From assembly GCF_058153355.1 (NCBI RefSeq), contig NZ_CM177019.1: DNA of 64,000 bases. One strand, given 5' to 3'. The notes below the pieces were generated by a model. The model did no database searches. It was not told the origin of the DNA and worked only from the letters and a program-made list of their open reading frames with translations. This document shows, in pieces, positions 1 through 64,000 of this stretch. How positions within the stretch are numbered: the first letter of the stretch is position 1; the number at the start of each line of letters is the position of its first letter. The translations under genes and the position numbers were made by a program.

Positions 1-116
1 AATTTATCTCTACTTACTCAGAGTACCGAACTTTACGGAAAATTCCGTAAGACCGCACCTTTTTGTGACGCCGACTACACTATTTCAATGAGATAAGAGG
101 CAAAGACAGGAAAATT

Positions 117-878
117 ATGCCCGATCAAACACAACAATTTTCGTTCAAGGTGCTCACCATCAACATTCACAAAGGCTTTACCGCGTTTAACCGACGCTTC
201 ATTTTGCCGGAACTTCGCGACGCCGTGCGTACCGTCAGCGCCGATATTGTTTGCCTGCAGGAAGTGATGGGCGCGCACGAAGTTCATCCGCTGCATGTGG
301 AAAACTGGCCCGATACCTCGCACTACGAGTTTCTCGCCGACACCATGTGGAGCGATTTCGCCTACGGTCGCAATGCCGTATACCCGGAAGGGCATCACGG
401 CAACGCGGTTCTTTCACGTTATCCCATTGAACATTATGAGAATCGCGATGTTTCGGTCGATGGTGCGGAAAAGCGCGGCGTGCTCTACTGCCGCATTGTG
501 CCGCCGATGACCGGGAAAGCGATTCATGTGATGTGCGTACATCTGGGCCTGCGTGAGGCGCACCGTCAGGCGCAGCTTGCGATGCTCGCCGAATGGGTCA
601 ATGAGCTGCCGGACGGCGAACCGGTATTAGTGGCGGGTGATTTCAACGACTGGCGGCAAAAAGCTAATCATCCGTTAAAAATGCAGGCCGGGCTGGATGA
701 GATATTTACCCGCGCCCACGGACGCCCGGCGCGCACGTTTCCGGTGCAATTTCCTCTACTACGTCTGGACAGGATCTATGTCAAAAATGCCAGCGCCAGC
801 GCGCCAACCGCGTTGCCGCTGCGGACATGGCGACACCTTTCTGATCATGCCCCTTTAAGTGCGGAGATTCATTTATGA
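117..878 (+). CDS. ybhP: Endonuclease/exonuclease/phosphatase family protein
   Basis: 253 aa ORF; length and position upstream of clsB match the K-12 ybhP-clsB-ybhN operon; overlaps clsB start by 4 nt. Confidence 0.85.
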
Positions 879-2116
879 AATGTAGCTGGCGCGAAGGCAA
901 TAAGATCCAGTTGCTGGAAAACGGCGAGCAATATTATCCCGCGGTGTTTAAGGCGATTGGCGAGGCACAAGAACGCATCATTCTTGAAACGTTTATCTGG
1001 TTTGAGGATGACGTCGGCAAACAGCTGCATGCGGTACTACTGGCAGCAGCGCAACGCGGGGTAAAAGCGGAAGTCTTGCTGGATGGCTACGGTTCGCCGG
1101 ATCTCAGCGATGATTTTGTCAATGAACTGACGGCAGCTGGCGTGGTGTTCCGCTACTACGATCCCCGCCCTCGCCTTTTTGGTATGCGCACCAATGTGTT
1201 TCGCCGGATGCATCGCAAAATTGTGGTGATCGACGCACGTATCGCCTTTATTGGTGGGCTGAATTACTCCGCCGAGCATATGTCCAGCTACGGTCCAGAG
1301 GCTAAACAGGATTACGCAGTGCGCCTTGAAGGGCCGATTGTCGAAGATATTCTCCAGTTTGAACTGGAAAACCTGCCAGGACACAGCGCAGCACGACGCT
1401 GGTGGCGACGTCATCACAAAGCGGAAGAAAACCGCCAGCCGGGAGAAGCGCAGGTATTATTGGTTTGGCGCGATAACGAAGAACATCGTGATGATATCGA
1501 ACGCCACTATCTGAAAATGCTCACTCAGGCGCGTCGGGAAGTGATTATCGCCAACGCCTACTTCTTTCCTGGCTATCGATTTTTGCACGCCTTACGCAAA
1601 GCGGCACGGCGCGGGGTGCGGATCAAGCTGATCATTCAGGGCGAACCGGATATGCCCATTGTCAGAGTCGGCGCGCGTTTACTGTACAACTATCTGGTTA
1701 AAGGCGGCGTTCAGGTTTTTGAGTACCGCCGCCGCCCGCTCCACGGCAAAGTAGCATTGATGGACGATCACTGGGCGACAGTAGGGTCCAGTAATCTCGA
1801 TCCGCTCAGTTTGTCGCTAAATCTCGAAGCAAACGTCATCATTCACGATCGTCATTTTAACCAGACGCTACGCGATAATCTGAACGGCATCATCGCCGCC
1901 GACTGTCAACAAGTGGATGAATCCATGCTGCCGAAACGCACCTGGTGGAACCTGACCAAAAGCGTGCTGGCATTCCATTTTTTGCGCCACTTCCCGGCGC
2001 TAGTGGGCTGGCTTCCGGCGCACACGCCGCGTCTGGCGCAAGTTGATCCCCCCGCACAACCGACAATGGAAACTCAGGATCGGATAGAAACTGAAAATAC
2101 GGGGGTAAAACCCTGA
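875..2116 (+). CDS. clsB: Cardiolipin synthase B (phospholipase D family)
   Basis: 413 aa; two HxK(x4)D-type motifs visible ([17 protein letters not shown]); synteny. Confidence 0.9.
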
Positions 2117-3072
2117 TGAGTAAATCACGCCCGCGCTGGCGCTTAGCAAAGAAGATCCTCACCTGGCTGTTTTTTATCGCAGTGATTGTGTTGCTGGTGA
2201 TCTACGCCAAAAAGGTAGACTGGGAAGAGGTCTGGAAGGTTATCCGCGATTACAATCGCGTTGCGTTGCTCAGTGCGATTGGGCTGGTGGTCGTCAGCTA
2301 TCTGATATATGGCTGCTACGACCTGCTCGCCCGTTTCTACTGCGGTCACAAACTGGCGAAGCGCCAGGTGATGCTGGTGTCGTTTATCTGCTACGCCTTC
2401 AATCTGACGCTCAGTACCTGGGTCGGCGGCATTGGTATGCGCTATCGTTTGTACTCCCGGCTAGGGTTACCGGGCAGCACTATTACGCGGATTTTCTCGC
2501 TCAGTATTACCACCAACTGGCTGGGCTATATTTTGCTGGCCGGGATTATCTTTACCGCAGGCGTGGTGGAGCTGCCGGATCACTGGTATGTCGATCAAAC
2601 TACGCTGCGTATTCTCGGCATTGGCTTACTGCTGATTATCGCGGTTTATTTGTGGTTTTGCGCTTTCGCGAAGCACCGCCATATGACCATCAAAGGGCAA
2701 AAGCTGGTGCTGCCTTCATGGAAATTCGCCCTCGCCCAGATGCTGATTTCCAGCGTTAACTGGATGGTAATGGGAGCGATTATCTGGCTGTTGCTGGGTC
2801 AAAACGTGAACTATTTCTTTGTACTGGGCGTATTACTGGTAAGCAGTATTGCCGGGGTAATTGTGCATATTCCGGCGGGAATTGGTGTACTGGAAGCGGT
2901 GTTTATCGCGCTACTGGCTGGGGAGCATACCTCCAAAGGCACAATTATCGCCGCCCTGCTCGCTTACCGTGTGCTGTATTACTTTATCCCGCTGCTGCTG
3001 GCGCTGATCTGTTACCTGTTGCTGGAAAGCCAGGCGAAGAAGCTACGAGCGAAAAATGAAGCGGTAATGTGA
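2116..3072 (+). CDS. ybhN: Inner membrane protein YbhN (UPF0104 family)
   Basis: 318 aa, multiple hydrophobic segments; start overlaps clsB stop; synteny. Confidence 0.85.
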   Translation: MSKSRPRWRLAKKILTWLFFIAVIVLLVIYAKKVDWEEVWKVIRDYNRVALLSAIGLVVVSYLIYGCYDLLARFYCGHKLAKRQVMLVSFICYAFNLTLSTWVGGIGMRYRLYSRLGLPGSTITRIFSLSITTNWLGYILLAGIIFTAGVVELPDHWYVDQTTLRILGIGLLLIIAVYLWFCAFAKHRHMTIKGQKLVLPSWKFALAQMLISSVNWMVMGAIIWLLLGQNVNYFFVLGVLLVSSIAGVIVHIPAGIGVLEAVFIALLAGEHTSKGTIIAALLAYRVLYYFIPLLLALICYLLLESQAKKLRAKNEAVM

Positions 3073-3075
3073 AGT

Positions 3076-3339
3076 TCAGTTAAGTTCTTTTGGTTTAAGT
3101 TCGGGATGCTGTTTATAGATGGGGTTCATGATATCGATTAACATGCGCCCCATAATTTCCCCGACGGCGGAACGATAAATATTAAGCTCAGATTCATCGC
3201 AAGCTTGCTGAACATATAATACTGACGCATCTAATTGAGCACCAATATTGAGCATTAATGCGCTGATATCTGCTGCCAGAGTCTTATCTTTGAACATTTT
3301 ATAAACCTTTTCAATTTCTAAACATAAAAGATACTGCAT
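3076..3339 (-). CDS. Hypothetical protein, 87 aa (AT-rich; may be the 3' part of a frameshifted gene with 3311..3679)
   Basis: ORF overlapping the end of the 122-aa ORF by 29 nt in another frame. Confidence 0.35.
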   Translation of the reverse strand: MQYLLCLEIEKVYKMFKDKTLAADISALMLNIGAQLDASVLYVQQACDESELNIYRSAVGEIMGRMLIDIMNPIYKQHPELKPKELN

Positions 3340-3679
3340 GTTCCATTTTATTACCTACGGGATAATTATCTTTTATTGCATATGTAAAATCACTTGTTTT
3401 GGTTATTAAGTTTTTTATAGCATCATCAAGATACTCAGGAACTAATGATTCAATATTTTCAAGATCACAACCAAGATCAATTATCTCTATTAGCTCTTTA
3501 TCACAATCATTTTTGTGTAAAAGCCTGGAAATAAAAGGTCTGAAAACTAGTAGTTCAGATTCATCTATAGTTATCGTGCCTTCTTTCAAGGAATGTAACA
3601 CTCCTGAAAGCAGTATAGCCATAAATTTATCCATATATTTATTATCGATGGTACAAACTAACTGCATGATATTCTCCAC
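3311..3679 (-). CDS. Hypothetical acidic protein, 122 aa (AT-rich, likely accessory)
   Basis: ORF in AT-rich segment between ybhN and the ybhM-like gene; no recognisable motif. Confidence 0.4.
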   Translation of the reverse strand: MENIMQLVCTIDNKYMDKFMAILLSGVLHSLKEGTITIDESELLVFRPFISRLLHKNDCDKELIEIIDLGCDLENIESLVPEYLDDAIKNLITKTSDFTYAIKDNYPVGNKMEHAVSFMFRN

Positions 3680-3725
3680 TATTGTATTTCAGATACTACA
3701 TTTCTAAACGTAAGTCGAAAGTGCG

Positions 3726-4439
3726 TTAAATATGAAACCGCGTATGCCTTTGCCAGACAAGCGTTATCGCTATTGCTGCAAGAATCCCAAAGAAGCTGAT
3801 AAAATAGTAATAGAGTGTTAATGCACCTGTAACAGCGCAACGAACCGGACTCCACAACTCTTCGCTATGGCATTTTCCTGCCAGTTCAAGGAGCTTATTT
3901 CGTCCATGCGAGATAATGCCTGACCATAAGACAATCATTAAGCAACTTATTACCCAAACAGGCCGTTCACTCATTAATGCGGTATTTACGCTGATCACCA
4001 GAGTCAACCCTGTCAACGTCATCATAATGATGAAACGGTGAGAACCAGGATCAACATTAAATAATAAACCGGCCTGCATACTGATTAAAAACATCGCGCC
4101 CGCAGTGCTGAACACAAGGATAATGGCAGATACAGGAACTAAACTAGCAACGACAATCGCCACCAAAGAGATTAAAAACAGATACATTACGCCTGCGATG
4201 GCGGCATTTATCTTGTTGATATCCTTACTTAAACCATACATACAAAGTAATAATAATCCTATGGCGACATACATTTGCGGTGAATCATATTTTGTTGCCG
4301 TAATTTCGAGATGCTTAGCTCCCCAGGCCAGTCCTGCGGTTGCCACCAAACCGACAGCGGTAATGAGCCATATGCCGTTTAATATCCTGGCCTCGTACTG
4401 AAAATCATTAGTTATGTTTTTTGATGAGTACGATTTCAT
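3726..4439 (-). CDS. ybhM: BAX inhibitor-1/YccA-like inner membrane protein
   Basis: 237 aa, polytopic membrane protein; length matches K-12 YbhM; position between ybhN and ybhL. Confidence 0.7.
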   Translation of the reverse strand: MKSYSSKNITNDFQYEARILNGIWLITAVGLVATAGLAWGAKHLEITATKYDSPQMYVAIGLLLLCMYGLSKDINKINAAIAGVMYLFLISLVAIVVASLVPVSAIILVFSTAGAMFLISMQAGLLFNVDPGSHRFIIMMTLTGLTLVISVNTALMSERPVWVISCLMIVLWSGIISHGRNKLLELAGKCHSEELWSPVRCAVTGALTLYYYFISFFGILAAIAITLVWQRHTRFHI

Positions 4440-4507
4440 TATTTTTATATCCTTAAGTTGAATATCAATATCTATTGCAATTAACGCAAAAAACTCATCA
4501 ATTCACG

Positions 4508-5248
4508 CTACCACACTAAACCATTAATAAAGTCAAGAACCGTTACAGCAAGTCTAAAAAGGACGCTTAGGATACAGAAATAGAGTGTTATTGCCCCTGC
4601 AACAATACAGCGAAGAACACCTGAAAATTCAGAGTTGTCGGCAACACGGATCAAATCTTCCAGTGTTGTTGCTTCACAGGCAGCCGTAACGCCCCAGATA
4701 ACGACAGTCAAAATACTCGCTAACCATACGGAAAAACTGCTGGTAAGAATCAGGTTAACAACAAAAGCAATACTCAAACCACAGAAGATATATAAACATA
4801 ACTGTCTAACTGGTGGGATAGCCCTATTAATACAACAGCAAATCAGCGCCATTGTGGCAAACATCCCTCCCGTAATTCCCATTACCGTCACTATGCTTGA
4901 AAAGGTAAAAAGTCTGGAGAAGAGAAAGCCATTAAGTAGGATTATTAGCAGATAGACCAGACATGCGCCTGATACCTCGAGCCTTTTCAGGGCATCGTTT
5001 AACCAGAAACCAATTATTATCAGCGCAGATAAAGCGAAGACAAACGCGCCTGGAGATTCTAGTGAAGCAACCCAATGCAAGTGCTGAAATATCCAGGCAC
5101 AGCCTGCCGTAGCCCATACTCCAGCAGCTGTTAACCACCAAATGAGGAACAGCATTTTGCTGAGCGAAGCGCTTTTTTGCTGTAATTGAGTAGCAGTGGA
5201 TCGTCTGTTCAAATGCGTTATCTGCCCCTGAAATTGCGTAGTGGACAT
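4508..5248 (-). CDS. BAX inhibitor-1-like membrane protein, additional paralogue
   Basis: 246 aa; same hydrophobic architecture and similar C-terminal region to the adjacent 237-aa protein; lower GC than flanking core genes. Confidence 0.6.
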   Translation of the reverse strand: MSTTQFQGQITHLNRRSTATQLQQKSASLSKMLFLIWWLTAAGVWATAGCAWIFQHLHWVASLESPGAFVFALSALIIIGFWLNDALKRLEVSGACLVYLLIILLNGFLFSRLFTFSSIVTVMGITGGMFATMALICCCINRAIPPVRQLCLYIFCGLSIAFVVNLILTSSFSVWLASILTVVIWGVTAACEATTLEDLIRVADNSEFSGVLRCIVAGAITLYFCILSVLFRLAVTVLDFINGLVW

Positions 5249-5357
5249 AGTCTGGCATTTGCGGCGATTCAGTTCTCATGTAAATGAGCGGAATAGTCTT
5301 TATAAAATCCGAAAAAAAATCCCGACACATGGCCGGGATATTGATGGTGAAAAAGAA

Positions 5358-6062
5358 TTAACGGCGGTTGCCGAAGATCCTCAACAACATCAGGAACAGG
5401 TTGATGAAGTCCAGATATAAGGTTAACGCGCCAAGAATGGAATATTTGCGCAGGTTTGACGTGTCGCGGGTATCAATCTGCTCACCCATATTTTTCAATT
5501 TCTGAGTGTCATATGCCGTCAATCCGACAAAGACAATCACGCCGATGTAGGTGACTGCCCACATCAATGCTTCGCTTTTCAGCCAGAAGTTGACCAGCGA
5601 TGCCAGCACAATGCCGATTAACGCCATAAACAGCATATTGCCAAAGCCGCTTAGATCACGTTTGGTGGTGTAACCGTACAGGCTCATTGCGCCGAACATC
5701 CCGGCAGTAACGACGAAAGTACTGGCAATCGAGGCGGCGGTATAGACAATGAAAATACTGGAAAGCGTAAGACCCGTCAGCGCCGAATAAAGCATAAAGA
5801 GCATCGTCGTTACACCTGCGCTCAACTTTTGAATCATCGCTGATAACACAATAACCAATGCTAATTGCGCGATGATCAGACCGATTAAAAAGACACGGTT
5901 AGTGAACAACAGCTCCATCACGGCCGCGGAATTAGCCGCATACCAGGCAACAAATGCTGTCAGCAACAAGCCAACGGTCATCCAGCCATAGACTTGCGCC
6001 ATATAAGTTTGCAAGCCAGCCCGGGGTTGTACAATTGAATCAGAACGTGGGAATCTGTCCAT
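5358..6062 (-). CDS. ybhL: BAX inhibitor-1 family inner membrane protein
   Basis: 234 aa; synteny next to moaE. Confidence 0.85.
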   Translation of the reverse strand: MDRFPRSDSIVQPRAGLQTYMAQVYGWMTVGLLLTAFVAWYAANSAAVMELLFTNRVFLIGLIIAQLALVIVLSAMIQKLSAGVTTMLFMLYSALTGLTLSSIFIVYTAASIASTFVVTAGMFGAMSLYGYTTKRDLSGFGNMLFMALIGIVLASLVNFWLKSEALMWAVTYIGVIVFVGLTAYDTQKLKNMGEQIDTRDTSNLRKYSILGALTLYLDFINLFLMLLRIFGNRR

Positions 6063-6197
6063 GACGATCTCCTGAAGATATAAGGAATATCTTAAGGATA
6101 CTGCAAATGATGAGGCTGTGCATCGACGCAGCGTAAACGCATATACTGAGCGGTGAAATTGCCGGACGCAGCGGTGCCTTATCCGGCTAACAAAAAA

Positions 6198-6650
6198 CTA
6201 CCAGCGTTTTGCTGCCTGCTGATCGCTCTCCCGGGCTTCAACCCAGCGGTCGCCTTCCGGCGTGGCTTCGCGCTTCCAGAACGGTGCGCGGGTTTTGAGA
6301 TAGTCCATAATAAACTGCCCGGCTTCAAACGCACTGCTGCGATGCGCACTGGTGACACCGACAAAAACGATTTCATCGCCCGGCCATAATTCCCCGATGC
6401 GGTGAATCACAGTGACGCGCCCCAGCGGCCAGCGGTTACGCGCTTCATCGACAATTTCTGCCAGTGCTTTTTCAGTCATCCCCGGATAGTGTTCGAGGGT
6501 TAATGCTTTGACGCTGTCGCCCAGGTTATGGTTGCGCACCTTACCGGTAAAGGTGACTACCGCACCGTCTTCGTCACGCTCAGCCAGCCACGGGTACTCT
6601 TCTCCTACACTGAACGGCTGCGGGCCGACAACAATTTTGGTTTCTGCCAT
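6198..6650 (-). CDS. moaE: Molybdopterin synthase catalytic subunit
   Basis: 150 aa, last gene of moaABCDE; recognised sequence. Confidence 0.9.
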   Translation of the reverse strand: MAETKIVVGPQPFSVGEEYPWLAERDEDGAVVTFTGKVRNHNLGDSVKALTLEHYPGMTEKALAEIVDEARNRWPLGRVTVIHRIGELWPGDEIVFVGVTSAHRSSAFEAGQFIMDYLKTRAPFWKREATPEGDRWVEARESDQQAAKRW

Positions 6651-6651
6651 T

Positions 6652-6897
6652 TTAACCTCCGGTCACCGGCGGGAAGAAAGCCACTTCGTCGCCGTCAGTC
6701 AGCGGATGGTCAAAACTCACCAGCGTCTGGTTGACGGCAGCCAGCAATTTGCCATCTTCCAGCGCCAGCGCCCAGCGATCGCTCTGCGCAGCCAGATGTT
6801 GGCGTAACGCTTCAACGGTTGGGAAATCCGCAGCCACTTCGCTTGCATCTGTTCCCACCAACTCGCGCACCTGGGCGAAAAAAAGAACTTTAATCAT
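6652..6897 (-). CDS. moaD: Molybdopterin synthase sulfur-carrier subunit
   Basis: 81 aa from MIKVLFFAQ... ending in GG (ubiquitin-like carrier); ORF-track start is an upstream in-frame extension. Confidence 0.85.
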
Positions 6898-7375
6898 CCG
6901 CTTCCACCTTAAAGTCACCTGACTTGCCGCCGCTCTTCGCCAGCAAACGTACCGGACCAATTACCATATCTTTTTGCACCGCTTTGCACATGTCATAAAT
7001 GGTCAGCGCCGCCACCGAGGCCGCGGTTAACGCTTCCATTTCAACGCCGGTTTTCCCGGTCAGGCGGCATAAGGTTTCTATACGCACCCGATTGTGCTCC
7101 GGCTCGGCCTGCAAATTGACTTCAACTTTACTGAGCATCAGCGGATGACAAAGCGGGATCAAATCCCATGTGCGTTTTGCTGCCTGAATACCGGCAATAC
7201 GCGCAGTGGCAAATACGTCGCCTTTGTGGTGGCGACCATCAATGATCATCGCCAGCGTCTCGCTGCGCATGGTGACAAAGGCTTCGGCGCGCGCTTCACG
7301 CACGGTTTCCGCTTTGGCGGAAACATCCACCATGTGCGCTTCGCCAGCGGCGTTGATATGAGTCAGTTGCAACAT
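6890..7375 (-). CDS. moaC: Cyclic pyranopterin monophosphate synthase
   Basis: 161 aa; recognised MoaC sequence. Confidence 0.9.
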
Positions 7376-7377
7376 AC

Positions 7378-7890
7378 TTATTTCTTCAAATGTGGATGGA
7401 AATTACACGGACGCGTACGGGCATCCAGCTGCGGTGCGATGATATTTTCCCAGGCGGTACGGCACGCTTTGGTCGAACCCGGCATGGCGAAAATCAGCGT
7501 TTTGTTAGCGACGCCCGCTACCGCACGAGATTGCAACGTTGAGGTGCCAATCTCTTCGAACGACAACATACGGAACACTTCACCAAAACCTTCAACTTCA
7601 CGGTCGAACAGCGGCAGCAGTGCTTCAGGTGCCTGATCGCCTTCGGTCAGACCAGTACCACCCGTAATCAACACCACTTGTACATCGTCGCTGGCGATCC
7701 ACGCAGATACCTGAGCGCGAATGGCATAGCGGTTTTCTTTCACAATGGCTTTATCGACAACGTGATGGCCCGCGTCCTGCGCCGAGTCGCGCAGATAGTG
7801 ACCGGAGGTATCGTCTTCTTCACCGCGACGATTAGAAACCGTAAGAATAGCAATACGGGTCGGGATAAATTCAGTGCTTACCTGACTCAT
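7378..7890 (-). CDS. moaB: Molybdenum cofactor biosynthesis protein B
   Basis: 170 aa MogA/MoaB fold protein; synteny. Confidence 0.9.
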
Positions 7891-7911
7891 CTGATCTCTC
7901 CTTTTGACGTT

Positions 7912-8901
7912 TTAGCCGCCAATGTACGATAAGTTTTGCGTAATACCGGTGTTGTTTTGATGCAGGAAATGGGTCTGTTTCTTCTCCCGCAGCGCCGCTG
8001 AAATACGCGCTTCCAGCGCCTGTTGCTGGGTATCGTCTTCCAGCAGATCGCGCAGGTTAACGCCGCCTTCACCGAACAGGCAGAGATGGAGTTTACCAAT
8101 GGAGGAGACGCGCAGGCGGTTGCAAGTGGCGCAGAAGTCTTTTTCATACGGCATGATAAGGCCAATCTCTCCGGCGTAATCCGGATGACAAAAGACTTGC
8201 GCGGGACCGTCGCTGCGTTGACGTAATTGGTGGATCCAGCCGCGACGCAGTAACTCGTCACGCAGAACCTGACCAGAGATGTGATGCTTACGGAAGAGCT
8301 CGCTGCCCTCGCCCGTTTCCATCAGTTCGATGAAACGCAGCTGGATGGGGCGATGCTGGATCCAGTTCAGAAAGGTGTCGAGTTGGTGATGATTAACATC
8401 ACGCATCAGCACGGTATTGACTTTGACCTTCTCAAAACCGGCCTCAAATGCAGCATCGATCCCTGCCATGACCTGATTGAATTTATCCTGTCCGGTAATA
8501 GCATGAAACTGGCGAGCGTCGAGGCTATCGACACTCACGTTGATACCAGTAAGACCAGCATCACGCCAGTTCGCTACATCTCGTTCCAGACGGTAACCAT
8601 TGGTGGTGACCGCAATCTGGCGGATAGCGTCGTTTTCTCGCACAGCGGCGATGATATCGGTAAAGTCGCGACGCAAAGACGGCTCTCCGCCCGTCAGACG
8701 GACTTTTTCGGTGCCCAGACTGGCGAAGGCGCGCGTAACCCGGCGAATTTCATCGACGGTCAGAAAGCCTTTATTGGTGACGCCGCTCGGTTTGTAGCCA
8801 TCCGGCAGGCAGTAGGTGCAACGGAAGTTGCACACATCGGTAATCGACAGGCGCAAGTAGTAAAACTTACGCGCAAATGCATCAGTCAGTTGTGAAGCCA
8901 T
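7912..8901 (-). CDS. moaA: GTP 3',8-cyclase (radical SAM)
   Basis: 329 aa from MASQLTDAF...; CxxxCxxC radical-SAM motif (CNFRCTYC); ORF-track start at 8982 is an upstream extension. Confidence 0.9.
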
Positions 8902-9060
8902 GTACACCTTTCCAGATACGGGAGGCGAAATCATTTCTTCCTTCGCCCTGGTGGCAATCTTTGTAAGCATTGTCACGGCCAAAGCACCGTATCAGTTGAC
9001 CCAGGTGCAGAGGCTAGAGTGTTTAGTGGTTAAGCCGATACTAGCGTGTAAACAGGATTT
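8902..9060 (-). ncRNA. moaA leader, expected location of the molybdenum-cofactor (Moco) riboswitch
   Basis: Established knowledge that the E. coli moaA 5' UTR carries the Moco RNA motif; motif not verified base by base here. Confidence 0.45.
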
Positions 9061-9237
9061 TTACCATCCACACTTTCGCTATGTAATCATATATATAGCG
9101 TCATGATCGTGCTATTTCGCTACAGAATAAGGGAAAATAGCGGTTTTACTTTGATATACATCATCACGGATGCATAGCGTACATCGTCCTTTAGAGGTAG
9201 AAGAAAATAGTTTGTATCCTCAATATTGGCAGGTTAA

Positions 9238-10206
<969 letters not shown>

Positions 10207-10236
10207 GCGCCTGTGCCGGGGCAGAAAAATACGACT

Positions 10237-10284
10237 GTGACTATGGCGTTTTAAATTATAGAAGGCCATAGTCACCTTTTTTTG
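10237..10284 (+). terminator. Rho-independent terminator after ybhK
   Basis: Inverted repeat gtgactatggc / gccatagtcac followed by a T-run. Confidence 0.6.
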
Positions 10285-10380
10285 GCACAACCCCATTGTT
10301 AGCAGCTCATTTATCTTTCCACTTTCTGGAATTTAGTTTTGCTTCTTGATGTTTCTTGTGCCATGACTATTCTAATAATG

Positions 10381-11598
10381 TTATAATCCCCATGCTTTGG
10401 GAGCCACCGAATCTAAATATTTATCAATATGATGAGAACGAGTATAATCTGCTATATTTTTTGATAAAATGGCCGTGCAATTTAAACCAGAGCCTAATCC
10501 CAGTAGTACCGTTAACCAGTTATCCAGAGCTTCAGATTCAACAATCGAGTTTTCCAGTTCATATGCTTTTAGTAAAAGAGCAGCAGAGTAAATTCTGAGG
10601 ATTTGCGGAGAATTGTATTCCGTTCCTAAACTTGAAGCTGAAGAATATCTTGCGAACACGACAGCAAAACTTATCAGAAGCATTGCTTGTTCCGTTTTAT
10701 TTGCATTTTCCATTCTGCAAGCCTTCATTAAATCTTTATAATGGTTTCCCTTAATATTTAAACAAGACTTATACTTCAATAGTTCGCTAACATTCTTTTT
10801 TTGTTTTATCTTTTTATTTTTACTTAACATTTCGTAACCCGCACCTTCAATAGATTGCGCCTGCAATGAGTAATTATCTATGAGTTTCATAAGAGGCGCA
10901 AAAATTTCATTTAATTTTATTTGCTCATCAATACCATCCATTTTGGTTTGAGAACAAAAACTTTGTGATGCAGTGACAAATGGTTCGTATAGATCACCAA
11001 GCTGAAGGATTTTGAGATAATTTTTTAATAAAATATTATTTTGTGACCGTTTCCATGGGTAGGAAAACACTGGGAATTCGGTCATCAATACGGTATTAAG
11101 ATTAATATCTGCAAGCGAGCACACTTGTTCTGGTGCTGCATATAGATAAAAATGGTCCCAGTCCTTATTTTTAATAGTGGTATCCAACATTTTATTTAAG
11201 GCATTAGATGAAAGACGCATTGCACGATTATTTTGCTGTGCTGAAAACAATACGTACCAAGCATCATCATGATCTTGTCGTTTACGCCATTCAGAGAAGT
11301 CTGGATAATCATTTCCTTCAGTATAAGGTTTAACATCCTTATGTTGTAAATATGTTTTATAAATATTATATGCTTTTTCTGCCAATATATTATTTTTACT
11401 TTTTAGTGCCAGGTCAGTCATCATTACATATGCAGTACTAAATGATAACATTAATGTAGGTTGTTCTGTAAAGCGATCTAAATAATAATTAATCCTCTCT
11501 TCACTAAGATTAAACAAAAAAGAAGAAGAGATACAGCAATCAACTGTAATTAATGACAAAATAAAGTTATCAAATATATTTATATCATCATTTTGCAA
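10381..11598 (-). CDS. Hypothetical protein, 405 aa, in AT-rich island
   Basis: Long ORF in strongly AT-rich DNA absent from the K-12 ybhK-uvrB interval; no motif recognised. Confidence 0.55.
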   Translation of the reverse strand: MQNDDINIFDNFILSLITVDCCISSSFLFNLSEERINYYLDRFTEQPTLMLSFSTAYVMMTDLALKSKNNILAEKAYNIYKTYLQHKDVKPYTEGNDYPDFSEWRKRQDHDDAWYVLFSAQQNNRAMRLSSNALNKMLDTTIKNKDWDHFYLYAAPEQVCSLADINLNTVLMTEFPVFSYPWKRSQNNILLKNYLKILQLGDLYEPFVTASQSFCSQTKMDGIDEQIKLNEIFAPLMKLIDNYSLQAQSIEGAGYEMLSKNKKIKQKKNVSELLKYKSCLNIKGNHYKDLMKACRMENANKTEQAMLLISFAVVFARYSSASSLGTEYNSPQILRIYSAALLLKAYELENSIVESEALDNWLTVLLGLGSGLNCTAILSKNIADYTRSHHIDKYLDSVAPKAWGL

Positions 11599-11711
11599 TA
11601 TATCATTTAATCCCTCTGGTGGTCTGTTAGACGTATAGTATTTTGCTAAGCAATTAATTTCTGATACATCCTTTTTTAATTTTGCAAGGTCATAGATACA
11701 ATTTTTTGTAC

Positions 11712-23235: not shown

Positions 23236-24519
23236 GTGAACACATTTTCAGTTTCCCGTCTGGCGCTGGCATTGGCTTTTGGCGTGACGCTGACCGCCTG
23301 TAGCTCAACACCGCCCGATCAACGTCCTTCTGATCAAACCGCGCCAGGTACCTCTTCTCGCCCGATTCTGTCGACAAAAGAAGCGCAGAATTTCGATGCT
23401 CAACACTATTTTGCGTCCCTGACGCCAGGTGCTGCAGCGTGGAATCCTTCCCCGATTACTCTGCCTGCACAACCTGACTTTGTTGTCGGTCCGGCGGGTA
23501 CTCCGGGTGTAACGCATACCACGATTCAGGCGGCGGTAGATGCGGCAATTATCAAGCGTACCAATAAGCGCCAGTATATTGCCGTGATGCCTGGTGAATA
23601 TCAGGGAACGGTGTATGTCCCTGCCGCTCCGGGTGGAATTACCGTTTATGGTACAGGTGAAAAACCGATTGATGTGAAGATTGGGCTTTCCCTTGATGGG
23701 GGCATGAGCCCTGCCGACTGGCGTCACGATGTCAATCCGCGCGGCAAATACATGCCCGGTAAACCGGCGTGGTATATGTACGATAGCTGCCAGAGCAAAC
23801 GCAGCGACAGTATCGGCGTTCTCTGCTCTGCGGTCTTCTGGTCACAAAACAATGGCCTGCAACTGCAAAACCTGACCATCGAAAACACGCTGGGTGATAG
23901 CGTAGATGCGGGTAACCATCCGGCGGTGGCACTGCGTACTGATGGCGATAAAGTGCAGATCAACAACGTCAACATTCTCGGTCGTCAGAATACCTTCTTT
24001 GTGACCAACAGCGGTGTACAGAACCGTCTGGAAACCAATCGTCAACCACGTACGCTGGTGACGAATAGCTATATTGAAGGGGATGTGGATATCGTTTCTG
24101 GTCGCGGCGCAGTGGTGTTCGATAATACCGAATTCCGCGTGGTGAACTCCCGTACCCAGCAAGAAGCGTATGTGTTTGCACCGGCTACGCTGTCTAACAT
24201 CTATTACGGTTTCCTCGCCGTAAACAGCCGCTTCAATGCTTCCGGTGATGGCGTGGCGCAACTGGGCCGCTCGCTGGATGTTGATGCCAATACCAACGGT
24301 CAGGTGGTGATCCGTGATAGCGCCATCAACGAAGGTTTTAACACGGCTAAACCGTGGGCCGATGCGGTGATTTCCAATCGTCCGTTTGCGGGTAATACTG
24401 GCAACGTTGATGATAACGACGAAGTACAGCGTAATCTGAATGACACTAACTACAACCGCATGTGGGAATACAATAACCGCGGCGTGGGTAGCAAAGTGGT
24501 TGCAGAGGCGAAGAAGTAA
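23236..24519 (+). CDS. ybhC: Pectinesterase-like outer membrane lipoprotein
   Basis: 427 aa; lipobox LTAC after signal peptide; synteny. Confidence 0.85.
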   Translation: MNTFSVSRLALALAFGVTLTACSSTPPDQRPSDQTAPGTSSRPILSTKEAQNFDAQHYFASLTPGAAAWNPSPITLPAQPDFVVGPAGTPGVTHTTIQAAVDAAIIKRTNKRQYIAVMPGEYQGTVYVPAAPGGITVYGTGEKPIDVKIGLSLDGGMSPADWRHDVNPRGKYMPGKPAWYMYDSCQSKRSDSIGVLCSAVFWSQNNGLQLQNLTIENTLGDSVDAGNHPAVALRTDGDKVQINNVNILGRQNTFFVTNSGVQNRLETNRQPRTLVTNSYIEGDVDIVSGRGAVVFDNTEFRVVNSRTQQEAYVFAPATLSNIYYGFLAVNSRFNASGDGVAQLGRSLDVDANTNGQVVIRDSAINEGFNTAKPWADAVISNRPFAGNTGNVDDNDEVQRNLNDTNYNRMWEYNNRGVGSKVVAEAKK

Positions 24520-24535
24520 AAGCGATTAACTTTTT

Positions 24536-24572
<37 letters not shown>

Positions 24573-24623
24573 TCGATGCGATGTCGGGTAGCAGCGATTC
24601 ATTACTGTCTCGCCGCCCCCTAA

Positions 24624-24657
24624 GAACGGTACGTGCGAGTTTCCCCGCATACCGCTC
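24624..24657 (-). ncRNA. Group II intron domain V
   Basis: Minus strand GAGCGGTATGCGGGGAAACTCGCACGTACCGTTC, 34-nt hairpin matching the domain V consensus with compensatory pairing. Confidence 0.75.
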
Positions 24658-24663
24658 AAGCCT

Positions 24664-26406
24664 TTATAAGCCTCCACCTTGTGGGAGACCAGCGTCATTA
24701 CTATGTAGTTGTCGATGGCAGTTGGGATGGAGTAGGACTAAATTGCTCACATCATCGCTACCGCCAAGAGATTTCTTGAGCAAATGATGAACATTCCATC
24801 CTGTATCGCGATTAATCGGTTGCTCACATAAAGGGCAGCGCGATCCTTGCCTTTTCCATATAGCGAGAATCCTTTTCTGCCCCTGTTGGGATTTCTTCCA
24901 TGAGTAGTCCAGCCTTCTTTCGAAGTATGTTTCCCACTCGGGATCATATGGATTTGCCGTTCCCTTTATTTTTATATAGCGATTAATATGGATGTCGCTG
25001 GCCCGGGACAGAACATATTTCCTACCCTCCGGATCGACTCCATAAAATCGACCATGACACATTTTTATTGTCGTGTGGTACTTTCGGAAGATCCATCTCC
25101 GGCCTTTGCCGGGATGTCTCCTTCTGCACCACTGCCAGATTTTGCGCCAGATTTGGTTGTCGACATAGTTAAATGTCTCTGCCGATGCTACATGTTGGTG
25201 ATAGTTTGCCCACCCGGTGATGATTGGATTAAGCAGATTTATTAGCACCCATGCAGGAACCGTTCGGTTACCTTCAATAGTCTCTCTGATCTTGCTAAGA
25301 AATTGTTTAACGTTTTTCTTGGCTGGTCTGATTATGAGTTTTCTACCGAAGCGTCGGACGTGCTGCCCAAGGAAATCAAATCCGTCAGTAATGTGAGTGA
25401 TGACCGTTTTCTCTTCGGATAACGTCAGCCCTCTTTCTGCAAGAAATGATTTCACCAACGGAAGAACATTCTCCTCCAGAAGTTCTTTCGACTTTCCGGA
25501 AATGATGAAATCATCAGCATACCGGACGAAGTGAACCTGATGTTTCCTGAATGTTTTTGAGCGTTTCGGACCAAAGCGATTTTGCAGCAGTCTTTCCAGT
25601 CCATCCAGGGCCATGTTTGCCAGAACTGGAGATATGATTCCTCCCTGGGGTGTACCCGAGAGAGTTTTGCTGAATATGCTTTTTTCGATGATCCCGGCTT
25701 TCAACCAATTACGGAGTATTTGCTTGTCCATAGGAATATTTTCAAGCAGCCACTCGTGGCTAATGTGTTCAAAGCATCCTTTAATATCGCCTTCCAGAAC
25801 CCATTTCGAGGCGTTCCGGGAACTATACATATTACATACCTGTTGAATGGCGTCAGCCGTACATCGCGCTGGTCTGAAACCATAACTGTTGTGATCTGCA
25901 TTAGTTTCCGATACAGGCTCCAATCCCAGCAGATGCAGGGCCTGCATTGCCCTGTCAAGCATGACGGGGATTCCTAATGGTCTTTTCTTGCCATTAGATT
26001 TGGGTATAAAAACTCTTTTTAGCGGTAGGGGCTTGTACCCTTTTCGCCTGAGTTTGAATATCGCTTCCCATTTTGATTCTGGAGTACTCCAGATTTGACC
26101 ATCAACTCCGGGGGTTTTACGCCCGCTATTTTCCGTAACTCGTTTCACCGCCAGTGCTCTGGCGCTGAATGAGCGAACCAGCAATCGTTGCAATCTACCG
26201 ACTGTACGCCATTGCTGGTTACATGCCGCCTTTGCGATTCTTGTCTGTATGGTTTTAACGTGTTGATGGCATTTCTTCCAGTTAATGGAATGCCAACCTT
26301 TTCCGTTGATGACCGCAGTTACATTGTTAGATGTAATTTTCATACATGTCATCCAAAGAAACCTTCGCAGATGTTTCGCAATTAAAGACCAGATGGAAGT
26401 CAGCAC
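24664..26406 (-). CDS. Group II intron-encoded protein: reverse transcriptase / maturase / HNH endonuclease
   Basis: 580 aa; RT motifs incl. YADD (FVRYADDFIISG); maturase X region; C-terminal HNH-like motif (HHLLKKSLGGSDDVSNLVLLHPNCHRQLH). Confidence 0.9.
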   Translation of the reverse strand: MLTSIWSLIAKHLRRFLWMTCMKITSNNVTAVINGKGWHSINWKKCHQHVKTIQTRIAKAACNQQWRTVGRLQRLLVRSFSARALAVKRVTENSGRKTPGVDGQIWSTPESKWEAIFKLRRKGYKPLPLKRVFIPKSNGKKRPLGIPVMLDRAMQALHLLGLEPVSETNADHNSYGFRPARCTADAIQQVCNMYSSRNASKWVLEGDIKGCFEHISHEWLLENIPMDKQILRNWLKAGIIEKSIFSKTLSGTPQGGIISPVLANMALDGLERLLQNRFGPKRSKTFRKHQVHFVRYADDFIISGKSKELLEENVLPLVKSFLAERGLTLSEEKTVITHITDGFDFLGQHVRRFGRKLIIRPAKKNVKQFLSKIRETIEGNRTVPAWVLINLLNPIITGWANYHQHVASAETFNYVDNQIWRKIWQWCRRRHPGKGRRWIFRKYHTTIKMCHGRFYGVDPEGRKYVLSRASDIHINRYIKIKGTANPYDPEWETYFERRLDYSWKKSQQGQKRILAIWKRQGSRCPLCEQPINRDTGWNVHHLLKKSLGGSDDVSNLVLLHPNCHRQLHSNDAGLPQGGGL

Positions 26407-26941
26407 GGTTTCCCGTTAAGGCAAATATTGAACCTCTATCCGCACGATTACAGTCCGGCTTTCGCTTTTTCCATCCTCCTTTACCCGCATTCTCATCAGT
26501 TTGCCTTACGGTGCCCCTGCCACTAGGGCGAGAATTCGGGCTTACCAAGTTCCGACCAACATACAAAGAACGGGTTAGGTTCTGTCTATCCGCCGGGGGA
26601 GTTATTGTCCATGTATTCCCACTACGAACAGGAATAGCCTTACCCCTTACCTTTTGGTGCAAGCCTATCAGCATCTTTGGCTCGTTCTCTGTTACGACGT
26701 TTAACGACAGTTCACTATGTTAACCATACCGCCCAGCCTAGCGCTCTCGCCGCATGATGCTTGTAGCGATCAGGTTTTCTCACGATTAACTGAAGCAATA
26801 TTTGCTAAGCTACATTGTCCCAAGGGCTTCAGACAGAGCCGTTACCAGCTTTGCCTGCCTCAGTAGGCTACAACTAATGGAATAGTTGGTTTTATATAAA
26901 TAATTTATCAAAACAATATGTTGGACGACTTCTTGTCGCAC

Positions 26942-27105
<164 letters not shown>

Positions 27106-27110
27106 GCTTT

Positions 27111-29372
27111 TTACATCTGACGGTTTTTATTGAAGTTAATCAAACTACCCGCCTTGATAATCTCGCGCTCTTCAGCAGTCAGACTTTCCATATAGAGCGT
27201 AATCTCTGTTACCGGCGCATCTTCATGGATCACATAACCTTTAAACGTCGTCCCCGGATTATCCAGCGCCGTTTTAATGCCAGGGATGTAAATGTAATCG
27301 CCCACTTCAAAGTTCGGTGCTTCCGCCATTTGCAGCGGTAACATCCCCCAGTTGATGACGTTAGAACGGTAGCGTTTAGTCGCGTATTCCTCGGCAATAT
27401 TCGCCAGACCGCCAATCACACGCTGGCAGCTCGCCGCCTGCTCACGCGCAGAACCATCGCCTGGTTTCACCGCATAGACCATGCTGCCAATTTCAGTTTG
27501 CAGCGGATCAATATGCTCCTGACCAGCAATCTGCTTAATGCGCGCAAACACCTCTGTCAGCTCGCTGACATTGCCCGCCAGACGCTGATTTTCCAGCTCA
27601 GCAGTCGCTTTACTTCTCCCAACATAACCTGGATCGCGGCGTGACAGGGTAAACTCCGCCAAACCAATCGGATTTGAACGATAAGAAGAGGTTTCACCGG
27701 AAGGAATCAGTTCGTCGGTGGTGGTGACTTCGTCGAGGATCTTCGAGCACACTTTGAGGACGATATTGTCAGTCAGCGCCCCCAATTCCGGCCAGTCTTT
27801 AATGTTCGGTCCGTAAATCAGCGGTTGCTGGGTCGCCCCTTTCACAAAGCCCTGATAAACACGGTTTTTATACGGCGTTACATCGAAGGCGTACTCCGGC
27901 ACGTTGTCCCAGCAATCCAGCTCGCTGGCAGAGGTTAAATAGCCACCGTTTGCCGCAGTCGCAGCGATAGAACGAGCGTCCATCAACGCCACCGCTGACA
28001 TCTGCCCATTGGCTGGCTTAGAGCCTTCGCGGTTCGGAAAGTTACGCGTGGTGTGGCGAATACTCAAACCGTTGTTGATTGGCGTATCGCCCGCGCCAAA
28101 GCATGGGCCGCAGAACGCGGTTCTGATGATTGCACCTGCGCCAATCAAATCTGCTACCACGCCTTTTTTGGCTAAATCCATAAACACCGGCTGTGATGAT
28201 GGATAAACCGCCAGCGAGAAGGTGTCATTGCCACAGGATTGACCGCGCAGCGCATTAGCTGCAGCGATAACGTTTTCATAGTTACCGCCAGAACAGCCCG
28301 CGATAATCCCCTGCTGCACTTTCAGGCGACCATTTTCCACTTTATCCAGCAATGAGAGTTTGGCTTTCCCGTGCGCCACGCGCTCGGACTCAATTTCAAT
28401 CTCACGCAGAATGTCAGTCAGGTTCTGGTTCAGCATGTCGATTTCATACACGTTGCTCGGGTGGAACGGCAGCGCAATCATTGGTTTGATGGCACTCAAA
28501 TCAACGCTGATGCAGCCATCGTAGTACGCCATCGGTTGAGGGTTAAGCTGACAATAATCCTGGCCGCGACCGTGCAGCGCCAGCCAGTTATGGACTTCTT
28601 CATCAGTTTGCCAGACAGAACTTAAACAGGTAGTTTCAGTGGTCATCACGTCAACGCTGTTACGGAAATCGGTAGAGAGCGCTGCAACACCGGGCCCCAC
28701 GAATTCCATCACTTTGTTTTTGACGTAGCCGTTTTTGAACACGGCACCAATGATAGCCAGCGCCACATCCTGCGGCCCCACATACGGCGCAGGTTTTCCG
28801 GTTAGATGCACCGCGACCACGCCCGGATAATCGATATCCCAGGTATCATTAAGCAGTTGTTTTACCAGCTCGCCGCCGCCCTCGCCGACAGCCATCGTAC
28901 CTAACGCACCGTAACGGGTGTGGCTGTCTGACCCGAGGATCATTTTGCCGCCGCCTGCCATCATCTCACGCATATATTGATGGATGACCGCAATATGCGG
29001 AGGCACAAAAATACCGCCATAACGCTGCGCTGCCGATAAACCAAAAACATGGTCATCACCGTTAATGGTGCCGCCGACGGCGCAGAGTGAGTTATGGCAG
29101 TTGGTCAGCACATACGGCAGCGGGAAACGTTCCATACCGGACGCTTTAGCGGTCTGTACAATACCAACAAAGGTAATATCGTGAGAGGCTAATGAATCAA
29201 ACTTAATTTTAAGTTTATCCATATTTCCGGACGTATTATGAGAAGAGAGAATAGACCAGGCAATAGTGCCTTTTTTTGCTTCTTCTTTTTTAATTTCGCC
29301 GGTGAAATGTTCTTCGGCAATTATTTCGTTATTACTGGCGAGAAACACGCCTTTTTCAGATAACTTGATCAT
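27111..29372 (-). CDS. ybhJ: Aconitase-family hydratase
   Basis: ~753 aa from MIKLSEKGV...; ORF-track 761 aa includes an upstream extension; synteny. Confidence 0.85.
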
Positions 29373-29439
29373 CAAATGCTCCAGATATCTGCGCACCGTT
29401 AAGTGCGCAGAAAGATAATAAATGGATATACTCTAAATA

Positions 29440-29545
29440 ATTCGAGTTGCAGGAAGGCGGCAAGCGAGTGAATCCCCAGGAGCTTACATAAGTAAGTGAC
29501 TGGGGTGAGCGAACGCAGATGCAGCACATGCAACTTGAAGTATGA
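29440..29545. repeat. ERIC (IRU) enterobacterial repetitive intergenic element
   Basis: Contains gtgaatccccaggagcttacat and aagtaagtgactggggtgagcg, the sequences used as ERIC primers. Confidence 0.65.
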
Positions 29546-29554
29546 CGAGTATAT

Positions 29555-30988
29555 TTACAGCATGTTCCAGCCGATCAGCATATTCCACCACCACACGCCG
29601 AGGGTGATATGTACCAGGAAGGTTAATATCGTCAGTACCGCACCGACCAACCACCAGGATTTAATATCGTTATAGCCTACGCCGAAGATGACCGGACCTG
29701 CCGCACCGCCATAGTGAGTAACCATGCCGCCATAGGAGTTGGAGAAAAGCAGCGCCAGCGCAGTTAACATTAACGGTGCGCCGGAGACGTTCGCCAGCAT
29801 GGCAAATACCGGTAACATGGCAACGATATAGGCACTACCGGAAGCAAAGAAATAACGCACGATGATGCTAAGGAAAATAATAACGAAGAAAGCTACGTTA
29901 CCATGGCCGTCAAATGCCAGGTTATTTTTAAAGACTTCAGCTAACCATTCGAAGAATTTAACTTTCGATAATAAGGAGCTTAAGCCGATAATACCGCCGT
30001 ACCAGATTAAGGTATTCCAGCCGCCTTTATTTTTCACCACGTCTTCCCAGGTAACGATCCCCAGCAGCAGCATGGTCGCCATAACAACGATTGCCACAGT
30101 GGATTCATCTACCCCGAGCGTTTTACTGAAAATCCAGCCCAACAGCGCCAGCACAAAGACACCGAGCAGCATTTTTTCGCGGATTTTCATCGGCCCCAGT
30201 TCAGCAAGGCCCGCTTTGGCGATGGTTTTGTTATCCACTTTCTTAATTTCTGGCGGATACATGGTGTAAATCACCAGCGGAGTGACCAGCAGCATAATGA
30301 TGCCCGGCAATCCAGCAGCCAGCGCCCATCCACCCCAACTAATTTGTAGGTGCAGAATATCATTGATCATTTTCAGCGCCAGAATGTTCCCCGCCATTGC
30401 GGTAAAGAACATATAGCTGGTGGTTTTAGTGACCATGTAAATGGACATCATCAGGTAATGTCCAACACGACGTGGGCTTTTTTCAGGTTCTGACCCCAAA
30501 GCCACCGCCACGCTGTTGATGATCGGTAACACAATGCCGCCCGCACGCGCGGTGTTAGACGGTGTTGCCGGAGCCAGAACCAGATCGAGGAATACCGTAA
30601 CGTAACCCAGTCCCAGGGTAGTGCTACCAATTTTGCCAATCAATAAATAGGCAATACGTTTACCTAACCCTGTGGTCACAAATGCGGCGCTTAAGGTAAA
30701 CGCCGAGAACACCAGCCAGGTGGTACCTGAAGAGTAACCGCTTAATACGGCGGTGGTCTTAAATGCACCATCGGATAAATTACCGACCACCACCATTGAG
30801 GCAGCAACGGCAATTAACAGTACGACAGGTTCCGGGAAAGGCTTGATAACCAGCCCGACGATTGCTGCCAGGTAAATACCAAAAAGCACCCACGCCAGTT
30901 CGCTTAATCCTGCCGGAGCTGGCATAAAGCCAATAATACATGGGATCGCTAATATCAGAATTAGCTTCCATAACGATTTTTTATTCAT
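29555..30988 (-). CDS. ybhI: DASS-family anion transporter
   Basis: 477 aa polytopic membrane protein; synteny. Confidence 0.85.
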   Translation of the reverse strand: MNKKSLWKLILILAIPCIIGFMPAPAGLSELAWVLFGIYLAAIVGLVIKPFPEPVVLLIAVAASMVVVGNLSDGAFKTTAVLSGYSSGTTWLVFSAFTLSAAFVTTGLGKRIAYLLIGKIGSTTLGLGYVTVFLDLVLAPATPSNTARAGGIVLPIINSVAVALGSEPEKSPRRVGHYLMMSIYMVTKTTSYMFFTAMAGNILALKMINDILHLQISWGGWALAAGLPGIIMLLVTPLVIYTMYPPEIKKVDNKTIAKAGLAELGPMKIREKMLLGVFVLALLGWIFSKTLGVDESTVAIVVMATMLLLGIVTWEDVVKNKGGWNTLIWYGGIIGLSSLLSKVKFFEWLAEVFKNNLAFDGHGNVAFFVIIFLSIIVRYFFASGSAYIVAMLPVFAMLANVSGAPLMLTALALLFSNSYGGMVTHYGGAAGPVIFGVGYNDIKSWWLVGAVLTILTFLVHITLGVWWWNMLIGWNML

Positions 30989-31063
30989 TTAAAATCCTGT
31001 TCTTTCTGTATGACTCATACAGAAGTCCTTTATTGATTGTCCTTATCCTGACAACGAATATTT

Positions 31064-32116
31064 TCAGGGAAGATAAACTTCACCGGAAAATATTTTTCTG
31101 GTTGTCCGAATAACAGATGCGCGTAACGTCGTGGCATCCTGACCTTCATTACTTAAATGAACGTCGAGTGCACCACTGGGGTGTTCAATATTGATATTGC
31201 CGTATCCTACAGAAGGGACGATTTGTCGGGTGACGGTGCCTTCCAATGCACAACTACTGGAAATAGCAATAGCACCGGTTATCGCCAGCGCGCGATGGCA
31301 AGAATGCGGCATAAAATAACGCACATTAATTGCCCCGCCTTTCTGCGCAGGAGAAATAAGCACAGGTTTAGGGATAACCATATTACTGACATCACCTAAG
31401 CCCATTGCTTTACCCGCTTGTAGGCGGATAGATTCAATGCGGGCTAATAATGTTTTGTCGGCATCCAGTTCCGCCGGTAATTCATAGCCTGTTTTACCAA
31501 AATAATCAGCCGGAATAATGACGACTGGCATCGCCATATCGATACAAGTCACTGGAACATCGTCAAAATAATCAATCTGATTATCAGTCGGGAAGACTTT
31601 TCCGGTTTTTGTTCCGGCGGCATTCAGGAAAGTGAGCGCAACGGGTGCGGCAGTACCCGGTACACCGTCAATCCTGGCACTACCTTCATATTCGACAACA
31701 CCATTTGGCGTTTGCACATCAGCTTCGATGAACGTACCTGTATTGACGTTGCGGATACGTACGCGGGTAACTGGCGAAGTCGCTGCAATCAAACCATTTT
31801 CAATGGCGAATGCCCCAACGCCAGACAGCATATTGCCGCAGTTAGGTGTAGTGTCGACACGTTGCTCATGGACGATAACCTGAGCAAACAGATAATCGAC
31901 GTCAGCACGCGGATCGCTGGAACGGCTAATTATGGCGACTTTACTGGTCAGTGGATTACCGCCGCCAATACCGTCAATTTCCAGATCGTTACCGGAACCC
32001 ATAATTGCCATCAATATTTTATCGCGCTGCGTTTGATCTTCGGGTAGATGTTCCGCTAACAGGAACGCGCCCCTCGAGGTTCCACCTCGCATCATCACGC
32101 AGGGTATTTTTTTCAT
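31064..32116 (-). CDS. ybhH: PrpF/AcnD-accessory-like isomerase family protein
   Basis: 350 aa; synteny. Confidence 0.8.
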   Translation of the reverse strand: MKKIPCVMMRGGTSRGAFLLAEHLPEDQTQRDKILMAIMGSGNDLEIDGIGGGNPLTSKVAIISRSSDPRADVDYLFAQVIVHEQRVDTTPNCGNMLSGVGAFAIENGLIAATSPVTRVRIRNVNTGTFIEADVQTPNGVVEYEGSARIDGVPGTAAPVALTFLNAAGTKTGKVFPTDNQIDYFDDVPVTCIDMAMPVVIIPADYFGKTGYELPAELDADKTLLARIESIRLQAGKAMGLGDVSNMVIPKPVLISPAQKGGAINVRYFMPHSCHRALAITGAIAISSSCALEGTVTRQIVPSVGYGNINIEHPSGALDVHLSNEGQDATTLRASVIRTTRKIFSGEVYLP

Positions 32117-32299
32117 AATAATGCCCTCAATTTAAAAACATAACTTATTGCGATATGGTTACATTAAGGGCAAAGCATCTCTAATGACTTTAGCTCAACG
32201 ATTAATAACATTTTTTCATTAATTTAAGTTGGCTAAATGCAGTTAAAATTTTTAACGGCCTGTCATCCAAAATCGTCGCATCCATTTTTCGGAGTAATA

Positions 32300-33252
32300 A
32301 TGAAGCATGAATTATCAAGTATGAAGGCATTTGTCATACTGGCAGAGTCCAGTTCATTTAACAATGCTGCTAAATTACTCAATATTACGCAACCTGCATT
32401 AACGCGAAGAATAAAAAAATGGAAGAGGATTTACATATTCAACTATTTGAGCGTACAACTCGCAAGGTTATGTTAACAAAAGCAGGAAAAAGGTTGCTCC
32501 CGGAGGCGCGGGAATTAATAAAGAAATTCGATGAAACGCTTTTTAATATTCGCGATATGAATGCTTATCATCGTGGTATGGTGACGTTAGCGTGTATTCC
32601 GACCGCAGTATTTTATTTTTTACCACTGGCAATCGGTAAATTTAATGAGCTGTATCCCAATATTAAAGTGCGGATTCTGGAACAAGGCACGAATAATTGC
32701 ATGGAATCGGTGCTGTGTAACGAATCAGACTTTGGCATAAACATGAACAACGTCACAAATTCATCCATTGATTTTACCCCACTGGTCAACGAGCCGTTCG
32801 TGCTGGCCTGTCGGCGTGACCATCCATTGGCCAAAAAGCAGCTTGTAGAATGGCAGGAGTTAGTGGGTTACAAAATGATTGGCGTACGCTCCTCCAGCGG
32901 CAACCGACTTTTGATAGAACAACAGCTGGCCGACAAGCCCTGGAAGCTGGACTGGTTTTACGAAGTGCGTCATCTTTCGACGTCATTAGGACTGGTGGAG
33001 GCGGGACTGGGGATTTCGGCGCTTCCTGGTCTGGCAATGCCCCATGCACCCTATTCTTCGATTATTGGTATCCCGCTGGTGGAACCGGTTATACGTCGGA
33101 CATTGGGGATTATTCGCCGCAAAGATGCCGTGCTTTCTCCGGCTGCAGAACGCTTTTTTGCCTTGCTGATTAATTTATGGACCGACGATAAAGACAACTT
33201 GTGGACCAATATCGTCGAACGCCAGAGACATGCGTTACAGGAAATGGGGTAA
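32300..33252 (+). pseudogene. ybhD: LysR-family transcriptional regulator with a frameshift in an A7 tract
   Basis: HTH region (...NITQPALTRRIKK) ends in one frame (ORF 32237..32476); the conserved continuation MEEDLHIQLFERTTRK... is in the +1 frame (ORF 32419..33252); shift at A-run 32413..32419. Confidence 0.7.
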
Positions 33253-33292
33253 TACACCGGCGCAGGAGAGACTGCGCCGGGTAAATCAGCGG

Positions 33293-34324
<1,032 letters not shown>

Positions 34325-34442
34325 CTAAAATTAGTCGCTTTTGGCGGTGAATGCTGAATTAAAACGCAGAATTTTGTCCGATAGTGGTATCGGTGTACCA
34401 TTCGCGCAGACGAAAATTCTTAACCTTAATCTGGAATACGCC

Positions 34443-35261
34443 ATGACCACACGCGTGATTGCACTCGACTTAGACGGCACCTTATTGACCCCGAAAAAAA
34501 CCTTGCTTCCTTCATCGATAGAAGCCCTGGCCCGCGCTCGCGAAGCAGGCTATCAATTAATCATCGTCACGGGCCGCCATCACGTCGCTATTCATCCTTT
34601 TTATCAGGCGCTGGCGCTGGATACACCTGCTATTTGCTGTAATGGCACCTATTTGTATGATTATCATGCAAAAACAGTACTTGAAGCCGATCCAATGCCC
34701 GTTAATAAAGCCCTGCAACTCATTGAGATGCTGAATGAACACCACATTCACGGTCTGATGTATGTGGATGATGCAATGGTCTATGAGCACCCGACCGGGC
34801 ATGTCATTCGCACGTCTAACTGGGCGCAAACCCTGCCGCCGGAACAGCGTCCGACCTTTACCCAGGTTGCTTCACTGGCCGAGACAGCGCAGGAAGTTAA
34901 CGCAGTATGGAAGTTCGCCCTGACACACGATGACCTGCCGCAATTGCAGCATTTTGGTAAGCATGTTGAACATGAATTGGGACTGGAGTGTGAATGGTCC
35001 TGGCACGATCAGGTTGATATTGCCCGCGGTGGTAACAGCAAAGGTAAACGCCTGACGAAATGGGTTGAGGCGCAAGGCTGGTCGATGGAAAACGTCGTCG
35101 CATTCGGCGATAATTTTAATGATATCAGTATGCTGGAAGCCGCTGGTACAGGCGTGGCGATGGGCAACGCTGATGACGCAGTAAAAGCGCGTGCCAACAT
35201 TGTGATTGGTGATAACACCACCGACAGCATTGCCCGGTTCATTTATAACCACCTGATTTAA
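34443..35261 (+). CDS. ybhA: HAD-family phosphatase (pyridoxal phosphate phosphatase)
   Basis: 272 aa from MTTRVIALDLDGTLL (HAD motif I). Confidence 0.85.
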   Translation: MTTRVIALDLDGTLLTPKKTLLPSSIEALARAREAGYQLIIVTGRHHVAIHPFYQALALDTPAICCNGTYLYDYHAKTVLEADPMPVNKALQLIEMLNEHHIHGLMYVDDAMVYEHPTGHVIRTSNWAQTLPPEQRPTFTQVASLAETAQEVNAVWKFALTHDDLPQLQHFGKHVEHELGLECEWSWHDQVDIARGGNSKGKRLTKWVEAQGWSMENVVAFGDNFNDISMLEAAGTGVAMGNADDAVKARANIVIGDNTTDSIARFIYNHLI

Positions 35262-36320
35262 TCAGGCGGTTATCGAGACACTTTTAATTTGCGCGTATAG
35301 CCATAGGCCAGGTTTGATCGCCAGTTCATCCCTGGCCCACGGGCTTATTCGCGCCCACAGCGTTTTACCGCCGACTTCCAATTCCACTTCCACCTGACCG
35401 TTGTCGTCATAGCTATTGACGACTTTGGCGCGCAGCACATTGCGGATGCTGGTTTGTTGCGGCGGTTGTAAAACCAGAGAAACATCGGAAGCCTGGATGC
35501 GGATGCGTAGCGCGGCTTGCAGCGGTTCATCCAGCTTATTAACCCACAAATGCTGATCGCCCAGCGCCAGCGCGGTCATCGCGTAACGCGGATGATGTTC
35601 CAGTACCGTTACTTTCAGAATGCTGCTTTGTTGCTCTTTCGGCAGCCATGGATTCATCACGCTACTGCCCCAGACTTCTTCCAGCGCACCGAACGCTTTC
35701 ACCTGGCCGTTTTCCAGTACCATCACTCGGTCTGCCAGATGGAGGATCTCATCCAGCGAATGGCTGACATAGAGCATCGGAATGTTGATTTCCCGCGTCA
35801 ACCGTTGCAGATAAGGCAATAGCTCGCGTTTTCGCGGAAGATCCAGCGAGGCCAGTGGTTCATCCAGCAATAATAATTCCGGTGCCGTCAGCAATGCCCG
35901 GCCAATTGCCACACGCTGTTTTTCGCCTCCGGACAGGCTGCCCGGTAAACGGTCAAGCAACGGTTCAATGCCTAAAAGCGCCACCAGCTTATCGAACTGA
36001 TCGACCATGCTTTTCGCCATGCCGTAGCGCAGATTTCCACGTACTTTGTAATGCGGAAACAGCCGCGCATCCTGAAACACATAACCAACGCGACGCTTTT
36101 CTGGCGAAAGGCAGATCCCTTTTTCGGCGTCATTTAGTACCCGACCATTGAGGACAATCCGCCCTTTTTGCGGACGTGTCAGCCCACTGATGGCATTAAT
36201 CAGCGAGGTTTTTCCAGCTCCGGAGACACCAAAGATAGCGGTGATACCATTGGCGGGCAGCGTTTCATTAATGGCCAGGCAATGATTGCCCAACGTCTGG
36301 GAAAAATTCAGTTCCAGCAT
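35262..36320 (-). CDS. modC: Molybdate ABC transporter ATP-binding protein
   Basis: 352 aa; Walker A GVSGAGKT, signature LSGGEKQR. Confidence 0.9.
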
Positions 36321-36322
36321 GA

Positions 36323-37012
36323 TTAGCGCCCCGCCCGTTCACGGCTGATTCTGGCCAGCCATTCAGAAATCAACAGGGAGATCATCGCCAGCGCAATAGA
36401 GATAATGCACAGTCTCGCCGCACCACTTTCCCCGCCGGGGGTCTGGATCAGGGTATACATGGCTGAAGGAATGGTTCGCGTTTCGCCAGGAATGTTAGAA
36501 ACAAAGGTGATCGTTGCCCCAAACTCACCAAGCGAACGAGCGAATGCCAGTACCGTACCGACGATAATTCCCGGTAAGGTCAGCGGTAACGTGATAGTAA
36601 AGAACACGCGCCAGCGCCCCGCCCCCAATGTTCTTGCGGCCTGTTCCAGTTTGACATCAACCCCTTCCAGCGCCAGACGAATTGCCCGCACCATCAACGG
36701 AAACGACATCACGGCGGCAGCGAGAACCGCGCCACGCCAGCTAAAGGCGAAGGTAATGCCAAACCAGTCATACAGACGTTCACCGATAAATCCGCGCCGT
36801 CCCATCGAAACTAATAACAAGTAACCGACGACCACGGGCGGTAACACCAGCGGTAGATGCAGTACGCTGTCGAGCAGAGCTTTGCCCGGAAATGTGCAAC
36901 GCACCAGTAACCAGGCAAAAAAGATCCCAAACGGCAGGCTAAACAGCACAGCCAGGGAAGAAACTTTCAGGCTTAATAAAACCGCCTGCCATTCTGGATC
37001 GGTCAGTATCAT
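36323..37012 (-). CDS. modB: Molybdate ABC transporter permease
   Basis: 229 aa membrane protein; synteny. Confidence 0.9.
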
Positions 37013-37785
37013 TACTTGGTTGTAAATCCGTAGCGTTTAAAAATTTCCGCAGACTGCGGTCCCTTCAGATAATCATAAAATGCTTTTACTGTCGCATTGT
37101 TATGTCCTTCCACAACAGCAACCGGATATTCCACTTTTTTATGTGAATCTTCCGGGAAGGTGGCAACCACTTTTACCCCTTTGCTGGCAACTGCGTCAGA
37201 ACCGTAAACAATACCCAGCGGTGCTTCGTTACGTTCGACCAGCGCCAGCGCGCCACGCACATCTTCCGCCGGAGCCAGTTTCGGGGAGAGCGTATCCCAT
37301 GCGCCCAGTTTTTGCAGTGCTTCTTTTGCATAAATGCCAGCGGGAACATGTTCCGGATCACCAACCGCCAGGCGACCGCCATTCAGCAGCGAAGTCCAGT
37401 TGGTTTTGCTGTCAATGGAGAAATCTTTCTGCTCGCTGGCTTTCGGTGCTACAACAACCAGGCTATTACCGAGTAGAGTCTGACGCGAGGCCGTATCGAT
37501 CGCTTTTTTATCAACCGCATAATCCATCCATTTCTGATCGGCAGAAATAAACAGATCCGCAGGCGCACCCGCTTCAATCTGACGGGCCAGGGTAGAAGAC
37601 GAGGCGAAAGAAGAGACGACATCTACGCCTTTCTCTTTTTTATACTGCGTAGCGATGTCCTGCATTGCGTTAGTCAGTGATGCGGCGGCGAACACCGTGA
37701 TTTTTCCTTCATCTGCCAGTACATTGCCAGCAACAGCGAAAGAGAATGCCGCCCCGGCAAACAAGTTCAACCATTTACGAGCCAT
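37012..37785 (-). CDS. modA: Molybdate-binding periplasmic protein
   Basis: 257 aa with signal peptide; synteny. Confidence 0.9.
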   Translation of the reverse strand: MARKWLNLFAGAAFSFAVAGNVLADEGKITVFAAASLTNAMQDIATQYKKEKGVDVVSSFASSSTLARQIEAGAPADLFISADQKWMDYAVDKKAIDTASRQTLLGNSLVVVAPKASEQKDFSIDSKTNWTSLLNGGRLAVGDPEHVPAGIYAKEALQKLGAWDTLSPKLAPAEDVRGALALVERNEAPLGIVYGSDAVASKGVKVVATFPEDSHKKVEYPVAVVEGHNNATVKAFYDYLKGPQSAEIFKRYGFTTK

Positions 37786-37802
37786 TGGTAACCCCTTAAT
37801 GT

Positions 37803-37830
37803 GACGTTATGTAGGCGACAATATAACGGC
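37803..37830. promoter_or_regulatory. ModE operator in the modA promoter
   Basis: Palindrome cgttat-gtaggcgacaa-tataacg just upstream of modA. Confidence 0.55.
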
Positions 37831-37950
37831 AAGTTCAGAATTTTCCCAGCAGTTATTGCTAACCTTTGTGAGGTTGATGAAAAAAATATCGGCAGGAAAA
37901 GCAGGAAGTTGAGAAAAAGAAAATGCCCGACTAAGCGGGCATTCATAGAA

Positions 37951-38118
<168 letters not shown>

Positions 38119-38228
38119 TCATGAGACTATTCTAACCGCTAAGCACAGAAAAGCACTCCCCTTTTGTGCGGTCAGCTTTGCGTGGCGTTCGTTTTCCGTC
38201 ACAATAAGACTTTTGCCAGGACATTGTT

Positions 38229-39017
38229 ATGCAGGCCGAAATCCTTCTCACCCTTAAGCTCCAACAAAAATTATTCGCCGACCCGCGCCGCATTTCGTTA
38301 CTAAAACACATTGCGCTTTCCGGTTCCATTAGCCAGGGAGCGAAAGATGCCGGTATCAGCTATAAAAGCGCCTGGGATGCCATTAACGAGATGAATCAGT
38401 TAAGTGAGCATATTCTGGTTGAGCGCGCAACAGGCGGTAAAGGTGGCGGCGGCGCAGTACTGACCCGCTATGGTCAGCGACTGATTCAGCTCTATGATTT
38501 ACTGGCGCAAATCCAGCAAAAAGCCTTTGATGTGTTAAGTGACGATGACGCCTTGCCGCTGAACAGCCTGCTGGCCGCGATCTCACGTTTTTCACTGCAG
38601 ACCAGTGCCCGTAACCAGTGGTTTGGCACCATCACCGCCCGCGATCATGATGACATTCAACAACATGTTGATGTCTTACTGGCCGATGGCAAAACACGCC
38701 TTAAAGTCGCGATTACCGCACAAAGTGGCGCACGTCTGGGACTGGATGAAGGCAAAGAAGTGTTGATTCTGCTGAAAGCGCCGTGGGTGAACATTACTCA
38801 GGATGACACTGTCGCCCAGGGGGCCGACAACCAATTGCCGGGCATTATTCGTCATATAGAGCGCGGTGCAGAACAGTGCGAAGTATTAATGGCGCTACCT
38901 GACGGGCAAACTCTGTGCGCCACGGTGCCGATAAATGAAGCAGCTTCTCTTGAACAAGGGCAGAATGCCACGGCTTACTTTAACGCCGACAGCGTGATTA
39001 TCGCTACGCTTTGCTAA
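38229..39017 (+). CDS. modE: Molybdate-responsive transcriptional regulator
   Basis: 262 aa; recognised ModE. Confidence 0.9.
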   Translation: MQAEILLTLKLQQKLFADPRRISLLKHIALSGSISQGAKDAGISYKSAWDAINEMNQLSEHILVERATGGKGGGGAVLTRYGQRLIQLYDLLAQIQQKAFDVLSDDDALPLNSLLAAISRFSLQTSARNQWFGTITARDHDDIQQHVDVLLADGKTRLKVAITAQSGARLGLDEGKEVLILLKAPWVNITQDDTVAQGADNQLPGIIRHIERGAEQCEVLMALPDGQTLCATVPINEAASLEQGQNATAYFNADSVIIATLC

Positions 39018-39084
39018 GCGTGTTGACAATTTGTTATGAAACACGTATCCCTGTCAGTAATCGCTGCAAAAAATGGGATATAAA

Positions 39085-40557
39085 ATGTCATCATTGCAAA
39101 TTTTGCAAGGCACTTTTCGTCTTGGCGACACAAAAACGCTGCAATTGCCTCAGCTAACGTTAAACGCGGGTGATAGTTGGGCGTTTGTCGGTTCTAATGG
39201 CAGCGGGAAATCGGCGCTGGCCCGCGCGCTGGCGGGGGAACTTCCGCTTTTGAAAGGTGAACGGCAAAGTCAGTTTTCCCATATTACTCGTCTCTCCTTC
39301 GAGCAATTGCAAAAGCTCGTCAGCGACGAATGGCTGCGGAATAACACCGATATGCTCGCCCCTGGCGAAGATGACACCGGACGCACTACGGCTGAAATCA
39401 TTCAGGATGAAGTAAAGGATGCACCGCGTTGCATACAACTGGCGCAGCAGTTCGGTATTACCGCCCTCCTCGACCGACGCTTTAAATACCTTTCCACTGG
39501 CGAGACGCGAAAAACCCTGCTCTGTCAGGCGCTGATGTCGGAGCCAGACTTGTTGATTCTTGATGAGCCGTTCGATGGCCTTGATGTTGCCTCACGTCAG
39601 CAGCTGGCTGAGCGACTCGCCTCGTTACATCAGTCCGGTATTACCCTGGTACTGGTGCTCAATCGCTTCGATGAGATCCCGGAATTTGTCCAGTTTGCTG
39701 GTGTGCTGGCGGATTGCACGTTAGCGGAAACTGGTGCTAAAGAGGAACTGCTGCAGCAGGCACTTGTCGCGCAACTGGCGCATAGCGAGCGGCTTGAAGA
39801 TGTACAACTGCCAGAGCCGGATGTGCCTTCAGCACGTCACGCCTTACCCACCAACGAACCGCGCATTGTGCTGAAAAATGGCGTGGTTTCTTATAACGAT
39901 CGCCCCATTCTTAATAACCTTAGCTGGCAGGTGAATCCAGGCGAGCACTGGCAAATTGTCGGGCCAAATGGCGCGGGAAAATCGACGCTATTAAGCCTGA
40001 TTACAGGCGATCATCCGCAAGGTTACAGCAACGATTTGACGCTTTTTGGACGACGTCGCGGCAGCGGCGAAACCATCTGGGACATCAAAAAGCATATCGG
40101 TTACGTCAGCAGTAGTTTGCATCTGGATTACCGGGTCAGCACTACCGTGCGTAATGTGATCCTTTCTGGCTATTTTGATTCGATTGGCATTTATCAGGCC
40201 GTTTCAGATCGCCAGCAAAAACTGGTGCAGCAGTGGCTGGATATTCTCGGCATTGATAAACGCACGGCTGACGCGCCTTACCATAGTCTTTCCTGGGGAC
40301 AGCAACGTCTGGCGCTGATCGTTCGCGCACTGGTGAAGCATCCGACGTTGCTTATTCTTGATGAACCACTACAGGGGCTTGATCCGCTCAATCGCCAGCT
40401 TATCCGCCGTTTTGTTGATGTGCTGATTAGCGAAGGTGAAACGCAATTATTGTTTGTTTCACACCACGCCGAAGATGCGCCCGCCTGTATTTCCCATCGT
40501 CTTGAGTTCGTGCCGGACGGTGAACTCTATCGCTATGTGCTGACAAAAATAAACTGA
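39085..40557 (+). CDS. modF: ABC-type ATPase with two nucleotide-binding domains
   Basis: 490 aa from MSSLQILQGT...; two Walker A motifs (GSNGSGKS, GPNGAGKS). Confidence 0.85.
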   Translation: MSSLQILQGTFRLGDTKTLQLPQLTLNAGDSWAFVGSNGSGKSALARALAGELPLLKGERQSQFSHITRLSFEQLQKLVSDEWLRNNTDMLAPGEDDTGRTTAEIIQDEVKDAPRCIQLAQQFGITALLDRRFKYLSTGETRKTLLCQALMSEPDLLILDEPFDGLDVASRQQLAERLASLHQSGITLVLVLNRFDEIPEFVQFAGVLADCTLAETGAKEELLQQALVAQLAHSERLEDVQLPEPDVPSARHALPTNEPRIVLKNGVVSYNDRPILNNLSWQVNPGEHWQIVGPNGAGKSTLLSLITGDHPQGYSNDLTLFGRRRGSGETIWDIKKHIGYVSSSLHLDYRVSTTVRNVILSGYFDSIGIYQAVSDRQQKLVQQWLDILGIDKRTADAPYHSLSWGQQRLALIVRALVKHPTLLILDEPLQGLDPLNRQLIRRFVDVLISEGETQLLFVSHHAEDAPACISHRLEFVPDGELYRYVLTKIN

Positions 40558-40725
40558 GTCGGTAATGCTGACTGTACCGGAGGCGGCCTAAGCGCCCTCT
40601 CCGGCCTACAGTTCGACGCATCCAGGCATGAAACCGCGTCTTTTTTTTCAGATAAAAAGCGCAATCATTCATAAAGCCGCTGTTTTATAATCACTTAATC
40701 GCGCATAAAAAACGGCTAAATTCCT

Positions 40726-40741
40726 GTGTAAACGATTCCAC
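40726..40741. promoter_or_regulatory. gal operator OE (GalR/GalS site)
   Basis: gtgtaaacgattccac upstream of galE; a second operator-like site gtggtagcggttacat lies inside galE at 40839..40854 (OI). Confidence 0.7.
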
Positions 40742-40749
40742 TAATTTAT

Positions 40750-40805
40750 TCCATGTCACACTTTTCGCATCTTTGTTATGCTATGGTTATTTCATACCAT
40801 AAGCC
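40750..40805 (+). promoter_or_regulatory. gal promoters P2/P1
   Basis: Classic overlapping -10 elements tatgctatggttatttcatacca upstream of galE. Confidence 0.6.
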
Positions 40806-40819
40806 TAATGGAGCGAATT

Positions 40820-41836
40820 ATGAGAGTTCTGGTTACCGGTGGTAGCGGTTACATTGGAAGTCATACCTGTGTGCAATTACTGCAAAACGGTCATGATGTC
40901 ATCATTCTTGATAACCTCTGTAACAGTAAGCGCAGCGTACTGCCTGTTATCGAGTGTTTAGGCGGCAAACATCCAGCGTTTGTTGAAGGCGATATCCGTA
41001 ACGAAGCGTTGATGACTGAGATCCTGCACGATCACGCTATCGACACCGTGATCCACTTCGCCGGGCTGAAAGCCGTTGGCGAATCGGTACAAAAACCGCT
41101 GGAATATTACGACAACAATGTCAACGGCACCCTGCGCCTGATTAGCGCCATGCGCGCCGCTAACGTCAAAAACTTTATCTTCAGCTCCTCCGCCACCGTT
41201 TATGGCGATCAGCCCAAAATTCCATACGTTGAAAGCTTCCCGACCGGCACGCCACAAAGTCCTTACGGCAAAAGCAAGCTGATGGTGGAACAGATCCTCA
41301 CCGATCTGCAAAAAGCCCAGCCGGACTGGAGCATTGCCCTGCTGCGCTATTTCAACCCGGTTGGCGCGCATCCGTCGGGTGATATGGGCGAAGATCCGCA
41401 AGGTATTCCGAATAACCTGATGCCATACATCGCCCAGGTTGCTGTAGGCCGTCGCGACTCGCTGGCGATTTTTGGTAACGATTATCCGACCGAAGACGGT
41501 ACTGGCGTGCGCGATTACATCCACGTAATGGATCTGGCGGACGGTCACGTCGTGGCGATGGAAAAACTGGCGAACAAGCCAGGCGTACACATCTACAACC
41601 TCGGCGCTGGCATGGGCAGCAGCGTGCTGGACGTGGTTAATGCCTTCAGCAAAGCCTGCGGCAAACCGGTTAATTATCATTTTGCACCGCGTCGCGAGGG
41701 CGACCTTCCGGCCTACTGGGCGGACGCCAGCAAAGCCGACCGTGAACTGAACTGGCGCGTAACGCGCACACTCGATGAAATGGCGCAGGACACCTGGCAC
41801 TGGCAGTCACGCCATCCACAGGGATATCCCGATTAA
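40820..41836 (+). CDS. galE: UDP-glucose 4-epimerase
   Basis: 338 aa from MRVLVTGGSGYIGSH. Confidence 0.95.
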   Translation: MRVLVTGGSGYIGSHTCVQLLQNGHDVIILDNLCNSKRSVLPVIECLGGKHPAFVEGDIRNEALMTEILHDHAIDTVIHFAGLKAVGESVQKPLEYYDNNVNGTLRLISAMRAANVKNFIFSSSATVYGDQPKIPYVESFPTGTPQSPYGKSKLMVEQILTDLQKAQPDWSIALLRYFNPVGAHPSGDMGEDPQGIPNNLMPYIAQVAVGRRDSLAIFGNDYPTEDGTGVRDYIHVMDLADGHVVAMEKLANKPGVHIYNLGAGMGSSVLDVVNAFSKACGKPVNYHFAPRREGDLPAYWADASKADRELNWRVTRTLDEMAQDTWHWQSRHPQGYPD

Positions 41837-41845
41837 GGAACGACC

Positions 41846-42892
41846 ATGACGCAATTTAATCCCGTTGATCATCCACATCGCCGCTACAACCCGCTCACCG
41901 GGCAATGGATTCTGGTTTCACCGCACCGCGCTAAGCGCCCCTGGCAGGGGGCGCAGGAAACGCCAGCCAAACAGGTGTTACCTGCGCACGATCCAGATTG
42001 CTTCCTCTGCGCAGGTAATGTGCGGGTGACAGGCGATAAAAACCCCGATTACACCGGGACTTACGTTTTCACTAATGACTTTGCGGCCTTGATGTCTGAC
42101 ACGCCAGATGCGCCAGAAAGCAACGATCCTTTGATGCGTTGTCAGAGCGCGCGCGGTACCAGCCGGGTGATCTGCTTTTCACCGGATCACAGTAAAACGC
42201 TGCCAGAACTGAGCGTTGCGGCATTGACGGAAATCGTCAAAACCTGGCAGGAGCAAACCGCAGAACTGGGGAAAACATACCCGTGGGTGCAGGTCTTTGA
42301 AAACAAAGGCGCGGCGATGGGCTGCTCTAACCCGCATCCGCACGGACAGATTTGGGCAAATAGCTTCCTGCCTAACGAAGCTGAGCGCGAAGACCGCCTG
42401 CAAAAAGAATATTTCGCCGGGCAGAAATCACCAATGCTGGTGGATTATGTTCAGCGCGAGCTGGCAGACGGTAGCCGTACCGTTGTCGAAACCGAACACT
42501 GGTTAGCCGTTGTACCTTACTGGGCTGCCTGGCCGTTCGAAACGCTACTGCTGCCCAAAGCCCACGTTTTGCGGATCACCGATTTGACCGACGCCCAGCG
42601 CAGCGATTTGGCGCTGGCGTTGAAAAAGCTGACCAGTCGTTATGACAACCTCTTCCAGTGCTCCTTCCCCTACTCTATGGGCTGGCACGGCGCGCCATTT
42701 AATGACGAAGAGAATCAACACTGGCAGCTGCACGCGCACTTTTATCCGCCTCTGTTGCGCTCCGCCACCGTACGTAAATTTATGGTTGGTTATGAAATGC
42801 TGGCAGAGACCCAGCGAGACCTGACCGCAGAACAGGCAGCAGAGCGTTTGCGCGCAGTCAGCGATATCCATTTTCGCGAATCCGGAGTGTAA
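41846..42892 (+). CDS. galT: Galactose-1-phosphate uridylyltransferase
   Basis: 348 aa; HPH active-site motif (NPHPHGQIW). Confidence 0.95.
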
Positions 42893-42895
42893 GTA

Positions 42896-44044
42896 ATGAG
42901 TCTGAAAGAAAAAACACAATCTCTGTTTGCCAATGCATTTGGCTACCCTGCCACTCATACCATTCAGGCGCCTGGCCGCGTGAATCTTATTGGCGAACAC
43001 ACCGACTACAACGACGGTTTCGTTCTGCCCTGCGCAATTGATTATCAAACCGTCATTAGCTGTGCGCCACGTGATGACCGTAACGTTCGCGTGATGGCAG
43101 CCGATTATGAAAATCAGCTTGACGAGTTTTCCCTTGATGCGCCCATTGTCGCTCATGAAAACTATCAATGGGCTAACTACGTCCGTGGCGTGGTGAAACA
43201 TCTGCAACTGCGTAACAACAGCTTCGGCGGCGTGGACATGGTGATCAGCGGCAATGTGCCGCAGGGTGCCGGGTTAAGTTCTTCCGCTTCACTGGAAGTC
43301 GCGGTTGGAACCGTATTGCAGCAGCTTTATCATCTGCCGCTGGACGGCGCACAAATCGCACTTAACGGCCAGGAAGCAGAAAACCAGTTTGTTGGCTGTA
43401 ACTGTGGGATCATGGATCAGCTAATTTCCGCGCTCGGCAAGAAAGATCATGCCTTGCTGATCGATTGCCGCTCACTGGGCGCCAAAGCGGTTTCTATGCC
43501 GAAAGGTGTGGCTGTCGTCATCATCAACAGTAACTTCAAACGTACCCTGGTCGGCAGCGAATACAACACCCGTCGTGAACAGTGCGAAACCGGTGCGCGT
43601 TTCTTCCAGCAGCCGGCCCTGCGCGATGTCACCATTGAAGAGTTCAACGCTGTTGCGCATGAACTGGACCCGATCGTGGCGAAACGCGTGCGTCATATCC
43701 TGACTGAAAACGCCCGTACCGTTGAAGCAGCCAGCGCACTGGAGCAAGGCGACCTGAAACGTATGGGCGAGTTGATGGCGGAGTCTCATGCTTCTATGCG
43801 CGATGATTTCGAAATCACCGTGCCGCAAATTGACACTCTGGTAGAAATCGTCAAAGCTGTGATTGGCGACAAAGGTGGCGTACGCATGACCGGCGGCGGA
43901 TTTGGCGGCTGTATCGTCGCACTGATCCCGGAAGAGCTGGTGCCTGCCGTACAGCAGGCTGTCGCTGAACAATATGAAGCAAAAACAGGTATTAAAGAGA
44001 CTTTTTACGTTTGTAAACCATCACAAGGAGCAGGACAGTGCTGA
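42896..44044 (+). CDS. galK: Galactokinase
   Basis: 382 aa; GHMP kinase signatures ([25 protein letters not shown]). Confidence 0.95.
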
Positions 44045-45078
44045 ACGAAACTCCCGCACTGGCACCCGATGGTCAGCCGTACCGACTGTTAACTTTGCGT
44101 AACAACGCAGGGATGGTAGTCACGCTGATGGACTGGGGTGCGACTTTACTTTCCGCCCGTATTCCGCTTTCCGATGGCAGCGTCCGCGAGGCGCTGCTCG
44201 GCTGCGCCAGCCCGGAATGCTATCAGGATCAGGCCGCGTTTCTGGGGGCCTCTATTGGTCGTTATGCCAACCGCATCGCCAATAGCCGTTATACCTTTGA
44301 CGGTGAAACCGTGACGCTTTCGCCAAGTCAGGGCGTTAACCAGCTGCACGGCGGCCCGGAAGGGTTCGACAAACGTCGCTGGCAGATTGTGAATCAGAAC
44401 GATCGTCAGGTGCTATTTGCCCTGAGTTCAGAAGATGGCGATCAGGGCTTTCCGGGGAATCTCGGCGCGACAGTGCAGTATCGTCTGACCGACGATAACC
44501 GTATCTCCATTACTTATCGCGCCACGGTTGATAAACCTTGCCCGGTGAATATGACTAACCACGTCTATTTCAACCTCGACTGCGAGCAGTCTGACGTACG
44601 CAATCACAAGCTGCAGATTCTGGCAGACGAATATCTGCCGGTTGATGAAGGCGGCATTCCGCACGACGGCCTGAAATCTGTCGCCGGAACGTCTTTTGAT
44701 TTCCGCAGCGCCAAAATCATCGCCAGTGAATTTCTTGCCGACGATGATCAGCGCAAAGTGAAAGGTTACGATCATGCGTTCTTGTTACAGGCTAAAGGTG
44801 ATGGCAAGAAAGTGGCGGCGCATGTCTGGTCAGCAGATGAAAAATTGCAACTGAAGGTCTACACCACCGCTCCGGCTCTGCAATTTTACTCCGGCAACTT
44901 CCTTGGTGGCACGCCGTCACGGGGAACCGAACCTTACGCTGACTGGCAGGGACTGGCTCTGGAAAGCGAGTTTCTGCCGGACAGCCCAAACCACCCTGAA
45001 TGGCCGCAACCGGACTGCTTCCTGCGCCCTGGCGAAGAGTATTCCAGCCTGACTGAATATCAGTTTATTGCTGAATAA
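44038..45078 (+). CDS. galM: Aldose 1-epimerase (galactose mutarotase)
   Basis: 346 aa; synteny at the end of galETKM. Confidence 0.95.
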
Positions 45079-45082
45079 CTTT

Positions 45083-45110
45083 AAGCCCTCGTCATGAGGG
45101 CTTTATCCTT
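45083..45110 (+). terminator. Terminator-like hairpin after galM
   Basis: aagccctc-gtcat-gagggctt followed by a T-rich stretch. Confidence 0.5.
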
Positions 45111-45280
45111 ATATTGCTCAAATCACCAGCAAACACCGACATATTTGCAACTCAATATTCACAACAACCTTACACTGCGACACTATTTTCGCTATGGTTA
45201 TGCGTAAGCATTGCCGTTGCTTCGTCACGGCAATATAATGAGAATTATTATCATTAAAAGATGGTTTGAGGAGTAAGTAT

Positions 45281-46033
45281 ATGGCTGTAACTAAGCTGGT
45301 TCTGGTTCGTCATGGCGAAAGTCAGTGGAACAAAGAAAACCGTTTTACCGGTTGGTACGACGTGGATCTGTCTGAGAAAGGCGTAAGCGAAGCAAAAGCA
45401 GCTGGTAAGCTGCTGAAAGAGGAAGGTTACAGCTTTGATTTTGCTTACACCTCTGTGCTGAAACGCGCTATCCATACCCTGTGGAATGTGCTGGACGAAC
45501 TGGATCAGGCATGGCTGCCCGTTGAGAAATCCTGGAAACTGAACGAACGTCACTACGGTGCGTTGCAGGGTCTGAATAAAGCGGAAACCGCTGAAAAGTA
45601 TGGCGACGAGCAGGTGAAACAGTGGCGTCGTGGTTTTGCAGTGACTCCGCCGGAACTGACTAAAGATGATGAGCGTTATCCGGGTCACGATCCACGTTAC
45701 GCGAAGCTGAGCGAGAAAGAACTGCCACTGACGGAAAGCCTGGCGCTGACCATTGACCGCGTGATCCCTTACTGGAATGAAACCATTCTGCCGCGTATGA
45801 AGAGCGGTGAGCGCGTAATCATCGCCGCACACGGTAACTCGTTACGTGCGCTGGTGAAATATCTCGATAACATGAGCGAAGAAGAGATTCTTGAGCTGAA
45901 TATCCCGACTGGCGTGCCACTGGTTTATGAATTCGACGAGAATTTCAAACCGCTGAAACGCTATTATCTGGGTAATGCTGACGAGATCGCGGCGAAAGCA
46001 GCGGCCGTTGCTAACCAGGGTAAAGCGAAGTAA
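45281..46033 (+). CDS. gpmA: 2,3-bisphosphoglycerate-dependent phosphoglycerate mutase
   Basis: 250 aa from [17 protein letters not shown] (RHG catalytic motif). Confidence 0.95.
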
Positions 46034-46056
46034 ACGTCATTCGCTTAAAAATGAGA

Positions 46057-46087
46057 AAGCCGACTGCAAGTGAGTCGGCTTTTTTGT
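46057..46087 (+). terminator. Rho-independent terminator after gpmA
   Basis: agccgact-gcaagtg-agtcggct followed by TTTTTTG. Confidence 0.7.
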
Positions 46088-46190
46088 TGCTAACAATGGA
46101 GCACATTGCCTGATGCGACGCTGCGCGTCTTATCAGGCCTACGGTGATTCATCGGATAACCACTGTGACGGCGCATCCGACAATTAAACT

Positions 46191-47243
46191 TTACCCGCGA
46201 CGCGCTTTTACTGCATTCGCCAGTTGACGTAACAGAGCATCGGTATCTTCCCAGCCAATGCAGGCATCGGTGATGCTCTTGCCATAGGCCAGCGGTTCCC
46301 CACTCTCGAGGCTCTGATTGCCTTCCACCAGATGGCTTTCCACCATCACGCCAATAATGGCCTTTTCGCCACCGGCAATCTGCTGGCAAACGTCAGCACA
46401 AACATCCATCTGCTTTTTGAATTGTTTCGACGAGTTAGCATGGCTGAAATCGATCATCACCTGTGCTGGCAGGCCTGCCTTGTTCAGCCCTTCTTTCACT
46501 TCAGCAACGTGCTTCGCGCTGTAGTTAGGCTCTTTACCGCCGCGCAGAATGATATGGCAATCGCCGTTACCGCTGGTATTCACAATCGCCGAATGCCCCC
46601 ATTTCGTTACGGACAGGAAGCAGTGCGGCGCACCGGCGGCATTAATAGCATCGATAGCCACTTTAATCGTACCGTCGGTGCCATTTTTGAAGCCGACCGG
46701 ACAAGAAAGCCCTGATGCCAGTTCGCGGTGCACCTGCGATTCCGTGGTACGTGCGCCAATTGCGCCCCAGCTCATCAGGTCAGCGAGATATTGTGGGGTG
46801 ATCATATCCAGGAATTCACCCGCCGCTGGCAGACCGCTGTCGTTAATATCGAGCAGCAATTTGCGGGCAATACGCAGACCGTCGTTGATCTGGAAGCTGT
46901 TATCCATATGCGGATCGTTAATCAGCCCTTTCCAGCCCACCGTGGTACGCGGCTTTTCAAAATAGACGCGCATCACGATCTCCAGCTCATCTTGCAGCTC
47001 TTCACGCAGCGCCAGCAAGCGAGTGGCATACTCTTTAGCCGCGACGGGATCATGAATAGAACACGGACCAATCACCACCAACAGGCGATCATCATTACCT
47101 TTCAGGATCTTATGGATCGCTTTTCGGGCATGGGCAACCGTATTCGCGGCATTTTCAGTAGCAGGGAATTTTTCCAGCAATGCGACAGGAGGAAGTAACT
47201 CTTTGATTTCTTTGATGCGTAAATCGTCGTTCTGATAATTCAT
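46191..47243 (-). CDS. aroG: DAHP synthase, Phe-sensitive
   Basis: 350 aa; recognised AroG N-terminus MNYQNDDLRIKEIKELLPP. Confidence 0.95.
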   Translation of the reverse strand: MNYQNDDLRIKEIKELLPPVALLEKFPATENAANTVAHARKAIHKILKGNDDRLLVVIGPCSIHDPVAAKEYATRLLALREELQDELEIVMRVYFEKPRTTVGWKGLINDPHMDNSFQINDGLRIARKLLLDINDSGLPAAGEFLDMITPQYLADLMSWGAIGARTTESQVHRELASGLSCPVGFKNGTDGTIKVAIDAINAAGAPHCFLSVTKWGHSAIVNTSGNGDCHIILRGGKEPNYSAKHVAEVKEGLNKAGLPAQVMIDFSHANSSKQFKKQMDVCADVCQQIAGGEKAIIGVMVESHLVEGNQSLESGEPLAYGKSITDACIGWEDTDALLRQLANAVKARRG

Positions 47244-47558
47244 GTCTGTTCCAGTGTTGCCATACTTATCTTAGTGAATGCAATACTTCCAATCTATATC
47301 TTCCGTCAGAATGTGTAAACGGGGTTTTACACTATGAACGGATTAATCCTGGAATTAGCAAGAAAAACGCCAGATTGTCGCGAAAAACGAGATCTCTCCT
47401 ACAATTTCTAACTGTAACTCCTTTGTTTGTTAATTATTTCAAGATTCTCTGCTGCGTTTTATAACCTGGCTGAAATCTTAAACCATTGCCTTATATTCAC
47501 CTGCAAATGCACTGTTGGAAGAGGTTATCCGACATAACGACCATAACAGGAGCATCCT

Positions 47559-47939
47559 ATGAAAATGACAAAACTGGCCACACTATTTCTGACTGCCACT
47601 CTAAGCCTTGCCAGCGGAGCCGCACTGGCTGACGATAGCGGAGCGCAAAGCAATAACGGCCAGGCAAACGCCGCAGCTGATGCGGGCCAGGTAGCCCCTG
47701 ATGCCCGTGAAAATGTCGCGCCAAATAACGTCGACAATAACGGGGTAAATACCGGTTCTGGCGGCACAATGCTGCATCCGGATGGTTCTTCAATGAACAA
47801 TGACGGCATGACCAAAGATGAAGAGCACAAGAACACCATGTGCAAAGATGGTCGCTGCCCGGATATCAATAAAAAAGTCCAAACCGGTGATGGCATCAAC
47901 AATGATGTCGATACCAAAACCGACGGTACCACGCAGTAA
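47559..47939 (+). CDS. ybgS: Secreted low-complexity protein YbgS
   Basis: 126 aa with signal peptide; N/G/D-rich; synteny. Confidence 0.8.
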
Positions 47940-48052
47940 CCCTGCGAAATAGCCAATAATGGGAGAGCGGAGTCTCTCCCTTTTAATTTTTCCCTTCTAA
48001 AAGCAGTATGATGTCATAAAGTTAAGTGAGAATAATTAAGGGATGACTCGTC

Positions 48053-48994
48053 ATGGCGCACTCACACTCACACACTTCCTCACACCTGCCAGAAGATAAT
48101 AATGCTCGTCGCTTGTTGTATGCTTTCGGCGTGACTGCCGGGTTTATGCTCGTAGAAGTCATTGGTGGTTTTCTTTCCGGTTCTCTGGCATTGCTGGCCG
48201 ATGCGGGTCATATGTTGACCGATACTGCCGCCCTGCTTTTCGCCCTACTCGCAGTGCAATTTTCCCGTCGTCCTCCCACCATTCGCCACACTTTCGGTTG
48301 GCTAAGATTGACCACGCTCGCGGCGTTTGTGAATGCTATTGCTCTGGTGGTGATTACCATTTTGATTGTCTGGGAGGCGATAGAACGCTTCCGCACGCCG
48401 CGTCCGGTCGAGGGTGGCATGATGATGGCTATTGCCGTGGCTGGGCTGCTGGCAAATATACTTTCTTTCTGGTTACTTCATCACGGCAGCGAAGAGAAAA
48501 ACCTCAACGTGCGCGCAGCGGCACTGCATGTGCTCGGAGACCTGCTGGGTTCGGTTGGGGCTATTATTGCCGCGTTGATTATTATCTGGACCGGCTGGAC
48601 ACCTGCTGACCCCATTCTCTCAATACTGGTATCGCTTCTGGTTCTGCGTAGCGCCTGGCGGCTATTGAAAGACAGCGTGAATGAATTACTTGAAGGTGCG
48701 CCAGTTTCGCTGGATATCGCTGAAATGAAACGTCGTATGTGCCGGGAAATTCCGGAAGTCCGTAATGTACACCATGTACATGTATGGATGGTAGGCGAGA
48801 AGCCAGTGATGACACTACATGTACAGGTGATCCCGCCACACGATCACGACGCGTTGTTGGATCAGATCCAACATTATCTGATGGATCACTATCAGATTGC
48901 ACACGCCACTATTCAGATGGAATATCAACCTTGTCATGGGCCAGACTGCCACCTGAATGAAGGGGTGTCTGGCCATTCACATCATCATCATTAA
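48053..48994 (+). CDS. zitB: Zinc cation-diffusion-facilitator transporter
   Basis: 313 aa CDF family; His-rich termini. Confidence 0.9.
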
Positions 48995-49710
48995 TGGGAC
49001 AGCGCGCGTGAACCTCTTTCGCGTGCGCTGTTGATCCACATCCGGCTGCCGTTGAGGGCAATAAAGGTCAGGATGATGTACTCCAGAGACATGGCGTAAA
49101 CGCCCTGAAGTGCAAAAATAACGACGCTAATCACGTTAATAATCACCCACAATAGCCAGTTTTCCACATACTTACGCGTCATCAGAATCATTGCCACGAT
49201 AGATAACACCATCATGCATGAATCCCAGAACGGGAAAGCGTCCGGCTGTAGTTCAGGCATCGCAACCTGTAATCCTAATGCTTGCATGATCATGACTGCC
49301 ACGCGGGTCAAAAATGCAAACACCGGATTGATAAATACCGTCATCAGACCAATCGAAACAACGCAAACCGCCAACCAGCTGAGCGCCTTCGGCAATGGCA
49401 ACCAGCGAATTTTTAACTCAGCCTCGTTCTGACTGGTTTGTCGCGACCACGCATACCAGCCGTAAATATTCGCGGCAAAGAAAAACACCTGTAGTAGCAG
49501 GCTGGCATACAGCTGAATCTGAAAGAAAATAATGCCAAACAAGGTGACGTTGATCAGGCCAAAGAAGTAGTTGCTGATCTTCTCCAGACTGGCAAGGCCA
49601 ATACACAGCAACCCGGCGATCGTGCCTACCGCTTCGATCCATGAGAGATCATAACCGCCTGCTCCTATTGGTATATGTACCAGGATATTCTGCACACTAA
49701 AAAAATCCAT
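48991..49710 (-). CDS. pnuC: Nicotinamide riboside transporter
   Basis: 239 aa membrane protein downstream of nadA. Confidence 0.9.
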
Positions 49711-49747
49711 CTTTCCCCCAAAGCGTAACGTGACGCCTTATTATTAG

Positions 49748-50791
49748 TTATCCACGTAGTGTAGCCGCAAAATCCAGCATACGATTGAGCGGCACCAGCG
49801 CCTTCTCTCGCAGCTTTTCCTCAACATGAACCTCGTGATTGCTTCCTTCCTGTTCTAATGCCTCTGCGATGGCCTGAAGGCCATTCATGGCCATCCACGG
49901 ACAATGCGCGCAGCTGCGGCAGGTTGCGCCCTCACCCGCGGTTGGTGCTTCCAGTAACTCTTTATCTGGCACCGCCTGCTGCATTTTGTAGAAAATACCC
50001 CGATCGGTTGCCACGATAAGTCGCTGATGTGGCAATGTTTTCGCAGCAGCGATCAGTTGACTGGTGGAACCGACCGCATCCGCCATATCTACAATAGCTT
50101 GCGGTGATTCTGGATGCACCAGTATGGCAGCATCCGGGTATTCTTCTTGCAAGCGGGTTAACGCCTGAGTCTTAAACTCATCATGCACAATGCAGGCACC
50201 CTGCCAGCATAAAATGTCTGCGCCCGTCTGTTTTTGCACGTAACGCCCCAGATGTTTGTCGGGTGCCCAGATGATTTTTTCACCCAAACTATCCAGATGA
50301 TCAATAAGTTCGACGGCAATGCTTGAAGTTACCACCCAATCTGCGCGCGCTTTTACCGCAGCAGAAGTGTTGGCGTAGACGACGACAGTACGATCGGGAT
50401 GGGCATCGCAAAATGCGTTAAATTCTTCAACAGGGCAGCCGAGATCCAGTGAACATTCAGCCTGAAGTGTCGGCATCAGAATTGTTTTTTCCGGACTGAG
50501 AATTTTGGCGGTTTCTCCCATAAATCTCACCCCAGCGACTAACAACGTAGAAGCGGGATGCTTTGCACCGAAGCGCGCCATTTCCAGAGAATCAGAAATA
50601 CAGCCACCGGTTTCTTCTGCCAGTTGTTGAATTTCGGGATCGGTATAGTAGTGGGCAACCATCACCGCATTACGTTCTTTTAGCAGACGTTTTATCTTCT
50701 CGCGGTAATACGCTTTTTCATCAATGCTTAACAGCGTCGGCTTCGGGGGGAAAGGATAAATCGCCGCTTCAGGATCAAACATCACGCTCAT
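49748..50791 (-). CDS. nadA: Quinolinate synthase
   Basis: 347 aa; recognised NadA. Confidence 0.9.
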
Positions 50792-51034
50792 CTTACCATC
50801 TCGTTTTACAGGCTTAACATTAAAACCGACATAAGCGTGATATTCGCTATTATCGGCATGATTTGTTTTATATGCTAAACAAGATAGTCGAATGGTGGGG
50901 AAAAGTCACTCGAAATACGTATGAGATGACGAATGCCACACTTTGCGTCTTATTCCTCCGACGTAGAGTCGTTTACGCAGCAAGCGCGGAGTATGTCATC
51001 AGGGTCAAGAATTGAAATTGAGAGATGCCTGAAT

Positions 51035-51061
51035 AGCAAAAAAGCGCCTTTAGGGCGCTTT
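51035..51061. terminator. Bidirectional terminator-like hairpin (copy 1)
   Basis: aaaaaagcgcc-ttta-gggcgctttttt; identical copy at 51196..51222. Confidence 0.6.
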
Positions 51062-51195
51062 TTTACATTGGTGGGTCGTGCAGGATGACTCACTTCGCTC
51101 GCCCTTCGGGCCGTCGCCGCAAGCGGCTCCGTTGTTTCGCTGCGCTCTACTCGAACCTGCAGCAGGTTCGAATCTTTGAATATCGCAGATAGCAA

Positions 51196-51222
51196 AAAAG
51201 CGCCTTTAGGGCGCTTTTTTAC
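51196..51222. terminator. Bidirectional terminator-like hairpin (copy 2), directly 3' of the last tRNA-Lys
   Basis: Identical to the hairpin at 51035..51061. Confidence 0.6.
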
Positions 51223-51224
51223 AT

Positions 51225-51300
51225 TGGTGGGTCGTGCAGGATTCGAACCTGCGACCAATTGATTAAAAGTCAACTGCTCTACCAACTGAGCTAACGACCC
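51225..51300 (-). tRNA. tRNA-Lys (anticodon UUU)
   Basis: Minus strand GGGTCGTTAGCTCAGTTGGTAGAGCAGTTGACTTTTAATCAATTGGTCGCAGGTTCGAATCCTGCACGACCCACCA; corresponds to lysZ or lysQ. Confidence 0.9.
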
Positions 51301-51446
51301 ATACGGGTGTTACCTGAATGATTTCTACTCGGGACCAATCTTTAATATTGGTGGATCGTGCAGGATGACTCGCTTCGCTCGCCCTACGGGCCGTTGCTGG
51401 CGCAACGTTATCCTTCACGCTTAACATCTGAGTTTGATGTTAAAAC

Positions 51447-51522
51447 TGGTGGGTCGTGCAGGATTCGAACCTGCGACCAATTGATTAAAAGTCAACTGCT
51501 CTACCAACTGAGCTAACGACCC
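51447..51522 (-). tRNA. lysY: tRNA-Lys (anticodon UUU)
   Basis: Identical tRNA-Lys sequence; symbol by order in the operon. Confidence 0.85.
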
Positions 51523-51525
51523 GAG

Positions 51526-51601
51526 TGGTGGGTGATGACGGGATCGAACCGCCGACCCCCTCCTTGTAAGGGAGGTGCTCTCCCAGCTGAGCTAATCACC
51601 C
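51526..51601 (-). tRNA. valZ: tRNA-Val (anticodon UAC)
   Basis: Minus strand GGGTGATTAGCTCAGCTGGGAGAGCACCTCCCTTACAAGGAGGGGGTCGGCGGTTCGATCCCGTCATCACCCACCA. Confidence 0.85.
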
Positions 51602-51651
51602 GATACTGCGCTGGATACTACAAACTACTTCCACCGAACCCACCGCATTAG

Positions 51652-51727
51652 TGGTGGGTCGTGCAGGATTCGAACCTGCGACCAATTGATTAAAAGTCAA
51701 CTGCTCTACCAACTGAGCTAACGACCC
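51652..51727 (-). tRNA. lysW: tRNA-Lys (anticodon UUU)
   Basis: Identical tRNA-Lys sequence. Confidence 0.85.
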
Positions 51728-51729
51728 GG

Positions 51730-51805
51730 TGGTGGGTGATGACGGGATCGAACCGCCGACCCCCTCCTTGTAAGGGAGGTGCTCTCCCAGCTGAGCTAAT
51801 CACCC
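51730..51805 (-). tRNA. valT: tRNA-Val (anticodon UAC)
   Basis: Identical tRNA-Val sequence. Confidence 0.85.
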
Positions 51806-51940
51806 GATACTACGCTGGATACTACAACTAACTAGGTTAGTGGTGGGTCGTGCAGGATGACTCGACTTCGTCTCGCCCTTCGGGCCGTTGCTGACGCAAC
51901 GTTATCCTTCACGTTTTACTACCGCTTCCACCTTAGCGAT

Positions 51941-52016
51941 TGGTGGGTCGTGCAGGATTCGAACCTGCGACCAATTGATTAAAAGTCAACTGCTCTACCA
52001 ACTGAGCTAACGACCC
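51941..52016 (-). tRNA. lysT: tRNA-Lys (anticodon UUU)
   Basis: Identical tRNA-Lys sequence; first gene of the operon. Confidence 0.85.
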
Positions 52017-52180
52017 ACTTTTTCGTTGCTTTCGGTTTGTTTGATATCCCGTGGCAACGGCGGCATATATTACTGATTTCAGACTTGAGCGCAACAAAAA
52101 TTTCGATGTAGATCACTCAACTGCTTATGATTCGCACGACACGACCAGAAATAATGCGACTTCTGGTCGTGTGTTATGCA

Positions 52181-52972
52181 TTACATCGCGTTCAGACGTT
52201 TTTGCGCCTGTTTTGCGCCATCAGTCCCAGGGTATTTACTGATAACCTGCTGATATACAGCTTTCGCTTTTGCGGTGTCACCTTTGTCCTGCATGATGAC
52301 GCCGACTTTAAACATCGCATCTGCAGCCTTCGGTGACTTCGGATAGTTTTTCACTACCGAAGCAAAATAGTACGCCGCATCATCTTTTTTACCCTTGTTG
52401 TAGTTTAACTGACCCAGCCAATAATTGGCGTTTGGCAGATAAGTTGAATCAGGGTAATTTTTGATGAAATTCTGAAATGCCACCATTGCGTCATCCTGGC
52501 GGGATTTATCCTGCACCAGCGCAATAGCTGCATTGTAATCCGTGTTTGCATCACCGCTTTTCACCGGCGCGCCAGCATTCGCAGTACCAGCATCAGCTGT
52601 CGGCGTCGTTGATGCCGCCGCACCGCTTTGATCGCCGCTGGTTGATTGCGCCGCTGCACCACCGCTGCTGAGGCTATCGATCTGCAACAGGATCTGCTTT
52701 TGCCGCTCCACGACCTGATTCAGTTGATACTGATTTTCCTGAATCTGACCACGCAGGGAATCAATATCGGATTGATTATCAGAGAGTTGTTGCTGGAGTT
52801 GGGTTAAAAGCTGGCTGTGAGCATTAGAAATACGCTCAAGTTGAGTGACGCGGTCTTCGACCGAGCCTGAGCCGACACTACTGATTGGTGCCTGAGCAAA
52901 AGCGGCCCAGGGGGCCGCTATACCAACCAGTAACGACAGACTCAATAGTTGATGTCTGAAGTTACTGCTCAT
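52181..52972 (-). CDS. cpoB: Cell division coordinator CpoB (YbgF), TPR protein
   Basis: 263 aa with signal peptide; last gene of the tol-pal cluster. Confidence 0.9.
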   Translation of the reverse strand: MSSNFRHQLLSLSLLVGIAAPWAAFAQAPISSVGSGSVEDRVTQLERISNAHSQLLTQLQQQLSDNQSDIDSLRGQIQENQYQLNQVVERQKQILLQIDSLSSGGAAAQSTSGDQSGAAASTTPTADAGTANAGAPVKSGDANTDYNAAIALVQDKSRQDDAMVAFQNFIKNYPDSTYLPNANYWLGQLNYNKGKKDDAAYYFASVVKNYPKSPKAADAMFKVGVIMQDKGDTAKAKAVYQQVISKYPGTDGAKQAQKRLNAM

Positions 52973-52981
52973 GCAATTCTC

Positions 52982-53527
<546 letters not shown>

Positions 53528-53537
53528 TTAATTATTA

Positions 53538-54830
53538 TCACAGATACGGCGACCAGGCAGGGAATTTGACCTGTCCATCAGTTGCCGGAAGACGCGCTTT
53601 GAAACGCCCATCTGTAGAAACCAAATTCAGCACAGATCCCATCCCCTGAGAAGAGCTGTAGATTACCATAGTGCCGTTAGGTGCCAGACTTGGCGTTTCA
53701 TCCAGGAACGTGGACGACAGAACTTGTACGCCTCCCGTTGCCAGATCTTGTTTGGCAATGTGCTGCTGCCCACCATTGGAGCTGACCATTACCATAAATT
53801 TACCGTCGCTGCTGACATCCGCATCCTGGTTCTGCGAACCTTCCCAGGTAATACGTTGTGGCGCACCGCCGTTGATATTCACTTTATAAACCTGCGGACG
53901 ACCGGCCTGGTCAGAAGAAAATGCCAGGTTCTGGCTGTCCGGGAACCAGGTCGGTTCGGTATTGTTACTGCGACCATCAGTCACCTGGCGGATCTGACCA
54001 GAAGCCAAATCCATTACGTACAGGTTCAGGCTACCGGTTTTCGACAAGGCGAATGCCAGTTTGCTGCCGTCTGGCGAGAATGCAGGGGCACCGTTGTGAC
54101 GCGGGAATGAAGCCACCTGACGTACAGCACCATTTGCCAGCGTTTGGATGACCAGCGCTGAACGACCGCTCTCGAAAGTCACATAGGCCAGTTTAGAACC
54201 ATCCGGTGACCATGCCGGAGACATCAGCGGCTGCGGAGAACGGTGAACGACAAACTGGTTGTAACCGTCATAGTCAGATACGCGCAGTTCATACGGGAAC
54301 TGACCGCCGTTGGTCTGAACAACGTAGGCAATACGAGTACGGAACGCACCTTTAATGCCGGTCAGTTTTTCAAACACTTCATCACTGGCGGTATGACCAG
54401 CATAACGCAGCCACTGCTTGTTCACTTTGTACGAATTCTGAGCAAGTACAGTACCCGGTGCGCCGCCAGTGTCAACCAGCTGATAGGCAACATTGTAAGA
54501 GCCGTCCGGATTCGGAGTGACCTGGCCGACAACCACAGCGTCAATACCCAGCGCAGACCATGCTGCTGGTTGTACTTCCTGTGCACTACCCGGCTGCTGT
54601 GGCAAACGAGCACGATCTAAGGGATTAAATTTACCGCTGTTACGCAAGTCAGCAGCAACGATGCCGCCAATATCTTCAGGTGCAGCACCAGGACCCGCCC
54701 ACTGGAAAGGAACTACGCCAATAGGACGACCGGAATCTACACCGCTGTCGATCACAATGCGGACTTCAGCGTGCAGAACTGATGCCCACAGTATGAGAAA
54801 ACCAAATGCTACTCGTAATGCCTGCTTCAT
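53538..54830 (-). CDS. tolB: Tol-Pal system periplasmic protein TolB
   Basis: 430 aa from [12 protein letters not shown]... Confidence 0.95.
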
Positions 54831-54962
54831 CATATCTCCCTTATCTGGACCGATGGCCCACGATAATTTAGCAGAATGTTAACAAACTAAAATACACAAA
54901 ACTACCAGAACCCCGTGTCAACCGGTGCCTGATGTTGACCGTTGGAACAATCAACATCGTGA

Positions 54963-56228
54963 TTACGGTTTGAAGTCCAATGGCGCATTTTTGAACACTT
55001 CATATACTGCCTGGCTTGGTGGTTTCGGGATCTTCGCAAGTTTAGCTGCTGCCAACGCAGCCTGACAAAGTGCGGGATCGCCACCTTCAGGTTTGATATC
55101 CAGTAACATACCATCGGGTGCCAGTTTTATGCGCAGCGTACAGGTCTTGCCTGCATAGGACGATGCGTCATAGAACTTACTTTCGATAGCAGATTTAATC
55201 TGCCCGGCATAGTTATTGATATCGGCCCCTGATGCGCCATTGTTTTTAGTATTACCACTCCCGGCAGGCGAAGCATTGTTCCCTTTCGCCCCTCCCCCCG
55301 TTTTCGGTGCATTCTTACCAGAGCTTAGCTCACCGAAAATATCATCTGCCTCTGCGGCCGCTTTTGCTGCAGCGGCTTTTTCAGCTGCAGCTTTTGCCGC
55401 TGCCGCTTTTTTGTCTGCGGCGGCTTTTTCTGCCGCTGCTTTCTTATCAGCTGCTGCCTTTTCAGCAGCCGCTTTTTCTGCTGCTTTTTTGTCGGCTGCA
55501 GCTTTCTCTGCCGCTGCTTTCTTATCAGCTGCAGCCTTTTCAGCAGCCGCTTTCTTCTCAGCTTCTGCCTTGGCTTTTTCAGCAGCTTCAGTTGCCGCTT
55601 TCTTTCTTGCTTCAGCTGCAGCTGCTTCTGCCGCTTCCGCTTTCTTCTTCAGCGCCGCAGCGGCTGCTTCGGCTTTTTTCTGCGCTTCGGCTGCGGCTTT
55701 GGCGGCTTCTGCTTCTGCTTTTTTCTTCGCGTCTGCAGCCGCTTTCTTCGCTGCTTCTTCCGCAGCTTTTGCATCCGCTTCAGCCTTCGCTTTAGCATCT
55801 GCCGCCGCTTTCGCTGCCGCCTCTTCCGCTTGCTTCTGCTTTAACTCGGCCTGTTTTGCGGCTTCTTCAGCCTGCTTTTTCTGCTCCTGAGCCGCTAACC
55901 GCTCTTTCTCAAGTTGCTTCAGGCGTTCCTGTTCAGCCGCTTGTTTCTCACGCAGTTCTTCCGCAGCCTGCTGTTCCTTCATCTTGCGCTGCTCATCAGA
56001 ACGCTTAGCGCTTGATTCCTGGTTTTGCATGCGTTTGTACTGCTCAACTACCGCACCTGAATCAACCATTACAGCGTCGATGGACGAACCACCGCCGCCT
56101 CCGGCTGAAGCTTCTATATTCTCATCGAACGAACTCCAGATCAGCGCCACAAATAAGATGACATGCAGCACTGCTGAAATAATTATCGCCCGCTTGAGCT
56201 TGTCGTTTTGTTCGGTTGCCTTTGACAC
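54963..56228 (-). CDS. tolA: Tol-Pal system protein TolA
   Basis: 421 aa; long Ala/Lys/Glu-rich helical domain II. Confidence 0.9.
   Translation of the reverse strand: MSKATEQNDKLKRAIIISAVLHVILFVALIWSSFDENIEASAGGGGGSSIDAVMVDSGAVVEQYKRMQNQESSAKRSDEQRKMKEQQAAEELREKQAAEQERLKQLEKERLAAQEQKKQAEEAAKQAELKQKQAEEAAAKAAADAKAKAEADAKAAEEAAKKAAADAKKKAEAEAAKAAAEAQKKAEAAAAALKKKAEAAEAAAAEARKKAATEAAEKAKAEAEKKAAAEKAAADKKAAAEKAAADKKAAEKAAAEKAAADKKAAAEKAAADKKAAAAKAAAEKAAAAKAAAEADDIFGELSSGKNAPKTGGGAKGNNASPAGSGNTKNNGASGADINNYAGQIKSAIESKFYDASSYAGKTCTLRIKLAPDGMLLDIKPEGGDPALCQAALAAAKLAKIPKPPSQAVYEVFKNAPLDFKP
55300..55900. repeat. Low-complexity GCN-rich tract encoding TolA domain II
   Basis: Reiterated gctgc/gcagc codon runs; cause of the spurious Ala-rich ORFs in other frames. 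Confidence 0.6.
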
Positions 56229-56292
56229 TCTCGGTTTCCAAAAACTGTTCGCCTGTTACCCGCTCTCTTTCAAGCAAGGGAAACGCAGATGT

Positions 56293-56721
56293 TTAGATAG
56301 GCTGCGTCATTAAACCAACCGATTTCACACCCGCACTATGTAACAAGTTCAGTGCTTTAATTATTTCATCGTAAGGCACATCTTTTGCGCCACCGATCAG
56401 AAAGACCGTTTTCGGGTTGGCCTTGAAACGGCTGGACACTTCCGCCACCACCTGCTCTGGTGGTAAACGCTCCAGGCGATCTTTCTCAACCACCACGGTG
56501 TACTGACCAATACCAGACACTTCAACAATCACTGGCGGATTATCGTTACTGCTCACCGCCTGTGATTCAGTAGCGTCTGGCAGATCGACCTCCACGCTCT
56601 GGGTGATGATGGGCGCTGTCGCCATAAAGATCAGCAACAGCACCAGCAGTACGTCCAGCAACGGTACAATGTTGATTTCGGACTTGAGATCGCGACGACC
56701 TCGTCCACGCGCTCTGGCCAT
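56293..56721 (-). CDS. tolR: Tol-Pal system protein TolR
   Basis: 142 aa. Confidence 0.95.
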   Translation of the reverse strand: MARARGRGRRDLKSEINIVPLLDVLLVLLLIFMATAPIITQSVEVDLPDATESQAVSSNDNPPVIVEVSGIGQYTVVVEKDRLERLPPEQVVAEVSSRFKANPKTVFLIGGAKDVPYDEIIKALNLLHSAGVKSVGLMTQPI

Positions 56722-56724
56722 GGC

Positions 56725-57818
<1,094 letters not shown>

Positions 57819-57967
57819 TTTACATCCCGGTAATGCAACAAAAGTTAGAGCTTTTAAACGCTGCTACTATACGCGCGCGATTGAGGTTTGGGAATGAGGG
57901 CAAGTTAAGGGAGCGTAAAAATTTATGGGCCTGAAGCGGCCCATAAATTTTTAAAGAGAATTCTGAT

Positions 57968-58261
57968 TTAAAAGAAGAAGAAAATCAGCCCGACAATGAG
58001 AACAATATCGGCAAGCAAAGGGCAAAAAATCCCTTGCCAGAGAACCTTCTGCGGACGAAAGCCCACGCCGTGAATAACACCAGCACAGACGGCCCACATC
58101 AGCAATAAACCATGCCAGATTTCCAGTTCACTGGTCTTCGCGGCGAAACGTGACGGGTCCCAAAACATACATCCTGCTAACAGAAGCGCCATCACGAAGG
58201 AAAGCGCCCGCAGGGGGCGCTTGTCCATTACCGCATACAAGGTTGCGATAATCTTACTCAT
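57968..58261 (-). CDS. ybgE: Small inner membrane protein of the cyd operon
   Basis: 97 aa; downstream of cydB/cydX. Confidence 0.8.
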   Translation of the reverse strand: MSKIIATLYAVMDKRPLRALSFVMALLLAGCMFWDPSRFAAKTSELEIWHGLLLMWAVCAGVIHGVGFRPQKVLWQGIFCPLLADIVLIVGLIFFFF

Positions 58262-58374
58262 CAGATGTCTTCTTGACCGGCTTTGCCTGATTCGACGTGC
58301 TCAAGCGCCAGCGCGGTGATTACCCCAAACGAACAGGCAAGAAGCGTTCCCAGAATCCATGCGAAATACCACAT
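58261..58374 (-). CDS. cydX: Cytochrome bd-I small subunit CydX (37 aa)
   Basis: Translating the minus strand by hand gives MWYFAWILGTLLACSFGVITALALEHVESGKAGQEDI; stop overlaps the ybgE start (ATGA); not in the ORF track. Confidence 0.8.
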   Translation of the reverse strand: MWYFAWILGTLLACSFGVITALALEHVESGKAGQEDI

Positions 58375-58388
58375 TTTTAGCTCCTTAC

Positions 58389-59528
58389 TTAGTACAGAGA
58401 GTGGGTGTTACGTTCAATATCTTCTTTGGTGATACGACCGAACATTTTCCAGTAACACCAGGCGGTGTAGAGCAGAATGATCGGTACCAGAACCACCGCA
58501 ACCCAGGTCATGACGTTAAGTGTCAGCTGGCTGGAAGTTGCATCCCACATTGTCAGACTTGCGTTCATCATGGTGCTGGACGGCATCACAAACGGGAACA
58601 TTGCGATACCGGCAGTCAGGATGATGCAGGCCAGCGTCAGGGAGGAGAACACAAACGCCCACGCGGCTTTATCCATACGTGCAGTCAGAATGGTCAGCAG
58701 AGGCAGAACCACACCCAGTGCCGGAATAGCCCACAGAATTGGCGTGTTGTTGAAGTTAACCAGCCATGCGCCAGCTTCACGAACCACTTCTTTATTCAGC
58801 GGGTTAGAGGCTGCGTAATGGTCCATTGTCGATTTCACGACATAACCATCGATACCGTACATCACCCATACGCCAGCCAGTGCGAAACAGATCAGTGTCA
58901 CCAGTGCCGCCACCTGAGCCGTTGCACGGGTACGCAGGTGCAGTTCGCCCACGGTACGCATTTGCAGATAGGTTGCGCCCTGAGTAATGATCATCCCTAC
59001 GCTCACCACGCCTGCCAGCAGGCCGAACGGGTTAAGCAGCTGGAAGAAGTTACCGGTGTAGTACAGACGCAGATATTCATCAACGTTGAACGGTACGCCC
59101 TGCAACAGGTTACCGAACGCTACACCAATCACCAGCGGCGGAACGAAGCTACCAATGAAGATGCCCCAGTCCCACATGTTACGCCAGCGGGTTTCTTCAA
59201 TCTTGGAGCGGTAGTCAAAACCGACCGGACGGAAGAACAAAGACGCCAGCACGAGGATCATCGCCACATAGAAGCCGGAGAACGCAGCGGCATAGACCAT
59301 CGGCCAGGCAGCAAACAGTGCGCCGCCTGCGGTGATCAGCCAAACCTGGTTACCGTCCCAGTGTGGTGCGATGGAGTTAATCATAATTCGACGCTCGGTG
59401 TCGTTACGACCGAGGAAACGGGTGAGCATGCCCACCCCCATGTCGAAACCGTCAGTGACTGCAAAACCAATCAGCAGAACGCCAACCAGCAGCCACCAGA
59501 TAAAACGCAATACTTCATAATCGATCAT
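58389..59528 (-). CDS. cydB: Cytochrome bd-I ubiquinol oxidase subunit II
   Basis: 379 aa. Confidence 0.95.
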   Translation of the reverse strand: MIDYEVLRFIWWLLVGVLLIGFAVTDGFDMGVGMLTRFLGRNDTERRIMINSIAPHWDGNQVWLITAGGALFAAWPMVYAAAFSGFYVAMILVLASLFFRPVGFDYRSKIEETRWRNMWDWGIFIGSFVPPLVIGVAFGNLLQGVPFNVDEYLRLYYTGNFFQLLNPFGLLAGVVSVGMIITQGATYLQMRTVGELHLRTRATAQVAALVTLICFALAGVWVMYGIDGYVVKSTMDHYAASNPLNKEVVREAGAWLVNFNNTPILWAIPALGVVLPLLTILTARMDKAAWAFVFSSLTLACIILTAGIAMFPFVMPSSTMMNASLTMWDATSSQLTLNVMTWVAVVLVPIILLYTAWCYWKMFGRITKEDIERNTHSLY

Positions 59529-59543
59529 TTGACGACTCCTGTC

Positions 59544-64000: not shown

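What the first reader, a model, noticed from the sequence alone, without database searches (positions are those of the whole stretch)
3076..3679. Small AT-rich two-ORF cassette between ybhN and the ybhM-like gene
Two minus-strand ORFs (122 aa, acidic; 87 aa) overlap by 29 nt in different frames, in DNA much more AT-rich than the flanking genes. I do not recall coding sequence here in K-12. It could be a small acquired cassette (for example a toxin-immunity or orphan immunity pair) or a single ~200-aa gene with a frameshift.
Basis: partly seen in the sequence, partly recalled or inferred. Interest (0 to 1): 0.45.

Follow-up and report, generated by a model that had tools for sequence, protein, structure and literature searches.

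The report
Two orphan toxin-immunity genes beside ybhN
The AT-rich stretch between ybhN and ybhM holds two real, separate small genes that look like "orphan" immunity proteins against toxins injected by rival bacteria, carried without any toxin gene; this is a known kind of thing, though neither protein family had an assigned role.

Summary
The two minus-strand ORFs are real, but the 29-nt overlap comes from taking the longest ORFs. With the Shine-Dalgarno-backed starts the genes are 3311-3667 (118 aa, Pfam DUF3969) and 3076-3297 (73 aa, no family), 13 nt apart. The segment is 33% GC against about 54% in the flanks. It is absent from K-12 and present in under 1% of complete E. coli genomes. 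Both genes show dN/dS of about 0.2-0.3.

They are not one frameshifted gene and not a toxin-immunity pair. Each occurs without the other, and E. coli 042 has two other genes between them, one of them a SUKH-4 immunity gene.

Outside Escherichia, 23 of 42 DUF3969 loci have a conserved, unannotated ~88-aa C-terminal domain immediately upstream. That domain is carried by Rhs proteins, by a CdiA with a PT-VENN domain, or by short ORFs. DUF3969 is also found fused to Barstar and CdiI_4 domains.

The 73-aa family directly follows Rhs proteins that end in a shared six-cysteine tip in two lineages. Elsewhere it is a single-gene integron cassette.

Best reading: two independent orphan immunity genes in a hypervariable array downstream of ybhL. 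This is a new member of a known kind, of moderate interest.

The parts
3311..3667 (-). DUF3969-family gene (118 aa, pI 4.7, 29% GC): a predicted cytosolic orphan immunity protein.
   Evidence: Pfam PF13108 at 56.9 bits against a cut-off of 25. The ATG has a GGAG 6-9 nt upstream. AF2 gives pLDDT 95 for a helical bundle. dN/dS is 0.2-0.3 between alleles. Homologues lie directly downstream of a conserved toxin C-terminal domain in 23 of 42 loci.
3076..3297 (-). 73-aa gene with no Pfam or NCBIfam family: a helical hairpin and candidate orphan immunity protein. Its stop codon lies 3 nt from the ybhN stop.
   Evidence: The profile search gave 88 homologues, most of 71-82 aa and the majority exactly 73 aa. 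AF2 gives pLDDT 96 with helices 5-32 and 35-63. dN/dS is 0.19-0.40 between well-diverged alleles. Homologues sit 10-56 nt behind Rhs proteins with a shared six-Cys tip (L008/L055, L073). Elsewhere they are integron cassettes.
3298..3310 (-). 13-nt spacer between the two genes, containing AAAGG upstream of the 73-aa start.
   Evidence: Read from the sequence. Same gene model as RefSeq in L001.
3668..3725 (-). 58-nt spacer between the stop of the ybhM-like gene and the DUF3969 start. It has a Shine-Dalgarno GGAG and no terminator-like hairpin. A sigma-70-like match at 3708-3681 is no better than chance.
3091..3734 (.). Segment with no counterpart in K-12. It replaces 26 nt of the K-12 ybhM-ybhN spacer. 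33% GC.
   Evidence: blastn of the window against MG1655. GC.
3073..3090 (-). Last five codons plus the stop of the 73-aa gene. K-12 retains this stretch (17 of 18 nt) in its empty site.
3726..4439 (-). Upstream neighbour on the same strand: a BI-1/YccA-family membrane protein (ybhM-like, 237 aa, 91% nt identity to K-12 ybhM). It is part of the same variable array.
4508..5248 (-). An additional BI-1-family paralogue (246 aa), absent from K-12 and present in 753 of 5426 complete E. coli genomes. Same array.

Best explanation
The interval holds two independent, intact orphan immunity genes of polymorphic-toxin systems. They sit at the distal end of a same-strand, hypervariable gene array that runs from ybhL towards ybhN.

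The 118-aa DUF3969 protein is a cytosolic helical bundle. Its family is the cognate immunity partner of a conserved ~88-aa C-terminal toxin domain that has no Pfam family. Consensus of that domain: IKNVYxSIKxAPxYPxGFKxxQNGTxKNxVNNxxVLxxLRxIESGxWxKVYKDGYDAxGNKVSIHYFQSQSGKVFDVKVKxGWSN. The domain is delivered on Rhs proteins, on CdiA, and probably on other carriers.

The 73-aa helical-hairpin protein belongs to a family that follows Rhs proteins ending in a small six-cysteine tip.

In this genome no toxin gene or toxin remnant accompanies either gene. The inferred role is to bind and neutralise the corresponding toxin domains when competitors inject them, giving resistance without weaponry.

Shown: gene models, family membership, purifying selection, accessory distribution, and toxin adjacency and modularity in other genomes.

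Inferred: binding and neutralisation, that these diverged Escherichia alleles still recognise a circulating toxin, and expression, probably by read-through from the upstream BI-1 gene because no terminator intervenes.
For: Gene models and selection:
- Pfam DUF3969 hit, E 2.5e-15.
- dN/dS 0.2-0.3 for both genes across alleles, with dS up to 0.9.
- Confident complete folds.

DUF3969 as an immunity family:
- In 42 loci from Bacillota, Treponema, Proteus, Providencia, Xenorhabdus and others, 23 have the ~88-aa domain ending 3-115 nt upstream on the same strand. Of these, 15 are full-length and 8 are 3' fragments, as in displaced orphan modules.
- The domain is 50-80% identical across phyla.
- It sits at the C-terminus of Rhs proteins (L014, L024, L039), of a CdiA with Fil_haemagg_2 + PT-VENN (L030), and of an Rhs-core fragment (L023).
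- DUF3969 is fused to Barstar, to CdiI_4 + DUF4176, to pentapeptide repeats and to HEAT domains in single predicted proteins.
- The toxin domain also occurs on Moraxella bovis CdiA plasmids, and as a decayed module with DUF3969 beside rhsE/ydcD in 604 of 5426 E. coli genomes.

The 73-aa family:
- It lies directly after Rhs in L008/L055 and, independently, in L073. The Rhs tips share C..VK..CI..CSD..LPT..F.NC.N.C.AA.GC.
- In L006 a new Rhs tip has displaced the old one, leaving the old tip's last ~75 nt plus the 73-aa gene downstream.

Local context:
- E. coli 042 carries a SUKH-4 immunity gene (27.2 bits, cut-off 25.5) and another small ORF between the two genes.
- There is no toxin-domain match anywhere in the 64-kb window or in the Escherichia loci examined.
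Against: - No experiment exists, and no paper mentions DUF3969.
- The Escherichia ybhM-linked DUF3969 lineage is only about 30-44% identical to toxin-linked homologues, so its specificity is unknown.
- No fold match to any solved immunity protein, only generic helical bundles.
- For the 73-aa family, only two independent lineages show direct Rhs adjacency. Most homologues sit in integron cassettes or ordinary chromosomal contexts without a toxin.
- The six-Cys tip is very small for a toxin.
- There is no promoter evidence: promoter-like sites are no more frequent than in shuffles.
- DNA at 29-33% GC may be H-NS-silenced in Escherichia (established knowledge, not tested here).
Confidence: 0.65

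Rival explanations
1. The small proteins have a housekeeping or accessory role unrelated to interbacterial toxins. Examples would be partners or regulators of the adjacent BI-1/YccA membrane proteins, or small stress proteins. On this view the toxin adjacency elsewhere reflects only part of each family's biology. This applies mainly to the 73-aa protein.
For: - In Escherichia both genes always follow BI-1 paralogues on the same strand.
- Most 73-aa homologues have no toxin next to them. They follow an MFS transporter (L009/L010), an FMN reductase (L075-77), or sit in integron cassettes.
Against: - DUF3969 outside Escherichia is not linked to BI-1 genes but to the toxin domain in 23 of 42 loci.
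- The strain-to-strain presence, absence and shuffling of these genes fits accessory defence genes better than partners of ybhM.
- K-12 keeps ybhM without them.
Confidence: 0.2
2. The two ORFs form a self-contained toxin-antitoxin or toxin-immunity module in which one product is the toxin.
For: The genes are adjacent, co-oriented, small and AT-rich. They are next to each other in about 30 of the 33 complete E. coli genomes that carry both.
Against: - Five genomes have DUF3969 without the 73-aa gene, and one has the 73-aa gene alone.
- 042 separates them by two genes.
- There are no PADLOC, Pfam or NCBIfam toxin hits.
- Each family has a different toxin partner elsewhere.
- Outside Escherichia the two families are never seen together.
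Confidence: 0.04
3. A single ~200-aa gene broken by a frameshift.
For: The longest-ORF models overlap by 29 nt in different frames.
Against: - No homologue of either part is fused to the other among 328 DUF3969 representatives or 88 hits for the 73-aa family.
- Each has its own start with a Shine-Dalgarno sequence.
- Each models as a complete domain.
- All allelic lineages keep the same two-gene structure.
Confidence: 0.01
4. Decaying, non-functional remnant of an old insertion: ORFs retained by chance.
For: - The cassette is rare (under 1% of genomes).
- It is AT-rich with no detectable promoter.
- Most E. coli appear to have deleted it, leaving an 18-nt scar.
Against: - Both reading frames are intact in every lineage examined, despite dS up to 0.9.
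- dN/dS is 0.2-0.3.
- The family hallmark motif GC(E/D)LE(D/N)IESLxPE is retained.
Confidence: 0.08

Closest known systems
Orphan cdiI / rhsI immunity genes and displaced 'orphan' CT-immunity modules of CDI and Rhs systems (Poole et al. 2011, PMC3150448; Koskiniemi et al. 2014, PMC3967940)
   Same: Small cytosolic proteins whose homologues lie immediately downstream of a modular C-terminal toxin domain on CdiA or Rhs. Homologous loci show 3' toxin fragments plus an intact immunity gene.
   Different: Here the genes are not in or next to any cdi or rhs locus and carry no toxin fragment. They sit between housekeeping genes behind BI-1 paralogues. Neither the toxin domains nor the immunity families are characterised.
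Immunity gene arrays built by sequential effector displacement in Vibrio cholerae T6SS clusters (Kirchberger et al. 2017, PMC5361080)
   Same: Strain-variable tandem arrays of immunity genes without their effectors.
   Different: The Vibrio arrays lie at the 3' end of T6SS effector loci. This array is not attached to any secretion-system or effector gene.
Acquired interbacterial defence (AID) clusters of Bacteroidales and SUKH-type polyimmunity loci (Ross et al. 2019; Zhang et al. 2011/2012; from my own knowledge, not read here)
   Same: Toxin-less collections of immunity genes that would protect against competitors. A SUKH-4 gene occupies the same islet in E. coli 042.
   Different: AID clusters are on mobile elements with recombinases. 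No integrase, attC or IS is intrinsic to this islet, and it holds only 1-4 small genes.
Pfam PF13108 (DUF3969)
   Same: The 118-aa protein is a bona fide member: 56.9 bits against a 25-bit cut-off, covering 84 of 106 profile positions.
   Different: The family has no assigned function. The Escherichia lineage is an outlier, at most 39% identical to non-Escherichia members.
Integron gene cassettes
   Same: Homologues of the 73-aa gene are single-gene cassettes bounded by attC sites in at least three environmental arrays (L011/L012, L058, L062).
   Different: There is no attC-like site in window 2800-5400 and no integron integrase nearby.

Membership tests
Pfam PF13108 (DUF3969) | Score above the curated gathering threshold over most of the profile. 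| tested here: met
   56.9 bits against 25. Residues 14-97 match profile positions 4-87 of 106. The conserved G22, P44, GC(D/E)LE..ESL.P motif is present.
Polymorphic-toxin immunity protein (DUF3969 gene) | Family members are encoded immediately downstream of, and co-oriented with, a toxin C-terminal domain in many unrelated genomes. | tested here: met
   23 of 42 loci have the same ~88-aa domain ending 3-115 nt upstream.
Polymorphic-toxin immunity protein (DUF3969 gene) | The partner toxin domain is modular, joined to different delivery or trafficking domains. | tested here: met
   The domain is found on Rhs (L014, L024, L039, L023), on CdiA with PT-VENN (L030), on short stand-alone ORFs (Xenorhabdus, L027, L028), and on Moraxella filamentous haemagglutinin plasmids.
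Polymorphic-toxin immunity protein (DUF3969 gene) | A cognate toxin gene or toxin fragment is adjacent in THIS locus. | tested here: not met
   The toxin HMM and tblastn find nothing in the 64-kb window or in the Escherichia ybhN-ybhM loci. The gene is therefore an orphan.
Polymorphic-toxin immunity protein (both genes) | The protein binds and neutralises the toxin domain. | not testable with these tools
   Needs co-expression rescue, pull-down, or a complex prediction.
Polymorphic-toxin immunity protein (73-aa gene) | Recurrent position directly downstream of a shared toxin C-terminal domain. | tested here: inconclusive
   Met in two independent lineages (L008/L055 and L073, with a shared six-Cys tip), plus a displacement footprint in L006. 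About ten other contexts have no toxin.
Integron gene cassette (73-aa gene) | A single ORF bounded by attC recombination sites (RYYYAAC ... GTTRRRY imperfect palindromes). | tested here: not met
   Homologues in L011/L012, L058 and L062 are flanked by attC sites. No such site occurs in window 2800-5400.
Type II toxin-antitoxin or known anti-phage defence system | A match of either product to a known toxin, antitoxin or defence-protein model. | tested here: not met
   No PADLOC, NCBIfam or significant PHROG hit.
Solved immunity-protein folds (Im7/Im9, CdiI, Barstar, SUKH and others) | Significant structural or sequence similarity to a solved immunity protein. | tested here: not met

The most novel reading that the evidence does not exclude
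The whole ybhL-ybhN interval may be a fixed chromosomal hotspot in Escherichia where immunity genes accumulate and are lost, with no toxin, integrase or secretion-system gene attached. On this reading the tandem, low-GC BI-1/YccA paralogues (including K-12 ybhM, function unknown) would be the membrane-protein immunity members of the same array, acting against membrane-targeting toxins. DUF3969, SUKH-4, the 152-aa ORF and the 73-aa protein would be its cytosolic members. In addition, DUF3969 and the 73-aa family would each define a new toxin-immunity pair: an ~88-aa C-terminal domain and a six-Cys Rhs tip, both absent from Pfam.
Probability: 0.15. Interest if true: 0.65.

Novelty: new member of a known kind. 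Interest (0 to 1): 0.4.

Why it matters
- It gives a testable function to DUF3969, a Pfam family that no paper in the searched library mentions.
- It points to the unannotated toxin domain that DUF3969 probably neutralises. That domain is carried on Rhs and CdiA proteins in both Gram-positive and Gram-negative bacteria, and survives as a decayed module in about 11% of complete E. coli genomes.
- It links a previously family-less 73-aa protein both to Rhs toxins and to integron cassettes.
- It flags the ybhL-ybhN interval as a strain-variable islet of toxin-less immunity genes. This is relevant to who can resist whom in gut Escherichia populations.
- The concept of orphan immunity genes is well established, so this adds members and a locus rather than a new principle.

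Tried and rejected
- **Frameshifted single gene:** rejected. No fused homologue exists and each gene has its own ribosome-binding site.
- **Toxin-antitoxin or defence system:** no PADLOC, NCBIfam or PHROG hits.
- **Profile-to-PDB sequence searches:** tried for DUF3969, the 73-aa family and the toxin domain. Nothing convincing.
- **Pfam and NCBIfam on the ~88-aa toxin domain and the six-Cys tip:** no family.
- **The 'DUF3969 + Fic' fusion (P0009):** this turned out to be a metagenome scaffold chimera containing Ns.
- **The search for related loci with the broad DUF3969 alignments:** failed twice because there was no conserved stretch. A 10-sequence subset worked.
- **Small-ORF arrays around 73-aa homologues:** first read as polyimmunity loci, then re-interpreted as integron cassette arrays after attC sites were found.
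- **Mobility signatures in the window:** no attC, no meaningful flanking repeats, no IS, no RNA family.
- **Promoter scan:** no enrichment over shuffles.
- **Literature:** nothing on DUF3969, and nothing on ybhM in connection with immunity.

Full report
**Layout**

The first 7.4 kb of the window reads as follows:

| Feature | Coordinates | Strand |
|---|---|---|
| ybhP | 117-878 | + |
| clsB | 875-2116 | + |
| ybhN | 2116-3072 | + |
| the two flagged ORFs | 3076-3679 | - |
| BI-1/YccA gene, ybhM-like, 237 aa | 3726-4439 | - |
| second BI-1 paralogue, 246 aa | 4508-5248 | - |
| ybhL | 5358-6062 | - |
| moaE, moaD, moaC | 6198-7375 | - |

**Observation check**

- The ORFs at 3311-3679 (122 aa) and 3076-3339 (87 aa) exist.
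- The region is strongly AT-rich. GC is 26-32% in 200-nt windows and 33% over 3091-3734, against 54% for ybhP-ybhN.
- The larger product is acidic, pI 4.7.
- The reported 29-nt overlap comes from longest-ORF calling.
  - The ATG at 3667 follows GGAGAA by 6 nt, and the upstream GTG is part of that Shine-Dalgarno sequence.
  - The ATG at 3297 is the start shared by all 73-aa homologues.
  - RefSeq uses the same starts in near-identical strains.
- The real genes are therefore 118 aa (3311-3667) and 73 aa (3076-3297), 13 nt apart.
- Only 5 of 2000 shuffles of this segment give an open frame of 118 codons or more.

**Comparison with other E. coli**

- Against MG1655 the window aligns at 1-3090, 3735-4471 and 5313-8000.
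- Positions 3091-3734 replace 26 nt of K-12's 35-nt ybhM-ybhN spacer.
- K-12 still carries 17 of the 18 nt that encode the last five codons and the stop of the 73-aa gene. The empty site therefore looks like a deletion scar.
- The 73-aa gene is found in 35 of 5426 complete E. coli genomes and this DUF3969 lineage in 38. Every copy is at this locus.
- Allelic lineages are deeply diverged, with nucleotide identities of 99, 97.5, 91 and 74%.
- dS reaches 0.9 while dN/dS stays at 0.2-0.3 for both genes. They are real genes under purifying selection.
- The interval is hypervariable:
  - K-12 has only ybhM.
  - Some strains have up to three extra BI-1 paralogues.
  - F9792 lacks ybhM.
  - Two strains have IS2 between the two small genes.
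  - GF4-3 has DUF3969 without the 73-aa gene.
  - 2020CK-00188 has the 73-aa gene without DUF3969.
  - E. coli 042 has, in order, DUF3969, a 152-aa ORF, a SUKH-4 immunity protein and the 73-aa gene. The SUKH-4 hit is 27.2 bits against a 25.5-bit cut-off.
- The two genes are therefore separable units. They are not a bicistronic module and not one broken gene.

**The 118-aa protein (DUF3969)**

- It is a Pfam DUF3969 member, E 2.5e-15.
- No paper in the library mentions the family.
- It has no NCBIfam, PADLOC or significant PHROG match.
- A profile search of 1.84 billion representatives found 328 relatives, mostly stand-alone proteins of about 110 aa.
- Longer predicted proteins fuse DUF3969 to Barstar, to DUF4176 + CdiI_4, to pentapeptide repeats or to HEAT repeats. 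Several of these (Barstar, CdiI_4) are immunity-type domains.
- AF2 gives a confident model, pLDDT 95, of a helical bundle capped by two short strands. It has no specific solved relative.

A genome scan returned 42 DUF3969 loci from Bacillota, Treponema, Proteus, Providencia, Xenorhabdus, Entomohabitans and E. albertii.

- In 23 of them the ORF immediately upstream on the same strand ends in one and the same ~88-aa domain, 3-115 nt before the DUF3969 match. Fifteen copies are full-length and eight are 3' fragments.
- The domain is 50-80% identical across phyla.
- It forms the extreme C-terminus of several carriers:
  - 1966-aa Rhs proteins (L014, L024);
  - another Rhs protein (L039);
  - an Rhs-core fragment (L023);
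  - a 1650-aa CdiA with haemagglutinin repeats and a PT-VENN pre-toxin domain in Proteus cibi (L030);
  - short ORFs in Xenorhabdus and other Enterobacterales.
- It has no Pfam, NCBIfam or PDB relative.
- It also occurs on Moraxella bovis filamentous-haemagglutinin plasmids and on a Pseudomonas DUF637 protein.
- Together with a DUF3969 gene, it forms a decayed module beside rhsE/ydcD in 604 of 5426 E. coli genomes. In the copies examined the toxin has a premature stop and the immunity gene is frameshifted.

This is the standard signature of a polymorphic toxin and its immunity protein. The window copy has no toxin or toxin fragment nearby. It is only about 30-44% identical to toxin-linked homologues.

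**The 73-aa protein**

- It has no family in any library searched.
- A profile search found 88 relatives, most of 71-82 aa and the majority exactly 73 aa, at 40-60% identity. They come mainly from environmental metagenomes and methanotrophs.
- AF2 predicts a helical hairpin with pLDDT 96. Fold matches are generic.
- Contexts fall into three groups:
  1. **Directly behind Rhs proteins.**
     - Methylomicrobium L008/L055 has a 56-nt gap, and the independent contig L073 has a 10-nt gap.
     - The C-terminal tips share a six-cysteine motif, C..VK..CI..CSD..LPT..F.NC.N.C.AA.GC.
     - In L006 the same Rhs core carries a different tip, and the last ~75 nt of the old tip plus the 73-aa gene persist downstream. 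That is a displacement footprint.
     - In L072 an Rhs gene and IS elements lie upstream.
  2. **Single-gene integron cassettes.** These are bounded by attC sites in L011/L012, L058 and L062.
  3. **Assorted chromosomal or mobile contexts without a toxin**.
- Immunity function is therefore plausible but less secure than for DUF3969.

**Mechanism proposed**

- Both products lack signal peptides and membrane segments. I read them as cytosolic proteins that bind and block their cognate toxin domains when these are delivered by competitors' Rhs/T6SS or CDI systems.
- In this genome they are orphans: resistance without the weapon.
- No terminator-like hairpin separates them from the upstream BI-1 gene, so co-transcription is possible. 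Promoter-like matches are no more frequent than chance.
- Binding, current specificity and expression are all inferred, not shown.

**Known analogues and novelty**

- The closest analogues are:
  - orphan cdiI/rhsI modules (PMC3150448, PMC3967940);
  - Vibrio cholerae immunity arrays (PMC5361080);
  - toxin-less polyimmunity or AID clusters (from my own knowledge).
- This locus differs in three ways. It is detached from any toxin, secretion or recombinase gene. It lies behind tandem BI-1 paralogues. The families and their toxin partners are uncharacterised.
- I rate it a new member of a known kind, of moderate interest.

**Host**

- The exact proteins are deposited as E. coli and the cassette is also found in E. 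fergusonii.
- However, the ybhP-ybhN flank is at most 97.9% identical to any complete E. coli genome.

Noticed in passing
window 3726-5248; loci L001, L066, L068: Downstream of ybhL there is a strain-variable tandem series of 1-4 divergent, lower-GC (42-44%) BI-1/YccA-family membrane proteins. K-12 has only ybhM. The 246-aa paralogue at 4508-5248 is in 753 of 5426 complete E. coli genomes, mostly at about 92% identity. Their position at the head of an immunity-gene islet raises the idea that they are membrane immunity proteins.
   Followed up: partly
window 3073-3090 versus K-12 (L065, reverse complement 3960-3977): K-12's 35-nt ybhM-ybhN spacer retains 17 of the 18 nt that encode the last five codons and stop of the 73-aa gene. 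The common 'empty' state therefore looks like a deletion scar rather than a never-occupied site.
   Followed up: partly
L069 6971-7583, L070, L071 (E. coli rhsE/ydcD region and small plasmids): 604 of 5426 complete E. coli genomes carry a decayed orphan module between RHS elements and ISAs1 copies. It consists of the ~88-aa toxin domain and a DUF3969 gene. In the copies examined the conserved Trp codon of the toxin is a stop and the immunity gene is frameshifted. The same module is on two ~7-kb E. coli plasmids.
   Followed up: partly
L014, L024, L030, L039, L027, L028, L042 and others (alignment A7): A highly conserved ~88-aa C-terminal toxin-like domain with no Pfam, NCBIfam or PDB relative. 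It is shared by Rhs, CdiA and short ORFs from Bacillota to Enterobacterales and Moraxella. Its activity is unknown. The conserved K, R, E, H and Y residues suggest a small nuclease, which is an inference only.
   Followed up: partly
L011 5783-6403, L058 2934-3355, L062 3460-4087: Homologues of the 73-aa gene are single-gene integron cassettes flanked by clear attC sites (GCCTAAC...GTTAGGC type) within long cassette arrays.
   Followed up: yes
window 3314-3327 and 3700-3713: A 14-nt direct repeat, ATTTCTAAAC(A/G)TAA, brackets the DUF3969 gene. One copy is its last codons and the other lies just downstream of the ybhM-like stop. It is present only in this allele lineage and may be chance.
   Followed up: partly
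L005 2825-3226 (protein P0009): The apparent DUF3969 + Fic fusion protein in the database is a metagenome scaffold chimera. A 150-nt E. coli DUF3969 fragment is joined across Ns to a Fic gene.
   Followed up: yes
window 100-3070: The ybhP-clsB-ybhN flank is at most 97.9% identical to any of 5426 complete E. coli genomes (95.9% to K-12), although identical proteins are deposited as E. coli. The host is a divergent Escherichia lineage, or this flank is itself a recombinant import.
   Followed up: partly
L004 2430-2888 (E. coli 042) and L068 3430-3888: A 152-aa ORF with no family in Pfam, NCBIfam or PHROGs sits between DUF3969 and the SUKH-4 gene in the same islet. It is another candidate orphan immunity gene.
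   Followed up: partly

Follow-up and report, generated by a model that had tools for sequence, protein, structure and literature searches.

An extra BAX inhibitor-1-like paralogue of the YbhM type in the strain-variable ybhL-ybhN interval of Escherichia

YbhL of Escherichia coli and YetJ of Bacillus subtilis are the canonical bacterial TMBIM/BAX inhibitor-1 (BI-1) proteins and act as pH-sensitive Ca2+ leaks, with a di-aspartyl pair serving in YetJ as the pH sensor or latch of the leak. In B. subtilis YetJ (BsYetJ), this pair is reportedly D171/D195 in the numbering published by Chang and colleagues in 2014. Another member of the family, YccA, is a modulator of the FtsH protease, while K-12 YbhM is an uncharacterized inner-membrane protein of the BI-1/YccA family. 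Our literature searches returned nothing functional on ybhM or ybhL, ybhM otherwise appearing in a table from a Salmonella mutant screen, and they returned nothing on DUF3969, on BI-1 in connection with immunity, or on YccA in connection with YbhL. Two described immunity systems also enter the comparisons below. SUKH proteins confer immunity to polymorphic toxins, and supernumerary immunity arrays without toxin genes are an established concept (Zhang et al. 2011, PMC3113570). [quoted passage not shown]

We analyzed a stretch of 64,000 nucleotides from contig NZ_CM177019.1 of RefSeq assembly GCF_058153355.1, here called the window, which carries three adjacent minus-strand genes between moaE and ybhN. 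A preliminary description of the window had read them as three BI-1-type genes of 234, 246, and 237 aa, the latter two poorer in GC than ybhL and diverged from each other, and one of them additional to the K-12 set. All of these observations hold. The 234-aa gene is ybhL (positions 5358 to 6062, minus strand), a canonical BI-1/YetJ-type gene that is the conserved anchor of the array and whose product is 100% identical in amino acid sequence to K-12 YbhL; it is followed by the 246-aa gene (4508 to 5248, minus strand), which we call X for brevity, and by the 237-aa gene (3726 to 4439, minus strand). These positions are exactly those of the open reading frames, and K-12 (W3110) carries only ybhM and ybhL at the same locus. 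Two further minus-strand genes complete the window's array: a DUF3969 gene of 118 aa (3311 to 3667; Pfam DUF3969, E = 2.5e-15), an accessory cassette that few genomes carry, and, closest to ybhN, a cassette for a soluble hypothetical protein of 73 aa (3076 to 3297). Conserved genes flank the interval, with ybhN (2116 to 3072, plus strand) bounding the array on one side and moaE (6198 to 6650, minus strand), the end of the moaABCDE operon, lying beyond ybhL on the other.

All three BI-1-like proteins exceed the gathering score of Pfam PF01027 (Bax1-I), set at 34.1 bits. In a Pfam search of the window's open reading frames, ybhL scored 212.1 bits (E = 1e-62), X 52.8 bits (E = 5.6e-14), and the 237-aa protein 67.8 bits (E = 1.5e-18), values that do not arise by chance. 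The match of X spans residues 34 to 233 and covers profile positions 5 to 203 of 207. Pairwise alignment of X with the window's 237-aa protein gives 29.5% amino acid identity, and each of the two is 23 to 25% identical to YbhL. GC content is 0.437 in X and 0.422 in the 237-aa gene, compared with 0.481 in ybhL. At third codon positions (GC3), the corresponding values are 0.42, 0.44, and 0.60, the moa, cls, and ybhN genes lying at approximately 0.58 to 0.67.

Which of the two divergent genes is the true ybhM had been left as a question, and ortholog assignment against K-12 settles this annotation ambiguity. K-12 YbhM shares 89.8% identity with the 237-aa protein but only 26% with X, whose identity to YbhM proteins overall is 26 to 30%. 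The 237-aa gene occupies the ybhN side of the array, as ybhM does in K-12, with the DUF3969 and 73-aa genes standing in between in the window; X lies on the ybhL side of ybhM and adjoins ybhL. By identity and by position alike, X falls outside the YbhM orthologous group, to which the 237-aa protein belongs by identity. The 237-aa gene is the ybhM orthologue, and X is the extra copy. Where the window has approximately 840 bp containing X, K-12 and strain 042 have an unrelated spacer of approximately 130 bp. We considered whether this spacer retains a deletion scar of X, and a sensitive BLAST comparison with all cassette types returned only chance 10- to 13-mers. The K-12 junction gives no clue to the direction of the event, be it replacement or a loss accompanied by filler sequence.

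X is an intact member of the Bax1-I family and belongs to a small, Enterobacteriaceae-restricted subclade that we refer to as YbhM-like. It is predicted to form a seven-helix membrane bundle like that of BsYetJ, and its AlphaFold2 prediction is of high confidence; a sequence search of the PDB with X gave no match. Alignment with BsYetJ shows that YbhL keeps both aspartates of the pair, as D185 and D218, within the motifs "YD" and "LYLDFINLF". X has E192 and C225 at these positions, the cysteine being replaced by serine in the common allele, and YbhM has G179 and Y212. Both aspartates together occur in none of the aligned YbhM-like proteins, and X lacks the conserved pair that marks a YetJ-type pH-gated Ca2+ leak. 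Because this pair is the sensor or latch of YetJ, the canonical mechanism should not be assumed for X. More broadly, the YbhM-like branch lacks the YetJ sensor residues, and annotations as Ca2+ leak or FtsH modulator should not be copied over to it. Several residues are nevertheless invariant out to the Kluyvera and Superficieibacter proteins, which are 36 to 39% identical to X: E192, R148, Q149, N165, W175, W185, and several Gly/Trp positions. The invariance of the six named residues argues for a residual function of X. Amino acid variation within X is spread over helices and tails, with no focus on periplasmic loops.

To assess how common X is, we surveyed 5,426 complete E. coli genomes. X is present in 749 of them (13.8%), in every case on the chromosome, and absent from the other 4,677, so K-12 and most E. 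coli do not share the three-gene arrangement. A 3.4-kb query of the locus was also covered to at least 80% in 749 genomes, and because the two counts are equal, we conclude that X always resides at this locus. The alleles fall into two classes, the window type in 12 genomes (95 to 99% nucleotide identity) and a type at approximately 92% nucleotide identity in 737 genomes, including SE11 and O104:H4. By comparison, ybhM is covered to at least 80% in 4,796 of the 5,426 genomes (approximately 88%), and about 600 more have fragments only. The pair formed by the DUF3969 and 73-aa genes is found in 39 genomes, with alleles as low as 73% in nucleotide identity. A second pair, made up of a SUKH-4 gene and a 152-aa gene, is found in six, always at the ybhL-ybhN locus and never beside a toxin gene. 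X is already present in databases, where RefSeq lists it as "Bax inhibitor-1 family protein" (e.g., WP_241232088.1 and WP_001299026.1).

A peptide-pattern scan of GTDB species representatives detected X-type genes only in the cryptic-clade Escherichia sp. MOD1-EC7003, where X occupies the same position, and on one contig of a Collinsella metagenome-assembled genome, whose 87%-identical copy is presumably Escherichia contamination. Relatives of X at approximately 40% identity occur among the same representatives in Kluyvera georgiana and Superficieibacter electus. As a separate observation, the ybhP-clsB-ybhN segment of the window (117 to 3072) reaches a best identity of 97.9% among the 5,426 complete E. 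coli genomes. This ceiling, together with the rare ybhM and X alleles, indicates that the window comes from an under-sampled Escherichia lineage.

Beyond Escherichia, the YbhM-like family remains small. HMMER, run exhaustively against 1.84 billion representatives, recovered only 13 clusters at E <= 1e-10, distributed over Escherichia, Kluyvera, Superficieibacter, Salmonella, Pseudocitrobacter, and Phytobacter. Nearly all YbhM-like genes lie directly downstream of ybhL, and in Salmonella, Kluyvera, Pseudocitrobacter, and Phytobacter such a gene directly follows moaABCDE-ybhL. The tree nodes that group X with ybhL-adjacent genes from other genera have weak support (35 to 50%). Tandem arrays can exceed the three genes of the window: four BI-1-like genes in a row (ybhL and genes of 246, 237, and 232 aa) occur in Escherichia loci L013, L017, and L018. 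Longer arrays follow ybhL in Pseudocitrobacter-like genomes (L020 and L021), and on the L020 contig three YbhM-like genes are interleaved with eight small open reading frames. The small open reading frames of these arrays match no Pfam or NCBIfam family, the sole match being a nonsignificant one to MafI (E = 0.006). At the ybhL locus of Salmonella enterica, the YbhM-like gene is followed by genes for two membrane proteins of approximately 185 to 203 aa, which are weakly similar to Sip4, at E = 8e-8 (32 bits) and 3e-5 (24 bits), compared with a family cut-off of 240 bits. This three-gene module recurs at 32 to 40% identity in a second island downstream of guaA, where its neighbors are TsiV, Sel1-repeat, DUF1266, and DjlB_C genes.

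We evaluated the age of X and the selection acting on it with pairwise Nei-Gojobori estimates from seven genomes (six for X). Between the allele classes and over the same genome pairs, dS is 0.14 to 0.17 for X, 0.10 to 0.15 for ybhL, and 0.12 to 0.27 for ybhN. Since the dS of X is comparable with that of the flanking genes, X has diverged together with its chromosomal surroundings rather than having been imported recently. No phage copies of X were found, and the only "plasmid" matches are to large non-mobilizable records of 55 kb to 1.3 Mb, which we interpret as chromosomal segments deposited under a plasmid label. X is an old paralogue, neither a recent duplicate nor a mobile insert. Its dN/dS of 0.28 to 0.43, calculated from 23 to 35 nonsynonymous differences, and that of ybhM (0.25 to 0.69) contrast with 0 to 0.03 for ybhL and 0.01 to 0.06 for ybhN. 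X and ybhM are thus under relaxed constraint, approximately ten-fold less constrained than their neighbors, with dN/dS still below 1. For a near-core gene, ybhM evolves fast, its product being approximately 90% identical in amino acid sequence between strains while that of the adjacent ybhL is 100% identical, and it is truncated or fragmentary in approximately 11% of complete E. coli genomes. It is also disrupted by IS5 in RR1/HB101 (PMC5379014).

Decay is visible in X as well. Across alleles that differ by approximately 8% in DNA sequence, the window and most carriers preserve the full 741-nt open reading frame, which is broken in others. Frameshifted variants occur as N-terminal frameshift fusions (clusters P0006, P0007, and P0011), IS-disrupted variants exist, and in strains 88-3493 and EC42405 only the first ~80 nt of X remain, joined to what is left of a ybhM-like 3' end. 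The common allele, at approximately 92% nucleotide identity, is interrupted by a stop at codon 5 relative to the window frame, its annotated start being the TTG at codon 13 (L002 and L017); consequently, the true start of X and its first 12 residues in the window are uncertain. Upstream, an intrinsic-terminator-like hairpin with a T-run (5319 to 5339, minus strand) stands just after ybhL, a feature conserved in both K-12 and the three-gene strains. In the window, no Shine-Dalgarno sequence was found before the ATG of X, and no consensus promoter was found in the 109-nt gap upstream of it. Judged from these signals, X is probably expressed at a low level on its own.

The interval between ybhL and ybhN is a modular array that holds up to three YbhM-like genes together with DUF3969, SUKH-4, and small open reading frames. 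Cassettes are present or absent among strains with sharp junctions: the window carries X, ybhM, DUF3969, and the 73-aa gene, K-12 carries ybhM only, and GF4-3 carries six of the seven cassettes, all except the 73-aa gene. Far from standing alone, ybhM belongs as a cassette to this strain-variable array; some Escherichia have as many as four BI-1-like genes in it, and other genera have longer arrays. Several of the cassettes are of kinds associated with toxin immunity. The SUKH-4 assignment in the array of strain 042 scores 27.2 bits against a Pfam cut-off of 25.5, and PGAP annotates the gene likewise. The window's DUF3969 gene has a GC content of only 0.29. A word-indexed homologue search with DUF3969 reached only Escherichia and Shigella. 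In Pseudomonas aeruginosa, a CdiA-like gene (DUF637 plus Fil_haemagg_2) stands 14 nt upstream of a 35%-identical homologue, with orphan deaminase and EndoU modules coming after the homologue, and a fragment of an E. coli homologue sits within an Rhs fragment. These positions, one of them the usual place of an immunity gene after a CdiA-like gene and the other inside an Rhs fragment, suggest that the DUF3969 gene of the window is probably an orphan polymorphic-toxin immunity gene. For the 73-aa protein, a homologue was found in Burkholderia, and Pfam scans of its unannotated surroundings were empty. Among all loci inspected, no toxin gene adjoins any YbhM-like gene, and neither X nor its YbhM-like homologues occupy the position downstream of a cognate toxin gene that is expected of an immunity gene. 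A search of PADLOC-DB returned no match for X, YbhM, or YbhL and only a spurious TnsC match for DUF3969 (E = 0.008), and NCBIfam returned nothing for X (E <= 0.1) or for the small genes of the window. No integrase, IS, tRNA genes, or repeats were found at the X junctions in the window.

Several other stretches of the window were characterized in passing. The moaABCDE operon (6198 to 8901) has the variable array directly downstream. Deletion of moaC slightly improves the survival of P. fluorescens under T6SS attack (PMC12669606); that the array lies downstream of moa is probably a coincidence. A low-GC island of approximately 4.7 kb (29 to 37% GC; window positions 10200 to 15000) lies between yvcK (9238 to 10206) and uvrB (14971 to 16992). 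It contains an open reading frame matching the C terminus of SopA/NleL-like HECT-type effectors (10381 to 11598; SopA_C, E = 7.5e-21) and, just upstream of it, a pentapeptide-repeat open reading frame of 154 aa (11712 to 12176), the two possibly representing one effector gene split in two. The island also contains a weakly SopD-like open reading frame (12222 to 12677) and two without a family (13161 to 14812). A second low-GC stretch (34 to 37% GC) occupies the end of the window (61000 to 64000), and a 314-aa open reading frame within it (61917 to 62861) gave no Pfam family.

Taken together, we consider it quite probable that X is an old, dispensable, YbhM-like membrane paralogue that is weakly selected for a conditional role. 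Trees, synteny, and substitution rates point to a tandem duplication beside ybhL as the probable source of the YbhM-like subclade, with fast divergence thereafter, although the low GC3 (0.42 versus 0.60) could instead reflect an old foreign origin. X would have sat at the locus throughout the divergence of its flanks, passed on vertically or by homologous recombination, while being dispensable and often lost or broken. Its product is most likely a seven-helix inner-membrane protein that, judging from its residues, would no longer act as a YetJ-type di-aspartyl pH-gated Ca2+/H+ leak. Weak purifying selection may maintain it for a membrane role that is conditional rather than housekeeping, putatively protection against stress or against membrane-targeting toxins. 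A recent origin, either by horizontal transfer as an island gene or by tandem duplication of ybhM, is very improbable. It would account for a GC content below that of the flanks, for the patchy distribution, and for the unrelated K-12 spacer with its lack of a recognizable deletion scar, but the dS of X equals that of the flanks, X holds the same position in MOD1-EC7003, the window junctions show no integrase, IS, tRNA genes, or repeats, no phage matches, and the "plasmid" matches are to large non-mobilizable records taken as chromosomal pieces; an identity of 26 to 30% to YbhM is likewise at odds with a recent duplication. A dN/dS of 0.3 to 0.4 would also fit a drift toward pseudogenization, and the translation signals are poor. 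A rival reading makes X a functionless relic, an old and decaying duplicate surviving by chance in a minority of lineages, which we regard as unlikely. Absence from 86% of E. coli genomes, the stop, frameshift, and IS-disrupted variants and the ~80-nt hybrid remnants (88-3493 and EC42405), the terminator just upstream with neither Shine-Dalgarno sequence nor consensus promoter, and a dN/dS about ten-fold that of the neighbors are all compatible with such decay. Yet the open reading frame has stayed intact in the window and most carriers despite approximately 8% DNA divergence, dN/dS is clearly below 1 over 23 to 35 nonsynonymous differences, E192, R148, Q149, N165, and several Gly/Trp residues are invariant to Kluyvera and Superficieibacter, and AlphaFold2 is highly confident for X.

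About equally likely as decay, and so also improbable, is that X and the YbhM-like clade are orphan membrane immunity or protection factors and that the ybhL-ybhN interval is a poly-immunity hotspot gathering immunity genes, without their toxins, that act against the polymorphic toxins of competitors, the BI-1-like proteins in that case neutralizing or tolerating membrane-targeting (pore-forming) effectors. The company these genes keep lends this proposal some appeal: a SUKH-4 immunity-family gene stands in the array of other E. coli strains, as does DUF3969, with its P. aeruginosa homologue 14 nt after a CdiA-like gene and its E. coli fragment in Rhs; the Salmonella YbhM-like gene precedes two weakly Sip4-like membrane proteins in a module repeated near TsiV, Sel1, and DUF1266 genes; and longer arrays follow ybhL in Pseudocitrobacter-like genomes. 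Supernumerary immunity arrays without toxins are established (PMC3113570), and the divergence among tandem paralogues, their patchy occurrence, and an elevated dN/dS would all fit genes in an arms race. This is guilt by association, however, since no YbhM-like gene adjoins a toxin gene among the loci inspected, and the literature on BI-1 and immunity yielded no toxin neutralized by a protein of the BI-1 fold. The Sip4 matches, at 24 to 32 bits, are far under the 240-bit family cut-off, X has no PADLOC or NCBIfam match, its amino acid variation is not concentrated in periplasmic loops, and its dN/dS is below 1. Were X and its relatives immunity factors, YbhM-type proteins would gain their first assigned function and membrane immunity factors a fold class new to them, and the interval would be an easily typed locus reporting the history of inter-bacterial competition; otherwise, X is an ordinary, slowly decaying accessory paralogue. 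On balance, we favor the weakly selected YbhM-like paralogue with a conditional role.

Set against the described systems, X differs from YbhL and BsYetJ (PDB 4PGR) in having Cys or Ser in place of the second sensor Asp, and from YbhL in its identity of only 21 to 23% and in the strong purifying selection acting on ybhL. YccA belongs to the same superfamily as X, and a YccA-like role as a pseudo-substrate or modulator of a membrane protease is conceivable for X; however, X does not match the YccA equivalog model NF007765 (cut-off, 353 bits), to which YbhL itself scores 23 bits. The ybhL-ybhN interval resembles poly-immunity loci (SUKH arrays, PMC3113570; Sip4, PMC12669606) in being a toxin-less, strain-variable tandem array between core genes, in which SUKH-4, DUF3969, and, in Salmonella, Sip4-like genes stand alongside YbhM-like membrane genes. 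It differs from them in that BI-1-fold proteins are not seen beside toxin genes here, and within the window only DUF3969 has toxin-adjacent homologues elsewhere, leaving an immunity role for X as conjecture. In comparison with K-12 YbhM, X is only 26 to 30% identical, lies on the ybhL side, occurs in 14% of genomes rather than in approximately 88%, and keeps an acidic residue, E192, where YbhM has Gly at the first Asp position. The two proteins otherwise share their Pfam family, similar length, locus, strand, low GC, fast relaxed evolution, and loss of the di-Asp pair, as fellow members of the small YbhM-like clade.

Follow-up and report, generated by a model that had tools for sequence, protein, structure and literature searches.

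The REP DNA between ybhC and ybhJ contains a complete group II intron, with RNA domains I to VI and an intact reverse transcriptase (RT)/maturase/HNH protein, and this copy is very probably the product of a recent ectopic retrohoming event from a plasmid to the chromosome. The REP site is an ectopic look-alike of the hok target that the lineage uses on plasmids. Judged from its sequence, the element is apparently a functional self-splicing retroelement, and we classify it among the mobile group II introns of bacteria, as a IIB-type element. Throughout, the window denotes the whole stretch of DNA that was analysed (64,000 nt).

Extent of the intron and the empty site

The intron is 2,359 nt long and lies on the minus strand, from 26941 to 24583, with the following features around it (here and below, a slash within a sequence marks the insertion point):

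24583..26941, minus strand: complete group II intron, 5' GUGCGAC ... CCCGAC 3' (Rfam matches, empty-site comparison, annotated plasmid copies)
26942..27110, minus strand: REP/BIME array upstream of the intron, ybhJ 3' UTR (sequence, empty-site comparison)
Junction 27034/27033, minus strand: unoccupied paralogous site, ...AUCCGACCUACGA/A, within the upstream REP/BIME array
24520..24582, minus strand: REP downstream of the intron, reaching the ybhC stop codon (sequence, ORFs, empty-site comparison)

Read on the minus strand, the intron begins with GTGCGACAAG at 26941 and finishes with ...GCTGCTACCCGAC at 24583. Both ends have the form found in group II introns (5' GUGYG, 3' AY), with GUGCG at 26941..26937 and ...GAC ending at 24583. 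The original prediction, made from the sequence alone, had recognized the GTGCGAC 5' end on the minus strand, and this is indeed present at 26941. Its 3' boundary, placed at 24573, lies 10 nt into the 3' exon and has to be moved; both the end of the Rfam model and the empty-site comparison identify C24583 as the last intron base.

Excision of the intron, joining 24582 to 26942, yields a 232-nt ybhJ-ybhC spacer that is identical at 232/232 positions to the spacer of E. coli EC42405, and a 1,200-nt joined-exon query detected an uninterrupted ybhC/ybhJ interval in >5,300 complete genomes. Relative to the EC42405 empty site, there is neither a target-site duplication nor a deletion at the intron junctions, which fits the expectation for reverse splicing. 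In K-12, the same REP array is present and the intron is absent. The comparisons with EC42405 and K-12 thus bear out the earlier placement of the element in intergenic REP DNA between ybhC and ybhJ, as well as the statement that the K-12 interval lacks it. On plasmids, copies that are 97-100% identical are annotated as group II introns.

RNA structure and the intron-encoded protein

An Rfam scan at the gathering threshold returned two matches within the intron: RF02012 (group-II-D1D4-7), with 112.5 bits (E 9e-24; gathering score 34) at 26889..26742, and RF00029 (domains V-VI), with 65.5 bits (E 1.5e-11; gathering score 40) at 24659..24583. The covariance models thus agree with the group II fold that had been proposed for this RNA. 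The domains and the open reading frame were located as follows:

26546..26935, minus strand: domain I, closing helix CAAG/CUUG, limits approximate (RNAalifold and pair counts over 8 related sequences, RF02012)
26483..26541, minus strand: domain II, limits approximate (helices 20-22, 5 pairs with compensatory changes)
26384..26481, minus strand: domain III, limits approximate (helices 23-28, 2 pairs with compensatory changes)
24664..26343, minus strand: ORF of the intron-encoded protein, in domain IV, 559 aa plus stop (Pfam, NCBIfam TIGR04416, T.el4h alignment)
24624..24657, minus strand: domain V, 34 nt, AGC triad, GAAA loop, 2-nt bulge (RF00029 alignment and fold)
24586..24620, minus strand: domain VI, bulged branch-point A at 24589 (RF00029 alignment and fold)

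Domain V (GAGCGGTATGCGGGGAAACTCGCACGTACCGTTC, 24657..24624) lies exactly where a match to the consensus had been noted before. In the fold of domain VI a single A, A24589, is bulged, 7 nt from the terminal ...CCCGAC; this agrees with the candidate bulged A noted before at 7 nt from an AC 3' terminus, and the RF00029 alignment assigns A24589 in the same way. Together, domains V and VI fold with -40.2 kcal/mol (z = -5.55 vs shuffles).

For the 5' part of the intron, the first ~610 nt were aligned with seven relatives (76-99.6% identity; 8 sequences in total), from which RNAalifold recovered a domain I / II / III / start-of-IV layout. RNAalifold also joined the 5' GUGCG to a segment farther downstream; this pairing was implausible and was taken out before pairs were counted. 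The RNAalifold fold of the EBS1 region was replaced by an AUUCC/GGAAU hairpin, whose stem shows a compensatory change (A-U to G-C in the copy L008). The D1-D3 structure comprises 162 pairs, with 98.8% of cells paired and 12 pairs with compensatory changes, compared to 0-3 when the partners were slid by 1-3 columns; these counts were made on the same 8 sequences that had served to derive the structure.

The ORF in domain IV is intact, as predicted, but the predicted length of 580 aa corresponds to a mechanical start at a GTG. The likely start codon is instead either the ATG at 26343, which gives 559 aa and is used by RefSeq in 97%-identical copies, or the alternative in-frame ATG at 26352, which gives 562 aa and is called in an NCBI assembly. 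In a protein look-up, records were found for the 559-aa and 562-aa versions, and no record matched the 580-aa GTG-start product. Pfam detected RVT_N, RVT_1 (with the YADD motif present), GIIM and HNH domains, in keeping with the YADD RT motif and C-terminal HNH-like motif noted earlier, and NCBIfam TIGR04416 (group II intron RT/maturase) scored 369.5 bits vs a curated cut-off of 300. Residues 15-551 align with the T.el4h RT (6me0_C; E 2.4e-187), the YADD and the HNH Cys/His motifs included. The protein can be assigned to the chloroplast-like RT lineage, with predicted RT, maturase/X, DNA-binding and HNH endonuclease regions.

Proposed recognition of the REP tail by base pairing

The exon-binding pairings anticipated at the intron boundaries exist and covary among copies. 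The elements involved are:

26622..26627, minus strand: EBS1, 5'-UCGUAG-3', intron 315-320, in the loop of the hairpin AUUCC...GGAAU (6/6 pairing with IBS1 CUACGA)
26687..26691, minus strand: EBS2, 5'-CAGAG-3', intron 251-255 (pairing with IBS2, covariation)
26942..26954, minus strand: 5' exon target in the REP tail, IBS1 CUACGA at 26947..26942 and IBS2 AUCUG at 26954..26950
24582, minus strand: IBS3, the base that opens the 3' exon (A; all ten insertion sites with a readable 3' exon have A at +1)

At the REP site, AUCUG-AC-CUACGA/A, the EBS1:IBS1 pairing is complete (6/6) and EBS2 pairs with IBS2 at 4/5 positions, the mismatch being at -13. At the natural hok site of the same sub-lineage, CUCUG-GC-CUACGA/A, pairing is 6/6 and 5/5. 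Other copies have changed both partners. In L001, EBS1 is UCGUAA with IBS1 UUACGA, and EBS2 is CAUGA with IBS2 UCAUG; in L007, EBS1 UCGUAG faces IBS1 UUACGA (G·U at -6), and EBS2 is CAUAA with IBS2 UUAUG. A third copy, L006, resembles L001 in combining EBS1 UCGUAA with a UUACGA exon. Because the EBS/IBS pairings covary across copies (L001, L007), we regard them as real.

In the IIB1 register, IBS1 occupies -6..-1 and IBS2 -13..-9, with two spacer bases between them (PMC8643678), and the pairings described here agree with this description. IIB1 introns also need an EBS2a-IBS2a pair for DNA integration (PMC8643678); in the alignment of relatives, we sought this pair and EBS3 and obtained no unambiguous assignment for either. 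The internal loop 5' of EBS2 has U residues on offer as possible EBS3-type partners of the +1 A.

When both strands of the 61.6-kb pre-insertion window (intron removed) were scanned, the occupied site was the single top score. A fully Watson-Crick IBS1 together with a +1 A was present in the scanned window only at the occupied site and at the paralogue 92 bp upstream. This paralogous REP site, which pairs at 6/6 positions of IBS1 and 3/5 of IBS2 (C at -10), is empty. The orthologous site in K-12, with C at -10 and A at -2, is a poorer match and is likewise empty. The exact 44-nt target allele occurs in 15/5,426 complete E. coli genomes, suggesting that an event of this kind is rare.

Distribution of the lineage and its hok sites

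None of the 5,426 complete E. coli genomes searched has the intron in its chromosome. In the same set, full-length copies are present on two plasmids, and a third plasmid shares just 38 nt. A plasmid collection gave 43 matching records, mostly from Escherichia, E. albertii, Salmonella, Citrobacter, Enterobacter and Klebsiella. Relatives (76-100% identity) are nearly always found on IncF plasmids, within the final codons of hok-family toxin genes. In particular, 8/9 of the fetched plasmid copies interrupt the last codons (...M/L-A-Y-E, directly before the intron) of hok-family type I toxin genes, where the 5' exon ends in ...GGC(T/C)TACGA and the 3' exon begins with A; the ninth, L009, occupies an ectopic non-hok site with one IBS1 mismatch. 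Metagenome contigs containing the intron 5' end show a hok-type exon in 4/5 cases, and the fifth (L018) has a similar end string and lies not in hok but in non-coding DNA. This distribution indicates that the lineage normally homes to IncF plasmids, where it enters hok-family toxin genes at their 3' end.

An NCBI plasmid contig, GCA_043012465.1, encodes precisely the 562-aa protein, beside finO, nuc and hha. On this contig the intron is inserted in hok and aligns to the window copy with 0 mismatches across the 2,333 nt that are available for comparison; the copy on pRHB33-C08_2 has 10 differences. Other common enterobacterial plasmid intron proteins are <=60% identical to the intron-encoded protein. 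An exact-pattern scan of one genome per species with the first 36 nt of the intron gave no match.

In our literature searches, neither a hok-homing intron lineage nor a group II intron inserted in an E. coli REP was described, and both are also missing from a survey of the introns of enterobacteria (PMC3522654). The intron in a paper on an F33 plasmid, located downstream of ycjA, is a different element.

A second REP insertion

The Logan assembly SRR31800506 contains the intron, with 1 mismatch, in the tail of another REP, downstream of rsmC, where its 5' flank ends in ...TCTGGCCTACGA and its 3' flank begins with AGGGCTAACG.... The insertion is at the same REP-tail position, ...AUCUGGCCUACGA/A, and in strain KE55 the site downstream of rsmC is empty (GCCAGATGCGACGCGGGCGCGTCTTATCTGGCCTACGA/AGGGC). 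In one further sample, the contig with the intron ends exactly at the intron borders. Taken together with the sporadic non-hok sites of L009 and L018, these insertions suggest that the family retrotransposes occasionally to look-alike sites, REP tails among them.

Genomic context of the REP copy

The gene ybhJ (27111..29396) is on the minus strand, as is the intron, which begins 169 nt past the ybhJ stop codon and converges on ybhC. A promoter scan of the region gave one weak promoter-like match, fewer than shuffles give, and read-through from ybhJ is therefore the likely source of intron transcription. An Rfam match to RF02564 (naRNA4) at 26947-27017 is a cross-match to REP sequence and does not represent a separate gene.

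The plus-strand GC skew of the window is uniformly negative (-0.04), from which the intron sense would correspond to the leading-strand sequence and its DNA target to the lagging-strand template. A target in the lagging-strand template suits either endonuclease-dependent priming or priming by the nascent lagging strand (literature cited in PMC3522654).

Origin of the REP copy

We envisage that the intron RNP, most likely made from a hok-borne plasmid copy, would have recognized the chromosomal REP tail downstream of ybhJ through EBS1-IBS1 (6/6), EBS2-IBS2 (4/5) and the +1 A. The intron RNA would then have reverse-spliced into the ybhJ-sense strand and been copied into DNA by target-primed reverse transcription, the primer coming from the opposite strand after cleavage by HNH, or from the nascent lagging strand. 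Once in place, the intron could be transcribed by read-through from ybhJ and spliced from the REP-containing 3' UTR, presumably at little cost to the host. Any donor plasmid of this strain would lie outside the 64-kb window, so that we infer the direction of transfer, from plasmid to chromosome.

A different route to the same locus, homologous recombination between REPs that copied an intron-containing REP from elsewhere in the genome, has in its favor that the flanks are repeated REP DNA, a known recombination substrate, and that a second REP-borne copy exists in another sample. However, the locus-specific variants of the EC42405 empty site are retained in both flanks (232/232), among them T at -10 and, in the 3' exon, ACTG; the flanks of the rsmC REP are different, and the junction is exactly where EBS/IBS pairing predicts it. 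Because the flanks are locus-specific, we reject recombination as the source of the insertion and consider it highly improbable. It is also doubtful that the REP copy is an immobile relic, unable to splice or to move any longer. Many enterobacterial group II intron copies are inactivated, as reported by Leclercq and Cordaux (PMC3522654), and the REP copy is without a promoter of its own, yet no catalytic motif is missing from its intact ORF, its helices are 98.8% paired, and domain V, domain VI and the branch-point A are canonical. Indirectly, activity is also favored by its closeness to copies elsewhere (0-1 mismatches), by the clean empty site and by the occurrence of several sites of insertion, and we infer that the REP copy may be active at present.

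There is a small chance that the REP insertions reflect more than an occasional ectopic event, and that REPs ending in ...AUCUG(G/A)CCUACGA/A are an emerging second homing site, used systematically as dispersed chromosomal safe havens by the sub-lineage with EBS2 CAGAG and EBS1 UCGUAG, in the manner of IS1397-type elements or class C introns. Near-identical introns are found in two independent insertions at the same REP-tail position of two loci, pairing at REP sites is about as good as at the hok site, and a contig that ends at the intron borders, as in the further sample mentioned above, is what a multi-copy element would give. Against this, the intron was found in 0/5,426 complete E. coli chromosomes, the adjacent REP with a perfect IBS1 is empty, and the sporadic insertions of other sub-lineages at sites that are neither hok nor REP (L009, L018) fit ordinary ectopic retrotransposition. 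A REP-specialized element would have most of its copies in REPs and many REPs occupied per genome, but most copies of this intron are in hok. Ectopic retrohoming from a plasmid copy in hok thus remains the reading that we favor.

Comparison with known systems

The protein has the same RT, maturase and HNH layout as that of T.el4h, a group IIB intron of Thermosynechococcus (6ME0/6MEC), and the intron RNA, like T.el4h, has the IIB hallmarks, namely a domain V of 34 nt and the presence of EBS1 together with EBS2. T.el4h differs in its cyanobacterial host and in its target sites, and the likeness rests on protein alignment. Within E. coli, EcI5 (E.c.I5) is an IIB1/CL1 intron of plasmid pO157 that encodes an RT-maturase-endonuclease protein and whose DNA target is read by EBS1, EBS2 (5 bp, -13..-9), EBS2a and EBS3 (PMC8643678). 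The two introns are alike as IIB introns that are borne by E. coli plasmids and encode such a protein, whereas their natural targets differ. Identity with EcI5 is ruled out, as megablast-level matches to our intron in the 5,426 E. coli genomes are confined to three plasmids; the proteins of other introns on E. coli plasmids reach 60% identity at most. Another E. coli IIB1 intron, EcKTE56.groEL, is located at the groEL stop codon, is mobile and is expressed from the host locus (PMC12584367). It resembles the REP copy as a chromosomal E. coli intron at a gene end, but it has another target, belongs to another lineage, and its activity is experimentally proven.

Ectopic insertion has been described for Ll.LtrB and RmInt1, at sites whose IBS motifs match those of the homing site only imperfectly (PMC3522654, citing Cousineau 2000, Martinez-Abarca and Toro 2000, and Ichiyanagi 2002). 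As in those systems, the leading-strand sense of the intron here is also compatible with lagging-strand priming. In contrast, the REP site keeps 10/11 bp plus the +1 A, and the endonuclease of the protein is intact. Given the near-full pairing and the intact endonuclease, the ordinary endonuclease-dependent route is just as possible.

REPs are also the targets of certain insertion sequences, such as IS1397 and ISKpn1. Another is ISPa11, which bioRxiv 10.1101/527788 mentions along with REP. Terminator stem-loops are the targets of class C introns (PMC3522654). These elements likewise use repeated palindromes or stem-loops as harmless landing sites. They are specialized for such sites, whereas the main target of the intron described here is a coding sequence, hok, and its use of REP looks incidental.

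Implications

Group II introns are well known in E. coli, and the element itself does not change this picture; its mechanism is as expected. What the present analysis adds is the probable origin from a plasmid lineage that homes to hok, an account of the REP landing in terms of base pairing, and a second REP insertion. The case is a clean one, in which an occupied site, an identical empty site, an identical donor-type plasmid copy, a poorer paralogue that is empty 92 bp away, and covarying EBS/IBS pairings are all available, and it documents the base-pairing rules that let a plasmid intron colonize a chromosome.

As the lineage is at home in the last codons of hok-family genes, on IncF plasmids from several genera of enterobacteria, one may ask whether splicing is needed for the toxin to be produced. 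With two independent insertions in REPs, there is a hint that variants of REP can act as landing pads in the chromosome. Because the tails of some REP alleles reproduce the IBS2-IBS1-IBS3 string of the hok target, it is conceivable, although unlikely, that for this hok-homing sub-lineage REP/BIME repeats are becoming a homing site dispersed over the chromosome. E. coli would then have a group II intron that targets REPs, and this would be a natural case of a retroelement exchanging one gene on a plasmid for a repeat family spread over the genome.

Other RNA features and REP targets in the window

RNA features of the window outside the intron, all on the minus strand

8889-9033 (-), Moco riboswitch, ordinary K-12-type
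26947-27017 (-), REP pair matched by naRNA4 (Rfam RF02564, 71.9 bits)
51069-52016 (-), seven clustered tRNA genes with RtT repeats, ordinary K-12-type
52943-53081 (-), cpoB/ybgF thermometer, ordinary K-12-type

The REP pair underlying the naRNA4 match directly adjoins the 5' splice site of the intron, and the match is probably ordinary REP DNA cross-matching a model derived from REP325. In the same REP array, 92 bp upstream, a paralogous target is unoccupied (TCTTATCCGACCTACGA|ATCGC, with the bar marking the insertion junction; window 27033/27034, minus strand), and at position -10 it carries C, not the T of the occupied site.

In a Logan assembly (SRR31800506; L012, 1-3033), an intron of this lineage, with one mismatch, occupies another chromosomal REP. 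Here the intron sits in the tail of a REP downstream of rsmC (...TCTTATCTGGCCTACGA|AGGGC), at the position that is also used in the window, and the empty counterpart of this site is present in strain KE55 (L019, about 395-405).

Reading frames in and near related copies

Window positions 26327-26674 (minus strand) hold an ORF of 115 aa that overlaps domains I-IV of the intron and is annotated as a gene in a Logan assembly (L013, 268-615). Because it is located inside structured ribozyme RNA, we regard this ORF as almost certainly spurious. In the 99.6% identical copy on pRHB33-C08_2 (L003), the change C2261T creates a premature stop codon at about 5261-5263, five codons short of the usual end of the intron protein. 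In the leading region of plasmid pCRST030_1, upstream of ssb (L001, 1-1197), we also observed another, distinct group II intron RT gene (WP_058914895.1).

Insertion sites of the intron family

Related copies were seen at two more non-hok sites. On pRHB40-C01_2 (L009), the junction reads GGCTTTCGA|ACAATG, with one mismatch in IBS1, the 5' exon stretch that pairs with EBS1 of the intron; in a metagenome contig (L018), the junction ...TTGATGGCTTACGA| falls within non-coding DNA.

Copies at the hok site were found in plasmid loci L001-L008 and L020, on IncF plasmids from several enterobacterial genera, and the Hok ORFs annotated in RefSeq extend ~34 nt into the intron. We found no description in the literature of hok homing by this intron family. 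We conclude that the last codons of hok-family type I toxin genes (...M/L-A-Y-E|) are the natural homing site of the family.

Follow-up and report, generated by a model that had tools for sequence, protein, structure and literature searches.

In the 64,000-nt stretch of DNA analysed here (the window), three genes are carried in the same orientation on the minus strand, namely ybhH (31064-32116; PrpF family), ybhI (29555..30988; a DASS-family anion/tricarboxylate permease, with its TAA stop codon at 29555-29557), and ybhJ (27111..29372; a 753-aa hydratase of the aconitase family that starts with an ATG at 29370-29372), which are assigned from the K-12 annotation and the Pfam families PrpF, Na_sulph_symp, and Aconitase, respectively; the gene ybhD is located divergently, upstream of the ybhHIJ genes. 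A GTG at 29396, given in the list of open reading frames as the start of ybhJ, lies inside a hairpin and is rejected in favor of the ATG used in the K-12 annotation. Likewise, an apparent divergence of ~10% between ybhJ and its K-12 counterpart is dismissed as an artefact of non-homologous sequence downstream of ybhJ, where an inserted group II intron is the source of the false value. A cis-antisense sRNA has been reported in the coding region of ybhJ and is distinct from the element considered below.

The spacer between ybhI and ybhJ is 182 nt long and can be divided into 127 nt of ERIC sequence and ~55 nt of older spacer that contains a hairpin and the ribosome-binding site of ybhJ (GGAG, 29379..29382, minus strand). 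This hairpin, a perfect 9-bp inverted repeat (10 bp when folded) of the form TCTGCGCAC-N6-GTGCGCAGA at 29388..29411 on the minus strand, is located outside the ERIC, 16 nt past its 3′ end and before the ribosome-binding site. The stem is identical in all Escherichia loci examined, including those that lack the ERIC, with a loop that varies at one position, and a hairpin of different sequence is found at a similar position, from a few to ~13 nt upstream of GGAG, in several Citrobacter species and Edwardsiella hoshinae; the 29388-29411 hairpin is older than the ERIC insertion. A consensus scan of the minus strand between 29372 and 29555 finds no sigma-70-like or terminator-like site, and no promoter-like or terminator-like site flanks the ERIC on the plus strand either. 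An intrinsic terminator is rejected for the transcribed strand, on which the combination of GC-rich stem and U-tract does not occur, a T-run being absent after both the ERIC and the 29388-29411 hairpin. Because the genes are co-oriented and no recognizable promoter or terminator separates them, co-transcription is plausible, and the ERIC is plausibly transcribed within a ybh(H)I-ybhJ mRNA.

Judged by its sequence, the element itself is a complete ERIC/IRU of 127 bp at 29427..29553, a member of the family and not a mere look-alike, as indicated by an exact core, nine independent copies elsewhere, and an empty site at two loci (L003 and L061); its identity and origin are regarded as practically certain. 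Elements of this type, known as ERIC, IRU, or RU-1 of Enterobacteriaceae, are reportedly described by Sharples & Lloyd in 1990, Hulton et al. in 1991, and Wilson & Sharp in 2006. The 44-nt core GTGAATCCCCAGGAGCTTACATAAGTAAGTGACTGGGGTGAGCG at 29468..29511 on the plus strand is identical at 44/44 positions, with 0 mismatches, to the ERIC consensus core, in which the complement of ERIC1R is joined to the ERIC2 primer site. When this core is cross-checked, it is common to nine independent copies with scattered substitutions alone; moreover, a core within 3 mismatches is obtained in 0/100 dinucleotide shuffles, and no second copy of the core is found within the 64-kb window. The usual consensus orientation, from ERIC1R to ERIC2, runs on the plus strand, and the ybhI-ybhJ mRNA carries its reverse complement.

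Around this core, the outer arms of the inverted repeat (29426-29451 and 29529-29554) extend over 26 nt with 81% complementarity, and a central pair of 14 nt (29474-29487 and 29492-29505) forms the central ERIC hairpin, CCCCAG..CTTAC / GTAAG..CTGGGG (29474..29505), which is identified from the inverted repeat and from compensatory changes among copies. The left terminal inverted repeat (29427..29451) becomes the AU-rich 3′ arm in the mRNA, and the right terminal inverted repeat (29529..29553) becomes the 5′ arm, which begins 1 nt past the ybhI stop codon, as the element ends at 29553 and the TAA occupies 29555-29557. The termini read TATACTC...GAGTATA, and the TA at the left end (29427..29428) and the TA at the right end (29552..29553) are presumed to be the two copies of a target-site duplication from the comparison of empty and filled alleles. 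In mRNA sense, the junctions are ...CUG UAA A UAUACUCGUCAUACUUCAAGUUGCA...UGCAACUCGAAUUAUUUAGAGUAUA UCC..., and the sequence of window 29420-29560 is aaatggATATACTCTAAATAATTCGAGTTGCAGGAAGGCGGCAAGCGAGTGAATCCCCAGGAGCTTACATAAGTAAGTGACTGGGGTGAGCGAACGCAGATGCAGCACATGCAACTTGAAGTATGACGAGTATATttacag. All testable hallmarks of an ERIC are therefore present, comprising the core, the length, the inverted repeats, the TA ends, the copy number, and the intergenic site. The original prediction, in which a canonical ERIC/IRU repeat was placed between ybhI and ybhJ and alignment to the ERIC consensus was proposed as the means of refuting it, is upheld by the exact core match, the full length, and the position inside the spacer; only the extent has to be corrected, for the predicted interval of 29440-29545 lies within the true element but falls short of its left end by 13 nt and of its right end by 8 nt.

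The exact boundaries of 29427-29553 follow from alignment with independent copies, which limits the shared sequence to this interval. A blastn search of a plasmid collection with window 29420-29560 as the query returns 351 records with an ERIC, mainly from Salmonella, Escherichia, Klebsiella, and Citrobacter, and full-length plasmid copies align from query positions 7-10 through 134-136. Eight plasmid copies were taken for alignment from mutually unrelated contexts, namely cusC-cusF, part of F128, a region without annotation on the small E. coli plasmid pE17EC0383-4, C. braakii pocR, ilvC-ilvY, ptsG with a pgi-family gene, hpaC-btsT, and rraA-zapB. In the resulting 10-sequence alignment, homology is sharply bounded at TATACTC...GAGTATA with unrelated flanks on either side, and the unit is 127 bp long in 8/10 sequences and 125 bp in the other 2/10. 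Full-length copies at other loci (at least 87% of the query covered) are 81-98% identical to the query, for example the cusC-cusF copy (98.4%) and the F128 copy (95.3%). With respect to transcription, the cusC-cusF copy is oriented like the ybhI-ybhJ copy, and it is positioned 5 nt from the cusC stop codon. Two copies that lie at or overlap a stop codon, those of ptsG and C. braakii pocR, are reversed, and therefore orientation at a stop codon follows no strict rule. In general, an E. coli genome contains a median of 13 ERIC-like places (range 3-21), and copies are found in both orientations relative to neighboring genes.

ERICs belong to the textbook repertoire of enterobacterial repeats. The E. 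coli K-12 copies are said to have been catalogued by Wilson & Sharp in 2006, and a full-length, near-consensus copy such as this one would not have been missed there; the K-12 record NC_000913.3 has no repeat feature at the ybhI-ybhJ spacer.

A stable stem-loop was also considered possible in the original prediction, with RNA folding suggested as a check, and folding of 29420-29560 in mRNA sense bears this out computationally, with a predicted energy of -45.3 kcal/mol against a shuffle mean of -24.9 (z -6.07). The antisense (plus-strand) sequence is predicted to fold even more stably, at -59.4 kcal/mol (z -9.44), and the two strands differ in fold energy because G-U pairs in one correspond to C-A mismatches in the other. 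Analysis of nine independent copies with RNAalifold gives 30 consensus pairs, of which 13 show compensatory changes on both sides, for example in the apical stem, where CTTAC/GTAAG alternates with CATAG/CTATG; these changes imply that the hairpin or, equally, the inverted-repeat architecture is conserved across the ERIC family. Searches against Rfam return two plus-strand resemblances, RF02818 V_AS5 (Vibrio antisense RNA 5; 29426-29549, 47.4 bits, E 6.4e-9) and RF01391 isrH (17.5 bits, with the outer arms alone aligned around an 80-nt insertion), and membership is rejected for both families, as the scores fall below the gathering thresholds of 96 and 45, respectively. The better fold of the plus strand and these sub-threshold matches are the points in favor of an independent small or antisense RNA gene on the plus strand, antisense to the operon. 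However, the resemblance to V_AS5 and isrH is due to ERIC-derived sequence inside those families, which explains scores so far under the gathering values, each genome holds the same sequence at a median of 13 places, facing either way relative to the neighboring genes, and the plus strand has no flanking promoter-like or terminator-like site in the scan described above; such a gene is considered highly improbable.

With respect to its distribution, the ybhI-ybhJ copy is essentially fixed in E. coli. A query of 801 bp is matched in 5425/5426 complete E. coli genomes (annotated as ‘ybhI: anion permease’ and ‘ybhJ: hydratase’), and this count is uninformative on ERIC presence, since the element makes up just 16% of the query. 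A shorter query of 231 bp, in which the ERIC accounts for 55% of the length, is covered to at least 80% in 5331/5426 complete genomes, and the flanks alone, searched with a query built from the ERIC-less junction of L003, are found in 5345; the ERIC together with both flanks is thereby present in 5331/5345 locus-bearing complete genomes (at least 99.7%). With the empty-junction query, the best 60 matches are all split into two pieces that span 324 bp, i.e., the filled state, so that no empty site is found in E. coli among the best 60 of 5345 matches, with an upper bound of 14/5345. The comparison of strains suggested in the original prediction, which expected ERIC presence to be variable, thus has a divided outcome, as the site is not variable within E. 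coli but does vary across the genus and within one divergent Escherichia lineage.

That variation is informative on the age of the insertion. In a YbhI-based scan with one genome per species (50 loci), the ERIC occupies exactly the same position in E. coli E69 (L002), E. albertii (L005), and E. whittamii (L018), and is absent at all Citrobacter, Intestinirhabdus, Edwardsiella, and Klebsiella loci of the scan; the spacers outside Escherichia in which ybhJ follows ybhI measure 26-197 nt. Two Escherichia loci lack the full element. L003, labelled E. coli SCPM-O-B-8794, differs from K-12 by about 6-8% at this locus; its site is cleanly empty, with CTGTAAATAT joined directly to CCCTTCATT. L004 (Escherichia sp. 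MOD1-EC7003) carries CTGTAATTATTTAAAAATATCCATT, apparently the final ~15 nt of the ERIC that an internal deletion left in place. A second set, consisting of genomes whose YbhI protein is identical to that of L003, contains five empty loci (L061, from GCA_013817505.1, and L065-L068) and three with the ERIC (L062, from GCA_020487605.1, to L064), which are 0.7-1.7% apart over 4.3 kb, with the filled haplotype nested in the diversity of the empty ones. Aligned with one another, the empty allele reads GGATAT/TTACAG and the filled allele GGATAT[ACTC...GAGTATAT]TTACAG; on the opposite strand, the empty allele reads ...TAAATAT/CC..., and in the filled allele the element is placed between two ATAT motifs, a sequence compatible with a target-site duplication of either TA or ATAT. 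As read from these alleles, the insertion target is the TA directly 3′ of the ybhI stop codon.

Two derived bases beside the site are common to all empty alleles, which read CCCTTC where all other Escherichia loci, including the L004 remnant, read CCATTT, and because of these shared substitutions the empty state is explained as a secondary deletion. It is concluded that the insertion occurred in an Escherichia ancestor, earlier than the split of E. albertii and E. coli, and that the ERIC-less states represent two later deletions in divergent Escherichia lineages, one of which would have left a single ATAT behind and later been distributed through its lineage by recombination; a less likely alternative is that recombination brought in the filled allele. 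As two lineages have lost the ERIC without visible disruption of the operon, the element is evidently dispensable. The same alleles bear on a role at the DNA level, in which the element would serve as a protein-binding site, a cruciform, or a substrate for recombination or a transposase. Terminal inverted repeats with TA ends are typical of transposase substrates, the empty allele occurs in a clean form, and the compensatory changes would fit a constraint on a DNA cruciform or inverted repeat equally well. Nevertheless, one site has been kept since before the split of E. albertii and E. coli and is fixed in the latter, the empty allele with its two extra substitutions resembles a single old deletion spread by recombination instead of recurrent excision, and no cognate transposase is known for ERIC; a DNA-level role is hence very improbable.

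Sequence conservation was considered as a further indication of function. In comparison with E. albertii, the ERIC differs at 0 (E69), 1 (K-12), or 2 (window) of its 127 nt, against 161/1431 sites (~11%) in ybhI (Fisher p 1.1e-4 for ybhI versus the ERIC in the window pair). Flanks of ~150 nt, comprising the last 66 nt of ybhI, the remaining spacer, and the first ybhJ codons, are also unusually conserved, and the ERIC differs from these immediate flanks with Fisher p values between 0.009 and 0.66, depending on the species pair, which is marginal. An initial case for clear purifying selection is therefore downgraded, and the data are regarded as merely suggestive of constraint on the ybhI-ybhJ ERIC; the low divergence may instead stem from conservation of the whole region, from recombination, or from gene conversion between near-identical copies.

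These data also accommodate a neutral relic, i.e., an old insertion that has become fixed, no longer moves, and has no effect on ybhHIJ expression of consequence to the cell, the sequence of which is kept up by gene conversion with other copies or belongs to a spacer of low divergence by chance. Two losses in Escherichia that spare the genes on either side as well as the hairpin and ribosome-binding site, the coexistence of both states in one lineage among strains 0.7-1.7% apart, and the lack of significantly better conservation of the ERIC over its flanks in several species pairs are all consistent with this explanation, and the identity of 95-98% between this ERIC and copies at unrelated loci fits concerted evolution. 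It is less easily reconciled with the presence of the ERIC in 99.7% of locus-bearing E. coli genomes, with the complete identity of all 127 nt in E. albertii and E69 despite a divergence of ~11% in ybhI, with the family-wide compensatory changes that argue for a constraint on the hairpin, and with the experimental effects of Yersinia ERICs described in reviews (PMC2229807, PMC3184786, PMC10969869). On balance, a neutral relic is a serious contender that nonetheless falls somewhat short of an even chance.

An effect on the mRNA is suggested by the ERICs of Yersinia. De Gregorio et al. reportedly found in 2005 that ERICs beside stop codons are the ones affected, since translating ribosomes hinder their folding. 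In Yersinia, ERICs co-transcribed at the 3′ ends of genes lower the level of the upstream transcript, by an orientation-dependent mechanism in which an RNase E site is exposed in the 3′ inverted repeat (PMC2229807, PMC3184786, PMC10969869). By analogy, the ERIC in a ybh(H)I-ybhJ transcript would fold as a long imperfect hairpin, and a ribosome that terminates at the ybhI UAA would sit on the initial ~12 nt of its 5′ arm, thereby keeping the basal helices open and leaving the AU-rich 3′ arm (GAAUUAUUUAGAG) more single-stranded. In the fold model, the 3′ arm is unpaired with a mean probability of 0.28, which increases modestly to 0.47 when the ribosome footprint is constrained to be unpaired, and the arm contains a GAAUU (from 29443) that matches the RNase E motif RN/WUU, for which the chance expectation is ~1 per 64 nt. 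The exposed arm might then permit a cut by RNase E between the ybhI and ybhJ cistrons, after which the upstream ybhHI and downstream ybhJ segments could differ in stability, with the conserved hairpin at 29388-29411 kept close to the 5′ end that the cut would create on the ybhJ segment. We infer that translation-coupled RNase E processing, or an altered stability of mRNA segments, would be the most likely effect of the element, in line with the influence on mRNA processing or differential expression raised by the original prediction; the RNase E and differential-stability step is itself possible but doubtful. Transcript, cleavage-site, or half-life data for ybhI-ybhJ are not found in the literature searched.

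Alternatively, the hairpin could stabilize the upstream mRNA by blocking 3′-to-5′ exonucleases, or act as a partial barrier that slows or terminates some polymerases, so that ybhHI mRNA would exceed ybhJ mRNA in the manner of the malE-malF REP. ERICs in the other orientation were reportedly proposed by De Gregorio in 2005 as stabilizers of upstream RNA, and a hairpin of very high predicted stability stands directly past ybhI. Moreover, ybhH is strongly up-regulated in a ybhD deletion mutant, and ybhH and ybhI are named as YbhD targets with ybhJ as just a neighbor (PMC9068703), which is compatible with such an arrangement; however, expression values of ybhJ relative to ybhH or ybhI are not found in that study or its supplements (PMC9068703). 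A stabilizer or barrier is further disfavored by the missing U-tract or terminator-like site after the hairpin, by the mRNA sense being the weaker fold (-45.3 versus -59.4 kcal/mol), and by the terminating ribosome, which would overlap the 5′ arm, and this explanation is rated as rather improbable.

Taken as a whole, the best explanation is that an ERIC inserted at a TA 3′ of the ybhI stop codon, became near-fixed in E. coli, and is probably transcribed, with a possible RNase E or differential-stability consequence; a probability of roughly 0.8 is assigned to this reading, in which the last step is far less sure than the others. That the element is selectively maintained and sets the ybhHI : ybhJ ratio through translation-coupled RNase E cleavage is a bolder proposition, and an unlikely one. 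If true, it would account for the 0-2 substitutions by which E. albertii and E. coli differ over the 127 nt, for the retention in 99.7% of locus-bearing E. coli genomes, and for the two substitutions that accompany the clean loss, in a spacer that is otherwise invariant beside the conserved hairpin, and the natural ERIC-plus and ERIC-minus strains would provide a ready test of ERIC action in vivo. On its own, a textbook repeat in the best-studied bacterial genome is of little importance. For typing, the ybhI-ybhJ ERIC adds an invariant site, not a variable one, to ERIC-PCR patterns, and for annotation, the spacer, which carries no repeat feature in the K-12 reference, is resolved into the 127 nt of the ERIC and the ~55 nt of its older part. 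The close ERIC-plus and ERIC-minus relatives in one divergent lineage offer a natural comparison for the effect of a stop-abutting ERIC on operon expression, which has so far been settled at just a few Yersinia loci.

Compared with known systems, the element shares with the ERIC/IRU family its length of 127 bp, the consensus core, the imperfect terminal inverted repeats, the TA ends, the multi-copy occurrence, and an intergenic position in a probable transcription unit; it is set apart by being fixed in E. coli, by abutting the ybhI stop codon, and by its loss in two sister lineages, and otherwise differs in nothing of substance. The stop-adjacent ERICs of Yersinia are the nearest functional counterpart, with the same family, co-oriented flanking genes, a start 1 nt past the stop codon, and the AU-rich arm located 3′ in the mRNA; what sets them apart is that RNase E cleavage, chloramphenicol sensitivity, and a lower level of upstream transcript are measured properties of the Yersinia elements (PMC2229807, PMC3184786, PMC10969869). 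The Correia/NEMIS elements of Neisseria are likewise miniature inverted-repeat elements with a TA duplication and long hairpins, and Correia elements are co-transcribed and processed by a ribonuclease; however, they have no sequence relationship to ERICs, their near-perfect repeats are the target of RNase III, and promoters or IHF sites are present in some of them, whereas the stem of the ybhI-ybhJ ERIC is broken by many mismatches and is thus a poorer RNase III substrate. REP/BIME sequences, such as that of malE-malF, are also repeated palindromes between the cistrons of an operon and can determine how stable one mRNA segment is relative to another, but REPs are ~35 bp long, GC-rich, unrelated in sequence, and mainly a barrier to 3′ exonucleases, whereas the ybhI-ybhJ ERIC exceeds them fourfold in length and ends like a transposon.

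The ERIC element, a 127-bp repeat at 29427-29553 in the spacer between ybhI (29555-30988, minus strand) and ybhJ (27111-29372, minus strand), occupies a site that is polymorphic within one divergent Escherichia lineage. Among eight loci of this lineage that encode exactly the same YbhI protein (L061-L068), the site at about 2934-3117 of each locus is empty in L061 and L065-L068 and filled in L062-L064, and the strains are 0.7-1.7% apart; two derived substitutions adjoining the site are common to the empty alleles. In the Escherichia sp. MOD1-EC7003 locus (L004, about 4432-4450) and two further loci (L069 and L070), TAATTATTTAAAAATATCC directly follows the ybhI stop codon and, judged from its sequence, looks like a 3' ERIC remnant of approximately 15 nt after an internal deletion, which would constitute a second, independent loss of the element. 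The copy in the E. whittamii locus (L018, about 4478-4521) carries GTGAC in place of the central GCTCC. This change makes the apical part perfectly palindromic, CCCCAGTCACTTAC-TTAT-GTAAGTGACTGGGG, and gives the impression that one arm served as the template for the other.

On the minus strand, 6 nt upstream of the GGAG ribosome-binding site of ybhJ, a hairpin with a perfect 9-bp stem, TCTGCGCAC-N6-GTGCGCAGA, occupies 29388-29411. The same stem is found in all Escherichia loci examined, including those that lack ERIC, with the loop differing at one position. In Edwardsiella and several species of Citrobacter, a hairpin that differs in sequence occupies a similar place and precedes the GGAG by between a few and about 13 nt. 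The hairpin is therefore structurally conserved and predates the ERIC insertion, and it may stabilise the ybhJ mRNA or serve as a processing signal. Opposite the beginning of the ybhJ coding strand, the plus strand has a hairpin resembling a terminator at 29258-29271, with TTTTTTGC after it. For K-12, a deep-sequencing study reports a cis-antisense sRNA of 66 nt, ECS012, directed against the coding region of ybhJ (PMC3175480).

The allele of the window at 29100-30988 is uncommon: among the 5447 E. coli records that match, only 35 reach at least 99% identity over 29100-29900. Its ybhI differs from that of K-12 at 68 of 1431 sites (4.8%). Downstream of ybhJ, at the place that corresponds to the ybhJ-ybhC spacer of K-12, the window has group II intron sequence within 24664-26988. 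Its ORF (24664-26406, minus strand) encodes a reverse transcriptase/maturase that also contains an HNH domain (Pfam RVT_N, RVT_1, GIIM, and HNH). Homology to K-12 ends near 26988; the left part of the junction at 26300-27200 matches plasmid-borne ltrA introns at 96%, and none of 5426 complete E. coli genomes covers this junction to at least 80%.

With respect to known RNA families, the ERIC interval (29426-29549, plus strand) gives sub-threshold Rfam matches to V_AS5 of Vibrio and isrH of Salmonella, the latter aligning with the outer arms alone and with an 80-nt insertion; these matches imply that ERIC-derived sequence is present within both families.

Follow-up and report, generated by a model that had tools for sequence, protein, structure and literature searches.

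A frameshift in the A7 tract of the LysR-type regulator gene ybhD in a divergent Escherichia coli lineage is very probably a recent, clonally inherited loss of function

YbhD is a minor repressor of Escherichia coli. In the 64,000-nt stretch of E. coli DNA analyzed here (NCBI RefSeq assembly GCF_058153355.1, contig NZ_CM177019.1; hereafter the window), the gene for this LysR-type regulator (32300..33252, plus strand, 953 nt) is broken by a 1-nt deletion at a homopolymeric A7 tract (32413..32419, plus strand). The initial annotation, which had recognized the break, offered three explanations, namely a pseudogene, a slippage-prone (phase-variable) site, or a homopolymer sequencing error, and the locus raises the question of which of these accounts for it. 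The comparisons described below make it very likely that ybhD was genuinely frameshifted by the loss of one A from a run of eight, and that this loss-of-function lesion is recent and clonally inherited.

The sequence at 32400..32429 was TAACGCGAAGAATAAAAAAATGGAAGAGGA, in which the A run comprised exactly 7 bases, and alignment with EC42405 placed the gap at 32420. The open reading frame (ORF) starting from the ATG at 32300 (32300..32476, plus strand) specified 40 native residues, MKHELSS...TRRIKK, exactly as had been described for the HTH-encoding N-terminus, followed by 18 out-of-frame residues (WKRIYIFNYLSVQLARLC) and a stop codon at 32474..32476. The C-terminal fragment was found in a second ORF (32419..33252, plus strand; 277 aa, Met41 to the end), which opens with MEEDLHIQLFERTTRKVMLTKAGKRLL and whose ATG takes as its A the final base of the run (32419). 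A tblastn search with the intact YbhD as query gave two matches, each 100% identical, one covering residues 1-40 (frame 2) and the other residues 39-317 (frame 1); together with the tract length, they bear out the original proposal that this LysR-type regulator gene is frameshifted within the A7 tract. The direction of the shift, however, had to be corrected: the zero-frame codons run from 32420, whereas the downstream ybhD codons run from 32419, 32422 and so on, such that codons 1-40 lie in one frame and codons 41-317 continue in the -1 (equivalently +2) frame, not in the +1 frame. Addition of one A in silico yielded a ybhD ORF of 954 nt encoding 317 aa.

The gene occupies the conserved placement of ybhD, divergent from ybhH-ybhI-ybhJ and beside the intact pgl (33293..34288, minus strand) on its other flank, and the repaired YbhD matched LysR-type models end to end, as expected of an ortholog. 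The two fragments, by comparison, matched only in part. The 58-aa fragment was matched by NCBIfam LysR-type models only over approximately residues 4-45, the best of these matches stopping at residue 40, and the 277-aa fragment matched the LysR-type model only from position ~39 on. In the Pfam search, the 277-aa product carried PF03466 only, whereas intact relatives carry PF00126 together with PF03466; in the window these two domains were split over two frames and did not occur in one polypeptide. The 58-residue product retains HTH helices 1-3 and lacks the wing and the linker helix, and the 277-aa product retains the wing, the linker helix and the effector-binding domain and lacks the DNA-recognition helix. 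The model matches thus place the break within the recognition helix of the winged HTH.

The native start is preceded by a GGAG Shine-Dalgarno sequence (32291..32294, plus strand) with an anti-SD duplex energy of -6.1 kcal/mol, and no Shine-Dalgarno sequence was present upstream of the ATG at 32419, for which the strength was -1.0 kcal/mol at the Met41 ATG versus -6.1 kcal/mol at the native start (5th percentile of window ATGs). We accordingly rejected the 277-aa Met41 product as a functional truncated regulator, since it has neither a Shine-Dalgarno sequence nor a recognition helix. LysR-type regulators are tetramers present at low copy number. Translation from the native start would be expected to end after 58 residues and give a peptide with only part of the HTH, the remaining 277 codons would be left without a ribosome-binding site or recognition helix, and no functional YbhD tetramer would be made.

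The history of the tract was reconstructed from the alleles of related strains. K-12 and the complete E. coli genomes closest to the window, WL297 and 2020CK-00188, carry A6-G-A (ATA AAA AAG ATG), and EC42405, GCA_029095505.1 and GCA_047585895.1 carry A8 (ATA AAA AAA ATG), the AAG>AAA difference being synonymous. The view that one more A restores the gene therefore stood for the nearest intact alleles, which are A8, and failed for most E. coli, which have A6-G-A; likewise, the expectation that other genomes would show a longer tract was borne out by the nearest intact alleles but not by every reference genome. The repaired YbhD, with a lineage-specific Met58, was identical to the protein encoded on at least 24 public contigs and to the YbhD of EC42405, and differed from that of K-12 by 2 residues. 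At the nucleotide level, the window ybhD was identical to those of GCA_029095505.1 and GCA_047585895.1 at 954 positions save for A7 versus A8, as would be expected of a pseudogene derived from them by this single change. The identity with both assemblies extended over 31902..33763, and nearby segments differed by up to ~6%. The EC42405 A8 haplotype showed seven additional synonymous differences from the window ybhD. In the comparison of repaired ybhD with these three A8 alleles, nonsynonymous differences thus numbered 0 and synonymous differences 0-7, which indicates that ybhD was under purifying selection until recently. Furthermore, A7 is nested in the A8 allele group without any other change, which indicates that A8 is the older state and that the A8>A7 contraction is recent.

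As read from these alignments, the allele path is A6-G-A to A8 to A7, with the last step recent. The ancestral codons would have been ATA AAA AAG ATG (Ile38-Lys39-Lys40-Met41); the silent AAG>AAA change, found in a minority of E. coli, would have merged codons 38-41 into an unbroken A8, and one A would then have been lost to give A7, presumably by replication slippage. A route in which the G of A6-G-A was simply deleted was rejected, since two diverged haplotypes in the window's allele group have A8 and A7 sits within one of these with no other change.

The uninterrupted tract is uncommon in the species. Allele counts in complete genomes, obtained with 76-78-nt junction queries, showed that ~97% of E. 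coli lack it and have the interrupted A6-G-A; exact matches to the two A8 queries were confined to 1 and 133 complete genomes, and the window's A7 allele was found in none of 5,339 complete E. coli genomes. An exact-pattern scan for the A7 junction gave no match in species-representative genomes or JGI metagenomes, which speaks to rarity only. For the T58 allele nearest to the window, no Met41-start ORF was on record, and the K-12-type Met41-start ORF was indexed in 754 blocks of the sequence collection. In E. coli, indel rates climb exponentially as runs lengthen (PMC8510543), and the genes are depleted in AAAAAAA (PMC4066793). Seen in this light, the rarity of the tract and its constant length in strains sequenced repeatedly fit a mutational hotspot and not a contingency locus.

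The same break was already known from elsewhere in the species. On a second haplotype background, A8 was found in 133 complete genomes, including those of CFT073, Nissle 1917, ABU 83972 and ATCC 25922, and A7 in 4 records (of 5,015), namely three assemblies of E. coli 536 and that of STEC299, whose ybhD genes are annotated in RefSeq as pseudogenes ("frameshifted"). These two strains resemble the window in having the same tract, the same A8>A7 change, the same 58-aa plus 277-aa architecture, and intact ybhH and ybhI. In contrast to these likenesses, the event is a separate one: the ybhD of 536 differs from that of the window at 21 sites, and a haplotype 21 substitutions away implies that the window's A8>A7 contraction was independent, its own sister alleles still being A8 with no other differences. 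In other public E. coli assemblies, ybhD was also broken near the same point (codons 30-41), by A6>A5 with the G kept and by IS1/IS4-family insertions ~30 nt upstream of the tract; long-read errors or the ends of contigs probably account for some of these recurrent disruptions.

The genes divergent from ybhD are intact in the window. They comprise ybhH (31064..32116, minus strand; 350 aa, no gaps), which belongs to the PrpF family/4-oxalomesaconate tautomerase-like proteins and is the presumed YbhD target; ybhI (29555..30988, minus strand; 477 aa), encoding an anion permease 100% identical to that of EC42405; and ybhJ (27111..29372, minus strand; 753 aa, 99.3% identity, no gaps), encoding an aconitase-family hydratase. 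Between ybhH and ybhD lies an ATTAAT-N11-ATTAAT dyad (32201..32223, no strand assigned), a candidate LysR-type (T-N11-A) operator, which does not vary between K-12 and the window and lies within a strongly conserved intergenic segment: 32117..32264 shows one difference from K-12 in ~148 nt, versus 3.8% for the whole locus. A second near-palindrome, GCAGTTAAAA/TTTTAACGGC, is located at 32239..32259 in the same intergenic region. Deletion of ybhD in K-12 was reported to up-regulate ybhH strongly and to cause a malate-dependent growth phenotype (PMC9068703), which backs the early suggestion that this regulator controls ybhH/I/J. K-12 YbhD would accordingly act as a repressor of the divergent ybhH(I), and its loss here would be expected to result in constitutive expression of ybhH-ybhI-ybhJ; for the window's strain, such derepression is predicted by extrapolation from one K-12 transcriptome study.

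Whether the lesion was fixed by drift or because constitutive ybhHIJ expression is advantageous is a refinement of the same conclusion, and we consider the adaptive version possible but rather unlikely. It would account for the repeated knock-outs of ybhD by A8>A7 (in two lineages), A6>A5 and the IS1/IS4-family insertions, for the intactness of ybhH, ybhI and ybhJ in the window and of ybhH and ybhI in 536 and STEC299, and it would accord with the malate-dependent phenotype of the K-12 deletion (PMC9068703). Nevertheless, the 64 kb contain two more genes with frameshifts, which fits general gene decay or drift, ybhD is intact in 133 of the 137 A8-background genome records, purifying selection had acted on it until recently (nonsynonymous 0 versus synonymous 0-7), and part of the recurrent hits are probably assembly errors. 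The recurrent knock-outs hence hint at selection, and the two extra pseudogenes together with the recent purifying selection favor drift.

A phase-variable switch, in which A8 (ON) and A7 (OFF) would interconvert at high frequency and generate heritable ybhHIJ variation within populations, could draw on the position of the tract early in the ybhD coding sequence, on the occurrence of both A7 and A8 in two haplotype backgrounds, such that OFF arose at least twice, and on the exponential dependence of indel rate on run length (PMC8510543). The length of the tract, however, proved constant wherever strains had been sequenced repeatedly (536, A7 in 3/3; CFT073, A8 in 2/2; Nissle 1917, A8 in 2/2), and A7 was likewise present in all members of the clone to which the window belongs whose sequence was read. 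Nor was there a two-way length spectrum: A8 was present in 133 records and A7 in 4 (two strains) on the second background, and the 76-78-nt query detected no A9 among the complete genomes of that background. The tract is not conserved in the species either, and the ~97% of E. coli with A6-G-A argue that it is not kept by selection. Typical contingency tracts are far longer than the A7 and A8 runs of mismatch-repair-proficient E. coli. Like the contingency loci of Haemophilus, Neisseria and Campylobacter, ybhD has an early homopolymer whose length sets the open frame; unlike them, it shows no within-strain variation and no A9, and its short run is interrupted by G in ~97% of the species. We therefore regard the phase-variable interpretation put forward initially as unsupported and highly improbable. 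An equally improbable extension holds that A8, once created by AAG>AAA, serves as a reversible mutational switch whose OFF alleles (the window's clone, UPEC 536 and STEC299) would be selected via derepression of ybhHIJ, genes linked to the use of tricarboxylates and malate, with reversion or low -1 frameshifting keeping the gene recoverable.

It might also be supposed that the frameshifted gene is recoded yet functional, with -1 frameshifting or an added A yielding enough YbhD for repression. The zero-frame codons ATA AAA AAA TGG do contain an A_AAA_AAA heptamer exactly in phase at 32413..32419, and the wild-type ...RRIKKMEE... would be restored exactly if the ribosome slipped by -1 or RNA polymerase introduced one more A. 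Moreover, IS elements exploit A_AAA_AAA, which in E. coli is more shift-prone than background (PMC4066793), and slippage can rescue ORFs disrupted at A runs (PMC1088944). Against this, no stimulatory structure was detected, the downstream 81 nt being weaker than shuffled controls (z = +1.2) and the 101-nt context giving z = -0.3, and no GGAG- or AGGA-like stimulator was present in the sequence before the heptamer. The two-frame layout was not conserved among homologs either: the inspected relatives, barring the pseudogene alleles, have a single 317-aa ORF, and a single ORF is found in >5,000 genomes. Programmed frameshifting at ybhD was rejected on the basis of the missing stimulators and the unconserved layout, and the E. 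coli frameshift-motif survey, in its main text and accessible supplements, does not list ybhD. Without stimulation, A_AAA_AAA frameshifting in E. coli is just above 0.1% versus a background of ~0.05% (PMC4066793). As for transcription, bacterial slippage becomes appreciable near nine A/T (PMC1088944, PMC5009743), and the run of 7 in the window is shorter than the ~9 (sometimes 8) associated with it.

With an unstimulated efficiency of only ~0.1-0.5%, the leak would be expected to remain well under 1%, an output unlikely to repress. Because there is neither a frameshift stimulator nor a Shine-Dalgarno sequence before Met41, the ybhD A7 allele is effectively null, and the probability that recoding sustains repression appears very small. 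The comparison with established systems is in line with this. As at dnaX and the -1 sites of the IS1/IS3 family (A_AAA_AAG/A_AAA_AAA), ybhD has an in-phase X_XXY_YYZ at which a -1 shift would join the ORFs (PMC4066793), but it differs from them in having no hairpin, pseudoknot or upstream Shine-Dalgarno sequence and in its unconserved two-ORF layout. Similarly, one added A in the mRNA would correct the frame as in slippage-rescued genes (endosymbiont poly(A) genes, Shigella mxiE, and the 9A/9T genes of Baranov et al., 2005), but the run of 7 is below the ~9 nt required for appreciable slippage (PMC1088944, PMC5009743). In the intact ybhD of K-12, WL297 and 2020CK-00188, codons 38-40 form a dnaX-type A_AAA_AAG in phase, at which a -1 slip, as read from the sequence, would end after ~12 codons.

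As to sequencing error, the A7 lesion was reproducible in public sequence data, albeit in data sets that possibly overlap with the window's own reads. A contig assembled from run SRR31441161 was 100% identical to the window over 9,725 nt, A7 included, and NCBI assembly GCA_043012465.1 was 100% identical over 7,053 nt, again with A7 and with no protein called at ybhD. In these two the tract was read directly from the sequence; the overall tallies of three runs and two assemblies are look-up counts, and they may include the reads behind the window itself. The 277-aa Met41 ORF was located on 3 run-assembled contigs, and the clone's ybhJ contig was found in 3 runs. Between the window and the much older run SRR8656992, one of the three, 3 SNPs were counted over 16.9 kb, indicating a distinct isolate of the same clone.

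Within the window, the lengths of 57 of 59 six-mer and all 13 seven-mer homopolymers were equal to those in EC42405, and four 8-mers were called; these concordant lengths together with the four 8-mers exclude blanket undercalling of homopolymers. Among the five 8-mers common with EC42405, two were contracted in the window, both within genes, a pattern that undercalling would produce as well, although the second of these contractions recurs in the slightly different isolate SRR8656992. One-base deletions accounted for all of the frameshifted genes, 3 of ~53 common with EC42405. Apart from ybhD, these were a 765-aa effector-like gene of the pentapeptide-repeat/SopA_C-domain type (10384..12677, minus strand), with T8>T7 at 11730..11736 relative to EC42405, and a hypothetical 550-aa gene (13161..14812, plus strand), in which the loss of an A near 13995 (GGGAG>GGGG, not a homopolymer contraction) left ORFs of 299 and 255 aa. 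Both lesions were also found in SRR8656992, which identifies them as inherited mutations and not noise.

A homopolymer sequencing or assembly error, in a strain truly A8 with an intact ybhD, would explain why the sister alleles differ by a single base in an 8-mer (a classic miscall), why a second 8-mer (T8>T7) is shortened inside a gene, and why some public assemblies with A6>A5 at the same tract look error-laden, one of them with broken neighboring genes, but it is very improbable, given that A7 recurs in both the SRR31441161 contig and GCA_043012465.1, that the Met41 ORF lies on 3 run-derived contigs and 3 runs represent the clone, that the other two frameshifts recur in the different data of SRR8656992, that the four other 8-mers and all 7-mers were called concordantly, and that in strain 536, with three separate assemblies, the same A7 allele is beyond doubt. 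Of the explanations first offered, the evidence thus prefers the pseudogene, with A7 recurring in an assembly and a run contig and its length stable.

The closest complete E. coli genomes were 98-99% identical at the ybhD region, ~97% further downstream and 97-98% overall, and K-12 was ~96% identical at the ybhD locus; the window is from a divergent, poorly sampled E. coli lineage, possibly one with a raised pseudogene load. Divergence from GCA_029095505.1 and GCA_047585895.1 along 26942..39252 was uneven, with one SNP besides the tract indel in ~31902..35777 and as many as 32 differences in a 500-nt stretch of ybhJ (28442..28941), a mosaic that suggests recombination blocks. A ~2.3-kb group II intron (24583..26889, minus strand), situated between ybhC and ybhJ, was absent from EC42405, GCA_029095505.1 and GCA_047585895.1; it was matched by Rfam RF02012 (domains 1-4) at 26742..26889 and RF00029 (domains 5-6) at 24583..24659, and contained a reverse-transcriptase/maturase ORF (24664..26406, 580 aa) with YADD and HNH motifs. 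Directly beside the insertion point, an Rfam match to naRNA4, a REP-derived nucleoid-associated RNA, was located at 26947..27017 (minus strand), and repeats of this type are probably behind the many BLAST places per genome obtained with the 8000..32000 query. The segment 3075..5169 was unalignable with EC42405, whose SUKH-4 immunity and adjacent small genes are absent or replaced in the window; a DUF3969-like ORF in this segment was only 61% identical.

Taken as a whole, the window ybhD is an ordinary homopolymer-slippage pseudogene of a LysR-family regulator. It shares with other enterobacterial pseudogenes of this type the single-base contraction of a run, an intact allele otherwise identical, and the want of any compensating change; nothing essential sets it apart from them, its run having first been made by the synonymous AAG>AAA.

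The correct annotation of ybhD in this genome is hence a frameshifted pseudogene, neither an assembly error to be "polished" nor a phase-variable gene, and beyond this the finding is of little importance. A silent AAG>AAA change created a mutational hazard in the form of A8, after which the gene was inactivated at least twice independently. The window's clone, UPEC 536 and STEC299 are natural ybhD knockouts with ybhH, ybhI and ybhJ intact, and they could help to decipher this poorly characterized operon.

Follow-up and report, generated by a model that had tools for sequence, protein, structure and literature searches.

The Escherichia coli lysT operon in a six-gene allelic form with three tRNA-linked repeats

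Introduction

The RtT RNA (rttR) of the tyrT-tyrV operon was reportedly described by Bosl and Kersten in 1991, and to our knowledge a stable processed RNA has been shown for RtT of the tyrT type only. A role in the stringent response that was once proposed for rtT was later retracted (PMC8144298). The first description of tRNA-linked repeats (TLRs) is due to Egan and Landy (1978), and a catalogue by Rudd followed (1999), according to Stenum et al. (2021; PMC8144298). TLRs combine a conserved core with an 18-19 bp 3' end that is identical to the end of the upstream tRNA or rRNA, and they are without known function (PMC8144298). The K-12 chromosome carries 22 TLRs at ten loci, with one to five per locus (PMC8144298), the lysT operon being the locus with five copies. 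The elements rrA, rrB and rrF, which belong to rrnA, rrnB and rrnD, follow 5S rRNA, copy its 3' end and bind Hfq and CsrA in vitro; the 19 TLRs of tRNA operons scored below 0.01 in a prediction of CsrA binders (PMC8144298).

The lysT operon of K-12 is transcribed as one precursor of roughly 1.1 kb, from which RNase P removes the terminator and then frees the tRNAs in the 3'-to-5' direction, with RNase E helping (PMC4176162). In Northern analysis, probes to the lysT spacers picked up precursors in strains mutated for RNases, and for the wild type a stable spacer RNA is not reported (PMC4176162). A role as small RNA is accordingly unsupported for the modules that lie within the operon.

Here we compare these systems with a region of contig NZ_CM177019.1 (assembly GCF_058153355.1), of which a stretch of 64,000 nucleotides, referred to below as the window, was analysed. 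The explanation that best accounts for the region, and that taken whole we regard as highly probable, is that it is the lysT operon with its known TLR modules, from which one 208-bp unit has recently been lost. Both the operon and the repeat family were already known and copy-number polymorphism is common in E. coli, and there is nothing new at the locus.

Results

Positions 51035-52016 of the window are the E. coli lysT stable-RNA operon, which lies on the minus strand and runs from downstream of cpoB towards nadA. It is flanked by cpoB and pal on the right and by nadA and pnuC on the left, and in an alignment to K-12 (NC_000913) it matches lysT-lysQ with the same flanks. The tRNA-Lys(UUU) and tRNA-Val(UAC) genes that alternate between cpoB and nadA are identical to those of K-12. 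ARAGORN found six tRNAs in the 64 kb, all on the minus strand and all at this locus, and neither ARAGORN nor Rfam at permissive E-values detected a seventh tRNA or a pseudo-tRNA anywhere in the window. The four tRNA-Lys(UUU) genes are identical to one another, as are the two tRNA-Val(UAC) genes. A sequence-only reading of the region had counted the same four and two genes and had set them against seven in K-12; ARAGORN and Rfam agree with the first statement, and ARAGORN together with the K-12 alignment upholds the second. The flanks, promoter-leader sequence, tRNAs and terminator are thus the same as in the K-12 lysT operon, which differs in having seven genes and five TLRs where the window has six and three. 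Having six genes does not set the locus apart from the lysT operon, because forms with six, seven and eight genes all occur in E. coli, and the six-gene form in the window is an allelic state of that operon.

In the direction of transcription, the operon leader and promoter region (52017-52190, minus strand like all features below) extends from the cpoB stop to lysT and is identical to K-12 over the aligned columns. A simple promoter scan gave no match to a sigma-70 consensus within 52017-52190, and by homology to K-12 the promoter would lie in this interval. The first gene is the equivalent of lysT (51941-52016), called by ARAGORN and by the Rfam tRNA model (79.2 bits) and identical to K-12 lysT. 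The equivalents of valT (51730-51805), lysW (51652-51727), valZ (51526-51601) and lysY (51447-51522) follow, each identified by ARAGORN, Rfam and the K-12 alignment. The 35-nt unique spacer that forms the valT leader (51806-51840) is unchanged with or without the TLR that precedes it, as seen in modular maps of 13 strains. The spacer between lysW and valZ is 50 nt long (51602-51651), and it is here that K-12 has an additional 99-bp repeat, TLR2, visible both in alignment columns 552-650 and in the maps. The K-12 alignment and the maps also define a 48-nt unique spacer (51301-51348), the leader of the last tRNA-Lys(UUU) gene (51225-51300), and this last gene appears to be the product of a merger of lysZ and lysQ, given a single 208-bp gap relative to K-12, N96, EC42405 and R32_14_1F.

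Two identical terminator hairpins lie at the end of the operon. T1 (51194-51220), a hairpin with a U-run, is an exact match and identical to the K-12 sequence after lysQ; T2 (51038-51064), likewise an exact match, is contained in a perfect 54-bp direct repeat (51033-51086 and 51189-51242, 156 bp apart) that spans both hairpins. The sequence GCGCC-CTAAA-GGCGC-TTTTTT is seen at both and is identical to the K-12 lysT terminator. A simple terminator scan calls neither, probably since the A/T runs extend the stem, and a terminator function for T1 and T2 is suggested by the identity with K-12 and by the literature, in which the Rho-independent terminator of the lysT operon is described (PMC4176162).

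The 18-mer ATCCTGCACGACCCACCA, which on the minus strand is the 3' end of tRNA-Lys, is present in seven copies with at most one mismatch, four of them in the tRNA-Lys genes and three in spacers (51069-51086, 51349-51366 with one mismatch, and 51841-51858), where none is expected by chance. The features that had been noticed from the sequence are therefore real and far beyond chance, but three of the coordinates were 2-5 nt off and the strand, which is minus, had not been stated. The three spacer copies of the tRNA-Lys 3' end stood, with 51349 and 51841 placed correctly and the third placed at 51064, 5 nt away from its actual start at 51069. The hairpin had also been recognised as duplicated, and its duplication is exact, but it had been put at 51035-51061 and 51196-51222, and the duplicated segment is longer than the hairpin, at 54 bp.

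The three spacer modules are tRNA-linked repeats, which are modelled in Rfam as RtT (RF00391). TLR1 (51841-51940, 100 nt) begins at the base after the CCA of the lysT equivalent and ends with an 18/18 copy of ATCCTGCACGACCCACCA; TLR3 (51349-51446, 98 nt) begins in the same manner after lysY and ends with a 17/18 copy; and the terminal TLR (51069-51193), which is of the full-length RtT type, follows the last tRNA-Lys and T1, lies between the two terminators and again ends with an 18/18 copy. All three score above the curated gathering score of this covariance model, which is 45 bits: the terminal TLR reaches 48.0 bits over model positions 1-130, and TLR1 and TLR3 reach 60.6 and 54.2 bits when, as in the full-length score of the internal modules, part of the upstream tRNA is taken as the 5' portion, the module alone giving a 5'-truncated match of 41.3 bits. 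In control searches the K-12 lysT operon gave five RtT matches at the expected places, a strain without TLRs gave none, and the tyrT locus gave 133-138 bits. The body of the modules contains a core, AACGRCCCGWAGGGCGA, that is common to the window modules and to TLRs found behind Tyr, Arg and Pro tRNAs. PGAP annotates the homologous terminal element as 'RtT sRNA' in N96, BW2952, EC42405 and many other E. coli; it labels the terminal module only, with a note referring to tyrT. That the spacers carry copies of the tRNA-Lys 3' end had been rightly read from the sequence; the membership of the modules in a known repeat family had been missed.

Like the TLRs of K-12, the window modules lie directly downstream of a tRNA in a stable-RNA operon, carry an 18-nt copy of the tRNA 3' end and share the conserved core. 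They differ from them in number only, the window keeping three of the five (TLR1, TLR3 and the terminal TLR), with the terminal copy being a rare allele. With RtT (rttR) of tyrT-tyrV they share the Rfam family, the core (…AACGNCCCGAAGGGCGA…GAGTMATCC…) and a predicted architecture in which a 5' arm would pair with the copy of the tRNA end. In both cases terminal units can repeat in tandem, with a period of 178 bp at tyrT and of 156 bp at the lysT locus of some strains. However, RtT at tyrT copies the 3' end of tRNA-Tyr whereas the window modules copy that of tRNA-Lys, the RF00391 scores of the window modules (48-61 bits) are far weaker than those at tyrT (133-138 bits), and the Lys TLRs inside the operon, with a length of about 100 nt, are short and are without the T-arm-like 5' part. 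The modules also contain small open reading frames, namely an Arg-rich 35-aa antisense frame and sense frames with RQQRPEGR that resemble K-12 Tpr; the resemblance arises because the nucleotide core is conserved.

In the fold of the internal Lys TLRs, a 5' arm, CGUGAAGGAU, pairs with AUCCUGCACG of the tRNA-end copy through 9 of 10 possible pairs. Both internal modules fold better than shuffled controls, with z-scores of -2.5 for TLR1 and -3.1 for TLR3, against only -1.4 for the terminal TLR, in which most pairs of the outer stem are non-standard in cmscan and the outer stem fits poorly. The 5' arm changes with the host tRNA, being GGGGAAGGAT for Tyr, CGTGAAGGAT for Lys and CAGGGAGGAT for Arg, which agrees with the outer stem of the Rfam model; a control in which 5' arms were swapped discriminates weakly, as the common AGGAT:ATCCT already provides half of the pairs.

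Alignment of the window to K-12 shows two gaps, one of 99 bp that corresponds to TLR2 between lysW and valZ, and one of 208 bp that corresponds to one tRNA-Lys, TLR4 and a 33-nt spacer between the lysZ and lysQ equivalents. The position of the 208-bp gap is ambiguous within the 76-bp identical tRNA-Lys repeat. Alignment to K-12, which had been suggested as the means of locating the missing gene, therefore gave a clean answer, a loss of 208 bp between the lysZ and lysQ equivalents. The earlier statement that a seventh gene is gone was right, but the five TLRs of K-12 and the absence of the TLR between lysW and valZ had escaped notice. The missing TLR2 is a separate and common polymorphism. N96 and EC42405, the strains closest to the window, differ from it by the 208-bp gap and by 9-10 substitutions in 3 kb, and by nothing else; the flanks of N96 are 99.7% identical to those of the window. 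EC42405 and R32_14_1F carry the rare terminal-TLR allele of the window, and R32_14_1F differs from the window by the 208-bp gap and by a second 156-bp terminal unit of its own. These comparisons of sequence point to a seven-gene ancestor of the N96/EC42405 type, from which the six-gene state arose when one 208-bp unit was recently lost. Because the ends of the gap fall within identical 76-bp tRNA-Lys genes, we infer that the loss may have come about by unequal homologous recombination or by slippage.

The layouts of other E. coli genomes place this loss in a wider context. Denoting tRNA-Lys(UUU) as K, tRNA-Val(UAC) as V, a TLR as R and a terminator hairpin as T, the window reads K R V K V K R K T R T (six genes) and K-12 MG1655 reads K R V K R V K R K R K T R T (seven genes), to which BW2952, a K-12 derivative, adds one further K R unit (eight genes), a gain that has thus taken place in a derivative of K-12. 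Six genes are also found in O157:H7 ATCC 35150 (K V K V K R K T) and in FDAARGOS_1262 (K V K V K K T), the latter having no TLR. Seven-gene layouts take several forms: K V K V K K K T in 33F4, K R V K V K R K R K T in MRE162, the same followed by a terminal R T in N96 and EC42405 (K R V K V K R K R K T R T), and K R V K V K V K T, with three Val genes, in 14EC007. E500002, EECO1006 and R32_14_1F, with seven genes each, have two terminal R T units of 156 bp. Complete E. coli genomes have six, seven or eight genes at the locus and differ by whole repeat units, which makes plausible the earlier suggestion that the repeats drive changes in copy number. Each R follows directly after CCA and ends in the 18-nt repeat, and the next unique spacer is the same with or without R; therefore the alleles differ by exactly one R and one repeat.

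The locus was typed across genomes with a query consisting of the flanks only, the span between them giving the locus length; BLAST with the whole locus was dropped, as the repeats join pieces unpredictably. The flanks identified the locus as one place in 5,407 of 5,426 complete E. coli genomes. In a spread sample of 59 genomes the length of the locus took more than 20 different values between 3,948 and 4,815 bp, none of which equalled the 4,301 bp of the window. Individual units were counted in the 5,426 genomes as lower bounds, since megablast needs an exact word of 28 nt. On this basis the 33-nt lysZ-lysQ spacer is present in at least 4,969 genomes (92%), with 8.4% lacking a match as the window does, TLR1 in at least 3,546 (65%), a repeat of the TLR2 type in at least 2,310 (43%) and TLR3 in at least 4,055 (75%). 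The terminal TLR is present as the K-12 allele in at least 3,240 genomes (60%) and as the allele of the window in at least 9 (0.2%).

The exact layout of the window was not found as one full-length, high-identity match among the 5,426 complete E. coli genomes, which leaves two readings, a rare variant of recent origin and, with lower likelihood, a collapse during assembly. In the latter case an assembler would have merged two near-identical K-R units and the six-gene layout would not be biological, a reading with which that search result is compatible, as are the facts that the nearest relatives all have seven genes and that the gap has precisely the extent of a single repeat unit, with identical 76-bp repeats at its borders. 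We nevertheless consider it unlikely that the layout arose in this way. The unit with the 33-nt spacer is also lost in the same 8.4% of complete genomes, closed O157:H7 chromosomes among them; the 5' halves of TLR3 and TLR4 are not alike, and a collapse would have had to pass over unique sequence; and all other repeats in the window assemble cleanly. The recent biological loss of one unit remains the preferred explanation of the six-gene layout.

A scan for the TLR core in one genome per species returned at least 133 matches, chance matches in high-GC taxa included. Among the matches listed (133), 49 have a tRNA on the same strand within 400 nt, and in 48 of these 49 the tRNA lies upstream. 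The host tRNAs among the matches listed are Lys(UUU), Tyr(GUA), Arg(ACG), Arg(CCG), Pro(CGG) and Pro(UGG), the taxa among them comprise many Enterobacterales as well as Gilliamella, Marinobacterium and Amphritea, and in nearly all the listed cases the 3' end of the host tRNA recurs at the end of its TLR. A 3' end matched to the host tRNA is a known hallmark of TLRs, and it is seen here across genera. Citrobacter has TLR1 at the orthologous Lys-to-Val junction, and a similar Lys-TLR junction is present at a contig end in Pluralibacter. The terminal T-R-T unit occurs in Klebsiella, Pantoea, Mixta and Erwinia, in some of them as tandem arrays of 156 bp. As other genera have TLR1 and the terminal unit at orthologous places, the TLR-less alleles of E. 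coli are best read as deletions.

The opposite polarity is very unlikely. Under it, the pattern of TLR presence and absence in E. coli would have come about by recent insertion of a mobile TLR element, with duplication of the tRNA 3' end in the process, and not by deletion between direct repeats. Such insertions would fit the observation that a TLR-bearing allele exceeds its TLR-less counterpart by precisely the TLR and one 18-bp repeat, and the same core lies behind at least five tRNA types among the matches listed, each with its own 3' end, which implies that the core must once have moved between operons. However, the orthologous placement of TLR1 and the terminal unit in Citrobacter, Klebsiella, Pantoea and Erwinia indicates that these elements predate E. 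coli and that their absence is derived, no transposase, integrase or reverse transcriptase is associated with the TLRs, and each TLR position has its own diverged 5' half, unlike recent copies of one source.

The proposal, made from the sequence, that the terminal module (51069-51193) and the second terminator are the decayed remnant of a seventh tRNA-Lys gene deleted here could draw on the perfect 18-nt tRNA-Lys 3' end, followed by the same terminator as that of the real last gene, and on a T-arm-like GCAGGTTCGA segment, but it is refuted by the alignments to K-12 and BW2952, which with all seven and with eight genes, respectively, have the same module and duplicated terminator after the last tRNA-Lys, and it has next to no probability left when the module is present in two copies in some strains and in other genera, with tandem 156-bp arrays in some, and the missing gene is wholly explained by the 208-bp gap elsewhere.

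Discussion

Deletion of one 208-bp unit from a lysT operon of known composition, which we favour for the window, can be set within a simple picture of how such an operon would behave. By analogy with K-12, the internal TLRs would be transcribed within the polycistronic precursor and discarded once RNase P, RNase E and exonucleases have set the tRNAs free. Read-through of T1 would be the only source of the terminal TLR, a situation that has its parallel in the T1-TLR-T2 arrangement of rrnA, rrnB and rrnD. There, too, the end of the stable RNA is duplicated before T2 (PMC8144298), and expression of rrA, rrB and rrF would likewise need read-through of T1. At the level of DNA, the 76-bp tRNA-Lys genes, the 18-bp end copies and the 54-bp repeat of tRNA end plus terminator would all be substrates for unequal recombination or replication slippage, and whole units would therefore be gained and lost. 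Judged from the genome comparisons, the demonstrable consequence of the repeats is this genomic one, the gain and loss of whole units.

A more far-reaching interpretation, which we put forward as a doubtful one, is that TLRs, instead of being inert debris in the spacers, could imitate the acceptor/T-arm minihelix of the tRNA that hosts them, their 5' arm changing in step with the copied 3' end, and that they could have spread actively to the 3' side of five or more tRNA types in Gammaproteobacteria. Their presence or absence, with three of five kept in the window, could then tune precursor processing or the yield of the tRNA-Lys and tRNA-Val next to them, or it could reflect an undescribed copying mechanism aimed at the T-loop.

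Beyond annotation the locus matters little. The spacer modules of the lysT operon merit annotation as TLR/RtT, and the natural alleles with and without TLRs could serve for testing effects on tRNA processing or dosage. The copy number of tRNA-Lys at the lysT locus is a common, repeat-driven polymorphism of E. coli, with six to eight genes, and a count that departs from that of K-12 is not unusual.

Unit gain and loss at the lysT locus

The terminal tRNA-linked repeat (TLR) of the window (51069-51193, minus strand) departs from the K-12 allele at several positions, and its allele found matches in only 9 of the 5,426 complete E. coli genomes searched. Identical copies are carried by EC42405, a bovine strain from France, and by R32_14_1F, from a goat in the USA.

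Other E. coli strains differ in the number of units that they carry at this locus. In BW2952, a K-12 derivative, the lysT locus (NC_012759.1, 680953-685767) holds eight tRNA genes, six of them for tRNA-Lys, and exceeds that of MG1655 by one 208-bp unit comprising tRNA-Lys, TLR and spacer. By this comparison the unit was gained inside laboratory K-12 lineages, unless the extra copy reflects an assembly difference. In strain 14EC007 a duplicated Val-Lys unit brings the tRNA-Val genes to three, and in E500002, EECO1006 and R32_14_1F the terminal unit of TLR and terminator, 156 bp long, is present twice in tandem, an arrangement that recalls the 178-bp repeats after tyrV. Searches specific to individual spacers and TLRs also matched a few plasmids, and a tRNA-Val/tRNA-Lys pair like that of the lysT operon lies on a 50-kb E. 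coli plasmid (NZ_CP098226.1, 20408-20599).

Genomic context of the window

The window is E. coli-like and is without its own entry among the 5,426 complete RefSeq E. coli genomes, where its top match across 24 kb has 98.0% identity; for the flanks of the lysT locus the closest genome is N96, at 99.7% identity. A group II intron occupies 24583-26889 (minus strand), with Rfam domains at both ends: Intron_gpII at 24583-24659 and group-II-D1D4-7 at 26742-26889, both on the minus strand. For a 24-kb query across the intron, coverage reaches only 90% in the nearest complete E. coli genomes, which is consistent with an insertion that these genomes would lack. Immediately adjoining the 5' end of the intron is a match to naRNA4 (CssrE, a nucleoid-associated, REP-derived ncRNA; 26947-27017, minus strand; Rfam, 71.9 bits). 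Strong Rfam matches to a Moco (molybdenum cofactor) riboswitch (8889-9033) and to the CpoB/ybgF intercistronic RNA thermometer (52943-53081), both on the minus strand, are as expected for this chromosomal region.

Predicted small ORFs in TLRs and the likeness of TLRs to tRNA

Small predicted ORFs within the TLRs of the window include an Arg-rich one of 35 aa in antisense orientation (MTHFARPSGRRRKRLRC..., 51085-51192, plus strand) and two in sense orientation (51837-51899 and 51325-51405, both minus strand). The sense ORFs contain RQQRPEGR or RQQRPVGR, motifs that echo K-12 Tpr (…CRRQRPEGRSAQR), a likeness that arises because the nucleotide core is conserved.

Among the matches listed (loci L020-L127 in other genomes), TLR cores lie downstream of host tRNAs for Lys, Tyr, Arg(ACG), Arg(CCG), Pro(CGG) and Pro(UGG); the genomes that carry them belong to many Enterobacterales as well as to Gilliamella, Marinobacterium and Amphritea. 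In these matches the 3' end of nearly every TLR is that of its own host tRNA, and the 5' arm changes with the host. This 5' arm is similar to a fusion of two tRNA segments, the 5' strand of the acceptor stem and the 5' strand of the T-stem, and TLRs thus look like tRNA minihelices carrying a large insert in the T-loop.
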